The notes under the pieces: model-generated
Database searches by the model: none
What the model was told of the DNA's origin: nothing
What the model saw: the letters and a program-made list of their open reading frames with translations, nothing else
Program-made: the position numbers and the translations under genes
Source of the DNA: Escherichia phage DaisyDussoix
DNA: 64,000 nt
Strand: one strand, 5' to 3'
Sequence record: MZ501058
In this document: positions 1 through 64,000 of the stretch, in pieces
Numbering within the stretch: the stretch's first letter is position 1
How the letters are laid out: each line of letters starts with the position of its first letter

Positions 1-133
1 ATTTTTGGGTGCAAGACATCGACCTCGTACCGCAACGATATGAGGGTCAGACGTTAAACGTCTCATAAGAGGGAGCATTTCTACTAGGGTTTGAGGATCA
101 ACTTCATCAATTACATCAAACTTGAAGGGCATT
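1..133 (-). CDS. hypothetical protein, 5' part only (runs off window edge)
   Basis: Reverse-strand ATG near 133 opens a frame continuing past position 1 (MPFKFDVIDEV...); not in ORF track because truncated. Confidence 0.2.
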
Positions 134-886
134 GAAGCTGGTTTACCTTCAGGATGCTTTGAGGAAAATCTTTTAGCAAAAAGATAGTCTTCTGCTTTAA
201 CTTCTCGCCAATTGCCTGTGGCTAAATCGCGATGAAATCCTGCATGACCTTGTAGGATTGAGAACACAACAATACTCCTGTATTGGAAATGAAATAAGTT
301 TTCTTTAGGACTATTCAGAAAGAATAGAACAACTGTTACTGTCAATTTCTCAACAATTAATCGCAAATACTGAAGGGGGGGTGGCAACTTCCCCTTTCAC
401 GCTACACTGCCGCTTCACTATACCGCACAAATCCTTGAGGATGGCCGCTAAGCCAGATTTGCTCACCTAATGCTTCATGTACTAGCTCATACTAGATGCA
501 GTATACCTTACGTCATCACTTCTCAGAGTTTTTCACTCTTCCCGTCTCACTTCACAACCACCTCACACTAGGTTGCTTCGAGGCCTTACCAGGGTTCCTA
601 CGGGGTGTAGATCGCTAAGTATTCTATTAACTATTTGTTTAAAAACTAACACGTAACAGTTAAAACAACCCTTAATGGGGCAGCCTAACTGTTCCGTATC
701 GCGGATTGTAAACAAGAAAAATTAGCAAAATCAGTTTTTACTAATGTCTCTCAATTCAATATAAATATTATAGCAAGATTTTGAGCATCGTGCAAGTAAA
801 TTTTTAAAGAGAATGCTATCATTGGTCTTGAGTACGGATAAAACCGAGCCAAAATGACTCGGTAATCAGGATTGAGCTAATGAAAA

Positions 887-1282
887 TCAATCATCATTTA
901 GGCCTGGGACATAGATTCCAATGCGATTTAATTGACCTTTAGCTTCTTCGAGAATATCTTCGGTGTACTCCCAAATATCATCTTCTACTTGCAAAAGATA
1001 AGGGGATTCACCAGTTTCGGGGTCACGTGTAATGGCTAAGCCACATGGATGGAATATAGAGAAGTTGAGGGCAACAATCAAGCCCATGCTGGACAATTCA
1101 TTCCAGTCAGCTTCCCAACCATCATCTTCATTTTCGTCCACAAAGACACCTACACTAGGGTCTGTTACAGAAGTAAACGGAAATGTTACACTAACCTTGT
1201 CAACCCCCAACCAACGTGCAAGGAGCCCCTCAGCACGCTCTACCAAACTAGGATCTATCTGACGCCAAAATACTTGTTCCAT
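887..1282 (-). CDS. hypothetical protein, tandem paralog B
   Basis: 131 aa ORF; shares W..D..W.EL..MGL..ALN...F.P......TGE.P....V...W.Y..E.....L.R.G...PGL pattern with the adjacent 142 aa ORF. Confidence 0.6.
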   Translation of the reverse strand: MEQVFWRQIDPSLVERAEGLLARWLGVDKVSVTFPFTSVTDPSVGVFVDENEDDGWEADWNELSSMGLIVALNFSIFHPCGLAITRDPETGESPYLLQVEDDIWEYTEDILEEAKGQLNRIGIYVPGLNDD

Positions 1283-1291
1283 TCTGCCTCC

Positions 1292-1720
1292 TTAAGCAGT
1301 TAAACCTGGGATCATATACCCGAAACGACGAAGTTTCTGAATCCCCTCATTTACTTCCTCGGGCGAATATGACCAGCCCTCACGTTCATTTACCTGGAAA
1401 GCAGGAGCTTCACCAGTGCGATAATTTACAATAAGACGGTGATTTGCAGGCATAAACAGCTTATGATTCAAGGCAAAAACCAGACCCATTTCATCGAGTT
1501 CTTTCCAGTCTACAATCTCTTCTACTCCCTCCCCTAAATCCACGCTAACTCCAATACACGGAGCTTCCTCTAGCGGGCCTTTAAAGGATAAGAAGATATC
1601 GTTATTCTCACACCAAATCTTGAGCAGATTGATGGTTTCATTATACATACCATTAGGGAGAGAGCGCCAGAAGTTGAGAAGCATAGGATTTACCTCTTTC
1701 ATGAAAATATTATTGAACAT
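1292..1720 (-). CDS. hypothetical protein, tandem paralog A
   Basis: 142 aa ORF, paralog of 887..1282; 9 nt gap to the next gene suggests an operon. Confidence 0.6.
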   Translation of the reverse strand: MFNNIFMKEVNPMLLNFWRSLPNGMYNETINLLKIWCENNDIFLSFKGPLEEAPCIGVSVDLGEGVEEIVDWKELDEMGLVFALNHKLFMPANHRLIVNYRTGEAPAFQVNEREGWSYSPEEVNEGIQKLRRFGYMIPGLTA

Positions 1721-1722
1721 GC

Positions 1723-2262
1723 TTATACCTTAAGTTTCTGAAGAGCCTTACACATTTCAAGATCTGGACTAAACTCCAGCATATAGCTGATAGCGTTTAA
1801 ATCTTGAAGGTTTATTCCAGTCCTGCCGTTTACAATAACAGTAGGAAATTGATACATCATAGCACCAGCATCATCTAGGACACACCAATGCTTGAGCTTA
1901 TATTTTTCGACAAAACGTAAAACAGAATTACCCCGAGATAAACCACCTCCAGTAAAATCTGTTGTACCAAGAAAACGATCGATCAAACCGAGTCCGGTCA
2001 TAATCTGAACGTTCTCCATTTCATTTCGTACAGAAAACCATGAAGATACCCCAACAATCATTATTGGGGATGGCTTAAGAAAGTTCTGAAAAGCCTGGAG
2101 TAATGGCTTGTAAACCCAATCACCACCAAAGAATAGCTTCTCACTATCTGGAGCATGATGGTGAGAGATGCTCGAATTGAGCACCCCATCAATATCCAGG
2201 AAAATCACAGGAGTATTACTTATTTCCACCAGTAGCATCCCACGTCCAGACTTTAACTTCAT
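1723..2262 (-). CDS. HAD-superfamily phosphatase/nucleotidase-like protein
   Basis: 179 aa; N-terminal FLDIDGVLN matches HAD motif I (DxDGx). Confidence 0.7.
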   Translation of the reverse strand: MKLKSGRGMLLVEISNTPVIFLDIDGVLNSSISHHHAPDSEKLFFGGDWVYKPLLQAFQNFLKPSPIMIVGVSSWFSVRNEMENVQIMTGLGLIDRFLGTTDFTGGGLSRGNSVLRFVEKYKLKHWCVLDDAGAMMYQFPTVIVNGRTGINLQDLNAISYMLEFSPDLEMCKALQKLKV

Positions 2263-2401
2263 CAGTAAAAGGAACTGGAACCTTCAATTCACCTTTACCC
2301 CACATAACAGATAGGAACAGAGAATAAATGGTAATCATACCGATTAGGTTGACAAACCATACTAGACCTTTCCAGATACCCTTAAAAATCTTCTTCACCA
2401 T
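2216..2401 (-). CDS. small membrane protein
   Basis: Internal start MVKKIFKGIWKGLVWFVNLIGMITIYSLF preceded by AGGAGGG RBS; one hydrophobic helix. Confidence 0.45.
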   Translation of the reverse strand: MVKKIFKGIWKGLVWFVNLIGMITIYSLFLSVMWGKGELKVPVPFTDEVKVWTWDATGGNK

Positions 2402-2561
2402 ATTCTCCCTCCTTAATAAGGAACTCTTTCCACTCTGCTGTATCCTCATAGATAACGCAGAAATCATCACTCTTCCATGAGAAGTCATCAGTAGCAAATT
2501 CGAAACGGTAGCACCAACTACCGTCTGGCCATACTAAAAGATCACACATGCTTTTCTGGGA
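2382..2561 (-). CDS. hypothetical small protein
   Basis: Start MSQKSMCDLL preceded by GGAGGG RBS; overlaps the Sir2-like gene end. Confidence 0.4.
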   Translation of the reverse strand, partial: SQKSMCDLLVWPDGSWCYRFEFATDDFSWKSDDFCVIYEDTAEWKEFLIKEGEYGEEDF

Positions 2562-3393
2562 CATAAATATTTCCCTCCATAAAAGCTTCAACTTGATCAA
2601 TAAAGTGTTTATTACCAAAAACTTCGGCAGCTCCAGCACGCCATACAGTAACACCACGTTTCTCATACTCAAGCTGTTCGTCATAACGAACTTGTGGGTT
2701 AACAACCATCATCTTAGTTCCACGACATACAGCAGGAAATAGCTCCCAGTTGAAGTCGATTACTTGGTTGCTACAACCTACTACAATAACCATATCATTG
2801 CTAGTAAGTGTATCAAACAGGTTAATCTGACCCATATACCACGGAGCCGTCTCACCAAAGAATGTTACGTTTGGTTTTACCCATTCGTAATCCTCAGGGG
2901 CAATAGCAGTATACCCAACATCTTCGATGATTTGGTTGCGACCCTGACGATAGATCACCTCTTTCAAGTACCCGTGAGCGTGAATGATTTCATCACGAGG
3001 GATACCAGCACGTTCCAGAAGGTCATCAACGTTAGTAGTGAAGTTCTTCACGCTATCCGCACCATAACGCTGGAACCATTCTGCAATTCGCAGATGGGCA
3101 ATGTTAGGCTCAACAGTCTGTAATTCCTGACGACGCATGTTGTAGAACTCATGAGTCTTGAGATACAGATCGTTACCATCTTTATCAATGCCAGGGAAAC
3201 GAGCACTGAAGTAGTTAGGATCATCTTCACCACAGAAGCGACGGAAGCCAGCTTCAAAGTTAGGCAAGCTACATACTTCCTCTAGATCGTACTCATCCCA
3301 CAAGGATTTCCCACTAGCAGTATCAGTACGGAAAGCACGAACACCACTATCTACACTCAAACCTGCACCACTAACAACGATTAGTCTACGCAT
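2542..3393 (-). CDS. Sir2-family NAD-dependent deacetylase/ADP-ribosyltransferase-like protein
   Basis: 283 aa; GAGLSVDSGVRAFR (Sir2 GAGIS..GIP.FR), TTNVDDLLERAG...HAHG (TQNID..HG), PNVTFFGE, GCSNQV motifs. Confidence 0.8.
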   Translation of the reverse strand: MRRLIVVSGAGLSVDSGVRAFRTDTASGKSLWDEYDLEEVCSLPNFEAGFRRFCGEDDPNYFSARFPGIDKDGNDLYLKTHEFYNMRRQELQTVEPNIAHLRIAEWFQRYGADSVKNFTTNVDDLLERAGIPRDEIIHAHGYLKEVIYRQGRNQIIEDVGYTAIAPEDYEWVKPNVTFFGETAPWYMGQINLFDTLTSNDMVIVVGCSNQVIDFNWELFPAVCRGTKMMVVNPQVRYDEQLEYEKRGVTVWRAGAAEVFGNKHFIDQVEAFMEGNIYVPEKHV

Positions 3394-3587
3394 TATACGA
3401 TTCCTTGCTTGAATCCTTCGATGATATTTTGGAGCAGAATTGCTTCTTCTGGGCGAACCTTCTCTTGCTTAATAAGCATATCCAAACCAGCAATACAGGT
3501 AGCTACTCCAGCATTATACCCAGCATTCCACTGCTCCATAAGCATATTTTCTAAATTACTTTTTAGATTCTGATTCAAGAAGTCCAT
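3393..3587 (-). CDS. hypothetical small protein
   Basis: ORF track 3393..3671 trimmed to internal Met (MDFLNQNL...). Confidence 0.35.
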   Translation of the reverse strand: MDFLNQNLKSNLENMLMEQWNAGYNAGVATCIAGLDMLIKQEKVRPEEAILLQNIIEGFKQGIV

Positions 3588-3759
3588 AAAGTTTTTCCTC
3601 CAATTCCATAATACGATTTTCGTAAGAAGCACGCAGCTTCTCGATGGACAAAGCACGAACTGTAACTTCATCTGAATTGATCGCTAGCTGAGCTAGATCT
3701 TCTGTTTCCATACGTCCGTTGTAAATTAAGCGATATTTAAGATGTTTTACGTTTTTCAT
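3556..3759 (-). CDS. hypothetical small protein
   Basis: 67 aa ORF in operon context. Confidence 0.4.
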   Translation of the reverse strand: MKNVKHLKYRLIYNGRMETEDLAQLAINSDEVTVRALSIEKLRASYENRIMELEEKLYGLLESESKK

Positions 3760-3768
3760 TCTTGTTCC

Positions 3769-4050
3769 TTAGTTCTGTACTGTAAATTCATTCTTATCAC
3801 AGTGAGCATAATAATACCCATACATACGATAAATTTTCACAGCCTTAGTAGACCCCTTCGATTCTTCATAATCAATCCAGAGCCACTTGTCTTTACCTAC
3901 ATAATGTACCCGAAACTTCTTAACTTTCTTATCATTCCATGTTGCAACAACACGACGATAATCAAATCCGCCCAACCAATCTAGAGCCTTACGTTCTTCA
4001 CTAGGCTCTCCAAGATGGGAAACATCTACTTTCGGAAGCAATTCGCTCAT
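3769..4050 (-). CDS. hypothetical protein
   Basis: 93 aa ORF directly downstream of nrdD; no radical-SAM CxxxCxxC motif, so not NrdG. Confidence 0.5.
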   Translation of the reverse strand: MSELLPKVDVSHLGEPSEERKALDWLGGFDYRRVVATWNDKKVKKFRVHYVGKDKWLWIDYEESKGSTKAVKIYRMYGYYYAHCDKNEFTVQN

Positions 4051-4148
4051 AGCTTTCTCCTCTCAAATTTATAAATCAATTATACATAAGTTTTAGCTCG
4101 AAAGCAAATAAAATAAAAGCCAGGTCGACTAGCAACCTGGCTGATTCA

Positions 4149-6023
4149 TTATTTAGCGCGAATGTCTTGATGTTTCACTCGACCCATAACCTCATGTTGT
4201 TTACCTGGGTTAAACGGACGAGCACCTGGATTTCCAAGATATCCACAAACTCGACGAGTTACCTCAAGAGTCTCAGGATCATGATTGCCACAAATTGGGC
4301 ATTTGAAACCATCCTCAGAAGCTATAGTTTCACCCAAGAACCCACATTCCCCACAAGAGTCTACTGGAGTATTAATACCGAAGTAATGAACTTTACTTGC
4401 AGCATAGTTAATAACCCATTCCAGTGCATCAGGGAATCGTTTCATATCCGGTAATTCCACATAGGAAATGCACCCACCAGAAGCAATAGGAGTAAAGTTA
4501 GACTCATAATCAAACTTCACATTTGGAGCAACCTTACGTTCTACATCAAGGTGATGGGAATTAGTGTAATATCCTTTAGCCAGAATATCTTCATGCTCTG
4601 GGAAATACTCACGGTCTAGGCGACAGAAGCGATCACATAGAGATTCAGATGGTGTAGCATACAGACTATACCCTAATTGAGTCTCTTCCTTCTTCTGATC
4701 AGCACGATCACGCATGTATTGTAGCACACGTTGAACGAACTTGATACAAGACTCAGACATTGTATCTACATCTTTACCAAACATGAGCTGCAACATTTCG
4801 TGGCAACCAATATATCCTAGAGATACAGAAGCACGCTTGTAGAAATGATCAAATACATATTCATCTGGCCCCAGACGTAATCCAAAGGCTCCTGACATAT
4901 AGAGGATGGGCGCAGCTTTAGCTTGAATGTATTTTAAGCGATCAACCCTCCACTCCAATGCTTTTAACGCGGTATCCACACGCAGCTCAAGCAGATCGAA
5001 GAATAGATCAATATTTCCTTCCGCTTCGATAGCGATTCGAGGAAGGTTTACGGAAACAACGCCTAAGTTGTTACGACCAGAAGTTTCACCATCTTCCGCA
5101 GCAGCCAGGAACGAACGACAGCCCATAGAGACTTTGTAGTCCCCCGTAACTTCTACAACCTTATCATAACTGATGTAGTCAGGATACATACGTTCAGCAG
5201 TACATTTCATAGCTAACTTCTTGATATCATAGTTAACATCACCAGGTTTCATGTTTACGCCCTCACGCAAAACAAATACCAGTTTAGGGAAGATAGCTGT
5301 ACGTTTATTGATACCCAAACCATCCATACGTACTTCTAGTATTGCTTTCTGTACAAGACGTGCTTCCCAAGAAGTTCCTAGACCAAAACCAAAGGTAATA
5401 AACGGACTTTGACCATTAGAGTTGAACATCGTATTGATTTCATACTCCAGGCCCTGACAGGCATCGTAAACTTCTTTCTCAGTCATTTCCGTAGCCATTA
5501 CAGATGCTTTAGCTTCATCCTTAGTCCAACGCTTTGCAAACGCATGATTCTTATCATAAGACTTACGAACATAAGGAGCCAATACTTCATCTAATCGGTC
5601 TACAGAAGTACCCCCATATTGATGTGAACTAACCTGAGTGATAATCTGAGCTGTGATAGCAGCCGCAGTAGTAATAGAGTTTGGTGTACTGATTTCAGCA
5701 TTACCAACCTTCATACCATTCTTCAACATATCTTCCAAAGCAACCAGGCAACAGTTAGTCATACCTAACGCAGCGTAATCAGCATCATGGAAGTGAATAT
5801 CACCAATCATGTGAGCATTTCGAATCTGGATGGGCATTTCTTCCAGAATCAGATATTTACTCAATTCCCCTGCAAGCATATCCCTTTGTGTAGGGAAACG
5901 TTCTGAGGGCTTATTGGCATTATTAAACAGCAGCTCTTCATCTGCTGAACCTTCGATAATTTCTTTGCAGTTTCGAATCAAGGACTGCATTCCTTTATAC
6001 TTTAGTTCTTCATTGCGATTCAT
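4149..6023 (-). CDS. nrdD: anaerobic ribonucleoside-triphosphate reductase (class III RNR)
   Basis: 624 aa; C-terminal Zn-ribbon CGECG...CPICG and glycyl-radical motif RVCGYLG. Confidence 0.95.
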   Translation of the reverse strand: MNRNEELKYKGMQSLIRNCKEIIEGSADEELLFNNANKPSERFPTQRDMLAGELSKYLILEEMPIQIRNAHMIGDIHFHDADYAALGMTNCCLVALEDMLKNGMKVGNAEISTPNSITTAAAITAQIITQVSSHQYGGTSVDRLDEVLAPYVRKSYDKNHAFAKRWTKDEAKASVMATEMTEKEVYDACQGLEYEINTMFNSNGQSPFITFGFGLGTSWEARLVQKAILEVRMDGLGINKRTAIFPKLVFVLREGVNMKPGDVNYDIKKLAMKCTAERMYPDYISYDKVVEVTGDYKVSMGCRSFLAAAEDGETSGRNNLGVVSVNLPRIAIEAEGNIDLFFDLLELRVDTALKALEWRVDRLKYIQAKAAPILYMSGAFGLRLGPDEYVFDHFYKRASVSLGYIGCHEMLQLMFGKDVDTMSESCIKFVQRVLQYMRDRADQKKEETQLGYSLYATPSESLCDRFCRLDREYFPEHEDILAKGYYTNSHHLDVERKVAPNVKFDYESNFTPIASGGCISYVELPDMKRFPDALEWVINYAASKVHYFGINTPVDSCGECGFLGETIASEDGFKCPICGNHDPETLEVTRRVCGYLGNPGARPFNPGKQHEVMGRVKHQDIRAK

Positions 6024-6132
6024 TATACCCTCCTTCTCTAACTAAGACTACTATTATAACTCATTCGAAGGCGGATGTCAACAATATTTTACTATAACAT
6101 TCTGTAAATTGATCTGAGTCAAAAAATTTTAT

Positions 6133-6161
6133 TTGCCAACCTCTATTAAAAATAGTATAAT
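6133..6161 (+). promoter_or_regulatory. sigma70-type promoter (upstream of phoH)
   Basis: TTGCCA -35 and TATAAT -10 with AG upstream. Confidence 0.5.
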
Positions 6162-6273
6162 CACGCGCCCGTGTACGCGATATAAAATGATTATCTAGTA
6201 CCATACATCTCCCAATAAAAGCAAGCAAATTTTTTATTTAAATGCAATATCATAGGCTTATTTAAAATTGTAG

Positions 6274-6302
6274 TTGCTTTCTCCCGTATATATTGGTATA
6301 AT
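6274..6302 (+). promoter_or_regulatory. T5-type early promoter (phoH)
   Basis: TTGCTT -35, GGTATAAT extended -10. Confidence 0.6.
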
Positions 6303-6366
6303 ATATTTGTAAGTTGATAAACAAGATCTTTTTGTTGATCCTCTGTTAGCGAAGTACACTATAGGA

Positions 6367-7128
6367 GTGTTATTTATGGGAAAAGCACGTCAAAAAAGAG
6401 AGAACCGCAATGGTTCAAGAAAGCGTGGCAACAAGTACGAGAGTAACGTAATTCAAGCAGATTTCTCTGGTGATTACGCCAATCCAGTTGCTAAATCCCT
6501 AGTTGGTAAAAACCGTGAGCAAAAATCATATATCAATATGATCAAGAACAACACAGTGACTGTGGGTATCGGTGAACCAGGTACTGGTAAAACCTTTATC
6601 CCGTCTGTTCTTGCAGCTCAGGAACTCGTAGACATTCACTCAGATATTGAGCAAGTGATCCTCGTACGTCCTAATGAACCTCTAGGTAAGTCTCTTGGTA
6701 TGCTTCCTGGTGATCTAGCGGAAAAGCTAGAGCCTTGGTTAGAGCCAATAGCTGATGGTATGAAATGGGCCATCGGCGACCATGCCTATAAGGGATATGT
6801 CGAACGTCAGAAAATTAAATTTTTGGCTGTAGAACATGCTCGTGGCAGAACTTTCAACAACTCCTATGTAATTGTCGATGAAGCTCAGAATATTTCCGTT
6901 GAGGCAATGATTTGTCTCCTAACTCGTGTAGGGCAAGACTGCCGTTTAATTATCTGCGGAGATATAGCTCAGAAAGACATTAAAGGTGACTCAGGTCTAG
7001 CACTCCTTATGGAAGTCTATGAGAAATATGAAAATGCCCCATTCTCAATGATCGAATTGATTGATAACGTTCGTTCTATTGAGTCTAAAGCATTCTATGA
7101 TATTTTTAAAGACATGGGGAAGGTGTAA
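6367..7128 (+). CDS. phoH: PhoH-like ATPase
   Basis: 253 aa; Walker A GEPGTGKTF and VDEAQN Walker B-like motif. Confidence 0.9.
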   Translation: MLFMGKARQKRENRNGSRKRGNKYESNVIQADFSGDYANPVAKSLVGKNREQKSYINMIKNNTVTVGIGEPGTGKTFIPSVLAAQELVDIHSDIEQVILVRPNEPLGKSLGMLPGDLAEKLEPWLEPIADGMKWAIGDHAYKGYVERQKIKFLAVEHARGRTFNNSYVIVDEAQNISVEAMICLLTRVGQDCRLIICGDIAQKDIKGDSGLALLMEVYEKYENAPFSMIELIDNVRSIESKAFYDIFKDMGKV

Positions 7129-7129
7129 T

Positions 7130-7351
7130 ATGGGAAACGTCGTTCATCTGAGCCGTAAAACTAAAATACATCGTACTTCACTGAGTGCTGCTAATATGAT
7201 TACACGTAAGGAAGGGGAAGAAAGTCCTAAGACAACCCTAGCGTGGAAAATTGTAACCTCAAATCCAAATAAACCATTCAATTATAACGAGCTGAGCACT
7301 TCCATAGATATTCTATTAAAAGAAGTAGCTAGAGCTAAAGTAATTGAATAA
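7130..7351 (+). CDS. hypothetical small protein
   Basis: Internal ATG of ORF 7061..7351 immediately after the phoH stop. Confidence 0.3.
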   Translation: MGNVVHLSRKTKIHRTSLSAANMITRKEGEESPKTTLAWKIVTSNPNKPFNYNELSTSIDILLKEVARAKVIE

Positions 7352-7426
7352 GCTAAAAAGCTAGACTGGTAATATACGAGGCCTGGGTATGAAAATACTC
7401 GGGCCTTTTCTATCAGAAAATTTTAT

Positions 7427-7454
7427 TTGCCTAATGACCGATAATAAAGTAGAA
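7427..7454 (+). promoter_or_regulatory. putative promoter upstream of nrdA
   Basis: TTGCCT -35 with TAGAAT -10 at about 17 bp. Confidence 0.35.
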
Positions 7455-7493
7455 TATTCCTTAAATCCTGATAACTATAAAAAGGAAAGCCAA

Positions 7494-9824
7494 ATGAGCC
7501 ATCGCATTGAAAAAGTAATTAAACGTGACGGTACTGTAGAAGACTTTGCTCCTGAAAAACTCAATGGTTGGGCAGAGTATGGTTGCAAAACAGTTGATGT
7601 AAGCTGGTCAGCCATTACTATGGCTGCTCAAAAAACTCTACCTAAAGGGGTTGTAGATTCCGACACTCTGATGGATGCATTAATTAAGGCTGCTGAAAGT
7701 CTTATCAAAGATAATCCAGCATACGATGTGCCAGCAAAGGAATTACGTCTTGCGCAAATGCGTAAACGCCTTTATGATTCTTTCGAACCACCTTCTCTAC
7801 GCTTCTTCCATGATCACATGGTTAGCGTAGGTGCATGGGAAGACATGAGTGCATGGATTACCGATGAGCAATTTGAAGCTCTGAATCAGGTTATCGACCA
7901 TGATCGTGACCGTCTTTTTACTAGTGGTGGGCTGAAGCAGTTCTTTGATAAGTATTCCCGTCGTAATATAGCCACTGGTGAAATTTACGAAACTCCGCAA
8001 TTCGCCTACATGGGTATGGCAATGGCGATGTTATCTCAACCTAACTGGACAATTCTAGATGCAATCGACCTCTACAACGCAATGTCGCTCCACAAAATCA
8101 ACGTTCCTACGCCGCCACTGGTTGGCCTGCGCTCTAGTGACCGTGGATTTGCTAGTTGCTGCCTCGTGGATTCCACTGACACGTTGGATTCAATCGACAC
8201 CGCCGAGCACATCGTCTTCAAAATGGTCGCAGCCAGAGCGGGAATCGGGTATCATCTTGAAAGCCGATCAATTGCTGATCCGGTGCGAAATGGGGCATTC
8301 CCGCATTCCGGAAAACTGCCATATTATCGACACATTGACCGCTCAGTAAAGGCCAATACTCAGCAAACTCGTGGTGGTTCTGCTACAGTGTCTTATCCAT
8401 ATTTCGATCCTGAAATCATTCAATTGATGCAGGTTAAGCAACAACGTGCTACAGATGAGAATAAAATCGATAAGATGGATTATTCTCTGAGCTTCAACAA
8501 TCTTTTGTTAAAACGTTATCTGAAAAACGAAGATATTACGCTAATGTCATACTTCTATGCTCCAGAAGTTCATGAGGCGTTTTATAGTGATGACGAGGCT
8601 AAATTTGAAGAAATCTATGTGGCAGCGGAGAAACGTGTGGCATCTCTTACAAAGATCGACCACGAAGGAAAGACAGTTCCAGCAGCTCCTAAGGTCTCTG
8701 CAAAAGAAATCCTAGATACTTGGCTACGTATCCGAATGGAAACAGGACGTATGTATGCTCATCACATCGGGGAATCTAATCGTCACGGTAACTTCCTTGA
8801 TCCGATCCGTATGACAAACCTTTGTGTTGAAATTACTCAGCCTACACGCCCGTTCCATCATATTACAGAGCTGTATAAGACAAAAGAGCAGCTTGATCAA
8901 ATGAAGCCGGAGGATATTGGTGAAGTATCCCTGTGTAACTTAGGTGGTGTTGTACTTGGACGCATGGAATCTCTGGCTGAGTGGGAAAAAACTTGCTACA
9001 TCCTTCTGAAATTCGTTGATACAATTATTGAAATTCAGGATTATCCGTTCCCAACTATGGAATATACGGCTAAGAAACGTCGTAACGTTGGTATTGGCCT
9101 GATGAATGCAGCAGGTGCAATGGCAGCAGAAGGTCTGGCTTACGAAGGTATTGAAGCCCGTAACTGGATTCACCGTGAGGCTGAAAAACTGTCTTACTTC
9201 CTGCATAAAGCCTCTGTACGCCTGGCTAAAGAACAGGGCGCATGTGAGTGGTTTGATCGTACTAAACCATCTAAAGGAATTCTAGTAATCGATACGTACA
9301 AGAAAACTGTTGATGAACTGGTATCCGTAGGTCTAGAAATGGATTGGGAGTCTCTGCGTGCAGATATTCTGAAATACGGCATGCGTAACTCTGTTCTGAC
9401 TGCTCAGATGCCAGGAGAAAGTTCTTCTGTTCTGTTAGGTGTTACTAACTCTATTGAACCGCCTCGTAAGATTGTATCTATCAAGGGTAGTGCAGTAAAT
9501 AAAGTAATTGCAATTGCTCCAGGTGCAACCGATTGGGAAACGTTAATGAGCTATAAATTGGCTTATGATGTAGATCGTATCGAGTGGATCAAATGGGTAG
9601 CAACTATGCAGAAATTCTTCAGTCAGTCTATCAGTACGAATATGTACTATGACTACACCAAGTTTGAGAATGAGATCATTCCTGGTCCAGTAGTAGTTCG
9701 TGATTTCATGACTGCTGTTAAGTATGGGTGGAAAACTTGGTATTACGCTAACTTCAATACTGCAAATGGTGGAGGTGCTGGAGAAGAAGCAGCCGGTTGT
9801 GCATCAGGCGGTTGTACTATTTAA
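7494..9824 (+). CDS. nrdA: ribonucleoside-diphosphate reductase alpha subunit (class Ia)
   Basis: Start MSHRIEKVIKRDG (ATP-cone) preceded by AAAGGAAAG RBS; ORF track extends upstream to 7389. Confidence 0.95.
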   Translation: MSHRIEKVIKRDGTVEDFAPEKLNGWAEYGCKTVDVSWSAITMAAQKTLPKGVVDSDTLMDALIKAAESLIKDNPAYDVPAKELRLAQMRKRLYDSFEPPSLRFFHDHMVSVGAWEDMSAWITDEQFEALNQVIDHDRDRLFTSGGLKQFFDKYSRRNIATGEIYETPQFAYMGMAMAMLSQPNWTILDAIDLYNAMSLHKINVPTPPLVGLRSSDRGFASCCLVDSTDTLDSIDTAEHIVFKMVAARAGIGYHLESRSIADPVRNGAFPHSGKLPYYRHIDRSVKANTQQTRGGSATVSYPYFDPEIIQLMQVKQQRATDENKIDKMDYSLSFNNLLLKRYLKNEDITLMSYFYAPEVHEAFYSDDEAKFEEIYVAAEKRVASLTKIDHEGKTVPAAPKVSAKEILDTWLRIRMETGRMYAHHIGESNRHGNFLDPIRMTNLCVEITQPTRPFHHITELYKTKEQLDQMKPEDIGEVSLCNLGGVVLGRMESLAEWEKTCYILLKFVDTIIEIQDYPFPTMEYTAKKRRNVGIGLMNAAGAMAAEGLAYEGIEARNWIHREAEKLSYFLHKASVRLAKEQGACEWFDRTKPSKGILVIDTYKKTVDELVSVGLEMDWESLRADILKYGMRNSVLTAQMPGESSSVLLGVTNSIEPPRKIVSIKGSAVNKVIAIAPGATDWETLMSYKLAYDVDRIEWIKWVATMQKFFSQSISTNMYYDYTKFENEIIPGPVVVRDFMTAVKYGWKTWYYANFNTANGGGAGEEAAGCASGGCTI

Positions 9825-9832
9825 TAAAAACA

Positions 9833-9857
9833 AGGAGATCTTCGGGTCTCCTTTTTC
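9833..9857 (+). terminator. rho-independent terminator after nrdA
   Basis: GGAGATC-TTCG-GGTCTCC hairpin followed by TTTTTCTTT. Confidence 0.6.
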
Positions 9858-9870
9858 TTTGAAATTTTAC

Positions 9871-9900
9871 TTGCTAATCGCTACCAGATTTGCTATAATA
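9871..9900 (+). promoter_or_regulatory. T5-type early promoter (nrdB)
   Basis: TTGCTA -35, GCTATAAT -10. Confidence 0.55.
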
Positions 9901-9930
9901 TTCCTGAAATAGTGAGAAAGAGGAAAATCA

Positions 9931-11076
9931 ATGACTACTTTACTAAACCTGAACTGGGATCATACTAATGCTGACCTTTTCCTGGGAGATTCTCTCGGTA
10001 TCGCAGATTATGTACGTGTAGCACATCCAGAACTAGAACGTCTGGCACTACTGCAACGCTCTCAATTTTGGACTGAAACTGAAATCAGTCTGGAAGCAGA
10101 TAAGAAACAATGGCCTAATCTCCCACGTGAAATTCAGGAAATTACACTCCTGAACTTAGCATGGCAAACCCAAACCGACTCCTTTATCAGTCGTGCCCCT
10201 GAAGCAGCTATTATGCCGCTTGTAAGTCGTCCAGAATTGGAAGGTATGCTCAAGCAGTGGAGCTACTTCGAAGATCTGCATAGTCGTGCTTATAGTAATA
10301 TTATTCGTAATGTGCTGACTGACCCAGCAGAATTTATTGATTCTGTAACCAAAAACCAAGAAGCATTTGCACGCATCGCTGATTCTGTTGAACTGTTCGA
10401 TGAACTGTACCAGTTAGGTCAGTATTTCATCGCAGTACGTGATCATCGTGGTGACAATACGTATCCAGAAACTGAGTTCCCTGAAGTTAAGCGTGAAACT
10501 CAGGCTAAACTATTAGACGCTTACTTTGCGATCTATGGCCTGGAAGCAATGCAGTTTTACGCATCCTTTGCATGTACCTTTGCATTAGCAGAGAACGATA
10601 TTCTGCAAGGTATTGCTAAAAATCTGCAATTAATCGCTAAAGATGAAGCTCTGCACACTCAGATGTCCAAAGCAATCATCCATATTATGTTTCAGCAATT
10701 TGACAAAGATCTGGTAGATGAAGCAGTGGCTAAAGCACCAGCACAGCTCCTGAAAACTCTGAAAACTGAAATTGAATGGGGTCATTTCATTTTCAAAGGT
10801 CGTAGTCTGATTGGCTTGAATGCAGAACTTCTAGAAGAATATCTGTATTTTGTGGGACGTAATGCATTTATGCACATCGGTGTAGAATGGCCTAGTCATT
10901 TACCAGTAATCACCAAAAACCCTATTCCGTGGATTATGAACTGGTTGGATACTACTTCTCTACAGCCTGCTCCACAAGAAATCCAGATTGGTGCAGCCTA
11001 CCGTGTAGGTCAGGTAACTGAGACCTCTACTGATACTCTGAAAGATCTGGGCAATGAATTTGGAGATTTCCTATGA
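9931..11076 (+). CDS. nrdB: ribonucleoside-diphosphate reductase beta subunit
   Basis: 381 aa, directly after nrdA; typical R2 length and position. Confidence 0.9.
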   Translation: MTTLLNLNWDHTNADLFLGDSLGIADYVRVAHPELERLALLQRSQFWTETEISLEADKKQWPNLPREIQEITLLNLAWQTQTDSFISRAPEAAIMPLVSRPELEGMLKQWSYFEDLHSRAYSNIIRNVLTDPAEFIDSVTKNQEAFARIADSVELFDELYQLGQYFIAVRDHRGDNTYPETEFPEVKRETQAKLLDAYFAIYGLEAMQFYASFACTFALAENDILQGIAKNLQLIAKDEALHTQMSKAIIHIMFQQFDKDLVDEAVAKAPAQLLKTLKTEIEWGHFIFKGRSLIGLNAELLEEYLYFVGRNAFMHIGVEWPSHLPVITKNPIPWIMNWLDTTSLQPAPQEIQIGAAYRVGQVTETSTDTLKDLGNEFGDFL

Positions 11077-11606
11077 TTACAGCAATATATGCAGTTGGGC
11101 CGAGTGGGGAGTTCGGCCTCCGAGGTAAGCTTCCCTGGGGTTCTTTTAAAGAAGAACTAGATGCTTTTTATTCACAATTAGATGTACTAAATCCCGATAA
11201 TATTATTATGGGGGCAGGTACTTATTTAGCTCTTCCATATGCCGTTAGGGAACGTATGATTGGAGCTTCTGACCTATTTATTCGTGCTGATCGTCCACTG
11301 CCAGACGATATTACACATGATATTTACACTCCCATATCAATGATAGGTGATACATTACCTACTTTTCTAAAAGATCAGCAAACAGTAGTTCTAGGTGGAG
11401 CTAATCTTCTTCTAGAAATGTACCAACATGGGCATATAGAGAGTGCTTTTGTATCTACAATCTTTAGCGAACAGAAGCTAGAGGCAGATATATATCTAGA
11501 TAGTATGATACTAGATTATAACTATGAATCCACTCGATTAGTCTATGCAGTTGGCGCAAACAGTGATAACAGCCTGCGATTTGTACAGGAATTGGTTACT
11601 TATTAA
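11073..11606 (+). CDS. frd: dihydrofolate reductase
   Basis: 177 aa; N-terminus MITAIYAVGPSGEFGLRGKLPW typical of DHFR; start overlaps the nrdB stop. Confidence 0.9.
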   Translation: MITAIYAVGPSGEFGLRGKLPWGSFKEELDAFYSQLDVLNPDNIIMGAGTYLALPYAVRERMIGASDLFIRADRPLPDDITHDIYTPISMIGDTLPTFLKDQQTVVLGGANLLLEMYQHGHIESAFVSTIFSEQKLEADIYLDSMILDYNYESTRLVYAVGANSDNSLRFVQELVTY

Positions 11607-12445
11607 TGCAACAATACTTAAAAATTTTGACAGATGTAATTTTACTAGGTGAACCCCGTAATGACCGTACAGGAACAGGCACAGTTTCAATTTTTGATTC
11701 CTATGCTAAGTTCGACCTACGTGAAGGATTCCCGGCTGTAACTACTAAACGCCTGGCCTGGAAATCAGTAGTAGGAGAACTTTTGTGGTTCTTGTCTGGT
11801 TCCACAAATCTTCATGATCTACGTGTATTCACATTTGGTCGTGACGAAGGACAGTGGACCATCTGGACTCCAAATTATGAAGACCAAGCTATAAGTATGG
11901 GGTATGATAAGGGTAATCTAGGACCAGTATATGGTAAACAGTGGCGTAACTTTGGTGGGCGAGATCAGATCCTAGAACTTATTGAAGGAATCAAGAATAA
12001 TCCTCATGGCCGCAGACATCTAGTTTCTGCGTGGAACGTAGCTGAACTTGATAAAATGGCATTACCACCCTGTCATTATGGTTTTCAGTGTTACGTAAGT
12101 AATGATGGATACCTAGATCTTAAATGGACACAACGCTCTGTGGATTGTTTCCTCGGTTTACCTTTCAATATTGCTAGTTATGCTTTATTAACGCATATAT
12201 TAGCAAAACTGACAGGATTAAAACCTCGTTATCTTATCTTTAGTGGTGGTGATACTCATATCTATAATGACCACATGGAACAGGTAGAAGAACAGGTAAA
12301 ACGCAAGCCACGCCCTCTGCCAACTCTAGTAATGCCAGAGTTTGTAGATCTTTACGATTTATTAGAAAATAATACAGCAGCTTGGTCGTTCCATTTAGAG
12401 GGGTACGATCCTCATCCAGCTCTTAAAGCTAAAATGTCCTCTTAA
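11606..12445 (+). CDS. thyA: thymidylate synthase
   Basis: 279 aa; RNDRTGTGT motif and PPCH catalytic-cysteine region. Confidence 0.95.
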   Translation: MQQYLKILTDVILLGEPRNDRTGTGTVSIFDSYAKFDLREGFPAVTTKRLAWKSVVGELLWFLSGSTNLHDLRVFTFGRDEGQWTIWTPNYEDQAISMGYDKGNLGPVYGKQWRNFGGRDQILELIEGIKNNPHGRRHLVSAWNVAELDKMALPPCHYGFQCYVSNDGYLDLKWTQRSVDCFLGLPFNIASYALLTHILAKLTGLKPRYLIFSGGDTHIYNDHMEQVEEQVKRKPRPLPTLVMPEFVDLYDLLENNTAAWSFHLEGYDPHPALKAKMSS

Positions 12446-12449
12446 CTTA

Positions 12450-12478
12450 AATAGCCCTTCGGGGCTATTATATTTAAA
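12450..12478 (+). terminator. rho-independent terminator after thyA
   Basis: AAATAGCCC-TTCG-GGGCTATT hairpin plus T-rich tail. Confidence 0.6.
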
Positions 12479-12484
12479 ATTTCA

Positions 12485-12515
12485 TTTGCTTATTTAGTGA
12501 AATTTTAAATATAAT
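12485..12515 (+). promoter_or_regulatory. T5-type early promoter
   Basis: TTCATTTGCT ... AATATAAT then ACTAAAT leader. Confidence 0.6.
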
Positions 12516-12546
12516 ATACTAAATCAACCAATATGGACAAACAAGA

Positions 12547-12933
12547 ATGAGCAAAGATATAGAATTAGAACACGCCCTGCATAATTATACCTCTTACTTG
12601 GAGGGTAATGAAGTAAAAGAATTAACTAAGGAACAAATCCTACTAATTCTAGATTCTCTAGTTTTAAAGTTTAAAAAACTAGAGGAATACTACTCCGTAG
12701 GTAATGGGGATGAAAGAGTAGAACTATCTCTAAGTCTTCTAGAAGACATGGGGTGGGATGAAGATGACCAAGTAGGGTACTTGGGGATTTCTGTAGAAAT
12801 CTTAGAAAACACAGAACATGAAGATATTTTAGAAGTGAAAAGTAGAACAGCTATTCGTTATGGTACTTATGGAAGTGGAATAACTGGATTAAAAGCGCTT
12901 CTTAGTATGGATCTAGGGTGGTTGGATGAGTAA
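12547..12933 (+). CDS. hypothetical acidic protein
   Basis: 128 aa ORF with RBS. Confidence 0.5.
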   Translation: MSKDIELEHALHNYTSYLEGNEVKELTKEQILLILDSLVLKFKKLEEYYSVGNGDERVELSLSLLEDMGWDEDDQVGYLGISVEILENTEHEDILEVKSRTAIRYGTYGSGITGLKALLSMDLGWLDE

Positions 12934-13471
12934 ACAACCGACACTAGAGAGATTAAAAGAACTTCTAAATTATGATCCTGATACCGGAATATTTACTAAT
13001 AAAATAAGTAGAGGTAAGGGAGGTAAAGCCGGAGCAGTTGCTGGTTATTTAAGAAAAGATGGTTATATAACTATAAAAATAGATAAAGTAGATTATCTAG
13101 CCCATAGACTGGCATTCCTGTATATGACAGGGAGTATTCCTGACTTAGTAGATCATATAAATCGTATACGGTCAGATAATAGATGGAAAAATTTAAGAGA
13201 ATCTACTAGTCAAATTAATAATAGAAACTGCACTGCCTCTAGCAAATCAGGGTACTTAGGGGTACATTGGAATAAGCAACTACAAAAGTGGCAAGTACAG
13301 ATAATAAACTGTGAGGGTAAGAATATTTATGGTGGAATATTCGAATATCTAGACTTAGAGAACGCCGTATTAAAAGCAAATATCTTGAGACACGAGTTAC
13401 ATGGTAAAGATGCTGTAGAAGAAATATTTTATAATAACTATTATCCCACATTAGAGGAACTTAATAGATGA
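12926..13471 (+). CDS. HNH homing endonuclease (AP2-domain type), family A
   Basis: 181 aa; HINRIRSDNRWKNL HNH motif and SGYLGVHWNK..KWQVQI AP2-like segment; paralogs at 39960 and 43998. Confidence 0.85.
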   Translation: MSKQPTLERLKELLNYDPDTGIFTNKISRGKGGKAGAVAGYLRKDGYITIKIDKVDYLAHRLAFLYMTGSIPDLVDHINRIRSDNRWKNLRESTSQINNRNCTASSKSGYLGVHWNKQLQKWQVQIINCEGKNIYGGIFEYLDLENAVLKANILRHELHGKDAVEEIFYNNYYPTLEELNR

Positions 13472-13944
13472 GTACATTTCATATATACACAGATGGTGCT
13501 TGTAAGTCTAATCCAGGTCCAGGTGCTTGGGGTTTTATTGTCTATGATGATAACAACGATCGTTTAGGTTCTAAATCTGGTTATAATCCTAAAACCACAA
13601 ATAACGAGATGGAACTCACAGCTATTGTAGAAGCTCTACGTTGGTCCGTTAAAAAAGATAATAGACCAATTGCTATCTATACTGACTCTGCTTATTGCAA
13701 AAATGGCATGGAAAGTTGGATGTTTTCTTGGCAAAGGAAAGGCTGGAAGAAAGCAGATGGTGAAGTTCCTCTTAATCTAGAACTTTGGCAGGAAGCATTT
13801 AAATTAACACAGCAGTATATCAACTTTCATAATACTAACCCTACCTTTATTAAGGTTAAAGGACATTCTGGTATTAGTGGTAATGAAGCTGTAGATGCAC
13901 TATGTAATACAGTTATTACTGAGCAAGAACTTGCTGAGATGTGA
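13468..13944 (+). CDS. rnh: ribonuclease H
   Basis: 158 aa; MSTFHIYTDGACKSNPGPGAWGF is an RNase HI signature. Confidence 0.9.
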   Translation: MSTFHIYTDGACKSNPGPGAWGFIVYDDNNDRLGSKSGYNPKTTNNEMELTAIVEALRWSVKKDNRPIAIYTDSAYCKNGMESWMFSWQRKGWKKADGEVPLNLELWQEAFKLTQQYINFHNTNPTFIKVKGHSGISGNEAVDALCNTVITEQELAEM

Positions 13945-13964
13945 TAAATAAATTAAAAATTTTC

Positions 13965-13993
13965 TTGCTTAAAGCCCCCTAATTTAGTATAAT
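13965..13993 (+). promoter_or_regulatory. T5-type early promoter
   Basis: TTGCTT -35, AGTATAAT -10. Confidence 0.65.
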
Positions 13994-14020
13994 ATTCGTA
14001 TTGAAAGTGAGGAGGGCTTT

Positions 14021-14299
14021 ATGCGAATTTACAACTCAAATTCATTAGGATTTAAACCTTTGAGAAAACTCGCACAACCTCCGCGTCAGATCAGAAAGGC
14101 AAATATTGGTGAGCCAGAAACTAGGCTTCCACCACCTCCGGAGCAACGTCTAGTTTACCTAGACGAAGAATTAGCCGAAAGGGAACGCAAAGCTCAAGAA
14201 GAAATTGAGCGCAAGAAACTGTGTACTGCTCCAGCGTATAATAAAGGAGCGTATCAATATGTCTCAGATGCCGAACAAGCTAAGATGGTTGGTAGATAA
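14021..14299 (+). CDS. hypothetical protein
   Basis: 92 aa ORF with GAGG RBS. Confidence 0.45.
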   Translation: MRIYNSNSLGFKPLRKLAQPPRQIRKANIGEPETRLPPPPEQRLVYLDEELAERERKAQEEIERKKLCTAPAYNKGAYQYVSDAEQAKMVGR

Positions 14300-14314
14300 T
14301 TTTTAAAAAATTCA

Positions 14315-14344
14315 TTTGCTAAACGCTTCAAATTCTCGTATAAT
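14315..14344 (+). promoter_or_regulatory. T5-type early promoter
   Basis: AAAATTCATTTGCT ... TCGTATAATATACTTCATAAATTGA. Confidence 0.7.
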
Positions 14345-14382
14345 ATACTTCATAAATTGATAAACAAAAAGGAAAACAAATA

Positions 14383-14898
14383 ATGGCTAAGCAGAAAAAC
14401 GCAAAAACTCAAGCAGCTCCGGCAGTTAAAACTTTCCCGCAGACCGAGGCTAATCGCAAAGCTCGTCTGGAACGCCACCTGCGTAAGCATCCTACCGATG
14501 CTCAGGCTGCGCAAGCACTGAATAATCCGGCTCCGATTCGTAAGAAGCCTAAAGCTAAAAATGCCACCCGTAAATCCTACAAAATGGTTATGTATGTAGA
14601 AAATTACGGCCACAAATCTGTCCCAGTTTCCATGAGCTTCAACGCTGGGGCTGAATTATTCTCTCGTAATGGTATGTCTATGAAAGACTATGAGAAGGCA
14701 GTTAACCAGAAGCGTAAACCAACAGCAGATGTATTGCGTGATACTCGTGGACAGTTTGGTTCTGTTAAGCCAAATATCTTTGGCGTAGAGTATAGTAAAG
14801 ATAATGTTCGTGCTCTGTGTTACGGTGTAGGCATTAAGTTCACGGGTGATTCTGCTCGTAAATCTGCTAAACCAGCTCGCAAGCGTAAAGCGAAGTAA
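14383..14898 (+). CDS. hypothetical basic protein
   Basis: 171 aa, Lys/Arg-rich termini; terminator hairpin follows. Confidence 0.55.
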   Translation: MAKQKNAKTQAAPAVKTFPQTEANRKARLERHLRKHPTDAQAAQALNNPAPIRKKPKAKNATRKSYKMVMYVENYGHKSVPVSMSFNAGAELFSRNGMSMKDYEKAVNQKRKPTADVLRDTRGQFGSVKPNIFGVEYSKDNVRALCYGVGIKFTGDSARKSAKPARKRKAK

Positions 14899-14906
14899 TA
14901 GATAAA

Positions 14907-14930
14907 TAGGGGCAGAAGCCCCTACAATCT
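14907..14930 (+). terminator. hairpin terminator candidate
   Basis: AGGGGC-AGAA-GCCCCT hairpin; weak T tract. Confidence 0.4.
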
Positions 14931-14961
14931 ACTAATTCTCTAACTAATCAAGGATATTTTT

Positions 14962-15177
14962 ATGTTCTCTAAGAAACCACGTTCCGTTACTGAAATCGTT
15001 GCTTCCTTTACCACTATCACTGATGAGCTTCAAGCTCGTATTGAGGCTGATCAAAAAATTGCTGCGGATATTCAGAAACAGCAGGAAGAACTCGCTTTAA
15101 AGTTGGCTGAAACCAACAAGAGCGAAAAATCTGCCCAAACTATTATGGAAAATATCCTTAAACTGCTGGGCAAGTGA
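14962..15177 (+). CDS. hypothetical small protein
   Basis: 71 aa ORF followed by GC hairpin terminator. Confidence 0.45.
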   Translation: MFSKKPRSVTEIVASFTTITDELQARIEADQKIAADIQKQQEELALKLAETNKSEKSAQTIMENILKLLGK

Positions 15178-15184
15178 TTTAAAT

Positions 15185-15210
15185 CAGGGGGCGAAAGCCC
15201 CTCTTATTTG
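15185..15210 (+). terminator. rho-independent terminator
   Basis: AGGGGGC-GAAA-GCCCCTCTTATTTG. Confidence 0.55.
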
Positions 15211-15218
15211 GAGAAACT

Positions 15219-15455
15219 ATGCGTAATTTTGTAGCAAAGAATGATTTTAACCGTGCTAGCACCCATAAGTCAGCTAGGGATTATACACGACTTTCTAGTC
15301 ATGAAGTAATGGATACCTGTTATGAAGAGCTGGAAGGTAGCTGGAATGACTGGCCCGACTTCTCTATGGAAGAGAACTGGGATGTCAGTGAGGATATGCT
15401 TCCTGGTTTTAAAGACCCCAAGAAGTGGGAGTCTATTAAAGAGACAGCTCTTTAA
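15219..15455 (+). CDS. hypothetical small acidic protein
   Basis: 78 aa ORF with GGAG RBS. Confidence 0.45.
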   Translation: MRNFVAKNDFNRASTHKSARDYTRLSSHEVMDTCYEELEGSWNDWPDFSMEENWDVSEDMLPGFKDPKKWESIKETAL

Positions 15456-15483
15456 TAGTTTTCTACACAATAAAGGATAAGTT

Positions 15484-16185
15484 ATGAAAGTAAAACCATT
15501 TGGTATGCTAGATATTGAATCTCTAGGAACTCCAGGAGATTGTGGTACTACTCATATCGCAATGCCTTCTTTCGCTTTTGTGGCTATGCATGGGATTGAT
15601 AAAGACCCTGACTTAGTATTTGCTACTTTGGATGTGCAGGATCAGCTTAATTCTGGTGCCAAAGTTACAGCATCTACTCTAGCATTCTGGATGGATCAAG
15701 CTAAAAATAGCCCGTCTGCTATCCACATTATGGAAGCCATGAAGGAACGTAATCCAAAACTGATTGCCTTCCAAAATGGTAAACATCATTGCACTAATAA
15801 ATTAGGCTCAAACTATGCTGCCTTCTCTATGTCTCAAAATATTATGGAGTTGGCTCTAGGTGAAAATGCTTTGTATTATGGCAATGGCCCAGAGTTTGAT
15901 ATGACTATCTACTCTGCAAACACGTTCCATGCTGGAACCAATGAAGAGGTAGTTCCGTGGAAATTCTGGAATTTGGGCAATGTTCGATCTCTTCGTAATC
16001 TCTGGATGCAAGCTGGATACAGTTATAAGGCTCTAGAGACCGAAGGTATTAGCTGGGCAATAGCTAAAATGGAGAAGATGGACACTATTCGTTATGGGAT
16101 CTATCCGGTTAAGCATGATCCTGCATTTGATGCCTTAGTTGAAAGCTATTGTGTTGCAGCTATGATCGAAAAAATGAAAATTTGA
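15484..16185 (+). CDS. DEDD-family 3'-5' exonuclease-like protein
   Basis: 233 aa; FGMLDIESLG (Exo I D-x-E) and KHDPAFDAL (Exo III H..A.DA-like). Confidence 0.65.
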   Translation: MKVKPFGMLDIESLGTPGDCGTTHIAMPSFAFVAMHGIDKDPDLVFATLDVQDQLNSGAKVTASTLAFWMDQAKNSPSAIHIMEAMKERNPKLIAFQNGKHHCTNKLGSNYAAFSMSQNIMELALGENALYYGNGPEFDMTIYSANTFHAGTNEEVVPWKFWNLGNVRSLRNLWMQAGYSYKALETEGISWAIAKMEKMDTIRYGIYPVKHDPAFDALVESYCVAAMIEKMKI

Positions 16186-16186
16186 T

Positions 16187-16215
16187 TTGCTTCCGGCCCC
16201 AAAATTCTGTATAAT
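16187..16215 (+). promoter_or_regulatory. T5-type early promoter
   Basis: TTGATTTGCTT ... TCTGTATAATATATTCATAAATTTGAGA. Confidence 0.7.
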
Positions 16216-16255
16216 ATATTCATAAATTTGAGAAAACAATAAAAGGAAAACATAT

Positions 16256-16438
16256 ATGCCAGTATCTAAAAATGTTCGTAAAAATGGTAAGAAAGCTACT
16301 CGTAATCTGGGTATCCGTCGTATGGCTGAACGTCAATCAGGTATCCAGAAAATCTTTGATCTGCTAAATCGTGCTAATCCTAAAATTGATAACAGTAATG
16401 ATACTGTTCTACGCACTCTGCTGGCAATTGGTCTGTAA
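16256..16438 (+). CDS. hypothetical small basic protein
   Basis: 60 aa ORF with AAAGGAAAA RBS. Confidence 0.45.
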   Translation: MPVSKNVRKNGKKATRNLGIRRMAERQSGIQKIFDLLNRANPKIDNSNDTVLRTLLAIGL

Positions 16439-16491
16439 TAGACCAACTTTAAACAAATTCAAATCTCAAACTTCATATAAGGAAGCAAATA

Positions 16492-17130
16492 ATGACTACT
16501 CGTATTTCTAAAACTCGCGCTCTGGCAACTATCAAATCTCTGGAAGCTAAAATCCGTAAAGCTACTGAACAGCAGCTTCTGATCGCTGTTGGTGAAGGTA
16601 AGGATAAAAACCAAGTTGTAGTTGGCGCTGCAATCGAAGTAGCTGATCTGTCTACTCGTATTAAGACTGATTTCCAGTCTCTGCTGGATATGATGTCCCA
16701 GCGTGATCGTATCAAAGCTGCTCTGATTAAAAGCAATGCGGAAACAATCGTTGAGATTGGCTCTCGTAAGATGACTGTTGCGGAAGCAATTGAAGCTAAG
16801 CGTTCTATGGAACTTAAAGCCCAACTACTGGCTAACATGCGTAAGCAGTTCCATGCCGCTACGGTTAAGTTTAATACGCAGAAAGCACAGTTTGATGCTA
16901 AATATGAGCGTTTGCAGGATAGCATGGCTACCCGCGATAAGAAAACTTCCGAAGATGAAGTTAAAATGCAGCTCAACCTGCTGGAACTCAAGAATACTCC
17001 ATTCTTGATTGATCCGCTGGAACTGGAAAAGCTGATTAAGCAGCATGACGAGGAATATCAGGACTTTGCAACAAATGTTGACTTTGTTCTGTCCGAGTCT
17101 AACGCTTCTACCTTCATTGAAGTAGAGTAA
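16492..17130 (+). CDS. hypothetical coiled-coil protein
   Basis: 212 aa ORF with AAGGAAG RBS. Confidence 0.55.
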   Translation: MTTRISKTRALATIKSLEAKIRKATEQQLLIAVGEGKDKNQVVVGAAIEVADLSTRIKTDFQSLLDMMSQRDRIKAALIKSNAETIVEIGSRKMTVAEAIEAKRSMELKAQLLANMRKQFHAATVKFNTQKAQFDAKYERLQDSMATRDKKTSEDEVKMQLNLLELKNTPFLIDPLELEKLIKQHDEEYQDFATNVDFVLSESNASTFIEVE

Positions 17131-17513
17131 TAATTTAAAAGCTAGTAAATCGGTAGACGAAAGCCCAAGCATCTTACCTCGCAGCAGCGGTTGAAATACG
17201 AGGTTAAATAAGACCGCTGACCATACTATAAAGTATAATCTATTGGAGATTATGTTTATTACATCAGACATTTAATCTGACACGTAAAAACAAAAGGTCG
17301 TTGGTAGTACCAACACAACTTCAAAGATCAACGCTCAAGTATGAAAGCTGAAAAGTTAAAAGCACTCAAACTTCTAACCTTCTAAAGCTAAAAGATGCAA
17401 AGTATTCGTTGATGATTCAAACCCTAGATCAAAGGTACATGGCTCATAAGATATGGCCTGTGGCGCCTCTAGGCTGTTTATCGGTTTACTAGTCTCTCAA
17501 TTTAAAAATGTAT

Positions 17514-17542
17514 TTGCTAATTAGTTTAGTTTTCTATATAAT
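17514..17542 (+). promoter_or_regulatory. T5-type early promoter
   Basis: TGTATTTGCT ... CTATATAATATATTTTTAAATTGATGAGA. Confidence 0.7.
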
Positions 17543-17572
17543 ATATTTTTAAATTGATGAGACGAGGCTATT

Positions 17573-17890
17573 ATGATTTTTCATATTCTTATTGATGATG
17601 TTCGTGTCCTGCATGGGATGGATATTATCATTCGAACCCCCGAAGCCGCTATTGAGTTTCTGAATACAACCGATACCACCGGACATTTCGTTTATATGGA
17701 TAACGATCTGGCTGTAGATGGTATGGAAGGTTATCAAATTCTTCGATTACTCCTAGAATTTGGTCAGAGACCCAAGAAAGTGGTACTAGTAACCTCGAAC
17801 CCAGTAGCTAAAGAGACCATGCGTAATGATCTCCTAGACGAAGGGTATCAAGAAAGCCCTAATCGTATTGAGTACGATTGGCCGGAGTAA
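17573..17890 (+). CDS. receiver (CheY-like) domain-like protein
   Basis: 105 aa; HILIDDV...FVYMDNDLAVDGMEGYQILRLL...VVLVTSNP resembles REC-domain acidic pocket and D/T/K positions; weak. Confidence 0.45.
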   Translation: MIFHILIDDVRVLHGMDIIIRTPEAAIEFLNTTDTTGHFVYMDNDLAVDGMEGYQILRLLLEFGQRPKKVVLVTSNPVAKETMRNDLLDEGYQESPNRIEYDWPE

Positions 17891-17895
17891 ATAAA

Positions 17896-18345
17896 ATGAA
17901 GGCAGCTTTGCTTTTAATAGCTGCCCTAACCTATAGCTTCAATAGTCATGCGACCTACGACTCAAAGCAGATTGATTGCATTGCAAAAAATATCTACTTC
18001 GAAGCACGAGGTGAGGGCACTAAAGGAATGATCGCAGTTGCACAGGTTACTAAAAACCGTGTTAACTCTGGTACTTTTCCTGATTCTTACTGTAAAGTAG
18101 TATATCAGTCTAACCAGTTCTCTTGGGTGGCCAAGAGACCAAAAGTTGATAAAACCGATGAGGCTTGGCAAGTTGCTAAGAATTTAGCTAGAGTGATATA
18201 CTACGTTGATTTACCACAAGATCCAACACATGGAGCGTTATACTTCCATAGTGGTAAAGATAAACCTTACTGGACAAAGAAGTTTAAGAAAACAACGAAG
18301 ATTCAAGGCCATACGTTCTACAAGCCTGTGGTTAAGAAAACTTAA
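17896..18345 (+). CDS. secreted cell-wall hydrolase (SleB/Hydrolase_2-like)
   Basis: Signal peptide MKAALLLIAALTYSFNSHA, then IDCIAKNIYFEARGEG...VAQVTKNRV...YCKVVYQ..QFSW motif. Confidence 0.8.
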   Translation: MKAALLLIAALTYSFNSHATYDSKQIDCIAKNIYFEARGEGTKGMIAVAQVTKNRVNSGTFPDSYCKVVYQSNQFSWVAKRPKVDKTDEAWQVAKNLARVIYYVDLPQDPTHGALYFHSGKDKPYWTKKFKKTTKIQGHTFYKPVVKKT

Positions 18346-18354
18346 AAATTCGAT

Positions 18355-18382
18355 TGCTTAAAGCCTTAAATTTCTGTATAAT
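18355..18382 (+). promoter_or_regulatory. T5-type early promoter
   Basis: TTCGATTGCTT ... TCTGTATAATACTTTCATAAATTAATGAGAGG. Confidence 0.7.
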
Positions 18383-18413
18383 ACTTTCATAAATTAATGA
18401 GAGGAAGCGAAAT

Positions 18414-18584
18414 ATGAAATCAGTTGTAATTATTGGTGTTAATACTCGTGGTATCCGTACTACGAAAACAGTTAAAACTACTAACGTTGCTGAAATTACT
18501 ACAAACCCTAAGAAGTTTGATTTCGCCAAAGTCTCAGCAGTTATGACAGAGCAATCTTTTAACCAAGCACTGGGGATGAAATAA
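18414..18584 (+). CDS. hypothetical small protein
   Basis: 56 aa ORF (MKSVVIIGVNTRG...) with GAGAGGAAG RBS; below the ORF-track cutoff. Confidence 0.35.
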   Translation: MKSVVIIGVNTRGIRTTKTVKTTNVAEITTNPKKFDFAKVSAVMTEQSFNQALGMK

Positions 18585-19033
18585 TGGAAGAGAATATTCT
18601 AGATGTTTTGCGTAGGGCTTTGCAGGAATCTAAGGTTGATGGTTCTGATAAAGAAGTAGCTAAAAGCTACCAGACCATAATCGGAGATCTTCAGCGTGTT
18701 GATAAAGACTTCATTACTTCTGAACAGTTTGTATCTTATCTAAAAGCTCAACTGAAAAGCATTAATCAGACGAAAGCTAAACTTCACGGTCAAGACATTG
18801 ATAATTATAGCTTGCAGTCTGCTCAGTATGAATATATACTGAACAAATGGTTACAACAGTATCTGCCGCCTCAGCTTTCTGATTCTGAGATTCGCAAATA
18901 CTTTGCAGAATTAGTTAAGTTGAACCCTGGGATTACGAAAGGTATGCTGATGAAAGCGATTAAGGAAGAATTCCCTGGTCGTTATGATGGTGGTATTGCT
19001 GCTCAAGTTGCTGGCGAATTCAATAAAAATTGA
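18584..19033 (+). CDS. hypothetical protein
   Basis: 149 aa ORF. Confidence 0.55.
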   Translation: MEENILDVLRRALQESKVDGSDKEVAKSYQTIIGDLQRVDKDFITSEQFVSYLKAQLKSINQTKAKLHGQDIDNYSLQSAQYEYILNKWLQQYLPPQLSDSEIRKYFAELVKLNPGITKGMLMKAIKEEFPGRYDGGIAAQVAGEFNKN

Positions 19034-19034
19034 T

Positions 19035-19063
19035 TTGCTAAACGCTTCAAAATTCTGTATAAT
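19035..19063 (+). promoter_or_regulatory. T5-type early promoter reading into ORF-free block 19081-19920
   Basis: TGATTTGCT ... TCTGTATAATAGATTCATAAATTAGAGA, close to recalled T5 P25/P26-type sequence. Confidence 0.7.
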
Positions 19064-19080
19064 AGATTCATAAATTAGAG

Positions 19081-19920
19081 AACAGCGAGCCGATTACGCT
19101 GAGTGAGTTTAGTGATTCCTAATAGGATAGCTATCCCACTGAATAGAGTCGGTGAGTTGGAGACTAGTAAGTACTCTTAGAGAGGCTACGAGCTAACGCT
19201 TATTGCTATTGATAGGGAACTGAAAATCTGCGGAAAACTCGGGAGCTGTCCCGAAATCTCGTAAACTCTTCTCTAGTTTATGTTAGTGGGGTGTCGAACT
19301 GACTTATGTGATAACACTGCCGTCCTAGTATAAACGGTAATATCAAACCGTAACTGGTGGAAGATGCAGGTTCGAATCCTGCGGTCGGAAAGAATCAGAT
19401 AACTCGGGCTTATACCGGATAAGCATTCGCTGCTGTAGTACATACTATGACGGTTCAGGAGGTACGCCGCCTGATCAGTATTAGGTTAGAATCGAAACAG
19501 CTAAACCACGAGGAAACCTGACGGCCTCAATCAAACTCGGAACTCGGGATCACTGCCTAGTGTGTGCCCCGTTTAACCTGAGACTAGGCATCCAGCTTCG
19601 CATCGAAAATCGGAGGTGCGATTCTAACAGACCGCGTGAATATGAGAGTGGGAAATGCTGACATGAGAGATGTCACTAATGGTGCCCAATAGTACAGGTA
19701 ATTCGCGATAATTCCTGTTGAGCGGCAGCAGTAGGCTGGGAGTCATGACCTAAGCCTAACCGAGTTCTTCACATACGGAGAACATAACCACAAAGTCACC
19801 CTGACTTAAACTGGAGGATATTATCTGACGGAAGGGCTGCAGAGCTTAATCTGAGGGGGCTGACCCTACCTACCGTCGGGTATCTTTAAGAGCTTTTATA
19901 AGAGTTCTTAAAAATACCTA
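19081..19920 (+). ncRNA. ORF-free transcribed block, candidate stable structured RNA(s) of unknown class
   Basis: 840 nt without ORF of 60 aa or more, directly downstream of a consensus T5-type promoter; many GC hairpins (GGATAGCTATCC, CGGGAGCTGTCCCG, GCCTAGT...ACTAGGC) and a tRNA-like T-arm at 19366-19382 that lacks a pairing acceptor strand. Confidence 0.3.
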
Positions 19921-19922
19921 AA

Positions 19923-19994
19923 CGGGGTGTAGTCTAAGGGATAGGCAGGAGTCTTCTAAATTCCTTTATGCAGGTTCGAATCCTGTCACCTCGG
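19923..19994 (+). tRNA. tRNA-Arg (anticodon UCU)
   Basis: Acceptor CGGGGTG/CACCTCG, loop CTTCTAA, T-arm GCAGG-TTCGAAT-CCTGT, encoded CCA. Confidence 0.8.
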
Positions 19995-20023
19995 CCAATT
20001 TTATTAACTGCTAGGAAAATAAA

Positions 20024-20224
20024 GTGAAAACACGATATATAGTAAAAGTAGTAGGTGAACATTCACAAGTAAATACCACCGATGTTACAGCGCTAGCATT
20101 TGAAGTAGTCTCCGGTATAGTCATATTTCATAACGGAGATATCAAAGCTCCTGAATTTGCTGTGGATGCTAGCCTGTTTATTTCTGCAACTAAAGTAACT
20201 GTAGTAGCTAACTCTTCTAAATAA
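20024..20224 (+). CDS. hypothetical small protein
   Basis: 66 aa ORF just after tRNA-Arg. Confidence 0.4.
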   Translation: MKTRYIVKVVGEHSQVNTTDVTALAFEVVSGIVIFHNGDIKAPEFAVDASLFISATKVTVVANSSK

Positions 20225-20235
20225 TAAGGAAATAT

Positions 20236-21180
20236 ATGTTTACTAAAAATATGAAAGAACTGACTTCTGAGCAAAAAGTAATTCGCACTATTAAACGTTG
20301 GGGTATTGGTGCTGTAGTTGGTTTAGCAGGTTTAATCCTAGCTTTTAATTCATATACTATTGTTTCTGATGGTACGGTTAAAACCCAAACATTTCTTGGT
20401 AAAGTAGATCCTAATCCAGTATTACCTGGTTTCCATCTTGTAAACCCATTTGCATCTTTCGATACTTTTAGTACAAAAGATATTGCTGTAAAATTAGATA
20501 AACTTCAGGTTCCTAGCCAGGATAAGTTTAAATCCACTGTTGACCTGACTGTTATGTTGCAGTTTGACGGTTCTAAGGCACCGATCAACCGTATTAATGC
20601 AGGTACTCAGGATCAGGCTCTAGATAAGTACGTAACTGAAAAATTACTGTCTACTATTCGTGAGTTTGGTAAGTCTGTACCTAAAGCACAAGATTTATTT
20701 GATGCTAAAATTCAGGCTCAATTGCAAACTGCAATTCAACAGGAAGTTGAAGAGTATGCACGCCCTTATGGTTACACAGTTAAGCAAGTGTTCCTTCAGG
20801 ATATTACGTTGCCACCGGTAATCATGGAACAGGTACAAAATACCAAAGTTCGTGAAGAACAGGTTAATGCTGCGAAAGCTGAGTTGGCTCGTGTTGAACA
20901 AGAAGCACAGCAGAAGGTTAAACAAGCAGAAGCAGATCGTGAAGCTCGTAACAACCAAGCTATTGCAAACGAACGTGATGCAGATGCTAAACTGTACGCA
21001 GCTAAGAAAGAAGCCGAAGCTAACGCCGCGCTGCAACGTACTATTACTCCTGAGATGATTCGCTGGAAACAACTAGAAGTTGAAATGATTCGTGCTCAGA
21101 AATATCAAGGTGGTGTACCGCAAACAGTGGTTGGCACTGGTTATGATGGCCAGATGATTATGGATATGCGTAACAAGTAA
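20236..21180 (+). CDS. SPFH/band-7 (prohibitin/HflK-like) membrane protein
   Basis: 314 aa; N-terminal TM segment, then SPFH-like core and long Ala/Gln/Glu-rich coiled-coil. Confidence 0.7.
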   Translation: MFTKNMKELTSEQKVIRTIKRWGIGAVVGLAGLILAFNSYTIVSDGTVKTQTFLGKVDPNPVLPGFHLVNPFASFDTFSTKDIAVKLDKLQVPSQDKFKSTVDLTVMLQFDGSKAPINRINAGTQDQALDKYVTEKLLSTIREFGKSVPKAQDLFDAKIQAQLQTAIQQEVEEYARPYGYTVKQVFLQDITLPPVIMEQVQNTKVREEQVNAAKAELARVEQEAQQKVKQAEADREARNNQAIANERDADAKLYAAKKEAEANAALQRTITPEMIRWKQLEVEMIRAQKYQGGVPQTVVGTGYDGQMIMDMRNK

Positions 21181-21204
21181 TATCCGCATGTAATCTCTGA
21201 AGTA

Positions 21205-21240
21205 AACCCTGTGTTCCCTGGAGAGCGCAGGGTTTTTCTG
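21205..21240 (+). terminator. rho-independent terminator after SPFH gene
   Basis: AACCCTG...CAGGGTTTTTCTG. Confidence 0.6.
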
Positions 21241-21275
21241 TATAACGTATTTATAAAATCAACTAGGAGATCAAA

Positions 21276-21795
21276 TATGAGTGTTGATGAGTTGACCCGG
21301 CACCTTCTATCTAGAGGGTTTGATACAGATAAATATCATTGCTGGTTAAGTCCGGAAGGATGGCTAACAGTCCCGTTGTATGATTTCTCTGGGATGTTGA
21401 GGGGCTATCAGACGTATAATCCTTCTGCTCCAAAAGGTCATGGTAAGTGTCCCTTTGAGGCTAAATATTTTACCTACTCTACTACCCAGTGTGTATGGGG
21501 ACTAGAAACTCTCAATGGAGATGAAAAAGTAGTATTGATTGCTGAATCTGTATTTAAGGCAGTTGCATTACATAATGCTGGTTATCCAGCCCTAGCAATG
21601 TTGGGTTCTACCCCAGGAAAAGCGTTATTAAAGCAACTGAAATTACTACCTTTTAAATTGGTAGCTGTCGGGGATAATGATCCTGCGGGTGAAAAATTTG
21701 CTAGAAAATTAAACGGCTTTGTTTCTCCTGTAGATGTGGATGAGATGTCTACCGAAAACTTGAAAAATTTTCTTGCTATGAAGCTAAATTTCTAA
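21276..21795 (+). CDS. Toprim-domain protein
   Basis: Internal ATG (MSVDELTRH) with AGGAGA RBS; VVLIAESVFKAVAL...VGDNDPAGEKFA resembles Toprim DxD region. Confidence 0.5.
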
Positions 21796-21801
21796 TATAA
21801 T
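21773..21801 (+). promoter_or_regulatory. T5-type early promoter driving the tRNA-Ser block
   Basis: TTCTTGCT ... CTAATATAATATATCTTATAAATTCGGAAG. Confidence 0.6.
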
Positions 21802-21816
21802 ATATCTTATAAATTC

Positions 21817-21902
21817 GGAAGAATAGCATAACGGTATTGCAGCAGATTGCTAATCTGTCGGTTTGAAATATAGCCTTGTGGGTTCGATTCCCACTTCTTC
21901 CG
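21817..21902 (+). tRNA. tRNA-Ser (anticodon GCU), type II
   Basis: Acceptor GGAAGAA/TTCTTCC, loop TTGCTAA, long variable arm, T-arm GTGGG-TTCGATT-CCCAC, CCA. Confidence 0.85.
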
Positions 21903-21911
21903 CCAAATTCT

Positions 21912-21986
21912 GGTTCTCAAGCTCATATGGTATGAGCACCCAGCTCATAACTGGAAGGTACGTAGGTTCGAATCCTCGGGGAGCCA
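21912..21986 (+). tRNA. tRNA-Met or Ile2 (anticodon CAU)
   Basis: Acceptor GGTTCTC/GGGAGCC with G-U pairs, D-stem GCTC/GAGC, loop CTCATAA, CCA; T-stem pairs imperfectly. Confidence 0.7.
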
Positions 21987-22009
21987 CCAACTTAATTAGG
22001 GGATTACAA

Positions 22010-22198
22010 GTGGAATTATACATAGTTTATGTTGTGTTTATTCAAGATAGAGAATACCCTGATGAATATAAAAAAGGATATAGGTTAGCCAGAGCTACCT
22101 CTGAAGCCCAAGCTATGGATAAAGTGGCAGATTATATGATTACGGTAGAAAACGTACACTATATCGACTACCTTGAGGCCTCAAAAGTAATTGACTAA
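22010..22198 (+). CDS. hypothetical small protein
   Basis: ORF 21863..22198 trimmed to a GTG start after the CAU tRNA, because its 5' part overlaps two tRNA genes. Confidence 0.3.
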   Translation: MELYIVYVVFIQDREYPDEYKKGYRLARATSEAQAMDKVADYMITVENVHYIDYLEASKVID

Positions 22199-22207
22199 GG
22201 AGACTAT

Positions 22208-22393
22208 ATGTCCAAGTTTCAAGAACTCAAGCAAGAGCTAGAAGAATGTGCCTGCCCTGAGTGTAGGGGAATTGGTGAAAGTTCTGATGCAGAAGCAGGA
22301 GATACTTTTTGCAATATCTGGGTTTGCCCAAATTGCAATGGTACAGGTATTAATCCTAACTGTGGTATTTCTCTAGATATTGAAAGAGGGTAA
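22208..22393 (+). CDS. Cys-rich zinc-ribbon-like small protein
   Basis: 61 aa with CxxC...CxxC pairs. Confidence 0.45.
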   Translation: MSKFQELKQELEECACPECRGIGESSDAEAGDTFCNIWVCPNCNGTGINPNCGISLDIERG

Positions 22394-22493
22394 TATCTGT
22401 GAAACTAAAAGATTATTATATTGGTTGGTTTGTGGGACTAGTAGTAGGATTTTCACTAGGCTATAATATGTATCAACTAATAAACTGATTACA

Positions 22494-22567
22494 CGGGGGT
22501 GTAATCGAATTGGCATAGGTACTGGACTTAAAATTCAGGTTTTGTGGGTTCGAATCCCACCACCCCT
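22494..22567 (+). tRNA. tRNA with anticodon UAA (Leu-like) and short variable arm
   Basis: Acceptor GGGGGTG/CACCCCT, anticodon stem CTGGA/TTCAG, loop CTTAAAA, T-arm GTGGG-TTCGAAT-CCCAC, CCA. Confidence 0.7.
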
Positions 22568-22586
22568 ACCAAATTAAGGAAATAAG

Positions 22587-22754
22587 ATGTATAGACCTCC
22601 ACCTCCGCCAACACGTCGTTCTAGAGAAGTTATCCTCATGGAATTGACTAAAAACTTCAAGGCAACTCTTGAAGATAGAGATTTAGGCACGGATGAAGAC
22701 ATTGATTTTATTTGTAGACTATTAAAGATGAAACTGGAGAAACAACATGGCTAA
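22587..22754 (+). CDS. hypothetical Pro-rich small protein
   Basis: About 55 aa (MYRPPPPPTRRS...) with AAGGAAA RBS right after a tRNA; below ORF-track cutoff. Confidence 0.3.
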   Translation: MYRPPPPPTRRSREVILMELTKNFKATLEDRDLGTDEDIDFICRLLKMKLEKQHG

Positions 22755-22953
22755 TCCTGAAATTACCGCACAACGTTTCATGCTTAAAGGCATGATTGCT
22801 GAAGCAGGTATGACTCAAGAGGTTGCAGACTTTCATAAGCAAATTCTTGATATTATAACCCTAGCTAAAGAGACTGGAGAAAAAGAGCACGCAGCAGCAA
22901 TTATGGCTATATCTCTTATTAGTCTAGACTTGGCTGAAGAATCTGGAGTTTAG
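22747..22953 (+). CDS. hypothetical small protein
   Basis: 68 aa ORF. Confidence 0.45.
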   Translation: MANPEITAQRFMLKGMIAEAGMTQEVADFHKQILDIITLAKETGEKEHAAAIMAISLISLDLAEESGV

Positions 22954-22983
22954 CTCCTCCAAATAGAATTTTTAAAAATGTAC

Positions 22984-23013
22984 TTGCCTTTTGCTTTAAA
23001 TTTCTGATATAAT
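22984..23013 (+). promoter_or_regulatory. T5-type early promoter
   Basis: TACTTGCC ... TCTGATATAATAGTTATATAAATTGATGAAGGAG. Confidence 0.65.
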
Positions 23014-23043
23014 AGTTATATAAATTGATGAAGGAGTTAACTA

Positions 23044-23319
23044 ATGCAAAATCGTGTTATAGCAACTGGTATTGAAAGTGCAATCTGTAAATCCTGGGAA
23101 GGCTGGGAAGGTGAGATTGAATGGCTTTATTTCTACGATGTAGAACTTCTGCCGGAAGTTAAAGCTAAATGTGTTGAAGCTGGAATGGCTCCAGATGCAA
23201 AAGCTGATATTGATATTTCAATGTCTGAACTTAAAGGCCGTGTAATTACTGTTAGTGATGAGGGTGAAGAAGTTTTCGAACTTCCATTCTCCTTAACTGT
23301 CACTCCTAAGTTCGACTAA
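23044..23319 (+). CDS. hypothetical acidic protein
   Basis: 91 aa ORF with AAGGAG RBS. Confidence 0.5.
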   Translation: MQNRVIATGIESAICKSWEGWEGEIEWLYFYDVELLPEVKAKCVEAGMAPDAKADIDISMSELKGRVITVSDEGEEVFELPFSLTVTPKFD

Positions 23320-23354
23320 CTAATACAGCACTGAGCAAGTTCTTTAAAATTTGA

Positions 23355-23384
23355 CTTGCTCAGTGCCTTAAAACTTGGTATAAT
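23355..23384 (+). promoter_or_regulatory. T5-type early promoter driving the Tyr-Glu-Trp-Phe tRNA block
   Basis: TTGACTTGCT ... TTGGTATAATAGTTATCTAATTTGGAA. Confidence 0.65.
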
Positions 23385-23447
23385 AGTTATCTAATTTGGA
23401 AACATATTTAAAAGTGTTTAAACTAGTATTTTAGTACTTTTAAATAT

Positions 23448-23524
23448 GTTGGATTAGTATCGTAGAGGTAGCGAAGCAGACTGTAAATCTGCCGACTCGG
23501 GTGGTTCGACTCCATCATCCAACA
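23448..23524 (+). tRNA. tRNA-Tyr (anticodon GUA)
   Basis: Acceptor GTTGGAT/ATCCAAC, stem GCAGA/TCTGC, loop CTGTAAA, T-loop TTCGACT, CCA. Confidence 0.8.
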
Positions 23525-23534
23525 CCAAATTTAA

Positions 23535-23608
23535 GTCCTGTTAGACAAACTGGTAAAGTCACTACCCTTTCAAGGTAGGATTTGCGGGTTCGATCCCCGC
23601 ACAGGACG
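23535..23608 (+). tRNA. tRNA-Glu (anticodon UUC)
   Basis: Acceptor GTCCTGT/ACAGGAC, stem CTACC/GGTAG, loop CTTTCAA, T-arm GCGGG-TTCGATC-CCCGC, CCA. Confidence 0.85.
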
Positions 23609-23620
23609 CCAATTTCTGCA

Positions 23621-23693
23621 TTCCTAGAGTGTTACTGGACAGCATGTCGGTCTCCAAAACCGTACGGTCTAGGTTCGAGTCCTAGTAGGTTTG
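23621..23693 (+). tRNA. tRNA-Trp (anticodon CCA), acceptor stem with 5'-end mismatches
   Basis: D-stem TGTT/AGCA, loop CTCCAAA, T-arm CTAGG-TTCGAGT-CCTAG, CCA; positions 1-2 appear unpaired in my reading. Confidence 0.55.
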
Positions 23694-23702
23694 CCAAAAT
23701 TT

Positions 23703-23774
23703 GCACCTTTAGCTGAGATGGATTAGCGCTTGCCTGAAGAGCTTGAGAGGTTCGTTCGATACGAACAGGGTGCA
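23703..23774 (+). tRNA. tRNA, probably Phe (GAA); anticodon arm ambiguous
   Basis: Acceptor GCACCTT/AGGGTGC, T-arm GTTCG-TTCGATA-CGAAC, CCA; loop CTGAAGA gives GAA with weak stem, alternative register gives CUG. Confidence 0.6.
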
Positions 23775-23779
23775 CCAAA

Positions 23780-24067
23780 TTGAAGGAGCTGCTGATGCAT
23801 CCTGAAAACTTCTTTATTTACTGCGCGGATAAGTCGCTGAAACGTAGAATTAACAAAGTCTATCATTATCGTGCTAGTCAACAGCCTTATGTATACGCTT
23901 TTGACGGTAATCACATTCCATTAGAACAATTATCCTGTGATTACATGATATTGAAGAACTTTGACGAGACAAAGATCTCAAGCGTTCACAATCGACAGAA
24001 TCCATTAACGTGGAAACATAAGAAGAAAAAGAAAGGTATCAAATTCTTAAAAAATGTAGTTGCTTAG
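23780..24067 (+). CDS. hypothetical protein
   Basis: 95 aa ORF with AAGGAG RBS after the tRNA block. Confidence 0.45.
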   Translation: MKELLMHPENFFIYCADKSLKRRINKVYHYRASQQPYVYAFDGNHIPLEQLSCDYMILKNFDETKISSVHNRQNPLTWKHKKKKKGIKFLKNVVA

Positions 24068-24088
24068 TTTCCAAAAGTTCTGTATAAT
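24060..24088 (+). promoter_or_regulatory. T5-type early promoter
   Basis: GTAGTTGCTT ... TCTGTATAATAATTACATAAATTGAACTGGAG. Confidence 0.65.
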
Positions 24089-24136
24089 AATTACATAAAT
24101 TGAACTGGAGAAGCAACATGACAGAACAAGATAAAC

Positions 24137-24209
24137 CGACCGTTGGCTGAATGGCTTAGGCGAAGGATTGCAAATCCTTTTTATGTGAGTTCAAATCTCA
24201 TGCGGTCGT
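24137..24209 (+). tRNA. tRNA-Cys (anticodon GCA)
   Basis: Acceptor CGACCGT/GCGGTCG, stem AAGGA/TCCTT, loop TTGCAAA, T-loop TTCAAAT, CCA. Confidence 0.8.
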
Positions 24210-24233
24210 CCAAATTACTAAAGGAAAGAAGTA

Positions 24234-24752
24234 GTGCATACAAAAGTTTTTGATAGTTTGGTAAAGAAAGGCGTTGTTACTAATGAGCCCTTCTGTATAA
24301 CCGCAGAACTAATCCAAAGATTTATGGAAGAATATATAAATCTTTCAGGAACCAATGGTAACACCAAAAAGAATACAAATACTATGTATTCGAGAAAACT
24401 TGCTGCACTTTCCTTTATAAAGTTTAAGCAGGAAAATAAACTTCCTATTTCTGAAGGTTTTGTATACTGTATTAGTAATCCTGCATGGAAAAATCAGTAT
24501 AAAATAGGTATGAGTCAAAATCCGAAGGAGAGATTAGCTCAATATCAGACTTATTCCCCTTATAGGGATTATAAGTTAGAGCATTGGTCTTTTTGGTTTG
24601 ACAAACGAAAAGGTGAAAAACTAATTCACCAGTATTTCAAAGATTTAAAAGAACATGAGTGGTTTAGTATAAATTCTAGGGATCTTAGTAAATATCTAGG
24701 ACGTATTAACTCTAGTTCTGACTTATATGGTTCCTTAGCTCTAATTGGTTAG
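24234..24752 (+). CDS. T5orf172-domain (GIY-YIG-related) protein, putative homing endonuclease
   Basis: 172 aa; GFVYCISNPAWKNQYKIGMSQNPKERLAQYQTYSP matches the T5orf172/MUG113 core; 3' end overlaps tRNA-Asn. Confidence 0.75.
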   Translation: MHTKVFDSLVKKGVVTNEPFCITAELIQRFMEEYINLSGTNGNTKKNTNTMYSRKLAALSFIKFKQENKLPISEGFVYCISNPAWKNQYKIGMSQNPKERLAQYQTYSPYRDYKLEHWSFWFDKRKGEKLIHQYFKDLKEHEWFSINSRDLSKYLGRINSSSDLYGSLALIG

Positions 24753-24803
24753 AGCGGCATCTTGTTAAGTTGAGGGTTGCTGGTTCGAATCCAGCAGGAA
24801 CCG
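24729..24803 (+). tRNA. tRNA-Asn (anticodon GUU), weak anticodon stem
   Basis: Acceptor GGTTCCT/AGGAACC, D-stem GCTC/GAGC, loop TTGTTAA, T-arm GCTGG-TTCGAAT-CCAGC, CCA; overlaps 3' end of T5orf172 ORF. Confidence 0.7.
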
Positions 24804-24908
24804 CCAAATTCTGTGTAGAGTTAAGTAAACCGGTAGCCAACCAGCTATCATTGCTGACATCGAATTCAGCCACAGATACCATTTTCATTAATAACTGAGG
24901 AAACAAGC

Positions 24909-25094
24909 ATGTCCAAGAATGTGATTGCGCAGCTAGAAGTTCATCGTGATAGCACTATCAACAACATTGAAGTTGAAAAGAAATACATCGAAGAACTTAA
25001 ACATGATATACTAGTAAGTCTCAACCGTCTTAATGTACGAAAAGAGTTTCTTAAAGAACTTAATGCAGCTATTGAAAAACTCAAAGCTGAGTAA
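24909..25094 (+). CDS. hypothetical small protein
   Basis: 61 aa ORF. Confidence 0.4.
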   Translation: MSKNVIAQLEVHRDSTINNIEVEKKYIEELKHDILVSLNRLNVRKEFLKELNAAIEKLKAE

Positions 25095-25103
25095 ATAAAT
25101 TAT

Positions 25104-25177
25104 GCGACCGGGGCTGGCTTGGTAATGGTACTCCCCTGTCACGGGAGGGAATGTGGGTTCAAATCCCATCGGTCGCG
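25104..25177 (+). tRNA. tRNA-Asp (anticodon GUC)
   Basis: Acceptor GCGACCG/CGGTCGC, stem CTCCC/GGGAG, loop CTGTCAC, T-loop TTCAAAT, CCA. Confidence 0.85.
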
Positions 25178-25205
25178 CCAAATTAATTTAGTATGAGAAT
25201 ATACT

Positions 25206-25553
25206 ATGCGTAATGCAAAAGAAGAGCTGTTACTTGCCTTAAAAAATACTAATTCTGAAGTTAAATGTATTAAAATAGAATTCGGGTATTATGGGGATAA
25301 AAAAGTTTGGGTATTGCCTTTAGGTTACACAGAAGAAGATATTGAGGATTTTCTTAATAACCTAGACTTTAAATATGACTCTGGATATGGTGGACAATTA
25401 CTTTATGGTAATGTATGGTTTGCCGATGGAACTTGGTTAGAACGTGGTGAATATGATGGTTCTGAATGGTGGGAATATAAGGCTACACCAGCAATCCCAG
25501 AAGAATGCCGAACAATTAATGGTGAAGTAGATAATACTTTACGGTTAAACTAA
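25206..25553 (+). CDS. hypothetical protein
   Basis: 115 aa ORF. Confidence 0.5.
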   Translation: MRNAKEELLLALKNTNSEVKCIKIEFGYYGDKKVWVLPLGYTEEDIEDFLNNLDFKYDSGYGGQLLYGNVWFADGTWLERGEYDGSEWWEYKATPAIPEECRTINGEVDNTLRLN

Positions 25554-25561
25554 TAAAATTT

Positions 25562-25672
25562 CAGTGCAGAACACGGAGCTAGCAATTAGGAAGTGCTGAC
25601 TCATGATAAGCTGCCTATGTACTTGCAAAGCGGTCGTGTCCAAGACTCGGACTCTTGCACTGAAAACAATCA
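25562..25672 (+). ncRNA. structured RNA candidate closed by 8-bp terminal stem
   Basis: 5' TCAGTGCA pairs with 3' TGCACTGA enclosing about 95 nt; no ORF; no canonical T-loop. Confidence 0.3.
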
Positions 25673-25674
25673 AA

Positions 25675-25788
25675 CATTCTAGCGTGGTTGATGGGGAAAC
25701 CAGCTTGGCTAGGGCAGAAGCTCGTTCGATTCGAGTGAAAGAATGGTTCTCGTAAGTCCGCACAAGTGATAATAGGTTCGAGTCCTGT
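25675..25788 (+). ncRNA. tRNA-like structured RNA candidate (two T-arm-like hairpins, 7-bp closing stem)
   Basis: 5' ATTCTAG pairs with 3' CTAGAAT; internal CTCG-TTCGATT-CGAG and ATAGG-TTCGAGT-CCTGT hairpins; too long for a tRNA. Confidence 0.3.
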
Positions 25789-25805
25789 CTAGAATGACAC
25801 TATAA

Positions 25806-25930
25806 AGTTTACTTATTATGTAGGTTCCGATAGATCGGAGGGTCTATTCTGGCATTTAAGAGAGGTCTCGCAAACGTCTTTGTCAGCCGTGGGGTTGGTA
25901 GCCTCCAGGTGGCCTACACAATAAGTAAAT
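25806..25930 (+). ncRNA. structured RNA candidate closed by about 16-bp terminal stem
   Basis: 5' TTACTTATTATGTAGG pairs with 3' CCTACACAATAAGTAA with one mismatch; no ORF. Confidence 0.3.
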
Positions 25931-25945
25931 TTATTAAAAATTCAT

Positions 25946-25974
25946 TTGCTATTCTGCTTTATTATCTGTATAAT
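25946..25974 (+). promoter_or_regulatory. T5-type early promoter (HNH gene 26007)
   Basis: AAAATTCATTTGCT ... TCTGTATAATATATTTTATAAAGTGAAGAG. Confidence 0.7.
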
Positions 25975-26006
25975 ATATTTTATAAAGTGAAGAGAAGGAA
26001 AGCTAA

Positions 26007-26582
26007 ATGGAAGGATTTAAGCCAATACCCGAGTATCCAGAATACTTAGTATCTGAGAAGGGAGAAATATACTCTACTATCAGTAATAAATATCTAAAAC
26101 CTACTATAAACGGAAAAGGCTATTACCACTTTGCAGTACGTGAAGATACTAATAAGTATAAATGGCTCCAGCTGCACAGAGTCATATGCAGAGTTTATGG
26201 CAATCTCCCCTCTTTAGATAGTGAAATGGAAGTAGATCATAATGATCGTAATAAGCTTAATATACTCCCTAGTAATTTAGTTGCCAGAGAGAAGAAAGAT
26301 CATTATGATAAAACTACACTGGAGAGAGGAAAAACTATAGGGGGCACTAGATGTATAGTCTGTAATAAGAGGATACACTCTGGTCGAGAATACTGTATAA
26401 ATTGCAGCCCAGTTAAACAGACTAAATCTCCAGAGATTACCGCAGAACAGATAGAATATTGGGTATCAAAGTATTCCTGGACTAGAGCTGCAAAAGAGTT
26501 AAATTTATCTGATAATGGTCTACGAAAACGGTATACTAAATTAACAGGTAAATCCCCAAAAGAAATTAAAAAATCAGGGTAA
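26007..26582 (+). CDS. HNH homing endonuclease, family B
   Basis: 191 aa; N-terminal PEYPEYLVSEKGEIYS module, EVDHNDRNKLN HNH motif, CxxC...CxxC Zn site; paralogs at 27903 and 29338. Confidence 0.85.
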   Translation: MEGFKPIPEYPEYLVSEKGEIYSTISNKYLKPTINGKGYYHFAVREDTNKYKWLQLHRVICRVYGNLPSLDSEMEVDHNDRNKLNILPSNLVAREKKDHYDKTTLERGKTIGGTRCIVCNKRIHSGREYCINCSPVKQTKSPEITAEQIEYWVSKYSWTRAAKELNLSDNGLRKRYTKLTGKSPKEIKKSG

Positions 26583-26649
26583 GGGCGATAAGGTACGCCA
26601 CCTCGTTTGGGGTGAGGAAATCTTTAGAGTTCGAGTCCTGCCGCACTGA
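26575..26649 (+). tRNA. tRNA-Pro (anticodon UGG)-like; acceptor and T-stem imperfect
   Basis: D-arm GGCG-ATAAGGTA-CGCC, stem CCTCG/TGAGG, loop TTTGGGG, CCA present; acceptor has two mismatches; overlaps HNH ORF end. Confidence 0.45.
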
Positions 26650-26658
26650 CCAAACAAC

Positions 26659-26733
26659 TGCGGGTTAGATCTCTGGTAGAGATCGCTAGTCTCATAAGCT
26701 AGAAAGAGGTAGGTTCGATTCCTGCACCCGCTT
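26659..26733 (+). tRNA. tRNA-Met (anticodon CAU) with 1-72 mismatch
   Basis: Acceptor TGCGGGT/ACCCGCT, D-stem GATC/GATC, stem CTAGT/GCTAG, loop CTCATAA, T-arm GTAGG-TTCGATT-CCTGC, CCA. Confidence 0.7.
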
Positions 26734-26756
26734 CCACTTTAATAGAGGATTTCGAA

Positions 26757-26924
26757 ATGAAAGTATTTCGATTAGTAGTAAGTGACAAACGTTTAGGTAA
26801 TAATACATCAAAATCCTTACTCGCTCATTACGGTAAAAATTGGGATGAAGTAATGGCAGAGTTTAGTACTAATCACCCTTACTTGAAAGTTCACTCTATT
26901 AAAGAAGTGTACAATGGTTACTAA
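26757..26924 (+). CDS. hypothetical small protein
   Basis: About 55 aa ORF (MKVFRLVVSDKRLG...) between tRNA genes; below ORF-track cutoff. Confidence 0.3.
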   Translation: MKVFRLVVSDKRLGNNTSKSLLAHYGKNWDEVMAEFSTNHPYLKVHSIKEVYNGY

Positions 26925-26925
26925 T

Positions 26926-27001
26926 AGATCGCTAGCTCAATAGGTTTAGTAGCATCCGACTTTTAATCGGAAGGTTCTGGGTTCGAGTCCCAGGCGATCT
27001 A
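26926..27001 (+). tRNA. tRNA-Lys (anticodon UUU)
   Basis: Acceptor AGATCGC/GCGATCT, stem TCCGA/TCGGA, loop CTTTTAA, T-arm CTGGG-TTCGAGT-CCCAG, CCA. Confidence 0.85.
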
Positions 27002-27008
27002 CCAAATT

Positions 27009-27079
27009 GCTCGGTTAGTTTAATGGGAGAACCCCGTCTTTACACGGCGGTTGAGATAGTTCAATTCTATCACCGAGTA
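27009..27079 (+). tRNA. tRNA-Val (anticodon UAC)
   Basis: Acceptor GCTCGGT/ACCGAGT, stem CCGTC/GGCGG, loop TTTACAC, T-arm GATAG-TTCAATT-CTATC, CCA. Confidence 0.8.
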
Positions 27080-27101
27080 CCAATTAACTCAAAATAAGGA
27101 A

Positions 27102-27461
27102 TTGCAAATGCAATTATCAAGCAAGATTCAAGGTTATTTCGGTCATGTAACAATGGAGTTCGCTATCTCTAAAGGTTGGGACTTCGAACAAGATTTAGCT
27201 GAGTTCTACAAAGATATTGATCTGAACGTACCATACATGGGACTTTCTACTGGTCAGGAGATCACAGAAGCCGATGTATTCAAGGCAAGTCAAGGTGAGG
27301 TAACACCTAGTTTTGCCGAGTTCTGGTTAGGCATTACGTTAAAAGAAGATGCACCAGATAGTGGTGTACTAATGTCTAGTATGCACTCTGGAAGTTCCGA
27401 TTACCTTTTCATTAGCGATGTTAAGGAAATACAAGAAGTCTGCAAAAATGTACTTGCTTGA
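27102..27461 (+). CDS. hypothetical protein
   Basis: 119 aa ORF with AAGGA RBS. Confidence 0.5.
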   Translation: MQMQLSSKIQGYFGHVTMEFAISKGWDFEQDLAEFYKDIDLNVPYMGLSTGQEITEADVFKASQGEVTPSFAEFWLGITLKEDAPDSGVLMSSMHSGSSDYLFISDVKEIQEVCKNVLA

Positions 27462-27482
27462 TGCTTAATTTCTTGTTATAAT
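27454..27482 (+). promoter_or_regulatory. T5-type early promoter reading into structured RNA 27530-27702
   Basis: TGTACTTGCT ... TCTTGTTATAATATTTATATAAATTGATGGGG. Confidence 0.65.
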
Positions 27483-27529
27483 ATTTATATAAATTGATGG
27501 GGAGAAATCCTCATCATAGTTCACTAAGG

Positions 27530-27702
27530 TATTAGCTCGACCTAGGACTGGCTGCCAAAAAGCACGATCCCTACAATTCGGGAGAAGTTCTAGATTAGTC
27601 CACTAGATTCAGCGGCAACTGAATAGTGTATCGGGTTTGCGAGATGACGCAGTTCCTTCCGCTCGAAGCGAAGGTGCTGTAGTTACGCCGAGCTAATAGC
27701 CT
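27530..27702 (+). ncRNA. structured RNA candidate closed by 9-bp stem
   Basis: 5' ATTAGCTCG pairs with 3' CGAGCTAAT; sits between a T5-type promoter and tRNA-Ala; no ORF, no T-loop. Confidence 0.3.
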
Positions 27703-27720
27703 TAGTAAACTAAATAATTT

Positions 27721-27792
27721 GGGCGAATAGTGTCAGCGGGAGCACACCAGACTTGCAATCTGGTAGGGAGGGTTCGAGTCCCTCTTTGTCCA
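27721..27792 (+). tRNA. tRNA-Ala (anticodon UGC)
   Basis: Acceptor GGGCGAA/TTTGTCC with G3-U70, stem CCAGA/TCTGG, loop CTTGCAA, T-arm GAGGG-TTCGAGT-CCCTC, CCA. Confidence 0.8.
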
Positions 27793-27800
27793 CCAAATTC

Positions 27801-27882
27801 GGGGCTATGCTGGAACTGGTAGACAATACGGCCTTAGATTCCGTAGCTTAAATGCGTGGGAGTTCGAGTCTCCCTAGCCCCA
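27801..27882 (+). tRNA. tRNA-Leu (anticodon UAG), type II
   Basis: Acceptor GGGGCTA/TAGCCCC, stem TACGG/CCGTA, loop containing TAG, long variable arm, T-arm GGGAG-TTCGAGT-CTCCC, CCA. Confidence 0.75.
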
Positions 27883-27902
27883 CCAACTCATAGGATTTAT
27901 GT

Positions 27903-28487
27903 ATGCAGTTTGTACCAATAAAAGATGCACCAGGGTATTTAGTAAATGAGGCGGGGGATGTGTTCTCTACATTTACTAATAAAGTTTTATCAAGATATAT
28001 AGTTGATGGATACCCTGCTGTAAAATTACAGATAAATGGTAAACAAACCTCTGTACTTATACACCGAATTATTTCTCATGTATTTGGGGACTTATATAAT
28101 CTATTTGACCCTGAACTAGAGGTAGATCATAAGGATAGAGATAGACTGAATCTATCTAAAGATAATCTTCAAGTCCTATCAAAAATAGAACATCAGAGGA
28201 AAACTAATAAAGATAATGGGTGGTCTGACAGTAGAGTACCTTGCCCCCTATGTGGGAGTCTAATGCTTCAGAGATCTGTAACATGTACAAATTGTAAGCC
28301 AAAACCTACAGGAAGGTTGATAAAACCAGAATTGTCTTTAGACGACATAACTGAAAAGGTTTTATTAATGGGGTGGGTTAAGGCAGCTAAAGAGTTAGAA
28401 GTATCAGAGTCCACTTTGCGCAGGAGGTATACTAAACTAACTGGATTAAGCCCAAAAGTATTAACAGAACAATGGAAAAGCAAGTAG
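27903..28487 (+). CDS. HNH homing endonuclease, family B
   Basis: 194 aa; EVDHKDRDRLN HNH motif, same architecture as 26007 and 29338. Confidence 0.85.
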   Translation: MQFVPIKDAPGYLVNEAGDVFSTFTNKVLSRYIVDGYPAVKLQINGKQTSVLIHRIISHVFGDLYNLFDPELEVDHKDRDRLNLSKDNLQVLSKIEHQRKTNKDNGWSDSRVPCPLCGSLMLQRSVTCTNCKPKPTGRLIKPELSLDDITEKVLLMGWVKAAKELEVSESTLRRRYTKLTGLSPKVLTEQWKSK

Positions 28488-28562
28488 ACTGGCGACTAAA
28501 CCCGATTGGAAAGTGGCTGACTTGTGAAAGCAGGCTTGAGAGTTCGAATCTCTCTTCTTCCG
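28474..28562 (+). tRNA. tRNA-like gene, long type; 3' half canonical, 5' half not confidently folded
   Basis: T-arm GAGAG-TTCGAAT-CTCTC, acceptor 3' strand TTCTTCC-G-CCA identical to tRNA-Ser(GCU) end; 5' strand GGAAAAG has one mismatch; overlaps HNH ORF stop. Confidence 0.4.
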
Positions 28563-28572
28563 CCAAACAATA

Positions 28573-28660
28573 GAAGATAGGACGTAGTGGTACGTAACCG
28601 GTCTTGAAAACCGGCCCGCTGTAGTGATACGGTGTAAGGGTTCGATCCCCTTACCTACCT
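28573..28660 (+). tRNA. tRNA-Ser (anticodon UGA)-like, type II; acceptor pairing not found
   Basis: D-arm ACGT-AGTGGT-ACGT, stem CCGGT/ACCGG, loop CTTGAAA, long variable arm, T-arm AAGGG-TTCGATC-CCCTT, CCA; 5' acceptor strand does not pair in my reading. Confidence 0.4.
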
Positions 28661-29029
28661 CCAAATCTTGAAGTATGCCGAAATCGGTAGACGGGGCTGC
28701 CTAAAAGGTTTATAGGGAACATCCACTCCCTACAACATACCTCATAAAGCGGCTGAGATAAATGGTCTATCTCGTGAAGGTTCAAGTCCTTCTGCTTCTT
28801 GATACATCTATGGCTCAAAGTGTAACGGTGCTATTTGATGCTCTTGGTAAGACTTCCCCGACATGCGTTCGGGAGTAAGCTGCTAAGACTAGAGTAGAAG
28901 AGTTTCTGAGAGCCGCCACAATTGAAAATTCGTACTCGTCTTGAGCTGCGCGCAATAGGAGATAACTTGATTAGTATTCTAGAACATGCTAATTGAGGAA
29001 GGTTTCGCTAACCCTGCGAGTTTTCAATT

Positions 29030-29103
29030 GTGGCTATATCATAATTGGTTAATGATCCTGATTGTGAATCAGGCCTATGTGGATTCGAATTCCACTAGCC
29101 ACC
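29030..29103 (+). tRNA. tRNA-His (anticodon GUG)
   Basis: Acceptor GTGGCTA/TAGCCAC, stem CCTGA/TCAGG, loop TTGTGAA, T-arm GTGGA-TTCGAAT-TCCAC, CCA. Confidence 0.85.
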
Positions 29104-29136
29104 CCAAATTAACTTAACTTAAATAGGAAATAAAAT

Positions 29137-29331
29137 ATGGCTGATTTCTGCAAACAATGCTCCATTGATATGTGGGGCAGAGATACTGGTGATCTTTCTG
29201 GTTTGATTACAGAAGCTGAGGTCAAAGAAGGTTATGGTGCAGTTGTGATTTGCGAAGGATGCGGAGTTATTCGAGTAGATCATGAAGGCAAACGTTTAGA
29301 AGAATCTGAGCCAACAACAATTTTTCCGTAG
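29137..29331 (+). CDS. Cys-rich small protein
   Basis: 64 aa with CKQC...CEGC pairs. Confidence 0.4.
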   Translation: MADFCKQCSIDMWGRDTGDLSGLITEAEVKEGYGAVVICEGCGVIRVDHEGKRLEESEPTTIFP

Positions 29332-29337
29332 AATAAG

Positions 29338-29919
29338 ATGAAATTAGAGAATTTCAAAGTAATTCCTGAGTATCCAGAATACTTAATCTCTCCATACGGA
29401 GAGGTTTACTCTACCAAGAGTAATAAATTACTTACACATCATTTAGGCAGTGCGGGATACCTGTTTGTAACGTTCTATGAACAGGGTAAAAATGTTTCTG
29501 TTGTACTGCATAGATTATTGGCTAGAGTATTTAAAGATTTACCTTCGCTAGAATCTGAACTAGAGGTGGATCACAAAGATAGGAATAAATTGAACTTTGC
29601 CCTGGATAATCTAGTTGTCATGACCAAGGAAGATCACAGAGTAAAAACTACACTTGAAAGAGGACATATAATAGGTGGTAACAAGTGCCCTTATTGTAGT
29701 AAACAAATAAATTCTTCAGCTAAAACTTGTTTTGATTGTAAACCTAAGAGTAACCCTGCTATTACAGCAGAGCAAATAGAATATTGGGTAATAAATTATT
29801 CGTGGGTTAAAGCATCAAAAGAGCTGGGACTATCTGATAATGGTCTACGTAAACGTTATAAATCCTTAACAGGTAAAGATCCAAAAAGTATTAAGAAGAA
29901 GGTTAGCCAAGTCGGTTAA
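29338..29919 (+). CDS. HNH homing endonuclease, family B
   Basis: 193 aa; EVDHKDRNKLN HNH motif; 3' end overlaps the following tRNA. Confidence 0.85.
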   Translation: MKLENFKVIPEYPEYLISPYGEVYSTKSNKLLTHHLGSAGYLFVTFYEQGKNVSVVLHRLLARVFKDLPSLESELEVDHKDRNKLNFALDNLVVMTKEDHRVKTTLERGHIIGGNKCPYCSKQINSSAKTCFDCKPKSNPAITAEQIEYWVINYSWVKASKELGLSDNGLRKRYKSLTGKDPKSIKKKVSQVG

Positions 29920-29968
29920 GGCTGGGGTCTCTGAAATCCTGATCAGTGGTTCAAATCCACTACTTTCT
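29897..29968 (+). tRNA. tRNA-Gln (anticodon CUG)
   Basis: Acceptor AGAAGGT/ACTTTCT, loop CTCTGAA, T-arm AGTGG-TTCAAAT-CCACT, CCA; overlaps last 22 nt of HNH ORF. Confidence 0.65.
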
Positions 29969-29978
29969 GCCAAACAAT

Positions 29979-30053
29979 TGGGGATTAGCTTAGCTTGGCC
30001 TAAAGCTTCGGCCTTTGAAGTCGAGATCATTGGTTCAAATCCAATATCCCCTG
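29979..30053 (+). tRNA. tRNA-Gln (anticodon UUG)
   Basis: Acceptor (T)GGGGAT/ATCCCCT, stem TCGGC/GTCGA, loop CTTTGAA, T-arm ATTGG-TTCAAAT-CCAAT, CCA. Confidence 0.65.
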
Positions 30054-30067
30054 CCAGCCAAATTAAT

Positions 30068-30139
30068 GCGTGATTAGTTCAGTGGCTAGAATAACTGGCT
30101 TCCAACCAGTAGACACGAGTTCGACTCTCGTATCCCGCA
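30068..30139 (+). tRNA. tRNA-Gly (anticodon UCC)
   Basis: Acceptor GCGTGAT/ATCCCGC (one mismatch), stem ACTGG/CCAGT, loop CTTCCAA, T-arm ACGAG-TTCGACT-CTCGT, CCA. Confidence 0.75.
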
Positions 30140-30156
30140 CCAAATAAGGAAACACT

Positions 30157-30408
30157 ATGCACGTTTTTGAGTTTCGTAATAAAAGTACCGATAAGCGAGT
30201 TATCATTATTGGAGAAACATATCGAGCATATGAACAAACTGACGGCTCTGTTATCTTGAATGATGAGAAAGGAGGTTTTAGCTTTTATCCAGAAGAACCT
30301 TATGAAGAGTTTCGAAAACAATTTAACCTAGACTGGAGAAAGCATTTAAACACTGTTGCTTCATCTGTAATATTGCCAACTACCAGTACTGTACTCTCTA
30401 ATGGCTGA
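30157..30408 (+). CDS. hypothetical protein
   Basis: 83 aa ORF with AAGGAAA RBS. Confidence 0.45.
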   Translation: MHVFEFRNKSTDKRVIIIGETYRAYEQTDGSVILNDEKGGFSFYPEEPYEEFRKQFNLDWRKHLNTVASSVILPTTSTVLSNG

Positions 30409-30575
30409 CAACCTAAAAGTAAAGATTGATAAACAAAAGAAACGTGTAGAAGTAGAGATTGGTGAAGAACGTGTTGCCTTTACTTTTGAATTTCTACAGC
30501 AAATGGCAATGACAGTTATGACTGATAAGTCCCCTGTTATTGAAAAAGAAATCCCGTTGAAATAACGGGATCATA

Positions 30576-30647
30576 GCTCCTAAAGCATTGCTGGCGATGC
30601 AGTTGCCTTGTAAGCATCTGAACCGGGTTCGATTCCTGGTGGGAGCA
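30576..30647 (+). tRNA. tRNA-Thr (anticodon UGU)
   Basis: Acceptor GCTCCTA/TGGGAGC, D-stem GCAT/ATGC, loop CTTGTAA, T-arm CCGGG-TTCGATT-CCTGG, CCA. Confidence 0.8.
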
Positions 30648-30665
30648 CCAAATTTAAAAATTCAT

Positions 30666-30694
30666 TTGCTTTCTCTCTTATTTATTGTTATAAT
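30666..30694 (+). promoter_or_regulatory. T5-type early promoter
   Basis: AAAATTCATTTGCT ... ATTGTTATAATAATTATATAAATTAATGAGAGGG. Confidence 0.7.
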
Positions 30695-30724
30695 AATTAT
30701 ATAAATTAATGAGAGGGAAACCAA

Positions 30725-31015
30725 ATGAAACGTTATCTTTCTGTAGTATTCCAAACTGGCGGCCAAAGATACACCTATGAATTTCCACCCTCTTGGAAAA
30801 TCAAAGAGGGTGATCAAGTAGTAGTGTTAACACCGCGTGAAGGATATAAAGTAGTAACGGTTAAACAAGTATTTCTAAAAGATCATGAACCAGCTAAAGG
30901 CATCTGCTATAAGATGATTCATGGTGTGGTTCGTCAAGTACCACGAACTGAGGTAGAAGTAGATAAGACTGGAGAAACTAAATTCCATTATACTTCTTAC
31001 TTAGACAGTGTGTGA
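30725..31015 (+). CDS. hypothetical protein
   Basis: 96 aa ORF with GAGAGGG RBS downstream of a T5-type promoter. Confidence 0.5.
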   Translation: MKRYLSVVFQTGGQRYTYEFPPSWKIKEGDQVVVLTPREGYKVVTVKQVFLKDHEPAKGICYKMIHGVVRQVPRTEVEVDKTGETKFHYTSYLDSV

Positions 31016-31030
31016 TGTAAATATTTTAAT

Positions 31031-31104
31031 GCTTCGGTAGCTTAGCGATCTAAAGCACTCGGCTGATAACCGAGAGATCGGGGGTTTAAATCCCTCCCGG
31101 AGTA
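31031..31104 (+). tRNA. tRNA-Ile (anticodon GAU)
   Basis: Acceptor GCTTCGG/CCGGAGT, stem CTCGG/CCGAG, loop CTGATAA, unusual T-loop TTTAAAT, CCA. Confidence 0.75.
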
Positions 31105-31203
31105 CCAAATTTAGGAATTAAGACTATGCGTCCAGGAAAGTTTAAAAAAGCTAATTGGACTAAAGAGTATAAAGAATACTTACTTAGTCTAGTAAAACAT
31201 AAT

Positions 31204-31276
31204 AGTTAGTTGGCAGAGTGGTTATGCACCTCCTTCATACGGAGTGACTACAGTGGTTCAAATCCACTACTAACTA
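31204..31276 (+). tRNA. tRNA-Met or Ile2 (anticodon CAU), third CAU tRNA
   Basis: Acceptor AGTTAGT/ACTAACT, loop TTCATAC, T-arm AGTGG-TTCAAAT-CCACT, CCA. Confidence 0.7.
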
Positions 31277-31316
31277 CCATTAAAAGAGCTAGAGATAGCT
31301 AAATTTAGGAGCAGCT

Positions 31317-31511
31317 ATGTTAACAATTAAAATAATGTCAGCCAAGAATGGGGAGCAGATTCATACAGGAAAAAGTGTAAGCTTTAATCCTAGAAATAAA
31401 AGATTGGCTATAGTTGGAGTAGACCAAGCCATCTTTTTAAAAGAAGATGAAGTAGCATATGTCATGAACCAAACTGGTAAGACAGTTTCCGTATACTATG
31501 GAAAAGTATAA
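31317..31511 (+). CDS. hypothetical small protein
   Basis: 64 aa ORF with AGGAG RBS. Confidence 0.4.
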   Translation: MLTIKIMSAKNGEQIHTGKSVSFNPRNKRLAIVGVDQAIFLKEDEVAYVMNQTGKTVSVYYGKV

Positions 31512-31553
31512 AGAATAAAGAGCTGAGCCAAATTCTAATATCGTGGAGATCTA

Positions 31554-31922
31554 ATGAAAGCATATCAAAATCTTAAATCCGGCGTAATCAACCTCGTTCA
31601 TGAAAATCAGATTATTCAGCTATACTCCGACAACGGTGAACTTAAACAGAAAGTTCTAGTTGAAGATCTAGAAGGTATCACACCACAATTCGATCCTGAA
31701 GCCTTCCGTGAAGTTAAGGTGGAAGTCGCCCCTCAAATCGAAGGTGGTCAGCACCTAAATGTCAATGTGTTAAGCCGTGATCAGCTTTTGGATGCGCAGA
31801 AACATCTTGAAAAATATCCTCAGTTGACCATCCGTGTCTCTGGCTACGCTGTTCGATTTAATGCACTGACTCGTGAACAACAGAACGACGTTATTAGTCG
31901 TACATTTACTCAGGCGATGTAA
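31554..31922 (+). CDS. hypothetical protein
   Basis: 122 aa ORF. Confidence 0.5.
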
Positions 31923-32003
31923 TGGGGTTTGGATACGATTTCTCCCAGCTACGCAAGGTAGTCGAGCAAACTCCATTTATCTCCCAAGTTTTAGGAGAAA
32001 TGT

Positions 32004-32318
32004 GTGGATCGAGCATTAAGACGTCATCACCGGCAACGTGTGAAGAACAACCGCAAGAAGTATTGGACAGTCTTCCCACATGAAGAAAGCCCTAAGCGGT
32101 TAGGTATTATCACTACTACTCCTTGCATCTGTTCTTGTTGGATGTGTGGGAACCCTCGCAAATATTATAAGAATAGTAAAGCAGGTATGAAAACCTCGGA
32201 GATCAGGAAAATGGAAGCAATGATTATGGGCATTTCAAATGATGAATTTGATGGCTTTGTAGGATTCGGAGAAGGAATCAGCTCAGGCTGTTTCGAAGAT
32301 GAACGCCCCTATCTGTAA
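32004..32318 (+). CDS. hypothetical Cys-containing basic protein
   Basis: 104 aa ORF followed by hairpin terminator. Confidence 0.45.
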   Translation: MDRALRRHHRQRVKNNRKKYWTVFPHEESPKRLGIITTTPCICSCWMCGNPRKYYKNSKAGMKTSEIRKMEAMIMGISNDEFDGFVGFGEGISSGCFEDERPYL

Positions 32319-32327
32319 TTAATAACA

Positions 32328-32363
32328 AACCCCAGCTATTGAATAAGTAGTCTGGGGTTTTTC
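32328..32363 (+). terminator. rho-independent terminator
   Basis: AAACCCCAG...CTGGGGTTTTTCTG. Confidence 0.65.
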
Positions 32364-32439
32364 TGTATAAAGGTACATAATATATGTATAACAAAATTCA
32401 TCCACATTAGGTTAATTTAAAAGACTTAATGGAGGTAAT

Positions 32440-32787
32440 ATGAGCCGTACTTATCGTAAACAATCTGGTGATCAGTGGTGGAAGTCTAAAGCTAATTACA
32501 CCCAGGGATATACTTTCCTCAAAGCAAGTGGCTACTACATTCGTGTTACTTATGCTAAATCCTGGGATGAGGTAGAACAGGAAATGGAAGAAGCAACCAT
32601 TCGTAATGAGAAAAAGGATGGTTATAACTGGAATTCCATTAGTAAGAATGTTAAGTGGCACTCTAATAAAATGGTTCGTCAAGGGAATCGTCAAGAACTT
32701 CACCGCGTGATGAAAGATCCAGAAAATTACGACTATAATCGTGATCATGACATGCGTAAGCGTGGGTTATGGTGGTGCTATGACTAA
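32440..32787 (+). CDS. hypothetical protein
   Basis: 115 aa ORF with GGAGG RBS. Confidence 0.5.
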   Translation: MSRTYRKQSGDQWWKSKANYTQGYTFLKASGYYIRVTYAKSWDEVEQEMEEATIRNEKKDGYNWNSISKNVKWHSNKMVRQGNRQELHRVMKDPENYDYNRDHDMRKRGLWWCYD

Positions 32788-32805
32788 ATTCTGAAATAAT
32801 TCATT

Positions 32806-32833
32806 TGCTAAACCTCTCTTTTCTTGCTATAAT
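32806..32833 (+). promoter_or_regulatory. T5-type early promoter
   Basis: AATTCATTTGCT ... CTTGCTATAATATGTTTATAAATTGATGAGAGAGG. Confidence 0.7.
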
Positions 32834-32863
32834 ATGTTTATAAATTGATGAGAGAGGTTTGAA

Positions 32864-33145
32864 ATGAAAACTCGTCTAGACTGTGCTGTTCATGTTCTTG
32901 AGCATGATGTTGCTGGAACCTGTATGTCTTACCACGAAGCAGGTCGTTTGATTAAAGAACGTGTGGCAGATGTGTGTGGATTGAAGATTACTGCTGAGGA
33001 AGCTGATGATCTTTTAGGTCAAGCACTGGAGAAAACCGAAATGTTCCTCTGCGATTCTTGTTCTTGGTGGTGTGAAGCTCACGAACGTTCTTTCAATGAT
33101 TATGATGTATGTCGTGATTGTAGTGGGGAGGATGAAGATGAATAA
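32864..33145 (+). CDS. Cys-rich hypothetical protein
   Basis: 93 aa ORF with several Cys pairs. Confidence 0.5.
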   Translation: MKTRLDCAVHVLEHDVAGTCMSYHEAGRLIKERVADVCGLKITAEEADDLLGQALEKTEMFLCDSCSWWCEAHERSFNDYDVCRDCSGEDEDE

Positions 33146-33437
33146 GTTTATTATTGCACTGATGATCTCCGCAGTTAGTTTCGGTTCTCTGGCATCTACC
33201 AAAGTTTCTATGAAAAATGGTAATGTTAAAGTCCAACAGAACGGTATTATTACCGAGTATGGTAAAGTTCGTGATGTTAAAGAACGTAATGGTAAAGTAG
33301 AAATCTATACTAATAAAAACTTCTCTACTCCAGCCGTTACTATTGGCAAACGTGGTGAAATAACCACTCAACGTACTAATAGTTCCAGCTCTTTTACTTG
33401 TCGTTATGATTGCGACTTTGAAGGTGAAGATGAATAA
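33138..33437 (+). CDS. secreted small protein
   Basis: MNKFIIALMISAVSFGSLAS signal peptide, internal start of ORF 33072..33437. Confidence 0.5.
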   Translation: MNKFIIALMISAVSFGSLASTKVSMKNGNVKVQQNGIITEYGKVRDVKERNGKVEIYTNKNFSTPAVTIGKRGEITTQRTNSSSSFTCRYDCDFEGEDE

Positions 33438-33825
33438 TTTAGACCCTAGAATTAAATTTGCAATTACGGAAATCCAAGATCAAATTGATGAGGACTTCAC
33501 TGTTTGGTCAAGGTCTGGTAATGGAGAATATTGCCAGCTTTATAGCATGAAAATGGGTATCTCAATTGAGCTTAATATCAACTCTGAAGGCAGAGTAGAA
33601 GCCCAACCCATGTTTAGCGTTCCAGGCTTCTCTGGATTTGTTGCAGGTATAAAATTGTGTCTACCAAATAACCATCTTCATCGAGTTATTTGTCAGCTAG
33701 AGACTATTAAGCATTTCTTGCCAGAAGATAACATTAATGACTACTACCACGAAGTTGTAGCAGCTCATATGATGAAAGAATCTAAACGTCGGAGAGAAGA
33801 ACGTGAAAAGACTAAACATCAATAG
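33430..33825 (+). CDS. hypothetical protein
   Basis: Internal Met (MNNLDPRIKF) of ORF 33406..33825, overlapping previous stop. Confidence 0.5.
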   Translation: MNNLDPRIKFAITEIQDQIDEDFTVWSRSGNGEYCQLYSMKMGISIELNINSEGRVEAQPMFSVPGFSGFVAGIKLCLPNNHLHRVICQLETIKHFLPEDNINDYYHEVVAAHMMKESKRRREEREKTKHQ

Positions 33826-34099
33826 CACAGTGCAGATTCCAGCAACTAAGGATGTTTTAACATTCCTACGAAGTGAAAACGCTCAGTTTTGGCATGATCA
33901 TGTTGTAAAGAACGGTAGTATTCCAGATGTAGTTGCCTTTGCCAAAAAACGTATTGAAGAATATAAAGATCCAGAGATTAAAGATGGGATGATCACTATG
34001 CAATTGTGGGTAGCCATGAATACGTTTGGACCTACTATGAGTCTAGGAGTTACTCCACTGTTTACTAATATTCTAATTAAGGAAAAGGATCTGAAATGA
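33803..34099 (+). CDS. hypothetical protein
   Basis: 98 aa ORF. Confidence 0.45.
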   Translation: MKRLNINSTVQIPATKDVLTFLRSENAQFWHDHVVKNGSIPDVVAFAKKRIEEYKDPEIKDGMITMQLWVAMNTFGPTMSLGVTPLFTNILIKEKDLK

Positions 34100-34380
34100 T
34101 TATCTCTCCATTTGCTCTTTGGTTCGTCATTGGATCTATAGTAGCTATTTACAGCTTGGTTGATGATCTGTATATTTCTAAGAATAAAGATGTAATATTA
34201 TACGTTATACATAAAACTCGACCGTTAGATCTGCCTCCTCTTGATGATAAAACATTACTCAGATGTGCTAGATCTATGATATTTGTTGTGGATATTCTTC
34301 TAGGCCCAACATCTGTGTTTTTCTTTTATAGAAAGACTCGTAATATGAAAAAATTTAAAGCTGAAATGCAGAATACCTAA
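34096..34380 (+). CDS. small membrane protein
   Basis: 94 aa, hydrophobic N-terminus. Confidence 0.5.
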   Translation: MIISPFALWFVIGSIVAIYSLVDDLYISKNKDVILYVIHKTRPLDLPPLDDKTLLRCARSMIFVVDILLGPTSVFFFYRKTRNMKKFKAEMQNT

Positions 34381-34490
34381 AGAACTCGCGTAGGACCGAG
34401 TTGCGTCACCTGCAACTGTTACGGATAAGGGAGTCGTGCCCCTTAGTGCGGTAAGTGGTGAGGTGGCTGCTAGCCATAACTGGAGATAAT

Positions 34491-34835
34491 ATGACTATAT
34501 TACTAATTCTTGTTACAACTTGGTTTTTAATCGGTGCTGTATATGCGATAGCTATTATTAGACATTTGGATGAACATTCTGCTGAATGGTTTGTTAAGTA
34601 TCTACGTATTGATGATCAAGAACAGAAGTTTAAAGATGAAAAGCAGAAAAAAGCAGTAAATAATATGACAGCCAAAGAATGCTTGTTCTACATGCGTATT
34701 GTAGGGTTCTTTGGACTATTAGTTGCTGGCCCAATTGGTTCTACCATTGCTCCATATAAAGAAACAGTTGCTGACATCAAATTGTGGAGAAATGCAGGGG
34801 TACTACGCAAAGCTAGAGAAACTAATATTACATAA
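34491..34835 (+). CDS. small membrane protein
   Basis: Internal Met MTILLILVTTWFLIGAVYAIAII with RBS; two predicted TM helices. Confidence 0.5.
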   Translation: MTILLILVTTWFLIGAVYAIAIIRHLDEHSAEWFVKYLRIDDQEQKFKDEKQKKAVNNMTAKECLFYMRIVGFFGLLVAGPIGSTIAPYKETVADIKLWRNAGVLRKARETNIT

Positions 34836-34878
34836 GATTGATACTAAATCAACTTACTAGCAAAAGCAAATAATGACA

Positions 34879-34916
34879 AAGCCCAGCCTGCACTTTTGCG
34901 ACTGGGCTATTTTTAT
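34879..34916 (+). terminator. rho-independent terminator
   Basis: AAGCCCAGCC...GACTGGGCTATTTTTAT. Confidence 0.6.
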
Positions 34917-34928
34917 AATAAAATTTTA

Positions 34929-34958
34929 GTTGCTTAGATGCCCAAACTTTTGTATAAT
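34929..34958 (+). promoter_or_regulatory. T5-type early promoter
   Basis: TTTAGTTGCTT ... TTTGTATAATATGTTTATAGATTGAGGCAAGAGG. Confidence 0.7.
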
Positions 34959-34989
34959 ATGTTTATAGATTGAGGCAAGAGGATTAAAT

Positions 34990-35688
34990 ATGAGGATTAT
35001 TTCTAAGTTCGCCGATGTGTATGATTTGCAGAACAGTTTGTTCGACCCAGATCGTGTTTGGGAGCGTAAAACTGAAGAGTTGCTGGTTAAAGTAACCGAT
35101 GATGCAGAAAAGAACATTGTGCATACTCGCCAGGTATTTCGTGATGGCTCGCTATCTTTTCGTGGTGATTTCGAATATTTTGTAAACCCACTATTTGTTG
35201 CAGGTGAAGTTTACTGGTTACACGAGCTGTACTGCTGGCATCCAGAGTTTAGCTTCAAAACGTTCGACCTCGACACTATGTTCGATAAAATGGAAGAGAT
35301 GGGATTGCATGCTCGCTCTTATTTAATGGATAAGAGTCGTGGAGATGTTCGTGAAACAATGCGTGATTTGCTAGTTGAAGCAAAACCTAAAGCAGAACGT
35401 ATCTTATCCGAACTGCGTGTACCGATTGCATATGTGAAAGGTATTAAAAAGAACGATAACGATGATGTTCGTAACTTCGTGATTCAGACTAACATTCGTT
35501 TCCATCAATCAGGTATTCCGTGGCAGGAAATTGAAAGTAACTTATACCGTTTACACCAAGTTCTCGAACAGTATATCTTTGGGGTACTAGGAACTGGTGA
35601 GCCTGATATGATTAAAGTATCAGATAAAGACAGGTTAGCAGCGCATGGATTTGATACAAAAACTTCTTTCAGGAATATGGCACGGTAA
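34990..35688 (+). CDS. hypothetical protein
   Basis: 232 aa ORF downstream of a T5-type promoter. Confidence 0.55.
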   Translation: MRIISKFADVYDLQNSLFDPDRVWERKTEELLVKVTDDAEKNIVHTRQVFRDGSLSFRGDFEYFVNPLFVAGEVYWLHELYCWHPEFSFKTFDLDTMFDKMEEMGLHARSYLMDKSRGDVRETMRDLLVEAKPKAERILSELRVPIAYVKGIKKNDNDDVRNFVIQTNIRFHQSGIPWQEIESNLYRLHQVLEQYIFGVLGTGEPDMIKVSDKDRLAAHGFDTKTSFRNMAR

Positions 35689-36094
35689 GTGGTATATCCT
35701 GGGAGCAGGTCTAGCGATAGGCATCGGGTTTGGTGCTTATCACTTAGTAGATAAAGTGGAGACTCTAGCAGGTGATCTTGCAGTAGCTACTAAAAAGATC
35801 TCTTCTCTAGAGACTTCGCTTAATAAGGTGAAAGCTGAAAGTGAACTTCGTGAGACTAGAATGAATCAGTATTTCACGATGAATAATATTTCTCAAGCAG
35901 ATCTAGACAAAAAGATTAAGCAGTTAGATAAAGCACTTAGTCGCCAAGATATTATAGCTGCAAAGCCTGGATTGGTAACATTAATTGCTAAAAAGCAGAG
36001 TAAAGAGTTCGAGGAAAGATTAGCGTGTTTAACTGGAAACTTGGAATACTGCTCGCAGCCGCAATCACAATCACAGGCTGTGCAGAAGAAATAA
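35645..36094 (+). CDS. i-spanin-like membrane-anchored coiled-coil protein
   Basis: N-terminal TM helix (WYILGAGLAIGIGFGAY), then coiled-coil periplasmic region; the next gene overlaps its 3' end, as in Rz/Rz1 pairs. Confidence 0.5.
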   Translation: MDLIQKLLSGIWHGKWYILGAGLAIGIGFGAYHLVDKVETLAGDLAVATKKISSLETSLNKVKAESELRETRMNQYFTMNNISQADLDKKIKQLDKALSRQDIIAAKPGLVTLIAKKQSKEFEERLACLTGNLEYCSQPQSQSQAVQKK

Positions 36095-36378
36095 AACCAG
36101 AGCCATCTCATGAGTTAAAGCAAGCTCACGTAGACTGGCCTAAAGGACTTCAACCTTGTAGCTTTGACTTTAAGTTTGAAAAGAAATTAGCTACAAATGG
36201 AGAAGATGGCGTAGTAGTTGTTGTACCATATAAAGATTGGAATATGTTGGCAAAATGCCGTGAGGCAGAATACTCATATATTTCACGACTGACAAGTATG
36301 GTTTGCTTCTATCGTCAAGATTTACAAGAAAAACGTTGTTTAGTATATTATCCACCAATTAACAATAGGAAAGATTAA
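36025..36378 (+). CDS. o-spanin-like outer-membrane lipoprotein
   Basis: Signal peptide with lipobox LLAAAITITGC; 117 aa; start lies inside the preceding gene. Confidence 0.55.
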   Translation: MFNWKLGILLAAAITITGCAEEIKPEPSHELKQAHVDWPKGLQPCSFDFKFEKKLATNGEDGVVVVVPYKDWNMLAKCREAEYSYISRLTSMVCFYRQDLQEKRCLVYYPPINNRKD

Positions 36379-37130
36379 TGTCAGTATTAGTCGGTTTACA
36401 TGGTGAAGCTGGTTCGGGAAAAGATACCGTTGCAAAATTAATTATCGATTGGTGTAATGACACGTATCCAACGTATTTATATCGTCGTTATAGTTTTGCT
36501 AAGCCCGTTTATGAACTTGCATCCGTAATCCTCGGTGTAACTCCAGAGTTTCTAGGAGAGCGCAGGGGAAAAGAGATTGACCAATGGTTTACGGTCACAC
36601 AATCTCAGTTGGAGCGAGCCAGGGATGTATGGTTTAAGTACGGTATCGATAAGTTCGAAGACTTCTCGTACGTTTGGCCTATTTTTGAGGAAAAATATCT
36701 TAATCCTCAACAACTTATATCAGAGAATAAAGAAGACGGTCTTTATAGCTTATTTATTTCTCCGAGAAAAATGTTACAGCTCATAGGAACAGAGCTAGGA
36801 AGGCAGCTGGTGCATGAACGCATTTGGCTCATAATTCTGGAGCAATCCATCGCTAAAGACGACCCAGATGTCGCCGTAATAACAGATGTTAGATTCCCCA
36901 ATGAAGGAGAGCTACTCAGAGAAACAAACCATTTAGATATGGATTCTTTGATAGTAAATGTAGTACCAGCTGAGCAGAAGTTCACTATTAAATCAGATCA
37001 TCCATCTGAAAGTGGTATTCCTGCAAAATATATTACTCACGAATTAGTTAATAAATTCGATGGTATCAATAACCTTAAACTAGAAGTTTATAACTTCTGT
37101 GACTTAGAGCTAGAACCACTAGTTGGATAA
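36378..37130 (+). CDS. dnk: deoxynucleoside monophosphate kinase-like P-loop protein
   Basis: 250 aa; Walker A GEAGSGKDT at N-terminus; size as recalled for T5 dNMP kinase. Confidence 0.7.
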   Translation: MSVLVGLHGEAGSGKDTVAKLIIDWCNDTYPTYLYRRYSFAKPVYELASVILGVTPEFLGERRGKEIDQWFTVTQSQLERARDVWFKYGIDKFEDFSYVWPIFEEKYLNPQQLISENKEDGLYSLFISPRKMLQLIGTELGRQLVHERIWLIILEQSIAKDDPDVAVITDVRFPNEGELLRETNHLDMDSLIVNVVPAEQKFTIKSDHPSESGIPAKYITHELVNKFDGINNLKLEVYNFCDLELEPLVG

Positions 37131-37142
37131 TCAAGGATCGCT

Positions 37143-37742
37143 ATGACTAATAAAAAAGAAGAAAAGACTAACCTGTTTCACTCCATTCGCCAATCTAATG
37201 AGTATACCTTTTTCTTTGATGAAGAATTAGGCCCGCCGGATGAATACCGTGATTTATCAATGGTACTTATGCAAGCAAATGAGGACGACGAAATTAATCT
37301 GATGATTAATGGCCCTGGTGGTTATGTTGATACTGCTGCACAGTTATCTAACTTAATTGCTAATTGCCGTGGAACAGTTATAGGACATCTGGTTGGTCCT
37401 AGTGCTTCTGCTTACTGCACAATTTTTCTATCCTGTCATGGATGGGTAGTATATCCACATGCTACGCTAATAGGCCACACGTTCTCTGGTGGGTTCTGTG
37501 AGAAAGGTCAGGAAATCAAGAAAGCCTATGAATCTTACAACAAGTTTGTAGAAGATATGATGCTAGATGTCTACTATCCATTTTTCTCAATAGATGAAAT
37601 CGACGAGATGGTAAAAGACAACAAAAATATCTATCTAGATAGCAAGGAAATCCATAAGCGTATTGAAATCTTGGCGAAATATCGATCTGAGCAATATAAT
37701 AAAGCCCAGTTACCTCAATCCGAGGAGCACAACGAAGAGTAA
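37143..37742 (+). CDS. ClpP-like serine protease
   Basis: 199 aa; LMINGPGGYVDTAAQL...GPSASAYCTIF...H pattern resembles ClpP/S14 fold. Confidence 0.55.
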   Translation: MTNKKEEKTNLFHSIRQSNEYTFFFDEELGPPDEYRDLSMVLMQANEDDEINLMINGPGGYVDTAAQLSNLIANCRGTVIGHLVGPSASAYCTIFLSCHGWVVYPHATLIGHTFSGGFCEKGQEIKKAYESYNKFVEDMMLDVYYPFFSIDEIDEMVKDNKNIYLDSKEIHKRIEILAKYRSEQYNKAQLPQSEEHNEE

Positions 37743-37749
37743 GTAATTT

Positions 37750-37790
37750 TAAGCCAGGGTTTAACGACCCTGGCTTTTCTTTTATCTAAA
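37750..37790 (+). terminator. rho-independent terminator after ClpP-like gene
   Basis: AAGCCAGGGT-TTAACGA-CCCTGGCTTTTCTTTT. Confidence 0.65.
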
Positions 37791-37797
37791 ATTCTTC

Positions 37798-37875
37798 TTG
37801 ACAACGACAAAATTTTGTGCTCCAAAGAAAATCTTTAAAAACACATTGTAATTTTCCTCCAAAATTAGTATAATG
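37798..37875 (+). promoter_or_regulatory. promoter region upstream of holin (tandem -35/-10 candidates)
   Basis: TTGACA at 37798 and TAGTATAAT at about 37868 preceding GAGGAGG RBS. Confidence 0.45.
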
Positions 37876-37898
37876 GTACTGGTTAGAGGAGGTTACAA

Positions 37899-38555
37899 TT
37901 GGAAAAGTTCTTACAATTATTAACGGTACTGCTCCAAGAAGCGAAAGATCCAGCATCGCTTCTTAAACGTCTGCTAACTATCTTAGTTGCTGTCATTATT
38001 TTCTTATTTGTTAGTAATACTAGCGAGGTGATGTCATTCTTAAAGACTTTCTCCACGTCTGCGGTTCTACAGGATGTTCAAACTCAAAGGATAGATAACT
38101 TTCCTAATGTAGCTAGAGAAAAGAGCATGGTACTCTTTTCTCAAACGGGTGCGGATGCTGTTTTTGTAGTCAAGTATAAACCCGATGCCATTAATGATTA
38201 TTCTAACATTATTGCATGGGAAAGCAATGCGCAATTAGATAGGGCTGACTTGGCCGATAAAGCAGTAAATAAAACGTCTGAGCTATACAGACGTCACTTA
38301 GAGGGCTTTAACTACGCATCGGATTTAAGTGTAAGAGTAAATAAATATACGGGGTTAAATATACCTGCGTTTAAGAACGTTACTTTTAATTACATATACA
38401 CTTGTCCATATTTCAATCTAAACAATATCTATGCTGGATATATTGGTATTGCTTGGAAAGATAATCCTGTAGATGCAGCCGATTCTGAGAAATTTAAGGA
38501 ATATTTAACAAAGCTCTGTTCCCCACAACAGAGATCTTTAGGTAGATCAATATGA
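37899..38555 (+). CDS. holin-like membrane protein
   Basis: 218 aa with N-terminal TM segment, directly upstream of endolysin; apparent TTG start after GAGGAGG RBS. Confidence 0.65.
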   Translation: MEKFLQLLTVLLQEAKDPASLLKRLLTILVAVIIFLFVSNTSEVMSFLKTFSTSAVLQDVQTQRIDNFPNVAREKSMVLFSQTGADAVFVVKYKPDAINDYSNIIAWESNAQLDRADLADKAVNKTSELYRRHLEGFNYASDLSVRVNKYTGLNIPAFKNVTFNYIYTCPYFNLNNIYAGYIGIAWKDNPVDAADSEKFKEYLTKLCSPQQRSLGRSI

Positions 38556-38965
38556 GTTTTAAATTTGGTAAAAATAGCGAAAAACAATTAGCTACCGTTA
38601 AGCCAGAGCTACAAAAAGTAGCTCGTAGGGCTTTAGAATTATCTCCATATGATTTCACGATCGTACAGGGTATTCGTACAGTAGCACAAAGTGCCCAGAA
38701 TATTGCTAATGGTACTTCATTTTTAAAAGATCCTAGTAAAAGCAAGCATATTACTGGGGATGCTCTTGATTTTGCTCCATACATTAATGGCAAGATTGAT
38801 TGGAATGACTTAGAAGCATTTTGGGCAGTTAAAAAGGCTTTTGAACAAGCGGGTAAAGAACTAGGCATTAAACTTCGTTTTGGTGCTGATTGGAATGCTT
38901 CGGGAGACTATCACGATGAAATAAAACGTGGTACCTATGATGGCGGTCATGTCGAACTAGTTTAA
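38552..38965 (+). CDS. lys: endolysin, L-alanyl-D-glutamate peptidase (M15-like)
   Basis: 137 aa; H..GDALD...DGGH Zn-binding pattern; size matches T5 endolysin. Confidence 0.85.
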   Translation: MSFKFGKNSEKQLATVKPELQKVARRALELSPYDFTIVQGIRTVAQSAQNIANGTSFLKDPSKSKHITGDALDFAPYINGKIDWNDLEAFWAVKKAFEQAGKELGIKLRFGADWNASGDYHDEIKRGTYDGGHVELV

Positions 38966-38974
38966 TTAATAACT

Positions 38975-39000
38975 GAGGCGGGAATATTCCCGCCTTTTTA
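38975..39000 (+). terminator. rho-independent terminator after endolysin
   Basis: AGGCGGGAATATTCCCGCCTTTTTA. Confidence 0.7.
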
Positions 39001-39042
39001 GGCAAAGGGGGCTTTAATAATTTTTGAAGATAGGAGAAAGCC

Positions 39043-39459
39043 ATGTTTGCAGAACTATTCACTATGATGCTGCTAGGTATCTGGAAAATAAGTCTAGTAG
39101 TATTCGTTTTAATGATAGTCTTTACTATCATTGCATTAACTACCCGAAATAGCTTATTAATAAAGGTTATTCACGGACTAGAGTATATAATTATGGGTTC
39201 ATTCGGCGTTTGTAAATGCAATTGCCCTAGAGATACGAAATATTGTTGGTTATGGATGGAACTAGAGAATCCTATATCCATAGCTTTGGCTGTTTCATTC
39301 GGTATGATTCTTATGGCCCTTACTCTAGCATTAATACCTTTGATGTTAGCTGGGGGAGTTACAGCGTATTTCACCCTTTTCTCCCCGATACTTATGTACT
39401 CAATTTACCCAATAACTATGTATCTAGTTAGGAAAAAATTTATACATGCAGTAGATTAA
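39043..39459 (+). CDS. polytopic membrane protein
   Basis: 138 aa with 3-4 hydrophobic segments. Confidence 0.5.
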   Translation: MFAELFTMMLLGIWKISLVVFVLMIVFTIIALTTRNSLLIKVIHGLEYIIMGSFGVCKCNCPRDTKYCWLWMELENPISIALAVSFGMILMALTLALIPLMLAGGVTAYFTLFSPILMYSIYPITMYLVRKKFIHAVD

Positions 39460-39472
39460 GATAAAAAAGTAG

Positions 39473-39501
39473 TTGACTTTTAGCCCTAGTTATTATATAA
39501 T
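39473..39501 (+). promoter_or_regulatory. T5-type early promoter
   Basis: AGTTGACTTT ... ATTATATAATATATACATAAATTAGTTAAGAGAGG. Confidence 0.65.
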
Positions 39502-39534
39502 ATATACATAAATTAGTTAAGAGAGGTATATATT

Positions 39535-39963
39535 ATGTCTGATCGTTTCTATACTCAAATGGCGGAACATTTTCGTATACCACATTACGAGCTAAACATT
39601 GCACTCCGTGATCATGACTCTCCTGAGTACAAAAAGCTCGAAAAGAAAGCGGAAAAATCTATTGATACAAAGGTAGGTGCATCTATGTCTAAGGGCAAAA
39701 AGTTAACTCGTCTTGATCTTAATAAAATTTTAACTGAACTTTTGGGTACTGATATTGAAGGTGCTAAATTACCGCTTCTTGTACTAGAGACTATGATTAA
39801 AAAGGTCAAAAATAAAGAGTATAAGAAGGTAGAAGTCCCAGAAGGCAGATTAAAGGCTCCCTATCAGGAAGCATTAACCGAGTGTTTGGGTGTAAATCTT
39901 GATCTGAGCACCGCAACCGTTAAGTGCATGAAAAACTTCTTAGAAGCTATTAATAAACTATGA
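39535..39963 (+). CDS. hypothetical basic protein
   Basis: 142 aa ORF with GAGAGG RBS. Confidence 0.5.
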   Translation: MSDRFYTQMAEHFRIPHYELNIALRDHDSPEYKKLEKKAEKSIDTKVGASMSKGKKLTRLDLNKILTELLGTDIEGAKLPLLVLETMIKKVKNKEYKKVEVPEGRLKAPYQEALTECLGVNLDLSTATVKCMKNFLEAINKL

Positions 39964-40487
39964 TTACACAGGATACTCTTAAACAGATGTTCAATTACGA
40001 CCCTGAAACGGGAATCTTTACATGGAAAGTAAGTAGAGGACCGAAAAAGAAGGGTGATATAGCAGGAACACTCACTAAAGATGGGTACATTAGGATAACC
40101 ATTAATAAACGCCCTTATTATGCGCAGCAATTAGCATGCCTATACATGACTGGAGAATGGCCAGAGCATGAGATGGACCATGAAAATCGCATAACCTATG
40201 ATAATAGGTGGTGTAATATTCGTAATGCTACTAAACAGGAAAATCTAAGAAATAGGAAAGCATGGAGTAAATCCGGCTATTTAGGAGTTTCATGGAATCG
40301 AGGTAAGTGGCAAGTCTACGTCGTGAACTCAAATGGAGAAAGTATATCCGGCGGGCGTTTTGAACATAAAGATTTAGAATTGGCAGTTAAATCAGCCAAT
40401 ACTTTAAGAGCAAAATTGCACGGGGAACGTGCTATTTTTGAAGAATTTACAGGATATATACCTAATATTGGAGAGTTAAATAAATGA
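39960..40487 (+). CDS. HNH homing endonuclease (AP2-domain type), family A
   Basis: 175 aa; HENRITYDNRWCNIRNATKQENLRNR and SGYLGVSWNRGKWQV motifs. Confidence 0.85.
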   Translation: MITQDTLKQMFNYDPETGIFTWKVSRGPKKKGDIAGTLTKDGYIRITINKRPYYAQQLACLYMTGEWPEHEMDHENRITYDNRWCNIRNATKQENLRNRKAWSKSGYLGVSWNRGKWQVYVVNSNGESISGGRFEHKDLELAVKSANTLRAKLHGERAIFEEFTGYIPNIGELNK

Positions 40488-40774
40488 GTAAATTAGTTTT
40501 TTTATTGAAAGGTTCTACTTGCAATCCTTGCAAAATGTTTGAGCCAGTATTTGATAAAGTAGTCAATGAATATAATTTGGAAGTCCATAAAGAGACTGAT
40601 AATACAGAATTAATGCAGAAATTTGGTGTGCGCCAAGTACCTGTAGTAGTTCTGGCGGATCGCTTACCTAATGGTCGAGTAGAAGCTAATCATATTTTGA
40701 TTGGACGTCAGCTTCGTAAAGAAACTATGCACGAAGCTATTAAAAATTTCCTGGACGATAATCCAGAGGATTAA
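40484..40774 (+). CDS. thioredoxin/glutaredoxin-like protein
   Basis: 96 aa; CNPC redox motif near N-terminus. Confidence 0.6.
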   Translation: MSKLVFLLKGSTCNPCKMFEPVFDKVVNEYNLEVHKETDNTELMQKFGVRQVPVVVLADRLPNGRVEANHILIGRQLRKETMHEAIKNFLDDNPED

Positions 40775-40778
40775 TAAA

Positions 40779-40812
40779 CCAAGCCTGATCTTAGCGGATC
40801 AGGCTTTTATTT
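40779..40812 (+). terminator. rho-independent terminator
   Basis: AAGCCTGATC-TTAGC-GGATCAGGCTTTTATTTT. Confidence 0.7.
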
Positions 40813-40815
40813 TAC

Positions 40816-40844
40816 TTGCTTTTTGCTAAAAATTTTGGTATAAT
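40816..40844 (+). promoter_or_regulatory. T5-type early promoter
   Basis: TTACTTGCTT ... TTGGTATAATATTTATATAGATTGATAGGAGG. Confidence 0.65.
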
Positions 40845-40871
40845 ATTTATATAGATTGATAGGAGGATTAA

Positions 40872-41117
40872 ATGTTAGCAGAGCAAGCAAAACATTTAGC
40901 TAGAGTTAATAGAGCCGCATCCCTTAAGAGCCGAAAGAAAACGTATAGATGGGTTAAGCGGAGGATAGTATCTTCTGTCGAGATTGGAGGTTCTTTTGTA
41001 CAGCTTAATCGTGACGAAATTAGTTATGAAGCTATAAAAGCTCTCAATAAAGAGGGTTATACTCTCCAACTATCTAATGATTATGGCACAACTATTTTAA
41101 CTGTTATTTGGGAATAA
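40872..41117 (+). CDS. hypothetical small protein
   Basis: 81 aa ORF with AGGAGG RBS. Confidence 0.45.
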   Translation: MLAEQAKHLARVNRAASLKSRKKTYRWVKRRIVSSVEIGGSFVQLNRDEISYEAIKALNKEGYTLQLSNDYGTTILTVIWE

Positions 41118-41119
41118 TT

Positions 41120-41983
41120 ATGAAAAAAGAATTTAATGTACATAAAACTCTAGTAGTGCCGGATGATGCCAACTTGTTTTTCGTTGGTGATATTCATGGA
41201 TGCAATGATTTGCTAGAAGATGCGTTGATGTTAGCTGGGTATAATAGCAAAAAAGATTGCCTAGTATGTGTTGGTGACTTAATTGACCGGGGCACACAAA
41301 ACTTACAAGTTTTAGCCAAATTCCTGTATAACCCACGTTTTATCAGTGTCCGTGGCAATCATGATCAATTTATGATTGTGGGAGATTGGGCTAATTGGAT
41401 GTATAATGGTGGTATGTGGGCCATGAATGAACTAGATGCAGACACCATTAAAAATATTGCCGAAGATATGGCTGAAAAAATGCCAGTATTCCTAACTGTT
41501 AGACATCGTGGTAAGAAGTTTGGTGTTGTTCATGGTGGTGTACCTTTTACATACAAAGAATGTGGTAATGAAGTAGAAACCCCAGTATGGGATAATCTTA
41601 TTGCACAAGTAGAAGCAGCTAAGGAAGACCCACATGATCATCCTGGATACCATGTTGAGCCATATTTATGGGATCGAGATGTAATCCAAGAAATAGGCTT
41701 CTACTTGTCCAAAAATGGCGAGGAACACCCGTATTTCCAGCGTTATGCAGGATTTAAGGAAAAATACATGGTAGAAGTGCCAGAAGTTAAAGGGGTAGAT
41801 TTCGTGTTTCACGGACATACTGGGGTTCCTTACCCAATACTCCATAAAAACCGTGTTTATCTTGATACTGGCGGTGTTTTCAACGGGCAGTTGACGGTTG
41901 CGCAAGTTAACGATGAAACAGGTAAAATCACCACATTTACCACAGACAAAAATAATAGCTGCGGTGTACAGAGGACTCTATAA
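41120..41983 (+). CDS. Ser/Thr protein phosphatase (PPP/lambda-phosphatase family)
   Basis: GDIHGC, GDLIDRG, RGNHD motifs; start set at MKKEFNV. Confidence 0.85.
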   Translation: MKKEFNVHKTLVVPDDANLFFVGDIHGCNDLLEDALMLAGYNSKKDCLVCVGDLIDRGTQNLQVLAKFLYNPRFISVRGNHDQFMIVGDWANWMYNGGMWAMNELDADTIKNIAEDMAEKMPVFLTVRHRGKKFGVVHGGVPFTYKECGNEVETPVWDNLIAQVEAAKEDPHDHPGYHVEPYLWDRDVIQEIGFYLSKNGEEHPYFQRYAGFKEKYMVEVPEVKGVDFVFHGHTGVPYPILHKNRVYLDTGGVFNGQLTVAQVNDETGKITTFTTDKNNSCGVQRTL

Positions 41984-42351
41984 TGGAACGTGAAGAACGT
42001 TATGTAGTTATAAAGCTGTCTGATATTGAGAAAGCCCTAGAATTAGGGCATATCACTCAAAGCAACTTTACCACTTTGGAACATATCCTATCTAAACTAC
42101 GGTATAGTCGAGCACAACGTGGTAAGGAGGATCTCAAAACCGTCGTAGTAGAGCATGATTGGCCAGAGTACGAAGAAGTCTGGAAGATGCTAGAGAATCG
42201 TGTTGAATTTGAACAAGCACGACAGGAAGAGATTGACAAAGGCTACCAAGAAGCGAAAGAGCACTATGAGGTTTATGATGAAATATTCAAACTTCGTGGT
42301 ATTAGTAGTTATTGTCAGGGTTGGAATAAATATGCGGAGGAAGTTCTGTAA
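41983..42351 (+). CDS. hypothetical protein
   Basis: 122 aa ORF. Confidence 0.5.
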   Translation: MEREERYVVIKLSDIEKALELGHITQSNFTTLEHILSKLRYSRAQRGKEDLKTVVVEHDWPEYEEVWKMLENRVEFEQARQEEIDKGYQEAKEHYEVYDEIFKLRGISSYCQGWNKYAEEVL

Positions 42352-42458
42352 TGAGAAGGACACGCCAAGAAATTGATGCCGAAGTTCTTCATGGCATTGC
42401 AGTTTGTGTTAGGCTAGCTTTGTTGATGGCCTTACCGTTTATTTTATAAGGATTAAAC

Positions 42459-43049
42459 ATGAAAGTTAAATTCTGGTCAGACTTGCACCTAGACCACCCT
42501 GGAGCGTTACGTTTCCGTCCGTGGTTTAAGAACATGAAAGAGCACGATGAGTATATTCTAGATACTTTGTCCAAGCATATTGGTAAACGAACAAAACTTA
42601 TTTTGCTAGGAGATATTGCAGTAGGTCGTGAAGGTCTAGCTAAATTAAAGTCGGTTATCCACAATGTTCCTAATCAACTGATTATGGGTAATCATGATGC
42701 AGAACGTCAGGGACTGAGTATTAGGGACTTGGCGGAAGTTTATGACGATATTCAGGCTCTAGGTAAACAGACTGGAGGCGGCAAAAAGTTTTGGCTATCT
42801 CACTGTCCTTTGCACCCTAATGAACTTCGTGGCAAACTAAATATTCATGGACACGTACATACTACTTCTCTACGTGATCCACGTTATATCAATGTTTCAT
42901 TTGAAATGAGTAAAACTCCAATTTCATTAGAGGATATTGTGTCTGGTAAGTTTACTAGTTACGATAGAGTAGTTAACTGTACTACCGGCGAGGTATTACA
43001 AATAGGGGAAGACGTAGCTGCTGTATTGCGTGGTGATATAAATGTATAA
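42459..43049 (+). CDS. calcineurin-like metallophosphoesterase
   Basis: 196 aa; SDLHLDH, LGDIAVG, GNHD, GHVHT motifs. Confidence 0.75.
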   Translation: MKVKFWSDLHLDHPGALRFRPWFKNMKEHDEYILDTLSKHIGKRTKLILLGDIAVGREGLAKLKSVIHNVPNQLIMGNHDAERQGLSIRDLAEVYDDIQALGKQTGGGKKFWLSHCPLHPNELRGKLNIHGHVHTTSLRDPRYINVSFEMSKTPISLEDIVSGKFTSYDRVVNCTTGEVLQIGEDVAAVLRGDINV

Positions 43050-43157
43050 GTATATAGCTGAGGCTATTATTAAACGAATCATACAAGCGATAGCAATACT
43101 TATAATCATTTGTATTGCTATTGGCACAGGACTAGGCATTTTAATTAAAAGTTTTAT

Positions 43158-43186
43158 TTGCTAAAATGCTTAAGTTTCTGTATAAT
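43158..43186 (+). promoter_or_regulatory. T5-type early promoter
   Basis: TTTATTTGCT ... TCTGTATAATTACTTTATAAATTGATGAGAAGG. Confidence 0.7.
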
Positions 43187-43216
43187 TACTTTATAAATTG
43201 ATGAGAAGGAATCAAA

Positions 43217-43648
43217 ATGAACAAAGTTGATAAAGCTCTAGTTTTCGCAGCAGCAGATAAGTTTGAACAAGTTAAGGCAACTTTCCGAACCTTGTTCCAG
43301 TCTTACGTTCAGGATAAGTCTAATCCTATCTCTGAACGTTTGATGGTCTGGGAATGTCATGCTTGCAATGCCCTATTAATTGCGGATTATCGTAGCGATA
43401 TAGATAAAGATCTGTGCGAAATTCTTATCGCTGAGGAGGCAGAACGTTATCAGTTAATCTCTTTCCAAGATTTGGCGGAGCATATCATTCCTGATGATCT
43501 TTGGGATAAATACTACGGTGATCCTGAAGATGAGGGAATGACTCCAGAAGCCTGTATTGAGCTGATCTGCAAAGATCATCCTGAAATTGCAGAGAAATTT
43601 GAAAAAGTTTTTGCTTCTGAGTTCTCCGGCGTTGTTAACGATTGGTAA
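43217..43648 (+). CDS. hypothetical protein
   Basis: 143 aa ORF. Confidence 0.5.
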   Translation: MNKVDKALVFAAADKFEQVKATFRTLFQSYVQDKSNPISERLMVWECHACNALLIADYRSDIDKDLCEILIAEEAERYQLISFQDLAEHIIPDDLWDKYYGDPEDEGMTPEACIELICKDHPEIAEKFEKVFASEFSGVVNDW

Positions 43649-43664
43649 GTAATTAAAAATTCAG

Positions 43665-43693
43665 TTGCTTTAAGCCTTAAAATTCTGTATAAT
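43665..43693 (+). promoter_or_regulatory. T5-type early promoter
   Basis: TTCAGTTGCTT ... TCTGTATAATAAGTTCATAAATTAATGAGAGAGG. Confidence 0.7.
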
Positions 43694-43725
43694 AAGTTCA
43701 TAAATTAATGAGAGAGGAAATTCTA

Positions 43726-44001
43726 ATGGAAAACATGACTAAAGACTTCGATGCCTCTAACCTTACCAAGACTGAAATGGCCAATGTATTAGCAATTCTC
43801 CTCGACATGCAAGGATTTGAGGGGCAACTGATGAAAATGTCCATCCCAGCAATGAAAAAGATGTACGATTCTCTTAATAAGAACGCTATGGCCTTTAACT
43901 TAGCGAAACAAGAGGCACGATTTGCTAAGGAGCATCAAGCAGTGGCAGAACGCCGAGCAGCTAGCTTTGAGCGCGAAGTCAAGCAATTAAAGAAAAAATG
44001 A
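43726..44001 (+). CDS. hypothetical protein
   Basis: Internal Met (MENMTKDF) after GAGAGG RBS in ORF 43708..44001. Confidence 0.45.
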   Translation: MENMTKDFDASNLTKTEMANVLAILLDMQGFEGQLMKMSIPAMKKMYDSLNKNAMAFNLAKQEARFAKEHQAVAERRAASFEREVKQLKKK

Positions 44002-44534
44002 TAACACAAGAAAGATTAAAAGAATTATTTGAATACCGCCCGGAAACGGGCGAGTTTATAAGGAAAGTCAGTAGGGGGCGAGGTAAAGCAGGTAGTATTG
44101 CGGGCAGTCCTGATAAGGATGGTTATATATTTATTGGAATAAATAGAAAAAGATATGCAGCCCATAGATTAGCCTTTTTGTACATGGAGGGGTATATTCC
44201 GAATCTAGTACACCACTTAAACAATATAAGAAAAGATAATAGATGGTGTAATTTAAAAGATTGTACGTCCCAAGAGAATAATCGTAGCAAAATCGCTCAA
44301 TCTAATTCAGGGTACTTAGGAGTTACCTGGAAAAAAGATCGACAACAATGGAGAGTCCAGGTCAGAAGCGCCGAAAGTATTACAGTACACGGAGGCTACT
44401 TTAGGTATTTAGATTTAGAGTTAGCAGTTCAAAGAGCTAATGAACTACGTTTAGAACTACATGGGTCTAACGCTGTTATAGAAACTTTTGATCATACAAA
44501 ACCCTTACCTACTTTAGAGGAATTAAATAAATGA
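43998..44534 (+). CDS. HNH homing endonuclease (AP2-domain type), family A
   Basis: 178 aa; HHLNNIRKDNRWCNL and SGYLGVTWKKDRQQWRVQV motifs. Confidence 0.85.
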   Translation: MITQERLKELFEYRPETGEFIRKVSRGRGKAGSIAGSPDKDGYIFIGINRKRYAAHRLAFLYMEGYIPNLVHHLNNIRKDNRWCNLKDCTSQENNRSKIAQSNSGYLGVTWKKDRQQWRVQVRSAESITVHGGYFRYLDLELAVQRANELRLELHGSNAVIETFDHTKPLPTLEELNK

Positions 44535-44812
44535 TTACAGAAATTCTTATTGGATTACTAATTCTTACTACGCTAGCAGCGATTGGTGGGGTTATTGGTA
44601 TTGTAAGCATGCGAAAAAATATAGAGAGTATGCTTACTACTAATAGTGGACTTCACTGCCGCTTAATAGAACAAGAACAAGATATTGAACTAGCACAGAG
44701 ACGCTCAGATATTCTAAAAGAAAAACTAAACAATATTGAAGCAATTGCTGGGAATACAAAACTACCTAATAAAGTAATGCGTGCTCAGATAATTACGGAG
44801 ATTAAAAAATGA
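44531..44812 (+). CDS. membrane-anchored small protein
   Basis: 93 aa, N-terminal TM helix. Confidence 0.45.
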   Translation: MITEILIGLLILTTLAAIGGVIGIVSMRKNIESMLTTNSGLHCRLIEQEQDIELAQRRSDILKEKLNNIEAIAGNTKLPNKVMRAQIITEIKK

Positions 44813-45054
44813 TGATGTTTATTCTAGCGTTTTATCTAATTGTGGTTGGTGTACTGGTTACTAAGTACCACACATGGACACCAAAGAATGTAGCTAAGGT
44901 AGCTTTATTTGTTATTCCAGTTCCACTTATTATCTTTTCTATGTTACTGGTGATGTTAATCGGTAAAATAACAAAAACCGATATTAAACGTATTGCTGAT
45001 GAATTGCAACAGTCTTGTGATATGGTAGAGGATATTCTTAAAGATGAAGCTTAA
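44809..45054 (+). CDS. small membrane protein
   Basis: 81 aa, two hydrophobic helices. Confidence 0.45.
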   Translation: MMMFILAFYLIVVGVLVTKYHTWTPKNVAKVALFVIPVPLIIFSMLLVMLIGKITKTDIKRIADELQQSCDMVEDILKDEA

Positions 45055-45370
45055 TTTTAATGAATTAAATACCTTACATGAGATATTACAGTTTGTGAAT
45101 AATAATATTAGTATTCCAGATGATACACTAGAAGTTCTCATGTTAATCGAGAAAAAGGTAGGAATTGAGATTGAGGACTCTTGGAAACCACTTTCTGTAT
45201 TAACACCACTTAATATGAAAGTGATAGTTAAAAATATTGATACTGGTGAAGAGTGTGAAATGATTCGTAAAGAACTAGCTGATAGCTATTCACCAAAGTC
45301 TGTAGTAATGTACCATGATGATACTGCTAAGACTCTACAGACAGCTAATTACGTATGGCGTCTCCCATGA
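45044..45370 (+). CDS. hypothetical protein
   Basis: 108 aa ORF. Confidence 0.5.
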   Translation: MKLNFNELNTLHEILQFVNNNISIPDDTLEVLMLIEKKVGIEIEDSWKPLSVLTPLNMKVIVKNIDTGEECEMIRKELADSYSPKSVVMYHDDTAKTLQTANYVWRLP

Positions 45371-45469
45371 TTGATTTAGTACCAATTACTGCGGGGCTAA
45401 TAGCACTATTAGTGCTTGCAGTTTTTATTATTGTGGAGCAGGCCAAAGTAATAAGGAGACTTAAAAACA

Positions 45470-45670
45470 ATGGTAAAACGTCTTGTTTATCAGGCACCAA
45501 AGATTGTAACTGAGTATTTTGTATTACTGCCCCAGATTGTATTTCTAACAGCACTATTTAATATACTTTTTCGACATCTAGGAATAACGGAAAATATCTT
45601 CTACACTTCTGAACTACTTCCTTTTATGTACGAAGGCATCATCGTGGCAATTAACGGAGTTCGTAAATGA
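45470..45670 (+). CDS. small membrane protein
   Basis: 66 aa hydrophobic ORF. Confidence 0.4.
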   Translation: MVKRLVYQAPKIVTEYFVLLPQIVFLTALFNILFRHLGITENIFYTSELLPFMYEGIIVAINGVRK

Positions 45671-46128
45671 CAGCACTACAACAACTACAGAATTACTGGT
45701 TTGATAACCAATTTAACGATCTCTTTATCCAGTTATTTGTCGAAACGAACGGACGCTTCAACTACCGATTCTTTAATAAGTTTCACGAAACAAAATTCTC
45801 TCATACAGAAATTAATGCAGCAATTCAAGATCTAACGGGTTCTAAAGTAATTCAGTATCGTGAAGTAGACTTTACACCGGATTGTTTTGGGTTTGAGTTG
45901 TTTAAGAAAGCGTATAAATTTGGTAAGTTTGAAGATGCTCGTCAATGGGTTCACGATTTCTGGTATAATACCGATATTGTCCCTAGTCGTGTGCTGATTC
46001 TTAACTGGATTGCTAAACAACATCCACCTAAAGCTCAATCGTCCTTCTTACCGACTGACACAGGAAACCTCTACCATGACAGAAAAGAAAAATCCATTAT
46101 TGGAGCAGATGAAGGAGTGGGAGAGTAA
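45667..46128 (+). CDS. hypothetical protein
   Basis: 153 aa ORF. Confidence 0.5.
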   Translation: MTALQQLQNYWFDNQFNDLFIQLFVETNGRFNYRFFNKFHETKFSHTEINAAIQDLTGSKVIQYREVDFTPDCFGFELFKKAYKFGKFEDARQWVHDFWYNTDIVPSRVLILNWIAKQHPPKAQSSFLPTDTGNLYHDRKEKSIIGADEGVGE

Positions 46129-46447
46129 TATTGAAACTGGTCTAATAGACGGTGAAGATATTGTTAACTCCATGCTAGAAGTAACAGTAGATAATATTAA
46201 TCCTATTTTGGCTGGAGAAACCTCAGATCTTATAGGACTCTATAGCACATTTGATTCTTTGGCTAAATTAGCTTTAGACGATGAAGAGATAACCAAAGAA
46301 GATCTCGCTACAGCTATGAATATGGCTATTAATGCTTACATCAGTAAACGTACTGATGAACTTGGTAAACAGATCAATAAGCGTGATGCTACGCTAGGTC
46401 TTATGGAAACGGCCACTATGTTAAGAAGTGGTAAACAACTTCATTAA
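46073..46447 (+). CDS. hypothetical acidic protein
   Basis: Internal Met (MTEKKNPLL) of ORF 46010..46447; terminator follows. Confidence 0.4.
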   Translation, partial: TMTEKKNPLLEQMKEWESNIETGLIDGEDIVNSMLEVTVDNINPILAGETSDLIGLYSTFDSLAKLALDDEEITKEDLATAMNMAINAYISKRTDELGKQINKRDATLGLMETATMLRSGKQLH

Positions 46448-46454
46448 TTTTAGG

Positions 46455-46490
46455 GGGCCAGGACTTAATTGTTCTGGCCTTTTATGTTTT
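46455..46490 (+). terminator. rho-independent terminator
   Basis: GGCCAGGAC...TCTGGCCTTTTATGTTTT. Confidence 0.6.
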
Positions 46491-46503
46491 CAAGGAACTT
46501 CAA

Positions 46504-46707
46504 ATGCAAGTATATGTCCTTACTAGAGATATAAATGAGTATAACCAGGATGGTGAATATTTTGTAAAGATATTCGCTGAAAAGCCAAGTAAACAACAAC
46601 TATTAGATGCCGGAGTACCAGAAGACCAGGCTAAGTGTATACTACAAGATAAAGAGTTTACTGGTGATGCTTACGAATGTTTCTACCTTAGCTGTGAGAA
46701 TATCTAA
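46504..46707 (+). CDS. hypothetical small protein
   Basis: 67 aa ORF. Confidence 0.4.
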   Translation: MQVYVLTRDINEYNQDGEYFVKIFAEKPSKQQLLDAGVPEDQAKCILQDKEFTGDAYECFYLSCENI

Positions 46708-46708
46708 T

Positions 46709-47155
46709 ATGAGAGAAAAAGTAAATGAATTATTAATCGAGGAAGCTAACAACTTCCCAATAAATAGGTTTATCAAATCTGATGGATCTATTAATAGAAC
46801 TAAGATTAAGCAGCTACATCCCGACTTTCAGCAAGAAGCACTAAATCTTATATTTATCAAGAAAGCTATTGCAGCTCATGGAGCTTTCTTTGGGTATGAG
46901 CGTGTAAATTATAAAACAATGCAACAGCAAGTCGAGATCTATTGTCCAGATCATGAAGGGTATTATTGGCAAACTGCTAGATCTCATTTAGAAGGGCATG
47001 GTTGTCGACTGTGTGCACACAAGGTTGTGCAGCGTGTCACGGATTATGGAACTTATACCGTACCAGCATGTTATCATAAATTTGTAATTGACGATAATCA
47101 TATAGTTTGGTATAATAAGTTTTCAAAGTTAAGAATGGAGATAAATAGTGAGTAG
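46709..47155 (+). CDS. hypothetical protein with putative Zn-ribbon domain, paralog of the N-terminus of 49176..49904
   Basis: Start MREKVNELLIEEANN; shares NRFIKSDGSINRTKIKQLHPDFQQEALNLIFI...GYERVNYKT...ARSHL.GHGC..CA with the 49176 ORF. Confidence 0.55.
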   Translation: MREKVNELLIEEANNFPINRFIKSDGSINRTKIKQLHPDFQQEALNLIFIKKAIAAHGAFFGYERVNYKTMQQQVEIYCPDHEGYYWQTARSHLEGHGCRLCAHKVVQRVTDYGTYTVPACYHKFVIDDNHIVWYNKFSKLRMEINSE

Positions 47156-47438
47156 CTATATTATATGGTCAAATCCATTAGCAGCACTTAGTAACAAACT
47201 ATTTAAAACAACGTGGGGCTATAATGAAATAGACTTAAGTAGTCGCCCCATACCAAATACATGCTCACTAGTCCCAGATCTGTATAAAGTAGTAATAAAT
47301 AACATAGAATATTTGGTTGACGAATTTGACAGAAGGTATATACTAGAGTGCATTTATGATAACAACACATCAATGAATGAACTGATAGATCATGCCCAAA
47401 TGTGTGATAAAAGCTGGATGTTAATATGGAGATCATAG
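47148..47438 (+). CDS. hypothetical protein
   Basis: 96 aa ORF. Confidence 0.45.
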   Translation: MSSYIIWSNPLAALSNKLFKTTWGYNEIDLSSRPIPNTCSLVPDLYKVVINNIEYLVDEFDRRYILECIYDNNTSMNELIDHAQMCDKSWMLIWRS

Positions 47439-47659
47439 TAATTATTTTAGCAGTTATGTTATTTATTGTAACATTTGTATCATTTGCTATTATGCGCAGA
47501 GCTAAAGAACTAGCGGAAGATATAACAAAATTACGCGGTGAGTTAGCTGCTCTTAAATTACAGCGTGAGGCTTTAAAGTTGTTTGTGGTTCAGGGTAGTG
47601 TAGAGCATACAGCAGAAGACTTCATCATATATCTCAAACGTTACATGGGAGTTAAATAA
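47426..47659 (+). CDS. small membrane protein
   Basis: 77 aa, N-terminal TM helix. Confidence 0.45.
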   Translation: MEIIVIILAVMLFIVTFVSFAIMRRAKELAEDITKLRGELAALKLQREALKLFVVQGSVEHTAEDFIIYLKRYMGVK

Positions 47660-47844
47660 TGGAAACTCTTTTTCTTTTAATGCTCGTAGGTTCCTTGCTA
47701 GTTATATTAGCACTTCTACTGATCTGCAATATTCTTAATAATAAGAATCTAGAGCTAAAGTGTGAGAACCAAATCCTTAATCGTGAACTTAAACAATATA
47801 ACCTAGCAGCCCATAAACTGTTAGACAAACTGGAGAATAAATAA
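47659..47844 (+). CDS. small membrane protein
   Basis: 61 aa, N-terminal TM helix. Confidence 0.4.
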   Translation: METLFLLMLVGSLLVILALLLICNILNNKNLELKCENQILNRELKQYNLAAHKLLDKLENK

Positions 47845-48458
47845 TGTTTACACAACAACCTATTCAAGTAGTACCAGACCATGAACTGAACACATGGGAT
47901 TATAGCTTTAAAGATTTAACGGCTACTGTACAATTCAAATCTATGAAGCTAACATTTGCACACACTGACCTTAGAGCATGTAAAGATCTTGAAAGTAAGC
48001 TCGAAGATGCTCGTAAGATTTTTGGCACGGCCCGCATCCCGGCTGATAACCTGATTAATGCACTAATCGATGCAGGGTACAAACTCGTGAAGACCGAGGT
48101 GAACCGCCCCAGTACTCCAGTGACTATTAGAGATCCGTGGCAATCAGGGCCAATCGCAATGCTGAATAACTCCGATAAAAGATTAATGTCAGATTTGCAC
48201 AATGTTCCATGTGGTGGTGTGGTAAGTAGTACGCAGTCATACAAGTTTGGTGAAGACTACGGCCCTTCTGTACAGCTGAAACATACTCAAGAAGCTTTTG
48301 AATCTGATATGCGAAGCGTAGCACCTGCGGATGCTGGAGTTTCTAGGAGTTCTGTTTGTACTATTCATTTTAATAATCCTAGTAAACATGGAAGCTTAGA
48401 AGATGCTATTATGGAGGCATTGGGAGCTGCTATTAATGAAGATAAGAGGGGTAATTAA
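47844..48458 (+). CDS. hypothetical protein
   Basis: 204 aa ORF. Confidence 0.55.
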   Translation: MFTQQPIQVVPDHELNTWDYSFKDLTATVQFKSMKLTFAHTDLRACKDLESKLEDARKIFGTARIPADNLINALIDAGYKLVKTEVNRPSTPVTIRDPWQSGPIAMLNNSDKRLMSDLHNVPCGGVVSSTQSYKFGEDYGPSVQLKHTQEAFESDMRSVAPADAGVSRSSVCTIHFNNPSKHGSLEDAIMEALGAAINEDKRGN

Positions 48459-49183
48459 TGAGTATAAAAAAGAATTTAGCAGAGATTATTAAGTTAGCTA
48501 GAGCTTGTAATGGAAAATGTGTTTCTCAGCTTAATGAACTAGAAGCACATGCAGTAGCATTTTGTGCAGAGTTTTATCCTGCATACCTTAATGCTAGTGG
48601 GCAACCTAAATATAATAAGGATGCCGAAGAAGTTACGTTAGCTCCTTCATATATTAGCTTGCGTCGTTTAATTCAAACCGTTGATCCTACTATTAAAGGA
48701 TTCTCAGCAGATTCATTCCACGTCTTTGCAGATAAAGAACTCCCGTATTTTAAAGAAGGAAATGCAAAGTCATGTCTAGAATGTTATCCAAATATTCTGA
48801 TGATTCCTCAAAAGCAATGTAAATACGATCATCTTCCTAGACTTACAAAGAAAGTAGAACCACCTTATTCTTCTCTGTCTGAATTAAAGCTAGGAATTGT
48901 ATCTACGCTTGCGCAGGTTCATCTAAGTATAGTTGACGACTCAACAACATCTAACCCTATTCTAGATGCTGCACATTATGAAATCTTACGTGATCCTGAG
49001 CAGGCTAGAAAAGTTGCGAAGTCTGTTAAGTTTGACATCTCAACAATTCTTGACACTAAACAAGAAACTAGACCTAGAGGAAGTGTAGATTATTCTGCGC
49101 TAAATTCCGAGTCATCTTACTTAGCAACATTCCTTTTCATGGCGTCAAAAGGGGTTATTCTAAAGGTTAATAAAGATGGATGA
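48458..49183 (+). CDS. hypothetical protein
   Basis: 241 aa ORF. Confidence 0.55.
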   Translation: MSIKKNLAEIIKLARACNGKCVSQLNELEAHAVAFCAEFYPAYLNASGQPKYNKDAEEVTLAPSYISLRRLIQTVDPTIKGFSADSFHVFADKELPYFKEGNAKSCLECYPNILMIPQKQCKYDHLPRLTKKVEPPYSSLSELKLGIVSTLAQVHLSIVDDSTTSNPILDAAHYEILRDPEQARKVAKSVKFDISTILDTKQETRPRGSVDYSALNSESSYLATFLFMASKGVILKVNKDG

Positions 49184-49904
49184 TTTACGTGCTGAAATTA
49201 ATAAAAAGTTACGAGAGGAAGCCCGGAGGTTTCCTCTTAAAAACTTTTTGAAGTCAAATGGCTCTACTAATATAACGAAGATTAGGCAACTTCACCCTGA
49301 CTTCCAACAAGAGGCCTTAAACCTTATCTTTATTAGGAAAGCTTTAAAAGTCCAGAAAGAAGAGTATGGGTATGAAAGAGTTAATTATAAGACAGCCAAT
49401 CAGTTAGTAGAGATATGGTGCTATAAACATAAAGGATACTTTATGCAAACTGCTAGATCTCACCTAGATGGGCACGGTTGTTTACAATGTGCTAGGGAAA
49501 GCAACCTAAATACACCTATCGAGAAACCGGAGGTAGAAGAAGATGTTCAGTCCCCCACATATCTCTATATCTTCTCTAATAAAGATCAGTCTAGGAAGAA
49601 ATTAAAGACAAAGATTGGGTTTTCTAGAGAGCCACATCAAAGGTTTAAGAATCTAGAGTATGATAAATTGCGTGTGCCGGGTTTTGAAGATATGGAAGTA
49701 TTTGGTATCTACCAGTATAAGAAAGGATCGAAAGAACTCGCTTACAAAATAGAACACCAAGCACATAAATTTTTCGAGAATAAATTTGCTAACCATTATA
49801 AATTCGATGGAGCAAAAGAGATATTCAACATTAAAGCTGTAGAGGCAGAAGAATATCTATTAAGTCAAGGTTGCATAAAAATTTACCCAACTCCAAACTC
49901 ATGA
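49176..49904 (+). CDS. T5orf172/GIY-YIG-like domain protein with N-terminal Zn-ribbon-like domain, putative homing endonuclease
   Basis: 242 aa; C-terminal YLYIFSNKDQSRKKLKTKIGFSREPHQRFKNL resembles T5orf172 core; N-terminus paralogous to 46709. Confidence 0.6.
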   Translation: MDDLRAEINKKLREEARRFPLKNFLKSNGSTNITKIRQLHPDFQQEALNLIFIRKALKVQKEEYGYERVNYKTANQLVEIWCYKHKGYFMQTARSHLDGHGCLQCARESNLNTPIEKPEVEEDVQSPTYLYIFSNKDQSRKKLKTKIGFSREPHQRFKNLEYDKLRVPGFEDMEVFGIYQYKKGSKELAYKIEHQAHKFFENKFANHYKFDGAKEIFNIKAVEAEEYLLSQGCIKIYPTPNS

Positions 49905-49931
49905 CAAAAATTTAAAAGTAACGAAATCTGC

Positions 49932-49961
49932 TTGACATTCGTGAGAATAATGTGTTATAAT
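49932..49961 (+). promoter_or_regulatory. consensus sigma70 promoter reading into the ORF-free repeat block
   Basis: CTTGACA, 17-18 bp spacer, TGTTATAAT; no ORF of 60 aa or more downstream for about 1.6 kb. Confidence 0.55.
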
Positions 49962-50290
49962 AATCTCATAGATTAAAAACATCAACTTGTTTTTACCTCT
50001 AGGCCGTAGATTTACATCATTCCTCGTAGGAAAACACTTGATGACGGTTCTGTTCGCAGGTTCTCGTCAATTGTTCTTCCACACCGAGACTTAGGAGGAT
50101 GTATCAAATCGCACGCGCCTAGAGGGGCTAACTCTCATGAAATGGGGGTATATTAACTTTTAAATAACTGATAAATATTTAAAGGCAATATCTGTGTTCA
50201 AGATGATACACCTGTTGCCGCTCATCTGCTAGGATGGCACAACACTTTCTTCTAGACTCCTAAGTTTCTAGGAAAACTCTGGTTAACTCA

Positions 50291-50363
50291 GGCGGTTTTC
50301 ATGTTCCTAGAAACTCTAGCAATAGGCGGTTAATATAGGGCGGTTATAGGGAGGGCGGTTATT
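50291..50363. repeat. direct repeats of GGCGGTTA (4 copies) interleaved with TCTAGAA motifs
   Basis: AGGCGGTTTT, AGGCGGTTAAT, GGGCGGTTATAG, GGGCGGTTATTT within 75 bp. Confidence 0.6.
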
Positions 50364-50404
50364 TCTAGAAGACATTTTTTGAAAACACATTTCTGGATTT
50401 TACT

Positions 50405-51010
50405 GTCGGATTTGCACATTGTGTTTCTAGAAATTTATGGTCGGATTTGCACAAACGCCTAAGTTTTTAGGAACTCTTACTCTCCTGAAAATAGCAGCAT
50501 TATTTCGGGCCGAAGGCCCGTGATTGCCTGAGTTTTTAGAGCCACAGAAATTTTCACTTGTCAAGCTATTTTGCCCCATTTTGCTAATAAAATTTTACTT
50601 TATCTCCACTAATCTCAAATTAACCCAAATCTTCTCAACTCTTCCCCAAAAACGCAGCAAATCAGGTGCTCCGCACCAAACATGCGCCTCTCTCACAGTT
50701 CCCCCAAGTTTCTCTCGCTCTCTCAACTTCTCCCCAAACCCACACAATCACACACCCTCCAATCGAAGTCACAAAAATCTTGTCGGATTCGCACATCTTA
50801 ATCCTAGAAAAACCGTGTCGGATTTGCACATACCCCACAGGATTCGAACGCAGTTCGAGATTGCTGGAGTTTTTGGGAAAATTCATTGTCGGATTTGCAC
50901 ACTATAAAAATTTTTCGGGTCGGATTTGCACACTACCAAAAATTGTCGGATTCGCACATACATGCCCGCACGTAACACCCGTGGAGCAATGTCGGATTTG
51001 CACAAAAGCG
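50405..51010. repeat. iteron-like array: 8 copies of GTCGGATT(T/C)GCACA
   Basis: Copies near 50406, 50440, 50783, 50815, 50887, 50918, 50943, 50990, all same orientation, irregular spacing; the ORF-track calls here are probably spurious. Confidence 0.7.
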
Positions 51011-51215
51011 CAGGGCAATTGCCCTGCTTGCCTGAATGCGAATGATAATGAGAATCATTCGCATTTAAAAAGCGGAACGAGAATGATAATAATTCGCATT
51101 TAAGAATGGAAGTGAGAATTATTCAGGAAGTGAAACGATTCTCATTTAAAAAGTGGAATGATTATTAGTTAGATAGTGAAATGCGAATGATAATGATTCG
51201 CATTTAAGAATGGAA
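51011..51215. repeat. array of AATGCGAATGATAAT...ATTCGCATTTAA hairpin-forming repeats
   Basis: Palindrome CAGGGCAATTGCCCTG, then three AATGCGAATGA/TCATTCGCATT inverted-repeat units each followed by TTAAGAATGGAAGTGAG-like sequence. Confidence 0.6.
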
Positions 51216-51237
51216 GTGAGTAACACTATTATTTAAG

Positions 51238-51319
51238 TTATCCACAGACTTATTAACAGCACGATTTGACTTGACAAAATCCTAGCCATTTTGAGGCGTT
51301 ATTAACAGACTTATCCACA
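51238..51319. promoter_or_regulatory. DnaA boxes (2 consensus TTATCCACA sites)
   Basis: TTATCCACA at 51238-51246 and 51311-51319. Confidence 0.6.
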
Positions 51320-51328
51320 GGTTATCCT

Positions 51329-51348
51329 ACTGTATAAATATACAGTAT
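51329..51348. promoter_or_regulatory. LexA (SOS) box, near-consensus
   Basis: TACTGTATAAATATACAGTA versus consensus TACTGTATATATATACAGTA, 19 of 20 match. Confidence 0.6.
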
Positions 51349-51540
51349 TCCTACGCAGTGAATAATTCTAATATACAGCTAAAACGCTCTCAAACGCATT
51401 CTAACGCGTTTAATTTTGGTGGGGATACTAAAACAAGGGCAAAATTGGAGGAGGCTTGAAAATTAGTTAGCTCGCTAATGATCACACAAGGCGATACGTA
51501 ACACCCTAATCATTAGCAGGCTAACCATCGCGGGCGCGGT

Positions 51541-51563
51541 CAAATGAGAATCATTCTCATTTG
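51541..51563. repeat. perfect palindrome CAAATGAGAATCATTCTCATTTG
   Basis: 10-bp arms; related to the GAGAATCATTC units upstream. Confidence 0.55.
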
Positions 51564-51604
51564 AAAATTGGGGGGCACTTCCTGATAGTTGCGCCCCGTG
51601 ATTA

Positions 51605-51799
51605 TTAGTCTGGTAGTCGGTGCGTGATTTTCTCCTCCTCCCCGTAGGAATCTACCAAATGTTGATAATAACCATCGTGATCATAAATCACTTTATCATA
51701 CTCGCCACGCTCGACCGCTTGTCGGTTTTCCGGCGTATCGGGCACGTAAAAAACATCAACCATTGTACTGATTTTGGTTACAACAATTTTATTGCTCAT
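51605..51799 (-). CDS. hypothetical protein (pre-early-like module)
   Basis: 64 aa, last gene of the minus-strand operon. Confidence 0.5.
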   Translation of the reverse strand: MSNKIVVTKISTMVDVFYVPDTPENRQAVERGEYDKVIYDHDGYYQHLVDSYGEEEKITHRLPD

Positions 51800-51824
51800 A
51801 ATAACGCCCCGTTACTATATAATC

Positions 51825-52169
51825 TCATTGCGCCACCTTTCGAAATGCTGTTTCAATACTATCAGCGGTGGATTGAATATATGCGCCTTTCATTATCAGG
51901 CGCTCGGTACATACCTTGCGGAAAATATTAATAAAATCATCTTCATTTTCTGCAATTAATGCTTCACCCATAACCTGAACGTCACAAGATGCAAAGGTCA
52001 AAAATTGAAACGCTAGTTCACGGGCAACGACCGCATTGATTTTATAATGCGCCTTGCCCTCATAAATATTAATAACGCCCTTATAGGCTGGGGAAAGCTG
52101 ATTTAAATAGTTTGCTAACAATGCCGGGCGGCAATTAGCAACAAAACGATTGCCCTCATAAATAACCAT
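51825..52169 (-). CDS. hypothetical protein
   Basis: ORF 51825..52208 trimmed to Met (MVIYEGNRF) whose ATG follows the upstream stop by 1 nt. Confidence 0.5.
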   Translation of the reverse strand: MVIYEGNRFVANCRPALLANYLNQLSPAYKGVINIYEGKAHYKINAVVARELAFQFLTFASCDVQVMGEALIAENEDDFINIFRKVCTERLIMKGAYIQSTADSIETAFRKVAQ

Positions 52170-52170
52170 T

Positions 52171-52383
52171 TTATAATACCCCACGAAACGCAGCGTAAAA
52201 GGTGGCAAAGTGTTTAACTGTTTCAGCGATCATGTTGCCGCGCTTGTCAAATTTCTTTTCTGTAACACGAAAGGCATTCTTATTACGTGCTACATATTCG
52301 ATTTTACAATCTTCCCGCTCGAACGTGTTAACGTCCACCAGCTTAAAGCCTTTCGAACGTGCGAGAGAAACATTACGAATCAT
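52171..52383 (-). CDS. hypothetical protein
   Basis: 70 aa ORF. Confidence 0.5.
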   Translation of the reverse strand: MIRNVSLARSKGFKLVDVNTFEREDCKIEYVARNKNAFRVTEKKFDKRGNMIAETVKHFATFYAAFRGVL

Positions 52384-52385
52384 TT

Positions 52386-52535
52386 TTATTCTCCTTTACT
52401 AGTCATGCAGCCCAGCAGATAAGAAAATACAGCGATACCCGCGCCGATAATAACGGCGTGAACACCGAAAGCTATTGCAAACAACGATAAAATAGCGCCC
52501 AAGATACCCGCCAGAATAGCTCGAAAAATAATCAT
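52386..52535 (-). CDS. small hydrophobic membrane protein
   Basis: About 49 aa (MIIFRAILAGILGAILSLFAIAFGVHAVIIGAGIAVFSYLL...) with GGAGAATAA RBS; below ORF-track cutoff. Confidence 0.35.
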   Translation of the reverse strand: MIIFRAILAGILGAILSLFAIAFGVHAVIIGAGIAVFSYLLGCMTSKGE

Positions 52536-52581
52536 TTTTATTCTCCTAGTCAGTGGGGGATATAATATCCCCCGTTATTAA

Positions 52582-52812
52582 TTACATTAAAACAATTTTT
52601 GCAGCTTGTTTTTTAGTGCAATGTTCAGCTTTCAGGGTATCCAGCAAAAAGCCCGCCGTTTGCTGATCGATTTTATCGGCGTTGTATAGTTCCTGAATGG
52701 TATTATAAGTTTTAGCAATGCCGAACTCCTGCACCATTTCATAGATGACAGCACGATTAGATACCCAGCCTTGAGCGGTGAACAGATGAGTAGCAGAAGA
52801 GTAAGCAACCAT
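52582..52812 (-). CDS. hypothetical protein
   Basis: 76 aa ORF. Confidence 0.5.
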   Translation of the reverse strand: MVAYSSATHLFTAQGWVSNRAVIYEMVQEFGIAKTYNTIQELYNADKIDQQTAGFLLDTLKAEHCTKKQAAKIVLM

Positions 52813-52916
52813 TTTAAGCCTCCAAATTTTTGGGAAATTTTCAACCCACCGTTTTGGTGTAAAAGCATTATAACAAAAAAGGCCACCATAAAAGGCGACC
52901 TTTACAAAACTTTACA

Positions 52917-53411
52917 TTAAACTACTTGTAAGGACTCAACATTGAAACATCGTTTCAATTCGTCATGCAAAACGGCATATTCCTCCCATCGGGTATTATC
53001 AGGAATATAAACAAGCTGTTTTAATCGGTTTGCATATATTACCGCTTTGTTATCGACTATCTCGACGCCGCCATATTTAATAATTAATTTCATGACGGAA
53101 TTAATAGGATCGCCGCCGTTTACATATGTGCCGGATTTACTTAGCTGATAATGATAAAGGCTTGCGTATACGTTTTCATTTTCATACCATTCGCCAGTTT
53201 CTTCGTCTTCATAGCCATCGCTACCAAAACGAGAAGCATTATCAACAGCCATTTCATGAGCAAAAGCGTCCAGATCCGTACCAGCAGGAACAAAATATTC
53301 CTCGGTATTCCCTTCCCCGCAATAGCCAGTATGACAATCGACTAAAATGATCATATCATGTTTAGCCGTGCTCACTTCCCCTAGCGAGAAGCCGTATTTT
53401 TCCTCAGCCAT
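52917..53411 (-). CDS. hypothetical acidic protein
   Basis: 164 aa ORF with GGAGG RBS. Confidence 0.55.
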   Translation of the reverse strand: MAEEKYGFSLGEVSTAKHDMIILVDCHTGYCGEGNTEEYFVPAGTDLDAFAHEMAVDNASRFGSDGYEDEETGEWYENENVYASLYHYQLSKSGTYVNGGDPINSVMKLIIKYGGVEIVDNKAVIYANRLKQLVYIPDNTRWEEYAVLHDELKRCFNVESLQVV

Positions 53412-53425
53412 TAGTTAGCCTCCTA

Positions 53426-53743
53426 TTAATTAGCGGGAAAATAAAACTGATTGCCTGTTTCATATTGGTCATTGTCTAAGAATACAACCTCATCCGTGAT
53501 TACTTCCGATTCTGATACTCCTATTAATAACTCACCTTTAAAAACGCAAAGTTTTCCATGACCTAAATCACGAAAGGCATGAAATCCGTTTGCGCTTTCT
53601 GCATGTTGCCATACGTGGGGCCATCCTGCTTTTTTCCATGAATCGGCGGTGTCTACTACTTCCGAAGAATAGTTAATGTGAGGATAGTCATCGCGCTGGA
53701 TTCTACCTTGCAATTGTTCTAGCATTTTTTGGTTAAGCTGCAT
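53426..53743 (-). CDS. hypothetical protein
   Basis: Start MQLNQKMLEQ preceded by AGGAGG RBS. Confidence 0.5.
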   Translation of the reverse strand: MQLNQKMLEQLQGRIQRDDYPHINYSSEVVDTADSWKKAGWPHVWQHAESANGFHAFRDLGHGKLCVFKGELLIGVSESEVITDEVVFLDNDQYETGNQFYFPAN

Positions 53744-53807
53744 AATTAGCCTCCTATTAATTAACAAGGGAATAGTAAAGTGGGGAAATAATCCCCACTA
53801 AATATTA

Positions 53808-54818
53808 TTACTCGATTTCGGTGCTAGTGGTAAAAGTAGAAATATCAATACCTTTCACCATTTCATCAATCATTTCAGCGATGTTGAAACTTTGTACCAT
53901 TTCCAACATTGCCGCCTCCATAGCCGCCCCTGCTACCGCTTTCGCCTTTTGGTTAGTCGGTGCGTACTGGTCAACCGCTACACTCAGCAGGTTAGCGATC
54001 ACTACACGACCAATAGGAGTATCGATATAACCTTTGATCATAAACGGTGCTTTTTTAGCCGCTACTTTCGTAATTTGAGTCAGTGCAATTTTACCCGCTT
54101 CCAGTTTTGCAGCATTTACAACAGCGGATTTATTAGCGGCAACGATGTTAGCAATCTTGGTCATGGTGTTTTTTCCTTTGTTTTCAGTAGTTTGAGTGTT
54201 AACGCTTTGAGTGTTAGAATTTACAGCATGGTTTTCTACGCTGTCAATAATCTGATCTTCATCTTTCCAGAAAGAAAAACCAGCGCTTTCTATATCCCCA
54301 TCATAAATATATGGGTATAGCTCCCGTGGTAACAAAAAATTACCATCGCCATCAAAAGCCATTATACCAGTATATTGAGATCCGTCGTTATCCGGCTTAT
54401 GCCATCCAGCGGGTAAATACTTCCAGATAACATCTAAAAATCCCTCAATGCTAGAAAGTCTATTTATCAGATCAAGCCCAATAAGCTCGAAACCATTTAT
54501 ATTAAATGATTGACGGCCTGAATTGCTATGATACGCAACAATATTATTACCCTGCGCAATAATAAAATCGGTATCCGGCCCCGCTCCCCTGCCTGTAAAG
54601 ATATGGCAATCCCGATTATATAAAACTAGCGTTGCCCCTTGTTTATATAACGGCAAAAAACCATCCATATCATAAGCGTCATAATCATCAAAAAAGTTTT
54701 GATGAATAGTTTCAGCCTTGTTAATAAAATGTTTAATGCTGGTTGACTTGCTACCGTCCAGCAGGTTGCGCAATGCGCCTTTTAAAACGGTGGCATTATC
54801 AGGTTTATACAGCCTCAT
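53808..54818 (-). CDS. hypothetical protein, first gene of minus-strand operon
   Basis: 336 aa; start MRLYKPD preceded by GAGGAGG RBS; no motif recognised. Confidence 0.6.
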   Translation of the reverse strand: MRLYKPDNATVLKGALRNLLDGSKSTSIKHFINKAETIHQNFFDDYDAYDMDGFLPLYKQGATLVLYNRDCHIFTGRGAGPDTDFIIAQGNNIVAYHSNSGRQSFNINGFELIGLDLINRLSSIEGFLDVIWKYLPAGWHKPDNDGSQYTGIMAFDGDGNFLLPRELYPYIYDGDIESAGFSFWKDEDQIIDSVENHAVNSNTQSVNTQTTENKGKNTMTKIANIVAANKSAVVNAAKLEAGKIALTQITKVAAKKAPFMIKGYIDTPIGRVVIANLLSVAVDQYAPTNQKAKAVAGAAMEAAMLEMVQSFNIAEMIDEMVKGIDISTFTTSTEIE

Positions 54819-55084
54819 TTGTTCGGCCTCCTCGTTAATCGGTGAGTGAATGATAAAGGTAATTTTCTAGCATAGGCAAATATTATTTTACCTTTTTATT
54901 TTCCTTGCCTAGCGCCTATTTTTATGCTAATCGCGCAGCGGTGTAATAAAGAGCAAAACACGGCGAAGCCACCAGGCCGCAGCATTGAGGCTTTACTTTA
55001 CTATTACCTTGCAGCGTTTAGCTCGTTAGAATGCGATTTAGGCCGCTTAAAATTGATTGCAGTTGTTAACACTACCTTTTTACC

Positions 55085-55100
55085 CTGTATATTTATACAG
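55085..55100. promoter_or_regulatory. LexA (SOS) box upstream of the minus-strand operon
   Basis: CTGTATATTTATACAG core, CTGT-N8-ACAG, about 270 bp upstream of the 54818 start. Confidence 0.55.
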
Positions 55101-55110
55101 TGGAATAACC

Positions 55111-55192
55111 TGTGGATAAGTCTGTGTAAAAGTCCTTATATCGCCGCCTATCGTGTCAAGTTATTTTGTGCTGTGGATAACGTTGTGGATAA
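55111..55192. promoter_or_regulatory. DnaA box cluster (3 sites, inverted orientation)
   Basis: TGTGGATAA at 55111-55119, 55172-55180, 55184-55192. Confidence 0.6.
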
Positions 55193-55443
55193 CTTAAATG
55201 ATAGTGGTTCTCACTTAGCTAGATGATTTCTTATAGTTATTATTTCTCATTAATTTATATGTATATTATATATCATGAAATAGTTATTTAGCTAATGAGA
55301 TTTTTCGTGATTAATAGTCTGCTAATAGTTTACTCTGTTACAGTCCACCAGCATGATTATCATCCTAGCAATTATTATCCTGCTATCTTTCCGATACATA
55401 CTAGCAAACAAAAGTCAATTAATTTATTTCATAAAATAAGTAG

Positions 55444-55510
55444 TTATCCACTGGAAAATAAAAGTCAAGTGGATAACTAGGAAAATTTCATTTTTGCTTT
55501 TGGGGATAAG
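55444..55510. promoter_or_regulatory. additional DnaA-box-like sites in divergent intergenic region
   Basis: TTATCCAC at 55444, GTGGATAA at 55470, GGGGATAAG at 55502. Confidence 0.4.
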
Positions 55511-55923
55511 TTATCAACAAGGCTAGAATGCGCCTAAAACGCCCTAGAACGCGATGAAGTTTTTAGCCATCCCATCATAAGGGAACACGCCGTTTATCGC
55601 CATCAGGAGGATTCTAGATTTTGTCAAGTATGGCAAAGCAAATATAAATGAAAAAATTACTTGCCTATTTGCTATGTTTTGTGGTATTCGCGCGCCCGTT
55701 TCTTTTAATTTTAGGCCGTCGCCGCACGGTGTCCGGTGAGTTTTACCTTTACATTTCTTTACAAAAATAAGGTTGCGCCATTTTCGGGAATCCCCTATTA
55801 TTTATCACGTAGGGCGGCAATGACGAACTACACGGCGGGAAGTTTACCGCCACGCTCTTTAAAAATTGGGTACATCTTAAAGCCTATCGGCGGTAAACTT
55901 ATACATTATAAGGAATCGACGAT

Positions 55924-56127
55924 ATGAAACAAACGCTTTTGATCACTGGCAAGCCTATTAAGGCACTAGATAGCAAAACAAAAAATTTGTTGACAGTAGC
56001 TCAAAGATCAGTAAAATATAGATTCACGCAGTACAAGAAAGGTCGCCAGCAAGGTCTGGAAATGATCTGGCGAAACATTATGATTGACTTGAAAGAAAAT
56101 CATAAAAAACTGCAAAAAACAGTTTGA
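55924..56127 (+). CDS. hypothetical small basic protein
   Basis: 67 aa ORF. Confidence 0.4.
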   Translation: MKQTLLITGKPIKALDSKTKNLLTVAQRSVKYRFTQYKKGRQQGLEMIWRNIMIDLKENHKKLQKTV

Positions 56128-56354
56128 CAACCTAGCCGATAGGCTTTAAGATGTACTCAGTTCGATAAGAGCGATAACTTGATAAAATTTGACGGTCGGC
56201 ACTTACCATAATGTGTCCCGCCCCCTAACTGGGATATAGCGGCCTACGTGGAGTTCTTTAAATTGATTATAGCGGTGAGCGGATTGTTGCTTATTACCTG
56301 CTACTTTCTAGCAGGTAATGCGGAACAATCCCCAAATAACTAGGAGTTTATATT

Positions 56355-56606
56355 ATGAAAAACGTTATTACCGCGCCTAAAATTGGTCAATCCGTTTTTA
56401 TTCCTTTCGTTACTAAAACGGATGAACTAACCGGAAAAGCCGAACGTATTAAAGGTGCGGCGCTTATGCCGTTTGATACAATCGACGCGGTATACGCTGA
56501 AAATGAACGTAGTAACAACGGCAAAACCGTTTTTAGCGTTCGCGTTAAATCCGGCGACGTTGTAAAGGTTGTTCAACGTAACGAAAAATGGGAAGCTGTA
56601 TTGTAA
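56355..56606 (+). CDS. hypothetical protein
   Basis: 83 aa ORF with AGGAG RBS, followed by perfect palindrome. Confidence 0.5.
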   Translation: MKNVITAPKIGQSVFIPFVTKTDELTGKAERIKGAALMPFDTIDAVYAENERSNNGKTVFSVRVKSGDVVKVVQRNEKWEAVL

Positions 56607-56620
56607 TGTAGTGTTAACTT

Positions 56621-56650
56621 TATATCCCCCTTATTTCAGGGGGATATAAC
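56621..56650. terminator. perfect 10-bp-stem palindrome (terminator or operator) in pre-early region
   Basis: TATATCCCCC-TTATTTCA-GGGGGATATA; no U-tract. Confidence 0.45.
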
Positions 56651-56663
56651 GATTAACATTAGG

Positions 56664-56682
56664 TTAATCTAATCCCTTAAAT
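56664..56682 (+). promoter_or_regulatory. conserved pre-early leader motif TTAATCTAATCCCTTAAAT
   Basis: Same 19-mer about 20 nt upstream of the 56704, 57490 and 59985 start codons. Confidence 0.5.
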
Positions 56683-56703
56683 TAAACTAATAGGAGTTTT
56701 ATC

Positions 56704-57111
56704 ATGACTAACGCTAAAACCGCAAAATTCGGATGGAATGAAGAAAACACTCAGAAAGCTGTTTCCATGTATCAGCAGTTAATTAATGAAAACGGTTTAG
56801 ATTTCGCAAATAGCGACGGCCTGAAAGAGATTGCAAAAGCAGTAGGCGCGGCTTCCCCTGTATCCGTTCGCTCAAAATTGACCAGTGCAAAAGCCTATCA
56901 AAAAAGCGATAAGCCGCGTAAAGTTGGCGGCGGTAGCTCTGTGCGTAAAGCTCACTATGTGCGAGTAATTGCAAAACACGCTATCGATTCCGGCATTATC
57001 AAAGACGCCGATGATCTGGCAAGTCTGGAAAGTGCAAAACTTGAAACGCTGGACGCAGTAGCGCAATTGTTAGGCGTTGCCGATGAAGTAAAACAGGCCG
57101 CAGGGGAATAA
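56704..57111 (+). CDS. pre-early protein, A2-like by size and position
   Basis: 135 aa ORF preceded by the conserved leader motif; placed next to the A1-like gene; A2 identity is from memory of size only. Confidence 0.45.
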   Translation: MTNAKTAKFGWNEENTQKAVSMYQQLINENGLDFANSDGLKEIAKAVGAASPVSVRSKLTSAKAYQKSDKPRKVGGGSSVRKAHYVRVIAKHAIDSGIIKDADDLASLESAKLETLDAVAQLLGVADEVKQAAGE

Positions 57112-57158
57112 TAGTTATATCTTGCCCCCTTCTAGTGAGGGGGCAATAATATAACTGT
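57112..57158. terminator. long palindrome (terminator or operator)
   Basis: TAGTTATATCTTGCCCCCT-TCTAGTGA-GGGGGCAATAATATAACT. Confidence 0.45.
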
Positions 57159-57201
57159 TTAGCGATAGTTATTTTCTTCCCTTAAATCAGGAGTTTTAAA
57201 A

Positions 57202-57399
57202 ATGATTTTCTTCCCTACTGAATCATTAATTCTAGGCTTGTTTATTATGGCGGCCTCGTTATTGTTCGCTTATTTTCAAAATGATTTAGATTCATATTAT
57301 TTTAAACGTAAATCTAAACTAGCAAAACGTTTAGGTCTGCTTTGTTTTATCGCTGCCGTTGCTTGTGGTGTTAGTTCTAGCCTAGTGCCTTTAAATTAA
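57202..57399 (+). CDS. small membrane protein
   Basis: 65 aa with hydrophobic segments. Confidence 0.4.
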   Translation: MIFFPTESLILGLFIMAASLLFAYFQNDLDSYYFKRKSKLAKRLGLLCFIAAVACGVSSSLVPLN

Positions 57400-57406
57400 T
57401 GTTGCA

Positions 57407-57440
57407 AATTATAACGCCTATTATTTGAGGCGTTATATTT
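57407..57440. terminator. palindrome (terminator or operator)
   Basis: AATTATAACGCCT-ATTATTTG-AGGCGTTATATTT. Confidence 0.45.
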
Positions 57441-57456
57441 GGCAATATTGCCATTA

Positions 57457-57475
57457 TTAATCTAATCCCTTTAAT
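57457..57475 (+). promoter_or_regulatory. conserved pre-early leader motif
   Basis: TTAATCTAATCCCTTTAATGGAG upstream of A1-like gene. Confidence 0.5.
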
Positions 57476-57489
57476 GGAGTTTTATTACT

Positions 57490-59160
57490 ATGATTATTTC
57501 CGCAGAAAAACAAACCGTTATCCTGAAAATGGCCGCTGACTTTAATTTCTATGGTAAACGTCTGCGCGCTACTAAACTGGAGGTCTGCGACGATATATCA
57601 AAAGCAGTCTACGATACAACGAAACATTCCACCGCCATTTGTGATTGGCTGGAAGCAAACAAACCAGCGAAACCAAAAGCGGCAAAAGTAGCAAAAGCCA
57701 TTAAAAATGATGAGCGCCCAGAAGCGGCTGGGATTGTTTCTAGTACCGTGGAACAGTGGGAAGTAAAACAGGGTAAACGTTTTATTATTACGTCGATTCA
57801 GAATAATACTTTCCCGCATAAAAACTTTTTGGCCTCACTGGAGCAATTTGCTAAATATATCGGCGCTGATTTGCTGGTTAGCAAGTATATTTATAATAAA
57901 AACGGATTCCAAAATGGGGAAGGTGCGGACGGTATCAAATATGACCCCGCTTTTGATAAATATATTTGCAGCAAAAACGTGTTTTTGAATAATCGCCGTT
58001 TTGCTTTCATGGCTGAAATTAACGTTTTGCCAACCGCAGATTATCCGCTTTCTGGATTCGCTGAAACTGCAACCGCGCTTAATCTTGAAGGTCTGGCAAT
58101 TGGTCACGCTAAAATCACCGCCGAAAGCGTTCCAGCTTTAAAAGGTGAAGTAGTGCGCCGTATGTATTCAACCGGAACGGCAACGCTCAAAAACTACATT
58201 CAGCAGAAGGCAGGACAAAAAGCCGAAGCATTGCATAATTTCGGTGCGCTTGTTGTCGAGTTCGACGAGGACGGTGAGTTTTTTGTTCGCCAGCTTGAAA
58301 CAATGGACGAAAGCGGGGTGTTTTATGATCTGAATGTTTGCGCTACTCCCGCCGGATGCTATGAAACAACGGGGCACGTTTTAGGTTTACAATATGGCGA
58401 CATTCACGCCGAAAAATTAGATGAAGAGTGCGCCGCCGCATCTTGGGGGCATGGTGATACTTATGGGCTTGTGGATATTCTTAAACCAAAATATCAGTTT
58501 GTGCATGACGTGCATGATTTTACGTCCCGCAATCATCATAACCGCGCATCCGGTGTATTCCTAGCAAAACAGTATGCCGCCGGACGTGATAAAGTTCTGG
58601 ATGATCTTATCGATACGGGGCGAGTGCTGGAATCAATGGAACGTGATTTTAGTCAAACGATCATTGTTGAATCGAATCACGATTTGGCGCTATCCCGTTG
58701 GCTTGATGATCGTAATGCTAACATTAAAGACGATCCCGCGAACGCCGAACTATATCATCGCCTGAATGCTGCAATTTACGCGGCAATCGGTGAACATGAC
58801 GAAACGTTTAACGTGCTAGATTATGCGTTGCGCAAGGTTGCAGGTTGTGAATTTAACGCCATTTTTCTAACGACTGACCAATCTTTCAAGATTGCAGGGA
58901 TTGAATGCGGCGTACACGGTCACAATGGCATTAACGGCAGCCGTGGCAATCCTAAACAATTTAAGAAATTGGGCAAGTTAAACACGGGGCATACGCATAC
59001 CGCCAGCATTTACGGCGGCGTATACACCGCTGGCGTAGCTGGTAGTCTGGATATGGGTTACAACGTTGGCGCGTCAAGCTGGACGCAGACGCATTTAATT
59101 ACCTATGCAAATGGTCAAAGAACATTGATTGACTTTAAGAACGGTAAATTCTTTGCATAA
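57490..59160 (+). CDS. A1: pre-early protein A1-like metallophosphoesterase-domain protein
   Basis: 556 aa; C-terminal half has YGDIHAE, ESNHD, GVHGHNG, GHTHT calcineurin-like phosphoesterase motifs; length matches my recollection of T5 A1. Confidence 0.7.
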   Translation: MIISAEKQTVILKMAADFNFYGKRLRATKLEVCDDISKAVYDTTKHSTAICDWLEANKPAKPKAAKVAKAIKNDERPEAAGIVSSTVEQWEVKQGKRFIITSIQNNTFPHKNFLASLEQFAKYIGADLLVSKYIYNKNGFQNGEGADGIKYDPAFDKYICSKNVFLNNRRFAFMAEINVLPTADYPLSGFAETATALNLEGLAIGHAKITAESVPALKGEVVRRMYSTGTATLKNYIQQKAGQKAEALHNFGALVVEFDEDGEFFVRQLETMDESGVFYDLNVCATPAGCYETTGHVLGLQYGDIHAEKLDEECAAASWGHGDTYGLVDILKPKYQFVHDVHDFTSRNHHNRASGVFLAKQYAAGRDKVLDDLIDTGRVLESMERDFSQTIIVESNHDLALSRWLDDRNANIKDDPANAELYHRLNAAIYAAIGEHDETFNVLDYALRKVAGCEFNAIFLTTDQSFKIAGIECGVHGHNGINGSRGNPKQFKKLGKLNTGHTHTASIYGGVYTAGVAGSLDMGYNVGASSWTQTHLITYANGQRTLIDFKNGKFFA

Positions 59161-59175
59161 TTAAATTATTCCCCT

Positions 59176-59199
59176 AGCGGCTTGAAATATAGCCGCTAT
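59176..59199. terminator. palindrome after A1-like gene
   Basis: TAGCGGCT-TGAAATAT-AGCCGCTA. Confidence 0.45.
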
Positions 59200-59215
59200 T
59201 TCAGGAGTCACAAAA

Positions 59216-59473
59216 ATGAAAGTTACATTACCCAAAACACTGGACGAAAAAGTATTCATTTCACCGGATGAAATGGAATCTGATAAAGTTTACAGCTTCG
59301 GGCCTATCCTAGCCGCCAAAACTAATACTGATGGCATTATTTCCGTCGATTCCCGTGATAATGATGTTGTTCCTTTTGATGACGATAGCGCTTTTTATGA
59401 GTGGCTAAGCGATAATAATTTACCCGTAAACGGTGAATTAACGCCGTACCAGATGCAGATTATTATCAAATAA
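59216..59473 (+). CDS. hypothetical acidic protein
   Basis: 85 aa ORF. Confidence 0.5.
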   Translation: MKVTLPKTLDEKVFISPDEMESDKVYSFGPILAAKTNTDGIISVDSRDNDVVPFDDDSAFYEWLSDNNLPVNGELTPYQMQIIIK

Positions 59474-59511
59474 ATTAAATCCATTATTAAACTAATTGGA
59501 GTTTTATAAAC

Positions 59512-59904
59512 ATGAAAAAGCAAAATATTCCATTCGATCGCGCTCAGTCTTCCATTGTTCTGGTTTATTCTAATGGTGAACGTTATCACGTCGAGGCAGG
59601 CCACGTTATTGATGAATTATTAGATTTCAATGATGCGATGCAGGTTACAACATTTGCATATATGCAGGGCAAACTAACCAGCCATATTAAAGCAAAAGGC
59701 GTTTATGTTGACACGATGAAACAAGAAACAATCATTATTGACGCGGTAAAATCTGGTCTAGCCTTTGCAGTTGTCGCGCCTTGCCCCGCTTGCCTTGATG
59801 ATCAGCTAACGAGTGCGAAAGTATATACTTGTGCGGGTATTCGTTCCAGCGTATCCGGTGAGGATGTTAGTTTTATCGCTGATGCGTTGGCTTATGGTCT
59901 TTAA
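59512..59904 (+). CDS. hypothetical protein
   Basis: 130 aa ORF preceded by conserved leader. Confidence 0.5.
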   Translation: MKKQNIPFDRAQSSIVLVYSNGERYHVEAGHVIDELLDFNDAMQVTTFAYMQGKLTSHIKAKGVYVDTMKQETIIIDAVKSGLAFAVVAPCPACLDDQLTSAKVYTCAGIRSSVSGEDVSFIADALAYGL

Positions 59905-59914
59905 TAGTTGATTT

Positions 59915-59946
59915 ATTATTACCCGCTTATAAATAGCGGGTAATGC
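59915..59946. terminator. palindrome (terminator or operator)
   Basis: TTATTACCCGCT-TATAAAT-AGCGGGTAATG. Confidence 0.45.
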
Positions 59947-59950
59947 TGAA

Positions 59951-59969
59951 TTAATCTAATCCCTTAAAT
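59951..59969 (+). promoter_or_regulatory. conserved pre-early leader motif
   Basis: TTAATCTAATCCCTTAAATGGAG upstream of dmp-like gene. Confidence 0.5.
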
Positions 59970-59984
59970 GGAGAACGCAACAAA

Positions 59985-60719
59985 ATGAATAAAGCTATTA
60001 TGAATATTTCCCGCAGCTTCCCGCATATTTCCCGCGTCATGATTTGGGATTTAGACGGCACTATCATTAATTCTTTCCATCGTGTAGCGCCTTGCTTTGA
60101 TAATGAGGGTAATTTAGATTTAAATAAGTATAAAAATGAAGCCTGCAAACATCATTTAATAATGCAAGATACTTTATTACCATTAGTTGAATACATGCGC
60201 CAGTGCATGAATGACTCAAATACTTTAAACATTATTTGCACCGCTCGACTAATGAGCAAATCAGATTATTACTTCCTGCGCAAACAAGGCTTGCGTGGTC
60301 GTGATAAAAGCAATATCCGCGTGTTTTCCCGCGACACACTGCATAAATATTTTAAAGCTGATAAGGTTAGCGAAATATACCACAGCAAGGACGCAGTGTA
60401 TAAATCTTATTATTTTGAGTTATTTAAACAGTTATATCCGAACGCTGATTTTACAATGATTGATGATCATAAAGGCGTGCTATCAGCGGCAGCGTCATAC
60501 GGATTTAAAACACTGGACGCACAAGCCGTTAACGATATTCTATCAATCGGCGTGGCATTAATAGGTGAAACCTTTATTGATGAATCCCTCGACGATGATA
60601 ATGATTATCAATTCCTAGCTGATCGTTTGAAATTATGTTGGGAAGGTATGACCGAGGAAGAACGCGCAGAATATAGTTGCAGCCCGCAACAATACATGGA
60701 GAAATTAAAAGTTGCATAA
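59985..60719 (+). CDS. dmp: HAD-family 5'-deoxyribonucleotidase-like protein
   Basis: 244 aa; IWDLDGTIINS HAD motif I; dmp assignment from position in the A1 cluster. Confidence 0.7.
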   Translation: MNKAIMNISRSFPHISRVMIWDLDGTIINSFHRVAPCFDNEGNLDLNKYKNEACKHHLIMQDTLLPLVEYMRQCMNDSNTLNIICTARLMSKSDYYFLRKQGLRGRDKSNIRVFSRDTLHKYFKADKVSEIYHSKDAVYKSYYFELFKQLYPNADFTMIDDHKGVLSAAASYGFKTLDAQAVNDILSIGVALIGETFIDESLDDDNDYQFLADRLKLCWEGMTEEERAEYSCSPQQYMEKLKVA

Positions 60720-60736
60720 TAATTAAAGTTGAAATA

Positions 60737-60773
60737 GTTTCACCCTGCAATTAAAATGGTTGCAGGGTGAAAC
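60737..60773. terminator. palindrome after dmp-like gene, likely bidirectional terminator
   Basis: GTTTCACCCTGCAA-TTAAAATGG-TTGCAGGGTGAAAC, between convergent gene sets. Confidence 0.55.
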
Positions 60774-60883
60774 AGTTACCCTGATAATAGTAACGGGGGT
60801 GGCGGTTAGCAGACTAAGTATTCTCCCCCAACCCACTGGACACACCTCCATGTGTAATCTTATGAAATTTGGCAAAAGTCAAA

Positions 60884-61129
60884 TTAGCGCATAGAAGGGT
60901 CATCAAACCTGTGTTCTGGTCTGAACTCACGGAATCTCTTCCGCGATGCCCGAGATCCATCCGACCACTCCCGCTCAAACTCCGCACGTTTCTCGTCAAA
61001 CTTCCGCTCCCTTTCCGCAATCTCCCGCGACACTCCCGCAATATATTCCCGATGCTTGTTAATTGCCGCAGTCGCTCCGAAAACTCCCGCGAGTATCCCG
61101 ATAATAAAAGCAATTACAATACTAAACAT
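60884..61129 (-). CDS. small membrane protein
   Basis: 81 aa with N-terminal TM helix. Confidence 0.45.
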   Translation of the reverse strand: MFSIVIAFIIGILAGVFGATAAINKHREYIAGVSREIAERERKFDEKRAEFEREWSDGSRASRKRFREFRPEHRFDDPSMR

Positions 61130-61316
61130 CTAATTCCCTCTCAATTTGCAGAATACGGGTGCTATCACAACGTTGCAGTAGTACTAGCTTTTCTAGAGTA
61201 ACTTGTTGTTGTTTTACCTGAGCTTCTAGAGTTTTTAGGCGAACATACGCGTTATAAGAAACAATGAAAGTTGCCCAGACCAGTATTACTATTAGTGTAG
61301 CTACTACTTCCATCAT
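61122..61316 (-). CDS. small membrane protein
   Basis: 64 aa with N-terminal TM helix. Confidence 0.45.
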   Translation of the reverse strand: MMEVVATLIVILVWATFIVSYNAYVRLKTLEAQVKQQQVTLEKLVLLQRCDSTRILQIERELDV

Positions 61317-61318
61317 TT

Positions 61319-61426
61319 ACGTTTCTCCAGTAATAAGGTTTCAATTCTATCTAAGTGATTATCCAAAATACATTGCCCAATAATCACAATTCCTAGTAGT
61401 GCAATAATTACCCATTCCATTATTTA
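61319..61426 (-). CDS. tiny membrane protein, paralog of 61420..61575
   Basis: About 35 aa (MEWVIIALLGIVIIG...RIETLLLEKRK); shares MEWVII and RIETLLEE ends with neighbour. Confidence 0.3.
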
Positions 61427-61575
61427 CGCTCCTCTAATAAAGTTTCAATTCTAGATAATCTATTACTCAACTGCATTAATTTAATTTCTGTTTGGGTTAC
61501 AGAGGTATCTATTACACGTAAGCCTACAAAGAGAAGTATCAATAAGACGAATATGCCAATAATTACCCATTCCAT
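61420..61575 (-). CDS. tiny membrane protein
   Basis: Internal Met MEWVIIGIFVLLILLFVGL of ORF 61420..61605. Confidence 0.4.
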   Translation of the reverse strand: MEWVIIGIFVLLILLFVGLRVIDTSVTQTEIKLMQLSNRLSRIETLLEERK

Positions 61576-61701
61576 TAAATCCACCCCGCCATAGCTGCTA
61601 ACCAAAAACCTACGAAGATTAGGAATAATACAAAACCAAATCCGTAAATATTAATCCACGCTTCGTACACTTCTCCACGTCTGTTCTTTCTTTTATTTGA
61701 C
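61573..61701 (-). CDS. tiny membrane protein
   Basis: About 42 aa (MSNKRKNRRGEVYEAWINIYGFGFVLFLIFVGFWL...); below ORF-track cutoff. Confidence 0.3.
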
Positions 61702-61880
61702 ATATCTTTCTTGCTCCTATGAGTATGGTATTTTAAAATATTTTATAATTTGTATATAACCAACCATGCTTGTGACTTCCTAGAAGGACTTCTCATTTTC
61801 TTACATAGTGGTTTCTGCCAATATACCATCCAAAAAATAAAAAATTTAGTTTACTTAGATGTCTTTTTGCTTTATACTAA

Positions 61881-62147
61881 TTACAGGTAGTTAGATTGCT
61901 CTAGTTTAAATTTACAATCACCATATTTAAGGTCAAACTGACTGAGATCCCACCATCCAAACTTAGTACGGAGCTGTACTACTGGGAAGCGATCTCCCTT
62001 AATACGAACTTTTTGAACCTTGAGGCCGTAATGTTCTTCTCCCGCACCACCAAAAGATTTTACAAATCCAGTACAAAATGGTTTGGGAGCAGGTGCACAA
62101 CCAGATAACATAACTGCGGCAACTAGTGCAATCACAAACTTTTTCAT
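61881..62147 (-). CDS. llp: Llp-like lipoprotein (candidate receptor-blocking superinfection-exclusion protein)
   Basis: 88 aa; signal peptide with lipobox LSGC; divergent from the adjacent RBP-like gene, as recalled for T5 llp/oad. Confidence 0.6.
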   Translation of the reverse strand: MKKFVIALVAAVMLSGCAPAPKPFCTGFVKSFGGAGEEHYGLKVQKVRIKGDRFPVVQLRTKFGWWDLSQFDLKYGDCKFKLEQSNYL

Positions 62148-62232
62148 ATTTATCTCTCCATTTCTAATTTATGAATCTATTATAGCAAAATAGAGGGATG
62201 AAAGCAAATACATTTTTATAATAGGAGATTAT

Positions 62233-63990
62233 ATGGGTTTTTTCGCTGGAAAATATAGCGATGGTAAGACCGTACTATCTTTAAATACTGAATCTGGTGG
62301 TGACATTAATCGTCACTATAGTCCAAATGCCAATAGTATTTTTCATAGTGATATGCCATTTGTCCTAGTTGATGGTACTTATGAGGCTGGGTTAGGAAAT
62401 GCCGGAAATGGGTTTTTTGTATGTCAGATGCCCTCTGACATAATAAATATTAAATCTAACGATCCTGGTAGAGTTATATTAACTGCTATTGAGATTAATG
62501 GTACTCACAGAGCTTTTCTTAATGGTACTCAGAGTAAGGTGGGTCAAACTATAGTTGCCACTCAAGCAGATCCTTTTAGATCTTTTGCTAGTGTTTCCCA
62601 GACTAGTGGATTTGCATTTGGTAATAGCCTGGCATCTGGTACATATAACTATAATCCATCTATAGGGCATGAAGAATCTATTTCTAGGAATGGTACTGGT
62701 GGAACTACCCTACATAGTACGTATCATGGTATAGTTAGGCCAGGTGCAGGAGCTCCAGTAGGGGTTACTGTTGCAAAAGCTTTTGCACAGTTAGGATTCC
62801 CTACTAATAGTAGTACAGTACCTATAGATGGGAATAACCAAAATTACTGGGACCCAGGATGGATGTCTCCTTTAGGATCAGCACACAGAGGGCACGATTG
62901 GTTCTATGTTTGTAACTCTAACATACGTGGGTATGGTGGGGTAAGACAAGGTCTTCCTGGTAATGTAAATACTATGTATCATGATGGGGGTAATAGGTTT
63001 GTTTGTAGGGGTTCTACAACTAATTTAGCTAATCAATCTGGTGATTCTACAATACTACAAGATTGGTATAACATAACTCCTACTAAAGTTATTTGGTACG
63101 TTTTGAATTTAAGATACTCAAATGGTGGTATGAGTATCTCTGGTAATCCTTTTACTGGTTCAGATATTCTTATATCTCCTTCTAATTTCATAATTAAAGG
63201 GGTTAGTCTTCCCAATACTGGATACAAGTTTATTAACCAGAACGCTTTCGGTAACTTAGGTTATAGACCAGATATGGAATATATTGGAAATAATGCAGCA
63301 TATACTGGGGCCTTTGGGGATACCACCGCAAGGTGCGAACTTGTAGGTTCTAGTAACGGGAGTTTATGGTCTCCTGTGGACTATGGAGGGGCTAAGTCTC
63401 AAATTAGTATTTACAAATTCGGAGCTGGTAAGCAATGGTACGTAAACTCTAATGATAATACTATCGGTAATGGACACGGGGTTGTTTGGGGACCATCAGC
63501 AGTTCCATTACGACTTTTTGGTGGAAATGTAGGTAGTTCTTATATGGGAGATGATATTACCCCCAGCTACCCAGGAACAGGAGATAGATACGTTGGTTTA
63601 TCAACTATTGGGCTAGGTATACCGGGTGGCAATGCTACAGTAATTCTTACCACTGAAGTTATATCAGGTAATCTTAACTGTGCAGGTGTCCCTGCTAATA
63701 CATGGAATAACGGTGTGTTTCAGGTGCAAGGAAGAAGAGCATATAGTTATAGTAATGGTGACGCGATATTCCACCAGATTTTAACATTACCAGTAGGGTA
63801 TTTAGTACCTTTTCATACTACATCTGCTTTTAGATACACACCTAACAATGCCCTAAGTAGAAATAGTTTTATATATACTGCTAAAAATCTGGGGAATGGA
63901 AATGTAGAGTTAGGGGTAGTTATGCACGTAAGTTTAGGTAGTGCAGTTTTTCTACCTAGATTAAGAGTAACAGTTCAACGCCTTACCTAA
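62233..63990 (+). CDS. receptor-binding tail protein (pb5/Oad-like)
   Basis: 585 aa; N-terminus MGFFAGKYSDGKTVLSLNTESGGDINRHYSPNANSIFHSDMP resembles my recollection of T5 pb5; Gly/Asn/Thr-rich. Confidence 0.6.
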   Translation: MGFFAGKYSDGKTVLSLNTESGGDINRHYSPNANSIFHSDMPFVLVDGTYEAGLGNAGNGFFVCQMPSDIINIKSNDPGRVILTAIEINGTHRAFLNGTQSKVGQTIVATQADPFRSFASVSQTSGFAFGNSLASGTYNYNPSIGHEESISRNGTGGTTLHSTYHGIVRPGAGAPVGVTVAKAFAQLGFPTNSSTVPIDGNNQNYWDPGWMSPLGSAHRGHDWFYVCNSNIRGYGGVRQGLPGNVNTMYHDGGNRFVCRGSTTNLANQSGDSTILQDWYNITPTKVIWYVLNLRYSNGGMSISGNPFTGSDILISPSNFIIKGVSLPNTGYKFINQNAFGNLGYRPDMEYIGNNAAYTGAFGDTTARCELVGSSNGSLWSPVDYGGAKSQISIYKFGAGKQWYVNSNDNTIGNGHGVVWGPSAVPLRLFGGNVGSSYMGDDITPSYPGTGDRYVGLSTIGLGIPGGNATVILTTEVISGNLNCAGVPANTWNNGVFQVQGRRAYSYSNGDAIFHQILTLPVGYLVPFHTTSAFRYTPNNALSRNSFIYTAKNLGNGNVELGVVMHVSLGSAVFLPRLRVTVQRLT

Positions 63991-64000
63991 AGGAGGAAAT

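What the first reader, a model, noticed from the sequence alone, without database searches (positions are those of the whole stretch)
25562..25930. Three consecutive non-tRNA structured RNA candidates closed by long terminal stems inside the tRNA cluster
Each element is roughly 100-125 nt, is closed by an 8 to 16 bp terminal helix, lacks an ORF and does not fold as a canonical cloverleaf. The middle one carries two tRNA-like T-arm hairpins. Their placement among tRNAs suggests processing from the same polycistronic transcripts. They could be stable small RNAs, tRNA-derived decoys, or tRNA-like regulators.
Basis: seen in the sequence. Interest (0 to 1): 0.65.

Follow-up and report, generated by a model that had tools for sequence, protein, structure and literature searches.

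The report
T5 stable RNAs in tRNA cluster
The three hairpin-closed elements are real: two are the long-annotated but functionally unexplained phage T5 stable RNAs "RNA2" (a tRNA-shaped RNA) and "RNA IV", and the third is an unannotated, equally conserved neighbour; RNA2 also belongs to a large phage-only RNA family with a second tRNA-like "elbow" where the anticodon should be.

Summary
Three non-coding units, each closed by a terminal helix, sit between an ORF and promoter P13a in a T5-like tRNA cluster.

- **Element 2 (25675-25799)** is the ortholog of T5/BF23 "RNA2", annotated as a tRNA-like stable RNA of unknown function.
- **Element 3 (25805-25932)** is the ortholog of "RNA IV", also annotated as a stable RNA of unknown function. 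So two of the three are already known.
- **Element 1 (25559-25665)** is annotated nowhere. It is as conserved as RNA2 (7.5% polymorphic sites against 44% at neighbouring synonymous sites), but its inner fold cannot be verified.

What goes beyond the annotations:

- RNA2 belongs to a family of at least 48 lineages in T5-like phages, Acinetobacter T4-like phages and large uncultured phage contigs.
- In a pattern scan of one genome for each of 185,579 species, only two contigs held it.
- Rfam 15 has no matching family.
- Covariation strongly supports a complete tRNA body. The anticodon loop is replaced by a conserved three-way junction holding a second T-arm, an AUGGU loop and a GUAA bulge.
- The 3' side of that junction is identical to the anticodon-arm half of phage tRNA-Tyr.

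RNA IV has a significant fold and compensatory changes. The functions of all three remain unknown. A non-decoding tRNA mimic or decoy is my best inference for RNA2.

The parts
25559..25665 (+). Element 1: a 107-nt conserved non-coding unit closed by a perfect 10-bp stem (25559-25568 / 25656-25665). It is not annotated in any record seen, and its inner fold is unresolved.
   Evidence: - Inverted repeat.
- 218 phage records carry it, all at 90% identity or more.
- 7.5% polymorphic sites, against 44% at third codon positions of the adjacent ORF and 44% in the 9-nt spacer to element 2.
- In TrudiGerster, homology begins 3 nt before the stem even though the upstream gene is different.
- Fold z = -1.0.
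- 3 of the 4 substitutions that fall in predicted stems disrupt a pair, and the TrudiGerster variant folds differently.
25675..25799 (+). Element 2: ortholog of T5/BF23 RNA2 (125 nt). It is a tRNA-shaped RNA with an expanded anticodon arm.
   Evidence: - The T5 and BF23 annotations map onto it.
- It scores 131 bits with family model R1.
- On 59 distinct sequences, 89% of cells are paired against 57% in shuffles, with 604 double-change cells.
25675..25682 (+). RNA2 acceptor-stem 5' strand. It pairs with 25789-25796. The 3' tail is G-ACA (25796-25799), not CCA.
   Evidence: - All 7 acceptor pairs show compensatory changes.
- All 23 tRNAs in the window encode CCA.
25685..25702 (+). RNA2 D arm: a 4-5 bp stem with loop GAUGGGGA, which carries the GG of tRNA D loops.
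   Evidence: All 4 pairs covary; alignment.
25704..25709 (+). P3 5' strand, the stem in the anticodon-stem position. It pairs with 25760-25766, with A25762 bulged.
   Evidence: 5 of 6 pairs have compensatory changes.
25712..25715 (+). P4 5' strand, GGGC. It pairs with 25756-25759 (GUCC). The fourth pair covaries (C-G / U-A).
25717..25718 (+). P7 5' strand, GA. It pairs with 25750-25751 (UC).
   Evidence: - Found by the mutual-information scan.
- Pair 44-76 counts: UA 21, AU 15, GC 13.
25720..25736 (+). P5, the internal T-arm-like hairpin GCUCG-UUCGAUU-CGAGU.
   Evidence: - Loop and closing G-C pair are essentially invariant.
- Stem pairs show 21-38 double changes.
25741..25749 (+). P8 mini-hairpin: G-A-[AUGGU]-U-C, with a near-invariant pentaloop. 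The GAAA joiner lies just upstream at 25737-25740.
   Evidence: - The closing pair 68-74 is canonical in 44 of 56 sequences (UA 22, AU 15, CG 3, GU 3, GC 1) after anchor-based realignment.
- Also picked up by the mutual-information scan.
25752..25755 (+). GUAA four-nucleotide bulge between P7 and P4. Invariant in every member matched by the search patterns, which themselves required CGTAA, and in the blastn-found homologs. Together with 25756-25761 it reads GUAAGUCCGC.
   Evidence: - Invariant columns.
- GUAAAUCCGC equals positions 34-43 of genuine phage tRNA-Tyr genes.
- It matches 9 of 10 positions in E. coli tRNA-Tyr and in the window's own tRNA-Tyr.
25772..25788 (+). RNA2 canonical T arm, AUAGG-UUCGAGU-CCUGU, stacked directly on the acceptor stem.
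   Evidence: 97% of cells paired; 4 of 5 pairs have compensatory changes.
25805..25932 (+). Element 3: ortholog of T5/BF23 RNA IV together with its roughly 20-bp AU-rich closing stem. By transfer of the T5 annotation, the mature 103-nt RNA maps to about 25818-25920, so both ends lie inside that stem.
   Evidence: - Annotations.
- Fold z = -3.8.
- RNAalifold predicts 43 pairs, 6 with compensatory double changes and almost none broken.
- 405 phage records carry it.
25946..25974 (+). Promoter P13a (TTGCTA, 17 nt, TATAAT). It starts the next transcription unit and marks the 3' limit of the RNA block.
   Evidence: Promoter scan scores 10 of 12; annotated as P13a in T5 and BF23.

Best explanation
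**Shown.** The 370-nt stretch holds three separate, selectively maintained non-coding units. They lie on the tRNA strand at the end of a tRNA/ORF transcription unit.

- **The middle unit is T5 'RNA2'.** It has a complete tRNA body: a 7-8 bp acceptor stem, a D arm with GG, a stem in the anticodon-stem position, a 5-nt variable loop and a canonical T arm.
- **Its anticodon loop is replaced by a conserved module of about 48 nt.** The module consists of:
  - P4 (GGGN/NUCC);
  - a GUAA bulge;
  - P7;
  - a three-way junction carrying a second T-arm hairpin;
  - a mini-hairpin with an AUGGU loop.
- **The third unit is 'RNA IV'.** It is a three-hairpin RNA closed by a roughly 20-bp stem.
- **The first unit is an unannotated conserved element.**

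**Inferred.**

- RNA2 is cut out of the polycistronic transcript by the tRNA-maturation enzymes, because it presents a normal acceptor/T-arm/elbow.
- It cannot decode, having no 7-nt anticodon loop.
- It is probably not charged. It lacks an encoded CCA, whereas all 23 neighbouring tRNAs have one.
- The GG of the AUGGU loop probably docks on the internal T loop. That would build a second tRNA-like 'elbow' at the tip, next to an exposed GUA-A that copies the 3' half of the tRNA-Tyr anticodon arm.
- The most likely role is a non-decoding tRNA mimic. It would bind, and so titrate or scaffold, a tRNA-recognising protein, for example a host tRNA-targeting defence nuclease or a processing or modification enzyme. 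I put this at about 0.3.
- RNA IV is probably released by double-strand-specific cleavage in its long stem. Its function is unknown.
For: **Identity.** The region is 94.8-97.7% identical to T5-like phages. The GenBank features rna2 and rnaIV map onto elements 2 and 3.

**RNA2 structure.**
- RNAalifold and hand alignment.
- On 59 distinct sequences, 89.2% of cells are paired against 56.8% in shuffles (0 of 500 reach it).
- There are 604 double-change cells against 184 in shuffles.
- The covariation score is 0.769, against 0.07-0.13 for slid partners.
- Extra covarying pairs are 44-76 and 68-74.

**tRNA body.** Ordinary tRNAs match the same model end to end at 37 bits or less. Family members score 53-131 bits.

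**Breadth.**
- Among cultured phages: Demerecviridae genera and Acinetobacter phages 133 and Acj9.
- In uncultured material: viral and metagenomic contigs up to 363 kb, giving 48 lineages below 85% identity.
- In a pattern scan of one genome for each of 185,579 species, only 2 of the 30 stretches that matched are true members. Both are MAG contigs of 167 and 330 kb.

**Context.** Same-strand tRNAs lie within 2 kb in 40 of 48 lineages. No conserved protein neighbour was found.

**No CCA.**

**tRNA-Tyr half-arm identity.**

**RNA IV.** Fold z = -3.8; 6 compensatory pairs.

**Element 1.** Purifying selection and discrete boundaries.

**Background that makes a host-interaction role plausible.**
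- Phage tRNAs counter tRNA-cleaving defences, and T5 tRNA-Tyr rescues retron Eco7 toxicity (as summarised in PMC10644984).
- A SNP in the analogous T4-type rnaD was repeatedly selected on a semi-permissive host (PMC12685909).
Against: - No experiment or tool used here addresses function, binding partners, aminoacylation or actual RNA ends.
- The elbow-mimic contact (GG with the T loop) involves invariant bases, so covariation cannot test it.
- The invariance of CGUAA is partly built into the search patterns. The blastn-found homologs share it independently.
- The tRNA-Tyr resemblance is a post-hoc observation. tRNA-Cys reaches 9 of 10.
- About 8 of 60 members do encode NCCA, so charging is not excluded.
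- No conserved partner gene points to a mechanism.
- For element 1 there is no annotation, no covariation and no significant fold.
- RNA IV's compensatory changes all come from one lineage.
Confidence: 0.6

Rival explanations
1. The elements act only in cis. They would be processing, termination or stabilising structures for the polycistronic tRNA transcript: an RNase P or RNase III entry site, a 3' protective hairpin before promoter P13a. They would have no function as free RNAs.
For: - They sit at the very end of a transcription unit, just upstream of P13a.
- RNA IV's invariant long stem looks like a double-strand RNase site, and the annotated mature ends fall inside it.
- Element 1 directly precedes RNA2 and is known only as DNA conservation.
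Against: - A cis signal does not need a 48-nt module conserved nearly base for base across T5-like, T4-like and jumbo-phage contigs while the surrounding tRNA body drifts with compensatory changes.
- Family members occur at many different positions inside tRNA arrays, not only at operon ends.
- The T5 and BF23 records call RNA2 and RNA IV 'stable RNA'.
Confidence: 0.15
2. RNA2 is a working, chargeable tRNA variant, for example a tRNA-Tyr derivative with an insertion. It would take part in translation or in another aminoacyl-tRNA-dependent reaction.
For: - It has a full tRNA body.
- GUA-A plus the 3' stem strand is identical to tRNA-Tyr positions 34-43.
- Some members encode NCCA.
- The base after the acceptor stem is A in roughly half of the aligned members (tail counts).
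Against: - There is no 7-nt anticodon loop. G78-A81 are a bulge flanked by two covarying helices.
- The arm is about 8 bp longer than a tRNA anticodon arm and ends in a three-way junction, which would not fit a decoding site.
- The position corresponding to U33 is C and is paired.
- ARAGORN and the Rfam tRNA model reject it.
- Most members lack CCA, even in a phage whose 23 tRNAs all encode it.
- Carrier phages keep a normal tRNA-Tyr as well.
Confidence: 0.07
3. The module is not an elbow mimic but a receptor or aptamer. The T loop and the AUGGU loop would form a T-loop pair that binds the elbow of another tRNA, as in T-box stem I, RNase P or the L1 stalk. Alternatively the module binds a small ligand or a phage protein. 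In either case the tRNA body serves only as a processing and stability scaffold.
For: - Conservation is concentrated in the module while the scaffold varies.
- GNRA-type sequences (GUAA, GAAA) and a T loop are typical tertiary-contact motifs. This rests on my own knowledge.
- tRNA scaffolds are known to stabilise inserted RNAs in E. coli (engineered tRNA scaffolds, from my own knowledge).
Against: - The internal hairpin is a textbook T arm (5-bp stem, UUCGAUU loop, G-C closing pair), and AUGGU resembles a D-loop segment. That is the composition of an elbow rather than of the known double-T-loop receptors.
- No partner gene was found.
- Nothing here tests binding.
Confidence: 0.13
4. Element 1 is not an RNA gene. 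It would be a chance hairpin in a leader or spacer, a DNA-level site such as a homing-endonuclease target or recombination site, or a tiny ORF.
For: - A 10-bp inverted repeat is expected by chance several times per window.
- Fold z = -1.0.
- Substitutions break predicted inner pairs.
- It is not annotated as a stable RNA in the curated T5 and BF23 records that list five others.
- A 29-aa GTG ORF overlaps it.
Against: - Polymorphism is six-fold lower than at adjacent synonymous sites and in the 9-nt spacer.
- The conservation block begins and ends with the terminal stem, even where the upstream gene differs.
- The short ORF runs into RNA2's acceptor stem, and its variable sites are not concentrated at third positions (my reading).
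Confidence: 0.3

Closest known systems
Bacteriophage T5 / BF23 RNA2 and RNA IV (GenBank NC_005859, AY692264, NC_042564 misc_RNA features)
   Same: Orthologous sequences with about 96-97% identity over the block. Same order (ORF, [element 1], RNA2, RNA IV, promoter P13a), same lengths, same strand as the tRNAs.
   Different: - Nothing differs for elements 2 and 3. The records give no structure, family or function.
- Element 1 is not a feature in those records.
- BF23 and many Epseptimavirus phages have a tRNA-Gly between RNA2 and RNA IV. This window and T5 do not.
Phage T4 species 1 and 2 RNAs (rnaC, rnaD)
   Same: Small stable RNAs of about 120-140 nt at the end of a phage tRNA cluster, co-transcribed with tRNAs, of unknown function (PMC3014915). 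rnaC also ends in a T arm plus acceptor-like strand.
   Different: - There is no sequence or model homology.
- rnaC matches the RNA2 model only at the weak level of ordinary tRNAs (19 bits), and rnaD not at all.
- T4 lacks the GGG...T-arm...AUGGU...CGUAA module.
Canonical tRNA (Rfam RF00005)
   Same: Acceptor stem, D arm with GG, 5-nt variable loop and a GTTCRA T arm directly stacked on the acceptor. Genomic placement is inside tRNA arrays.
   Different: - The anticodon loop is replaced by a 48-nt three-way junction, and the arm is lengthened.
- It is not recognised by ARAGORN or RF00005.
- It usually has no encoded CCA.
Bacterial Y-RNA-like YrlA and the tRNA-like domain of tmRNA
   Same: Non-decoding RNAs that copy the tRNA acceptor/T-arm/D-loop shape in order to engage tRNA-binding proteins. 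This rests on my own knowledge. Some jumbo phages carry Ro/TROVE, whose cellular counterpart works with a tRNA-like partner RNA (PMC7824862).
   Different: - No Rfam YrlA or tmRNA match, even at E<=10. ARAGORN finds no tmRNA.
- RNA2's ends are at the acceptor, as in tRNA. By my recollection YrlA's ends lie in the Ro-binding stem; that topology was not checked here.
- It has no tag ORF and no pseudoknots.
Engineered 'tRNA scaffold' for recombinant RNA expression (from my own knowledge)
   Same: A foreign structured RNA replaces the anticodon loop of a tRNA, so that the chimera is processed and stabilised like a tRNA.
   Different: That is a laboratory design. Here it is a natural, conserved phage gene family whose cargo function is unknown.

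Membership tests
T5 RNA2 (annotated tRNA-like stable RNA) | Sequence orthology and synteny with the annotated misc_RNA rna2 of T5 and BF23 | tested here: met
   The annotated coordinates map to window 25675-25799. The block is 96.6% identical to T5. Model scores are 131 bits for the window, 129 for T5 and 134 for BF23.
T5 RNA2 (annotated tRNA-like stable RNA) | Accumulates as a stable RNA of about 125 nt in infected cells | not testable with these tools
   Only the GenBank notes say 'stable RNA'. No expression data were available.
T5 RNA IV (annotated stable RNA) | Sequence orthology and synteny with the annotated misc_RNA rnaIV, directly upstream of promoter P13a | tested here: met
   - Maps to window 25818-25920.
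- Salmonella phage 5, which also annotates rnaIV, is 96.2% identical over element 3.
- T5 itself is 96.6% identical over the three-element block.
- The promoter lies at 25946-25974.
Canonical tRNA | Cloverleaf with a 5-bp anticodon stem and 7-nt anticodon loop, recognised by tRNA detectors | tested here: not met
   ARAGORN and Rfam RF00005 give no call in 25181-26658. The anticodon-loop position holds a 48-nt covarying module.
Canonical tRNA | Acceptor stem, D arm with GG, and a T arm with a GTTCRA loop | tested here: met
   Covarying helices 1, 2 and 9. Ordinary tRNAs align end to end with the same model.
Canonical tRNA | 3' CCA end, encoded as in the phage's own tRNAs | tested here: not met
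   23 of 23 tRNAs in the window encode CCA, whereas RNA2 has G-ACA. About 8 of 60 family members have NCCA.
tmRNA | tRNA-like domain plus tag-peptide ORF and pseudoknots | tested here: not met
   ARAGORN finds no tmRNA. Rfam has no tmRNA match at E<=10. 125 nt is too short for a tag ORF.
Y-RNA-like (YrlA) / Ro-associated RNA | Match to the Rfam Y-RNA-like models; 5' and 3' ends forming the Ro-binding stem | tested here: not met
   No Rfam match at E<=10. The ends form a tRNA acceptor stem followed directly by the T arm. No conserved neighbouring protein cluster was found in a ±4 kb scan of 48 lineages; the clusters were not annotated.
T4 rnaC / rnaD | Sequence or structural homology to the T4 species 1 and 2 RNAs | tested here: not met
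   No meaningful alignment. The R1 model gives 19 bits on the rnaC 3' part and nothing on rnaD.
Protein-coding small gene | An ORF conserved across homologs with a coding substitution pattern | tested here: not met
   Only ORFs of 72 aa or less are present. Across the family the substitutions are compensatory in helices. Variable sites in element 1 are not concentrated at third positions.

The most novel reading that the evidence does not exclude
RNA2-type RNAs would be a widespread, phage-specific and so far uncatalogued class of 'two-elbow' tRNA mimics.

- A tRNA body ensures processing and stability.
- The tip displays a second T-loop/GG elbow beside an exposed GUA-A, which copies the 3' half of the tRNA-Tyr anticodon arm.
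- This would let the RNA trap or mis-direct host tRNA-targeting immune nucleases, for example tRNA-Tyr-directed effectors such as retron Eco7 PtuAB or colicin-E5-like enzymes.
- It would be an RNA-based counter-defence acting alongside the phage's own tRNAs.
- Element 1 and RNA IV would be further members of the same RNA toolkit.
Probability: 0.12. Interest if true: 0.8.

Novelty: already known. Interest (0 to 1): 0.42.

Why it matters
- **An old open question.** T5 RNA2 and RNA IV, like T4 rnaC and rnaD, are stable RNAs in phage tRNA clusters with no assigned function. PMC3014915 says this for T4, and the GenBank notes say it for T5.
- **What is added for RNA2.** It is not a T5 oddity but a deeply conserved, almost exclusively phage-borne family with a precise, covariation-backed architecture. 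That turns the question into a testable one. The invariant bases to mutate are defined: the GUAA bulge, the AUGGU loop and the internal T loop. So are the scaffold, the natural variants and a covariance model that could seed an Rfam family.
- **If it is a tRNA mimic aimed at host factors.** It would add an RNA layer to the current picture in which phage tRNAs counter tRNA-cleaving defences (PMC10644984).
- **For annotation.** Many GenBank records place 'hypothetical protein' CDSs over these RNAs. Those calls are probably spurious.

Tried and rejected
1. **Rfam at a permissive threshold.** It found no family for any of the three elements.
2. **T4 rnaC and rnaD as homologs.** Rejected.
3. **tmRNA or mini-tmRNA idea.** This was prompted by a resemblance to the E. 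coli tmRNA PK1 region recalled from memory. ARAGORN and Rfam give it no support, there is no ORF, and I dropped it.
4. **CUCGUAA as a 7-nt anticodon loop (Thr CGU).** Rejected. The second base varies (U, A or C) and covaries with position 44, and C77 pairs with G43.
5. **A D-arm-like pairing GCUU/AAGC at 25703-25721.** Rejected, because it is not conserved. CUUG pairs with CAAG downstream instead.
7. **Search for a conserved neighbouring protein.** None found; the best cluster occurs in 4 of 48 lineages.
8. **Paralogues of the three elements elsewhere in the window.** None, apart from T-arm matches to tRNAs.
9. **Covariation for element 1.** Impossible: all 218 homologs are at least 90% identical, and the few substitutions do not support the predicted inner helices.
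10. **Literature searches.** Queries for the T5 stable RNAs, BF23, tRNA-like phage RNAs and decoys found no paper describing RNA2 or RNA IV structure or function. The original 1980s descriptions are not in the searchable library.
11. **Resemblance of CGUAAU to the 23S rRNA GTPase-centre loop.** Considered from memory and judged coincidental, because the topology is different.
Full report
**What the window is**

- The region is 95-98% identical to many Tequintavirus (T5-like) genomes.
- It lies in the phage tRNA cluster. ARAGORN finds 23 tRNAs between 19.9 and 31.3 kb, all on the + strand and none between 25181 and 26658.
- Rfam reports only tRNAs in the window at gathering scores. It reports nothing in 25562-25930 even at E<=10.

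**Checking the observation**

The three terminal helices exist at the stated places:

| Element | Helix arms | Length | Complementarity |
|---|---|---|---|
| 1 | 25559-68 / 25656-65 | 10 nt | perfect |
| 2 | 25675-82 / 25789-96 | 8 nt | perfect |
| 3 | 25805-24 / 25913-32 | 20 nt | 90% |

- Only short ORFs of 72 aa or less overlap the region.
- The two T-arm-like hairpins in the middle element are present.
- These features alone are weak evidence.
  - Ten-base inverted repeats 40-140 nt apart give about 10 k-mer hits per 64 kb in Markov shuffles; 29 are observed.
  - Only element 3 folds better than shuffled sequence: z = -3.8, against -1.0 for element 1 and +0.45 for element 2.
- The decisive evidence is comparative.

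**Identity of elements 2 and 3**

- Three records annotate misc_RNA features at exactly these positions: the T5 reference (NC_005859), the T5 st0 record (AY692264) and the BF23 tRNA-region record (NC_042564).
  - RNA2 is annotated as 'tRNA-like stable RNA with unknown functions', 125 nt. It maps to window 25675-25799.
  - RNAIV is annotated as 'stable RNA with unknown functions', 103 nt. It maps to window 25818-25920.
  - Promoter P13a follows. The scan finds TTGCTA, 17 nt, TATAAT at 25946-25974.
- The same records list RNA3, RNA2H and, in BF23, a 784-nt RNAX.
- Two of the three 'candidates' are therefore already-known T5 stable RNAs whose function was never established.
- Element 1 is not a feature in any record I saw.

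**Element 2 (RNA2): anatomy**

*Finding relatives.*
- A sensitive blastn showed that element 2 is conserved far beyond the T5 group. It occurs in Epseptimavirus, Yersinia phiR2-01, Erwinia KEY, Klebsiella Sugarlandvirus, Serratia Slocum and the T4-like Acinetobacter phage 133. In phage 133 it fills an unannotated 105-nt gap between tRNA-Gly and tRNA-Cys.
- Acinetobacter phage Acj9 has it too.
- Pattern scans built on the invariant core recovered many divergent copies in viral and metagenomic contigs of up to 363 kb.
- The same specific pattern hit 30 stretches in one genome for each of 185,579 bacterial and archaeal species.
  - 28 of these are chance matches inside coding sequence.
  - The two true ones lie on MAG contigs of 167 and 330 kb.
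  - The family is thus essentially phage-borne.

*Model and alignment.* I built a covariance model from 22 sequences with a hand-drawn structure.
- Family members score 53-131 bits.
- Ordinary tRNAs in the same loci align end to end at 37 bits or less. That itself shows the scaffold is a tRNA body.
- Two variants of about 120 nt score about 40-44 bits.

*Covariation on 59 distinct sequences*.

| Measure | Observed | Control |
|---|---|---|
| Cells forming standard pairs | 89.2% | 56.8% after shuffling (0 of 500 reach it) |
| Cells with changes on both sides | 604 | 184 after shuffling |
| Covariation score | 0.769 | 0.07-0.13 for slid partners |

Every helix has compensatory pairs.

*Extra pairs.* A mutual-information scan found two further covarying pairs that I had not modelled.
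- Pair 44-76: UA 21, AU 15, GC 13.
- Pair 68-74: canonical in 44 of 56 sequences after anchor-based realignment.

*Resulting architecture in window coordinates.*

| Feature | Coordinates | Notes |
|---|---|---|
| Acceptor stem | 25675-82 / 25789-96 | |
| D arm | 25685-702 | loop GAUGGGGA |
| P3 | 25704-09 / 25760-66 | in the anticodon-stem position |
| P4 | 25712-15 / 25756-59 | GGGN/NUCC |
| GUAA bulge | 25752-55 | four nucleotides, opposite A25716 |
| P7 | 25717-18 / 25750-51 | |
| P5 | 25720-36 | textbook T arm: 5 bp, UUCGAUU loop |
| Joiner | 25737-40 | GAAA |
| P8 | 25741-49 | mini-hairpin closing an AUGGU loop |
| Variable loop | 25767-71 | 5 nt |
| T arm | 25772-88 | canonical |
| 3' tail | 25796-99 | G-ACA |

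P7, P5 and P8 form the three-way junction.

It is a cloverleaf whose anticodon loop has been replaced by a conserved 48-nt module.

**Element 2: what can be inferred about function**

- *Context.* The family's only constant context is tRNA arrays.
  - 40 of 48 lineages (below 85% identity) have same-strand tRNAs within 2 kb.
  - None has opposite-strand tRNAs, and spacings of 1-10 nt are common.
  - No protein family is a consistent neighbour; the best cluster occurs in 4 of 48 lineages.
- *CCA.* All 23 tRNAs of the window encode CCA, but RNA2 does not. Only about 8 of 60 family members do.
- *tRNA-Tyr resemblance.* The family's conserved 3' side, GUAAAUCCGC, is identical to positions 34-43 (anticodon GUA, A37, A38 and the 3' stem strand) of genuine phage tRNA-Tyr genes.
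  - Acinetobacter phage 133 and locus L080 match 10 of 10.
  - E. coli tRNA-Tyr and the window's own tRNA-Tyr match 9 of 10.
  - The window's own RNA2 reads GUAAGUCCGC, one base away from that consensus.
  - Tyr is the best-matching isotype among 646 phage tRNAs, with Cys second at 9 of 10.
  - Yet these bases are not in a 7-nt loop. C77 and N76 pair with G43 and N44.
- *My inference, not shown.*
  - The tRNA body recruits the tRNA-maturation enzymes.
  - The RNA neither decodes nor, probably, is charged.
  - The GG of AUGGU docks on the internal T loop as G18/G19 do in tRNA, forming a second elbow.
  - The whole acts as a tRNA mimic for some tRNA-binding factor.
- *Background.*
  - Phage tRNAs are now thought to offset tRNA-cleaving defences, and T5 tRNA-Tyr rescues retron Eco7 toxicity (summarised in PMC10644984).
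  - A SNP in the analogous T4-type rnaD arose convergently during adaptation to a semi-permissive host (PMC12685909).
  - This makes a host-interaction role plausible, but nothing here tests it.
- *Rivals.* A cis-only processing element, a chargeable tRNA variant, and an elbow receptor or aptamer on a tRNA scaffold are weighed in the rival list.

**Element 3 (RNA IV)**

- 405 phage records carry it, down to 75% identity.
- I aligned eleven sequences, including the divergent Salmonella phage 1-29 and Escherichia phage TrudiGerster.
  - RNAalifold predicts 43 pairs with almost no broken cells.
  - Six pairs have changes on both sides. These lie in the closing stem (G-C to A-U), in hairpin 1 (U-A to C-G, G-C to C-G) and in hairpin 2.
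  - All six come from one lineage, so this is moderate support rather than overwhelming.
- With z = -3.8 and the 'stable RNA' annotation, it is a genuine structured RNA.
- Its outer AU-rich stem of about 20 bp is invariant, and the annotated mature ends fall inside it. That suggests release by a double-strand-specific RNase. This is an inference.
- It has no tRNA-like features and no Rfam family.

**Element 1**

- It occurs in 218 records, all at 90% identity or more.
- It stays at 94% identity in TrudiGerster, where RNA IV has dropped to 75%.
- Polymorphic sites among 15 distinct T5-group sequences:

| Segment | Polymorphic sites |
|---|---|
| tRNA-Asp | 3.9% |
| Element 1 | 7.5% |
| RNA2 | 7.2% |
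| RNA IV | 13.6% |
| Adjacent ORF, third codon positions | 44% |
| 9-nt spacer between element 1 and RNA2 | 44% |

- In TrudiGerster, where a tRNA-Lys replaces the upstream ORF, homology starts 3 nt before the terminal stem.
- Element 1 is therefore a discrete unit under purifying selection.
- It has too little variation for covariation analysis.
  - 3 of the 4 substitutions in predicted inner stems disrupt a pair.
  - Its fold is not significant.
  - The TrudiGerster variant folds differently.
- Only the terminal stem and a small 3' hairpin are consistent across variants.
- Whether it is a free RNA, a leader of RNA2 or a DNA-level site is open.

**Comparison with known systems**

- The closest known things are the T5 and BF23 RNAs themselves.
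- T4 rnaC and rnaD are analogous in place and mystery (PMC3014915) but not homologous.
- Canonical tRNA membership fails on the anticodon loop, on detector calls and on CCA.
- tmRNA and YrlA membership fail on the Rfam and ARAGORN scans; the YrlA topology difference is from memory.
- In working principle, RNA2 resembles other tRNA mimics and, formally, the engineered tRNA scaffold.

**Verdict**

- Two elements are already-known T5 stable RNAs, and the third is a conserved unannotated neighbour.
- As a discovery the finding is not new.
- The family breadth, the phage specificity and the covariation-backed 'tRNA with a second elbow' architecture of RNA2 were not in Rfam 15, in the annotations I saw, or in the searchable literature.
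- Together they make an old open question experimentally tractable.

Noticed in passing
window 28915-28928 / 29012-29025: A 14-bp perfect inverted repeat encloses about 85 nt immediately upstream of tRNA-His (29030). It is another non-coding element closed by a terminal stem in the tRNA cluster.
   Followed up: no
window 21912-21986 and 19319-19390: - Rfam tRNA hits that ARAGORN does not call, at 38.2 and 29.3 bits.
- The second lies upstream of tRNA-Arg. That is where BF23 annotates a 784-nt 'RNAX' stable RNA, so RNAX may contain a tRNA-like piece.
   Followed up: no
window 26007-26582 and 26583-26652: - An HNH homing-endonuclease ORF (191 aa) follows promoter P13a. In T5 that position holds the small ORF T5.066 and tRNA-Pro.
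- Right after the ORF is a degenerate tRNA-Pro-like sequence: a UGG anticodon loop, a T-arm-like GTTCGAGTCC and an ACCA end, but no matching acceptor 5' strand.
- Neither ARAGORN nor Rfam calls it.
   Followed up: partly
L328:4388-4510 (-) and L342:5110-5228 (+): - Two RNAs of about 120 nt in metagenomic tRNA clusters.
- They have the same overall architecture as RNA2 but a divergent core (for example CAGTAAGTTCC) and encoded CCA ends.
- They score 40-44 bits, between family members and tRNAs. This suggests a wider superfamily.
   Followed up: partly
L080:7915-8085 (-): An RNA2-family member of 171 nt carries an extra insertion of about 46 nt in or after the internal T-arm hairpin. This shows that part of the module tolerates expansion.
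   Followed up: no
L010:1409-1547 (-) (phage T4 rnaC): The 3' 96 nt of T4 species-1 RNA match the tRNA-body part of the RNA2 model weakly (19 bits) and end in a canonical T arm, CCGGGTTCGAATCCCGG. T4 rnaC is therefore also partly tRNA-shaped, although not homologous to RNA2.
   Followed up: partly
window 25545-25763 (- strand) and 25603-25755 (+ strand); GenBank records: Many deposited T5-like genomes annotate 'hypothetical protein' CDSs over elements 1-3. The mechanical ORFs here (72 aa on the - strand, 50 aa on the + strand) overlap covarying RNA helices, so these are probably annotation artefacts.
   Followed up: partly
L195 and L249 (viral contigs): Two adjacent T-arm-like hairpins (GGTTCGAGTCC... 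then GGTTCGACTCC...) are followed by ...AAAACTCCGCA. This may be another tRNA-derived non-coding RNA type.
   Followed up: no

What the first reader, a model, noticed from the sequence alone, without database searches (positions are those of the whole stretch)
26007..29968. HNH homing-endonuclease genes end inside or directly abut tRNA genes
The three family-B HNH ORFs (26007, 27903, 29338) each stop within or a few nt before a tRNA or tRNA-like gene. The T5orf172 ORF at 24234 overlaps tRNA-Asn. This suggests repeated endonuclease insertion next to tRNA genes and possible coupling of endonuclease translation with tRNA processing. The tRNAs adjacent to two of them are the ones with defective stems.
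Basis: seen in the sequence. Interest (0 to 1): 0.5.

Follow-up and report, generated by a model that had tools for sequence, protein, structure and literature searches.

The report
Homing endonuclease genes fused to phage tRNAs
In this T5-like phage, four selfish endonuclease genes each run a few bases into the next tRNA gene; this layout is already known from phage T5, but here two of the neighbouring tRNAs are broken hybrids that look like scars of the endonucleases' arrival.

Summary
The window is a T5-like phage (Tequintavirus) tRNA cluster. All four endonuclease-type ORFs end inside the next tRNA or tRNA-like element:
- T5orf172 overlaps tRNA-Asn by 24 nt.
- hegB (F-TflIII) overlaps a tRNA-Pro-like element by 8 nt.
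- hegC (F-TflI) overlaps a tRNA-Ser(GGA)-like element by 14 nt.
- hegD (F-TflII) overlaps tRNA-Gln(CUG) by 23 nt.

Five non-endonuclease ORFs upstream of tRNAs stop 1-21 nt before them.

The arrangement is already known. The same overlaps are annotated in T5 (AY543070) and Salmonella phage 5 (AJ604531). Down-regulation of F-Tfl and SegB expression through tRNA processing was proposed in 2008.

Comparison with 29 related loci shows that each gene is present or absent as a unit. Each fills exactly one inter-tRNA spacer and travels with its own divergent downstream tRNA allele.

What is new here is that the two defective tRNAs are exact chimeras. The Pro-like element is 53/54 identical to the hegB-linked allele on its 5' side and 18/18 identical to a BF23-type allele on its 3' side. 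The Ser-like element is 31/32 identical to the T5 allele on its 5' side and 53/53 identical to another allele on its 3' side. The crossovers lie in the T loop and the anticodon loop. I read these as homing scars. Neither chimera occurs in 50,697 phage records. Coupling to RNase P processing is geometrically plausible but untested. Interest is low to moderate.

The parts
24234..24752 (+). T5orf172/MUG113-domain ORF (172 aa), orthologue of T5.069. It is a putative GIY-YIG-like free-standing homing endonuclease. Its stop codon lies in the D loop of tRNA-Asn.
   Evidence: Pfam PF13455 at 1.8e-15 and PF10544 at 5.8e-12. It is 98% identical to T5.069. It is absent from 10 non-redundant relatives, with boundaries at 24217/27 and 24781.
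24729..24806 (+). tRNA-Asn(GTT), the allele linked to T5orf172. It overlaps the ORF by 24 nt.
   Evidence: ARAGORN and Rfam 55.4 bits. The allele is found in all loci carrying T5orf172, and a different allele in all loci lacking it.
25946..25974 (+). Sigma-70-like promoter (TTGCTA-17-TATAAT) upstream of hegB. It corresponds to promoter P13a of the T5 and phage 5 annotations.
   Evidence: (10 of 12 positions match), with positional correspondence to annotated P13a. The scan as a whole is not above chance.
26007..26582 (+). hegB, orthologue of the H-N-H endonuclease F-TflIII of Salmonella phage 5 (191 aa).
   Evidence: HNH_3 and NUMOD4 domains. It is 99.5% identical to phage 5 hegB and 100% identical to the GEC_vB_N5 protein. 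T5 lacks it and has T5.066 plus an intact tRNA-Pro at this site.
26575..26652 (+). Chimeric tRNA-Pro(TGG) pseudogene. The 5' part is the hegB-linked allele and the 3' part is the BF23/chee24-type allele. The crossover lies in the T-loop GTTCGA (26629-26634). hegB's last 8 nt are tRNA positions 1-8.
   Evidence: The 5' part is 53/54 identical to allele d and the 3' part is 18/18 identical to allele c. The T and acceptor stems are broken. Rfam scores 11.1 bits. ARAGORN finds it only at a relaxed threshold. It is not present in 50,697 phage records.
27801..27885 (+). tRNA-Leu(TAG), T5-type. Its 3' end is the left boundary of the hegC cassette.
   Evidence: Homology with relatives lacking the gene ends at 27886.
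27903..28487 (+). hegC, orthologue of the T5 H-N-H endonuclease F-TflI (194 aa).
   Evidence: HNH_3 domain. It is 99.5% identical to T5 hegC. The cassette 27887-28472 replaces a roughly 110-nt spacer in relatives lacking the gene.
28474..28565 (+). Chimeric tRNA-Ser(GGA) pseudogene. The 5' part is the hegC-linked T5 allele and the 3' part is the L012-type allele. The crossover lies in the anticodon loop TTGGAAA (28506-28512). hegC's last 14 nt are tRNA positions 1-14.
   Evidence: The 5' part is 31/32 identical to the T5 allele and the 3' part is 53/53 identical to the L012 allele. There are extra mismatches in the acceptor and anticodon stems. ARAGORN finds it only at -ps90. It is not present in the phage records.
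29338..29919 (+). hegD, orthologue of the T5 H-N-H endonuclease F-TflII (193 aa).
   Evidence: HNH_3 and NUMOD4 domains. It is 94% identical to T5 hegD and 99% to the IrisVonRoten protein. It is homologous to I-HmuI, PDB 1U3E, E = 2.6e-10. A full copy occurs in only 17 phage records.
29897..29972 (+). tRNA-Gln(CUG), the hegD-linked allele. It overlaps hegD by 23 nt and is structurally sound here.
   Evidence: ARAGORN and Rfam 54.9 bits, against 39.1 bits for the T5 copy that AY543070 flags as a pseudogene.
29979..30056 (+). tRNA-Gln(UUG), T5-type allele. It lies inside the hegD cassette and is co-inherited with hegD.
   Evidence: Homology with relatives lacking the gene resumes only at 30054 or 30135.

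Best explanation
The region is the tRNA cluster of a T5-like phage. It has been invaded four times by free-standing homing-endonuclease genes: three I-HmuI-like HNH genes (orthologues of F-TflIII, F-TflI and F-TflII) and one T5orf172 (GIY-YIG-like) gene.

Each gene fills exactly one spacer between tRNA genes. None has a stop codon of its own. Each reads into the 5' end of the next tRNA until the first in-frame stop, in the acceptor or D-arm region, which gives the 8-24 nt overlaps.

Each gene travels as a cassette with its own divergent allele of the downstream tRNA, presumably one that resists cleavage. Phages without the gene carry a different allele, the presumed target.

In this phage, hegB and hegC arrived by break-induced gene conversion whose tract ended inside the tRNA. 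That left tRNA-Pro and tRNA-Ser(GGA) as 5'-donor/3'-recipient hybrids with mismatched stems, which are probably non-functional.

Because each ORF's stop codon lies 3' of the RNase P cleavage site of a co-transcribed tRNA, 5' maturation of that tRNA would cut off the end of the endonuclease mRNA. This probably keeps expression of these nucleases low.

Shown here: the overlaps, orthology, presence/absence boundaries, allele linkage, the chimeras and the stem defects. Inferred: cleavage specificity, homing as the recombination trigger, loss of tRNA function, and the RNase P effect.
For: - Identity of the region: it is 93.5% identical to the T5 tRNA region.
- Orthology and domains.
- Prior annotation: the same overlaps are annotated in T5 and phage 5, namely T5.069/tRNA-Asn, hegC/tRNA-Ser2, hegD/tRNA-Gln2 and hegB/tRNA-Pro.
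- Presence/absence with boundaries at tRNA edges.
- Frequencies among about 550 T5-like records: hegB about 12-14, hegC about 26, hegD 17 plus 13 remnants, T5orf172 78.
- Linkage of gene and tRNA allele was perfect in the loci compared.
- Exact mosaic structure of the two defective tRNAs, with stem defects and sub-threshold tRNA scores.
- Gene-decay stage seen in relatives: the last 20-44 nt of hegD are retained next to the linked tRNA-Gln2.
- The same architecture occurs at other sites in relatives: T5orf172 paralogues run into tRNA-Lys, tRNA-Glu and tRNA-Leu, and an HNH gene runs into tRNA-Ala.
- In the window, ORFs that are not endonuclease genes stop 1-21 nt before tRNAs.
- T5orf172 genes are described as homing endonuclease genes that are abundant in T5-like phages (PMC10448857).
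- The processing-coupled down-regulation idea is published for SegB and F-TflI/II (PMC2330249).
- No terminator-like site lies between any endonuclease ORF and its tRNA.
Against: - No cleavage, homing or RNA-processing data exist for this phage.
- The crossovers lie in only 6-7 nt of shared sequence. Ordinary homologous recombination would rarely resolve there, so the exact repair route is unclear.
- General recombination between co-infecting phages, without endonuclease cleavage, could give the same mosaics.
- A few small accessory ORFs in relatives that are not recognisable endonucleases also overlap tRNAs: a 63-aa ORF into tRNA-Cys and a 47-aa ORF into tRNA-Val. Overlap is therefore not exclusive to endonuclease genes.
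- The Ser-like chimera has only two extra mismatches and might retain some function.
- The T5orf172-linked tRNA-Asn allele also occurs without the gene in Klebsiella phages, so linkage is not absolute across the family.
- The hegB-linked tRNA-Pro allele scores below the Rfam threshold even when intact.
Confidence: 0.8

Rival explanations
1. The overlap is only a passive by-product of flush insertion in a tightly packed cluster. The ORF simply runs on to the first stop codon in the tRNA, and RNase P processing has no meaningful effect on endonuclease expression.
For: The C-terminal residues encoded by tRNA sequence (2-7 aa) are not conserved among the three HNH paralogues. The stops fall at TAA or TAG triplets in the acceptor and D-arm region. 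The whole cluster is compact, with other ORFs ending 1-21 nt from tRNAs. Some small accessory ORFs that are not endonuclease genes also overlap tRNAs.
Against: In the window the overlap is seen in 4 of 4 endonuclease genes and 0 of 5 other ORFs. It recurs at four or more other sites in relatives with unrelated endonuclease genes. The same geometry in T4 segB/tRNA-Arg was linked to processing (PMC2330249). A passive origin and a regulatory consequence are not mutually exclusive.
Confidence: 0.4
2. The endonuclease-adjacent tRNA-like elements are kept mainly as RNA-processing signals, a form of tRNA punctuation that defines the mRNA 3' end, rather than as decoding tRNAs. Loss of decoding function is therefore tolerated or even typical.
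For: GenBank notes from the T5 and phage 5 annotators bear on this. The endonuclease-linked alleles T5 tRNA-Asn, T5 tRNA-Ser2 and phage 5 tRNA-Pro could not be converted into amber suppressors, and T5 tRNA-Gln2 is flagged as a pseudogene. The alleles of tRNA-Asn (phage 5) and tRNA-Pro (T5) without a linked endonuclease gene could be converted. The intact hegB-linked tRNA-Pro allele is below the Rfam tRNA threshold.
Against: The anticodon is an identity element for many synthetases, so failure as a suppressor does not prove loss of function. The linked tRNA-Asn and the window's tRNA-Gln(CUG) score as normal tRNAs, at 55 bits. In the window's Pro-like chimera the T and acceptor stems that RNase P recognises are themselves damaged, which argues against selection for processing.
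Confidence: 0.2
3. The two defective tRNAs are artefacts of assembling a mixed population of related phages, or they result from ordinary point-mutation decay unrelated to the endonuclease genes.
For: Neither chimera is found in any of 50,697 phage records. T5-like phages often co-occur in the same samples.
Against: The switch points share only 6-7 nt, which is far below assembler k-mer sizes. Each half is a near-perfect match to a known allele (53/54 and 18/18; 31/32 and 53/53), which is incompatible with random decay. Both events lie directly 3' of an endonuclease gene. The flanks continue smoothly at 98.5% identity with the recipient-type backbone.
Confidence: 0.05

Closest known systems
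Phage T5 and Salmonella phage 5 H-N-H endonucleases F-TflI (hegC), F-TflII (hegD) and F-TflIII (hegB) in the tRNA gene region (GenBank AY543070, AJ604531; Akulenko et al. 2004, PMID 15456135)
   Same: The proteins are orthologous at 94-100% identity and sit at the same sites. The overlaps with tRNA-Ser2, tRNA-Gln2 and tRNA-Pro are the same (14, 23 and 8 nt), as is the T5.069/tRNA-Asn overlap.
   Different: No database phage carries all three HNH genes plus T5orf172 together. Only the three T5 records cover at least 80% of the region, and T5 lacks hegB. In T5 and phage 5 the linked tRNA-Ser2 and tRNA-Pro alleles are complete, whereas here they are hybrids with a second allele.
Phage T4 SegB, a GIY-YIG free-standing homing endonuclease in the T4 tRNA cluster (PMC2330249)
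   Same: It is a free-standing endonuclease gene embedded between tRNA genes. It drives preferential inheritance of the tRNA region with co-conversion. Its ORF end coincides with a tRNA 5' processing site, and that was proposed to limit its expression.
   Different: The nuclease family and the phage family are different. For SegB, cleavage and marker exclusion were shown experimentally, whereas here they are inferred. SegB's processing site lies between the last codon and the stop codon; here 8-24 nt of coding sequence lie inside the tRNA.
I-HmuI (PDB 1U3E), the intron-encoded HNH nicking endonuclease of Bacillus phage SPO1
   Same: It shares the N-terminal and HNH catalytic core (E = 2.6e-10 over residues 14-111 of hegD). 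The Pfam domains are HNH_3 and NUMOD4.
   Different: I-HmuI is encoded inside a group I intron. The genes here are free-standing and use a tRNA gene, not an intron, as their neighbour.
T5orf172-family homing endonuclease genes at boundaries of genetic exchange (Barth, Dunham & Seed 2023, PMC10448857)
   Same: The T5orf172 domain genes are described as homing endonuclease genes that are enriched in T5-like phages and sit at recombination boundaries. Here the T5orf172 cassette boundary coincides with a switch of tRNA-Asn allele.
   Different: That work did not address the tRNA overlap (the text search found no such passage). Nuclease activity of this particular protein is untested.

Membership tests
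I-HmuI-like HNH free-standing homing endonucleases (F-TflI/II/III group) | HNH (His-Me finger) catalytic domain of the HNH_3 type, usually with a NUMOD4 N-terminal motif | tested here: met
   PF13392 is above its cut-off in all three proteins and PF07463 in two of the three. The HNH motif residues D77, H78 and N90 (numbered as in the first sequence of the alignment) are invariant, within ...EVDHKDRN...N.... There is an I-HmuI match at E = 2.6e-10.
I-HmuI-like HNH free-standing homing endonucleases (F-TflI/II/III group) | Orthology to the named T5 and phage 5 proteins at the same genomic site | tested here: met
   Identity is 99.5% to F-TflI, 94.3% to F-TflII and 99.5% to F-TflIII, with the same flanking tRNAs.
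I-HmuI-like HNH free-standing homing endonucleases (F-TflI/II/III group) | Presence/absence polymorphism at a fixed site among otherwise collinear genomes | tested here: met
   Boundaries were defined against relatives lacking each gene. The genes occur in roughly 2-5% of about 550 T5-like records.
I-HmuI-like HNH free-standing homing endonucleases (F-TflI/II/III group) | Site-specific cleavage or nicking of the allele that lacks the gene, and unidirectional transfer in mixed infection | not testable with these tools
   This needs enzyme assays and phage crosses. The paper that characterised F-TflI/II/IV (PMID 15456135) is not in the library.
T5orf172 / GIY-YIG-like homing endonuclease genes | T5orf172 (PF10544) or MUG113 domain | tested here: met
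   PF13455 at 1.8e-15 and PF10544 at 5.8e-12.
T5orf172 / GIY-YIG-like homing endonuclease genes | Mobility: presence/absence with linked flanking polymorphism | tested here: met
   12 non-redundant loci with the gene all carry one tRNA-Asn allele, and 10 without it carry another. The linked allele also exists without the gene in Klebsiella phages.
T5orf172 / GIY-YIG-like homing endonuclease genes | Demonstrated nuclease activity | not testable with these tools
Functional tRNA gene (applied to the Pro-like 26575-26652 and Ser-like 28474-28565 elements) | Intact cloverleaf stems and a score above tRNA-detector thresholds | tested here: not met
   Rfam RF00005 gives 11.1 and 19.1 bits against a gathering score of 29. 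Default ARAGORN makes no call. The Pro-like T stem is 2 of 5 paired and its acceptor stem 5 of 7. The Ser-like element has an A5-C68 mismatch and an anticodon stem 3 of 5 paired. RF00005 also misses the intact class II Ser2 alleles, so for the Ser-like element the stem counts and ARAGORN carry the weight.
SegB-type control of endonuclease expression by tRNA processing | The ORF 3' end or stop codon lies at or beyond the RNase P site of a downstream tRNA | tested here: met
   The stop codons lie 8-24 nt inside the tRNA or tRNA-like elements.
SegB-type control of endonuclease expression by tRNA processing | Co-transcription of the ORF and the tRNA | tested here: inconclusive
   No terminator-like site lies between them, and a P13a-like promoter lies upstream of hegB (annotations). 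The pattern scans are not above chance, and there are no RNA data.
SegB-type control of endonuclease expression by tRNA processing | RNase P cleavage of the endonuclease transcript, with reduced protein output as a result | not testable with these tools
   This needs RNA end mapping and expression assays.

The most novel reading that the evidence does not exclude
The endonuclease/tRNA fusions are a built-in RNase P-dependent off-switch. Maturation of the tRNA turns the endonuclease mRNA into a non-stop message. The chimeric junctions in the T loop of tRNA-Pro and the anticodon loop of tRNA-Ser(GGA) mark the in-vivo cleavage or repair-priming points of F-TflIII and F-TflI. Repeated invasions of this kind would steadily replace or erode the phage's tRNA set. 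That set is now known to matter for escaping tRNA-cleaving host defences, so selfish endonucleases would be shaping an anti-defence arsenal.
Probability: 0.3. Interest if true: 0.55.

Novelty: already known. Interest (0 to 1): 0.27.

Why it matters
The core finding re-discovers a documented feature of phage T5 biology, so it does not open a new question by itself.

Its value is as a clean natural example of intron-less homing in which the target genes are tRNAs. The two chimeric tRNAs give nucleotide-level end points of conversion tracts. These amount to testable predictions of where F-TflIII and F-TflI act.

They also show that homing can cost a phage functional tRNAs. Phage tRNAs are now recognised as counter-measures to tRNA-cleaving bacterial defences (PMC10644984, PMC13096335). 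The interplay between selfish endonucleases and the tRNA repertoire could therefore affect host range.

Tried and rejected
- Rfam tRNA scores for tRNA-Ser(GGA). The RF00005 model misses even the intact class II Ser2 alleles of T5, phage 5 and L012. I used stem-by-stem pair counts and ARAGORN thresholds instead.
- An exact-match scan of IMG/VR with the conserved tRNA-fMet gave only 15 loci. Most of the comparison therefore rests on GenBank phage records fetched one at a time.
- The paper that characterised F-TflI/II/IV (PMID 15456135) is not held. I could not compare the predicted junctions with any mapped cleavage sites.
- A sequence search of the PDB with the T5orf172 protein found nothing useful.
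- Promoter and terminator pattern scans were not above shuffled expectation. I use them only for positional agreement with published promoter P13a and for the absence of terminator-like sites between the ORFs and the tRNAs.
- Random decay of the two tRNAs is rejected because each half matches a known allele almost perfectly.
- An assembly chimera is judged unlikely because the switch points share only 6-7 nt.
- Calling the arrangement exclusive to endonuclease genes is rejected. Two small accessory ORFs in relatives also overlap tRNAs.
- I did not run the large protein-database searches or structure prediction, because orthology to named proteins was already decisive.

Full report
**What the window is.** The stretch 23400-31300 matches the tRNA gene region of Escherichia phage T5 at 93.5% identity over 86% of its length. 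It also matches 553 T5-like (Tequintavirus and related) records in the phage collection. ARAGORN finds 23 tRNA genes on the + strand between 19.9 and 31.3 kb, and Rfam agrees.

**Check of the observation.** The four ORFs are intact.

| ORF | Coordinates | Downstream element | Overlap | Detection of the element |
|---|---|---|---|---|
| T5orf172 | 24234-24752 | tRNA-Asn 24729-24806 | 24 nt | ARAGORN and Rfam, 55.4 bits |
| hegB | 26007-26582 | tRNA-Pro(TGG)-like 26575-26652 | 8 nt | Rfam 11.1 bits; ARAGORN only at -ps95 |
| hegC | 27903-28487 | tRNA-Ser(GGA)-like 28474-28565 | 14 nt | Rfam 19.1 bits (partial); ARAGORN only at -ps90 |
| hegD | 29338-29919 | tRNA-Gln(CUG) 29897-29972 | 23 nt | ARAGORN and Rfam, 54.9 bits |

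The two tRNA-like elements sit exactly where relatives have annotated tRNA-Pro and tRNA-Ser2 genes.

Within the window, all four endonuclease-type ORFs overlap the next tRNA or tRNA-like element. The five other ORFs that precede tRNAs stop 1-21 nt upstream, and Fisher's exact test gives p = 0.008. That count includes the two elements found only at relaxed thresholds. It leaves out a 44-aa ORF lying across tRNA-Trp and tRNA-Phe, which I judged spurious.

**Identity of the genes.**
- The three HNH ORFs carry the Pfam HNH_3 domain, and two of them also carry NUMOD4. The fourth ORF carries the MUG113/T5orf172 domains.
- The 27903 ORF is 99.5% identical to T5 hegC (annotated as H-N-H endonuclease TflI).
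- The 29338 ORF is 94% identical to T5 hegD (F-TflII).
- The 26007 ORF is 99.5% identical to hegB (F-TflIII) of Salmonella phage 5. T5 lacks this gene.
- hegD is homologous to the nicking homing endonuclease I-HmuI (PDB 1U3E, E = 2.6e-10).
- The 24234 ORF is the orthologue of T5.069.
- T5orf172 genes have been described as homing endonuclease genes that are abundant in T5-like phages (PMC10448857).

**The arrangement is already on record.**
- The curated T5 annotation AY543070 shows T5.069 overlapping tRNA-Asn, hegC overlapping tRNA-Ser2(GGA), and hegD overlapping tRNA-Gln2(CUG), which it flags as a pseudogene.
- AJ604531 shows hegB overlapping tRNA-Pro by 8 nt.
- The discussion of the T4 SegB paper (PMC2330249) covers the processing idea. 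It states that segB expression may be limited by processing at the tRNA-Arg 5' end, which falls between the last codon and the stop codon. [quoted passage not shown]

**Insertion boundaries.** I compared the window with 29 loci from T5-like phages by BLAST and alignment.
- Relatives without T5orf172 lose homology just after tRNA-Cys (24217-24227) and regain it at 24782, inside the T loop of tRNA-Asn.
- Relatives without hegB lose homology at 25990-26012 and regain it at 26629.
- Relatives without hegC that have the T5-type tRNA-Leu lose homology at 27886, the last base of tRNA-Leu(TAG). They regain it at 28473, the first base of tRNA-Ser2. The 586-nt cassette replaces a spacer of about 110 nt.
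- Relatives without hegD lose homology at 29304-29336 and regain it only at 30054 or 30135. That cassette therefore includes both T5-type tRNA-Gln genes.
- Each gene thus fills an inter-tRNA spacer exactly.

Approximate numbers of records carrying each gene, among about 550 T5-like records:

| Gene | Records |
|---|---|
| hegB | 12-14 |
| hegC | 26 |
| hegD | 17, plus 13 with only a remnant |
| T5orf172 | 78 |

**Linked tRNA alleles.** The sequence just downstream of each gene falls into discrete, strongly diverged alleles.
- All loci with T5orf172 (12 non-redundant) carry one tRNA-Asn allele. All 10 non-redundant loci without it carry another.
- The T5-type tRNA-Gln2 allele is found only with hegD or with its remnant.
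- The tRNA-Pro allele 'd' is found only with hegB.
- The tRNA-Ser2 allele 'b' is found only with hegC.
- This is the pattern expected for intron-less homing. The endonuclease cuts the allele of genomes that lack it, and it spreads together with a resistant allele.
- One caveat: the T5orf172-linked tRNA-Asn allele also occurs without the gene in Klebsiella T5-like phages.

**The two defective tRNAs are recombinant.**
- The window's Pro-like element is identical to the hegB-linked allele d at 53 of 54 positions 5' of the T-loop motif GTTCGA (26629-26634). It matches the BF23/chee24-type allele c at 18 of 18 positions 3' of the motif. The reciprocal comparisons give 18/55 and 10/18.
- The Ser-like element matches the T5 hegC-linked allele at 31 of 32 positions 5' of the anticodon-loop motif TTGGAAA (28506-28512). 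It matches the allele of locus L012 at 53 of 53 positions 3' of the motif. The reciprocal comparisons give 25/33 and 30/55.
- Because the two halves of each stem now come from different alleles, the stems no longer pair. The Pro-like T stem has 3 mismatches out of 5 and its acceptor stem has 2 out of 7, whereas the parental allele d pairs at 21 of 21 positions. The Ser-like element gains an A5-C68 mismatch in the acceptor stem and a second mismatch in the anticodon stem.
- Downstream of the Pro junction the window matches the allele-c phages at 98.5%, against about 93% for the other phages.
- Neither chimera occurs in any of the 50,697 phage records. The best full-length matches are 91.7% and 82.5%, and these are the intact linked alleles.
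- I read these chimeras as the ends of gene-conversion tracts left when hegB and hegC entered a backbone with BF23/chee24/L012-type tRNA alleles.
- The shared sequence at each junction is only 6-7 nt, so the junctions may lie at or close to the break or priming points. That step is inference.

**The life cycle seen in relatives.**
- Phage FFH_1 (L015) and phage Elw (L021) keep only the last 44 nt of hegD, fused in frame to the upstream ORF and next to the T5-type tRNA-Gln2.
- Several more records keep only the last 20-40 nt. This is the decay stage.
- HildyBeyeler has hegB followed by a deletion running from the middle of tRNA-fMet to beyond tRNA-Val.
- Other endonuclease genes show the same architecture elsewhere in the cluster. 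T5orf172 paralogues overlap tRNA-Lys (+10), tRNA-Glu (+10) and tRNA-Leu(TAG) (+15), and one abuts tRNA-Pro (0). A 128-aa HNH gene overlaps tRNA-Ala (+10).
- The pattern is therefore general in this phage family.
- It is not strictly exclusive to endonuclease genes. Two small accessory ORFs in relatives also run into tRNA-Cys and tRNA-Val.

**Function of the linked tRNAs.**
- By covariance-model score, the linked tRNA-Asn (55.4 bits) and the window's tRNA-Gln(CUG) (54.9 bits) look normal.
- T5's own tRNA-Gln2 is weaker, at 39.1 bits. The intact hegB-linked tRNA-Pro is below the Rfam threshold.
- The GenBank notes record anticodon-replacement tests. T5 tRNA-Asn, T5 tRNA-Ser2 and phage 5 tRNA-Pro, all linked to an endonuclease gene, could not be converted into amber suppressors. 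Phage 5 tRNA-Asn and T5 tRNA-Pro, which have no linked gene, could be converted.
- This suggests reduced function of the linked alleles. It is not proof, because the anticodon is an identity element for many synthetases.

**How it most likely works.**
- Shown: selfish endonuclease cassettes sit flush against tRNA 5' ends and carry their own tRNA allele.
- Inferred from the established behaviour of free-standing homing endonucleases (T4 SegB, SegF and others): the enzyme cuts the tRNA allele of a co-infecting phage, and repair copies the cassette.
- Inferred: the ORFs have no stop of their own and terminate at TAA or TAG triplets in the acceptor and D-arm region. The 2-7 tRNA-encoded residues are not conserved among the paralogues.
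- Inferred: the ORF and the tRNA lie on one transcript. A P13a-like promoter sits at 25946-25974, and no terminator-like site lies between any ORF and its tRNA. RNase P cleavage at tRNA position 1 would then remove the stop codon and produce a non-stop message, which should lower output of the endonuclease.
- In the window's Pro-like chimera the stems that RNase P recognises are damaged, so this control may be weakened for hegB.

**Verdict.** The phenomenon is already annotated and discussed for T5, phage 5 and T4. The window adds a previously unrecorded combination of all four genes and two exact chimeric tRNA pseudogenes, which look like homing scars and predict where two of the enzymes act. 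That is a useful detail but not a new kind of system.

Noticed in passing
window 21912-21986 and 19319-19390: Rfam finds tRNA-like matches that ARAGORN does not call, at 38.2 and 29.3 bits. The first corresponds to the tRNA-Ile2 (CAU) of the phage 5 annotation. The second lies inside the 'RNAX' stable-RNA region upstream of tRNA-Arg.
   Followed up: no
window about 24809-24880, 25660-25905, 27520-27700 and 28664-29029: These regions correspond to the stable 'tRNA-like' RNAs of unknown function in the T5 annotation: RNA3, RNA2/RNAIV, RNA2H and RNA1/RNAI/RNAIII. RNA1 (28664-28800) reads like a tRNA with an internal insertion. They could be older relics of the same endonuclease-driven tRNA erosion.
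   Followed up: no
window 27102-27461 and 28664: A 119-aa ORF lies between tRNA-Val and RNA2H. It is absent from T5 but present in SA001, I14, S130 and chee24. Conversely, the T5.063 ORF between tRNA-Ser1 and RNA1 is missing here.
   Followed up: no
L015 4057-4263 (FFH_1), L021 6455-6661 (Elw); also Es2, WP85, DT571/2, Gostya9: These are decayed hegD copies. The last 20-44 nt of hegD remain next to the T5-type tRNA-Gln2. In FFH_1 and Elw they are fused in frame to the upstream ORF, giving MADFCKQC...DPKSIKKKVSQVG.
   Followed up: partly
L027 4728-5840 (HildyBeyeler): hegB with its intact linked tRNA-Pro is followed by a deletion. The deletion removes the 3' half of tRNA-fMet, tRNA-Lys, tRNA-Val and the 119-aa ORF.
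   Followed up: partly
L022 3500-3951 (SA001), L021 4944-5395 (Elw); L023 3273-3814 (VAH1); L019/L024 90-384; L004 861-1429; L012 4409-4994: Further endonuclease genes in relatives end in or at tRNAs. A 128-aa HNH gene runs into tRNA-Ala (+10 nt). T5orf172 paralogues run into tRNA-Lys (+10), tRNA-Glu (+10) and tRNA-Leu(TAG) (+15), and one abuts tRNA-Pro (0).
   Followed up: partly
Klebsiella T5-like phages (for example OY979429, PQ569716), matching window 24726-24807: The tRNA-Asn allele that is linked to T5orf172 in E. coli and Salmonella phages occurs at 96-98% identity without the endonuclease gene in Klebsiella phages. This is either the source lineage of that allele or the result of clean gene loss.
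   Followed up: no
window 21211-21795: A 194-aa ORF ends 21 nt before tRNA-Ser(GCT). Its counterpart in phage 5 is annotated as a 'putative DNA primase-related protein'. It does not follow the overlap rule.
   Followed up: no
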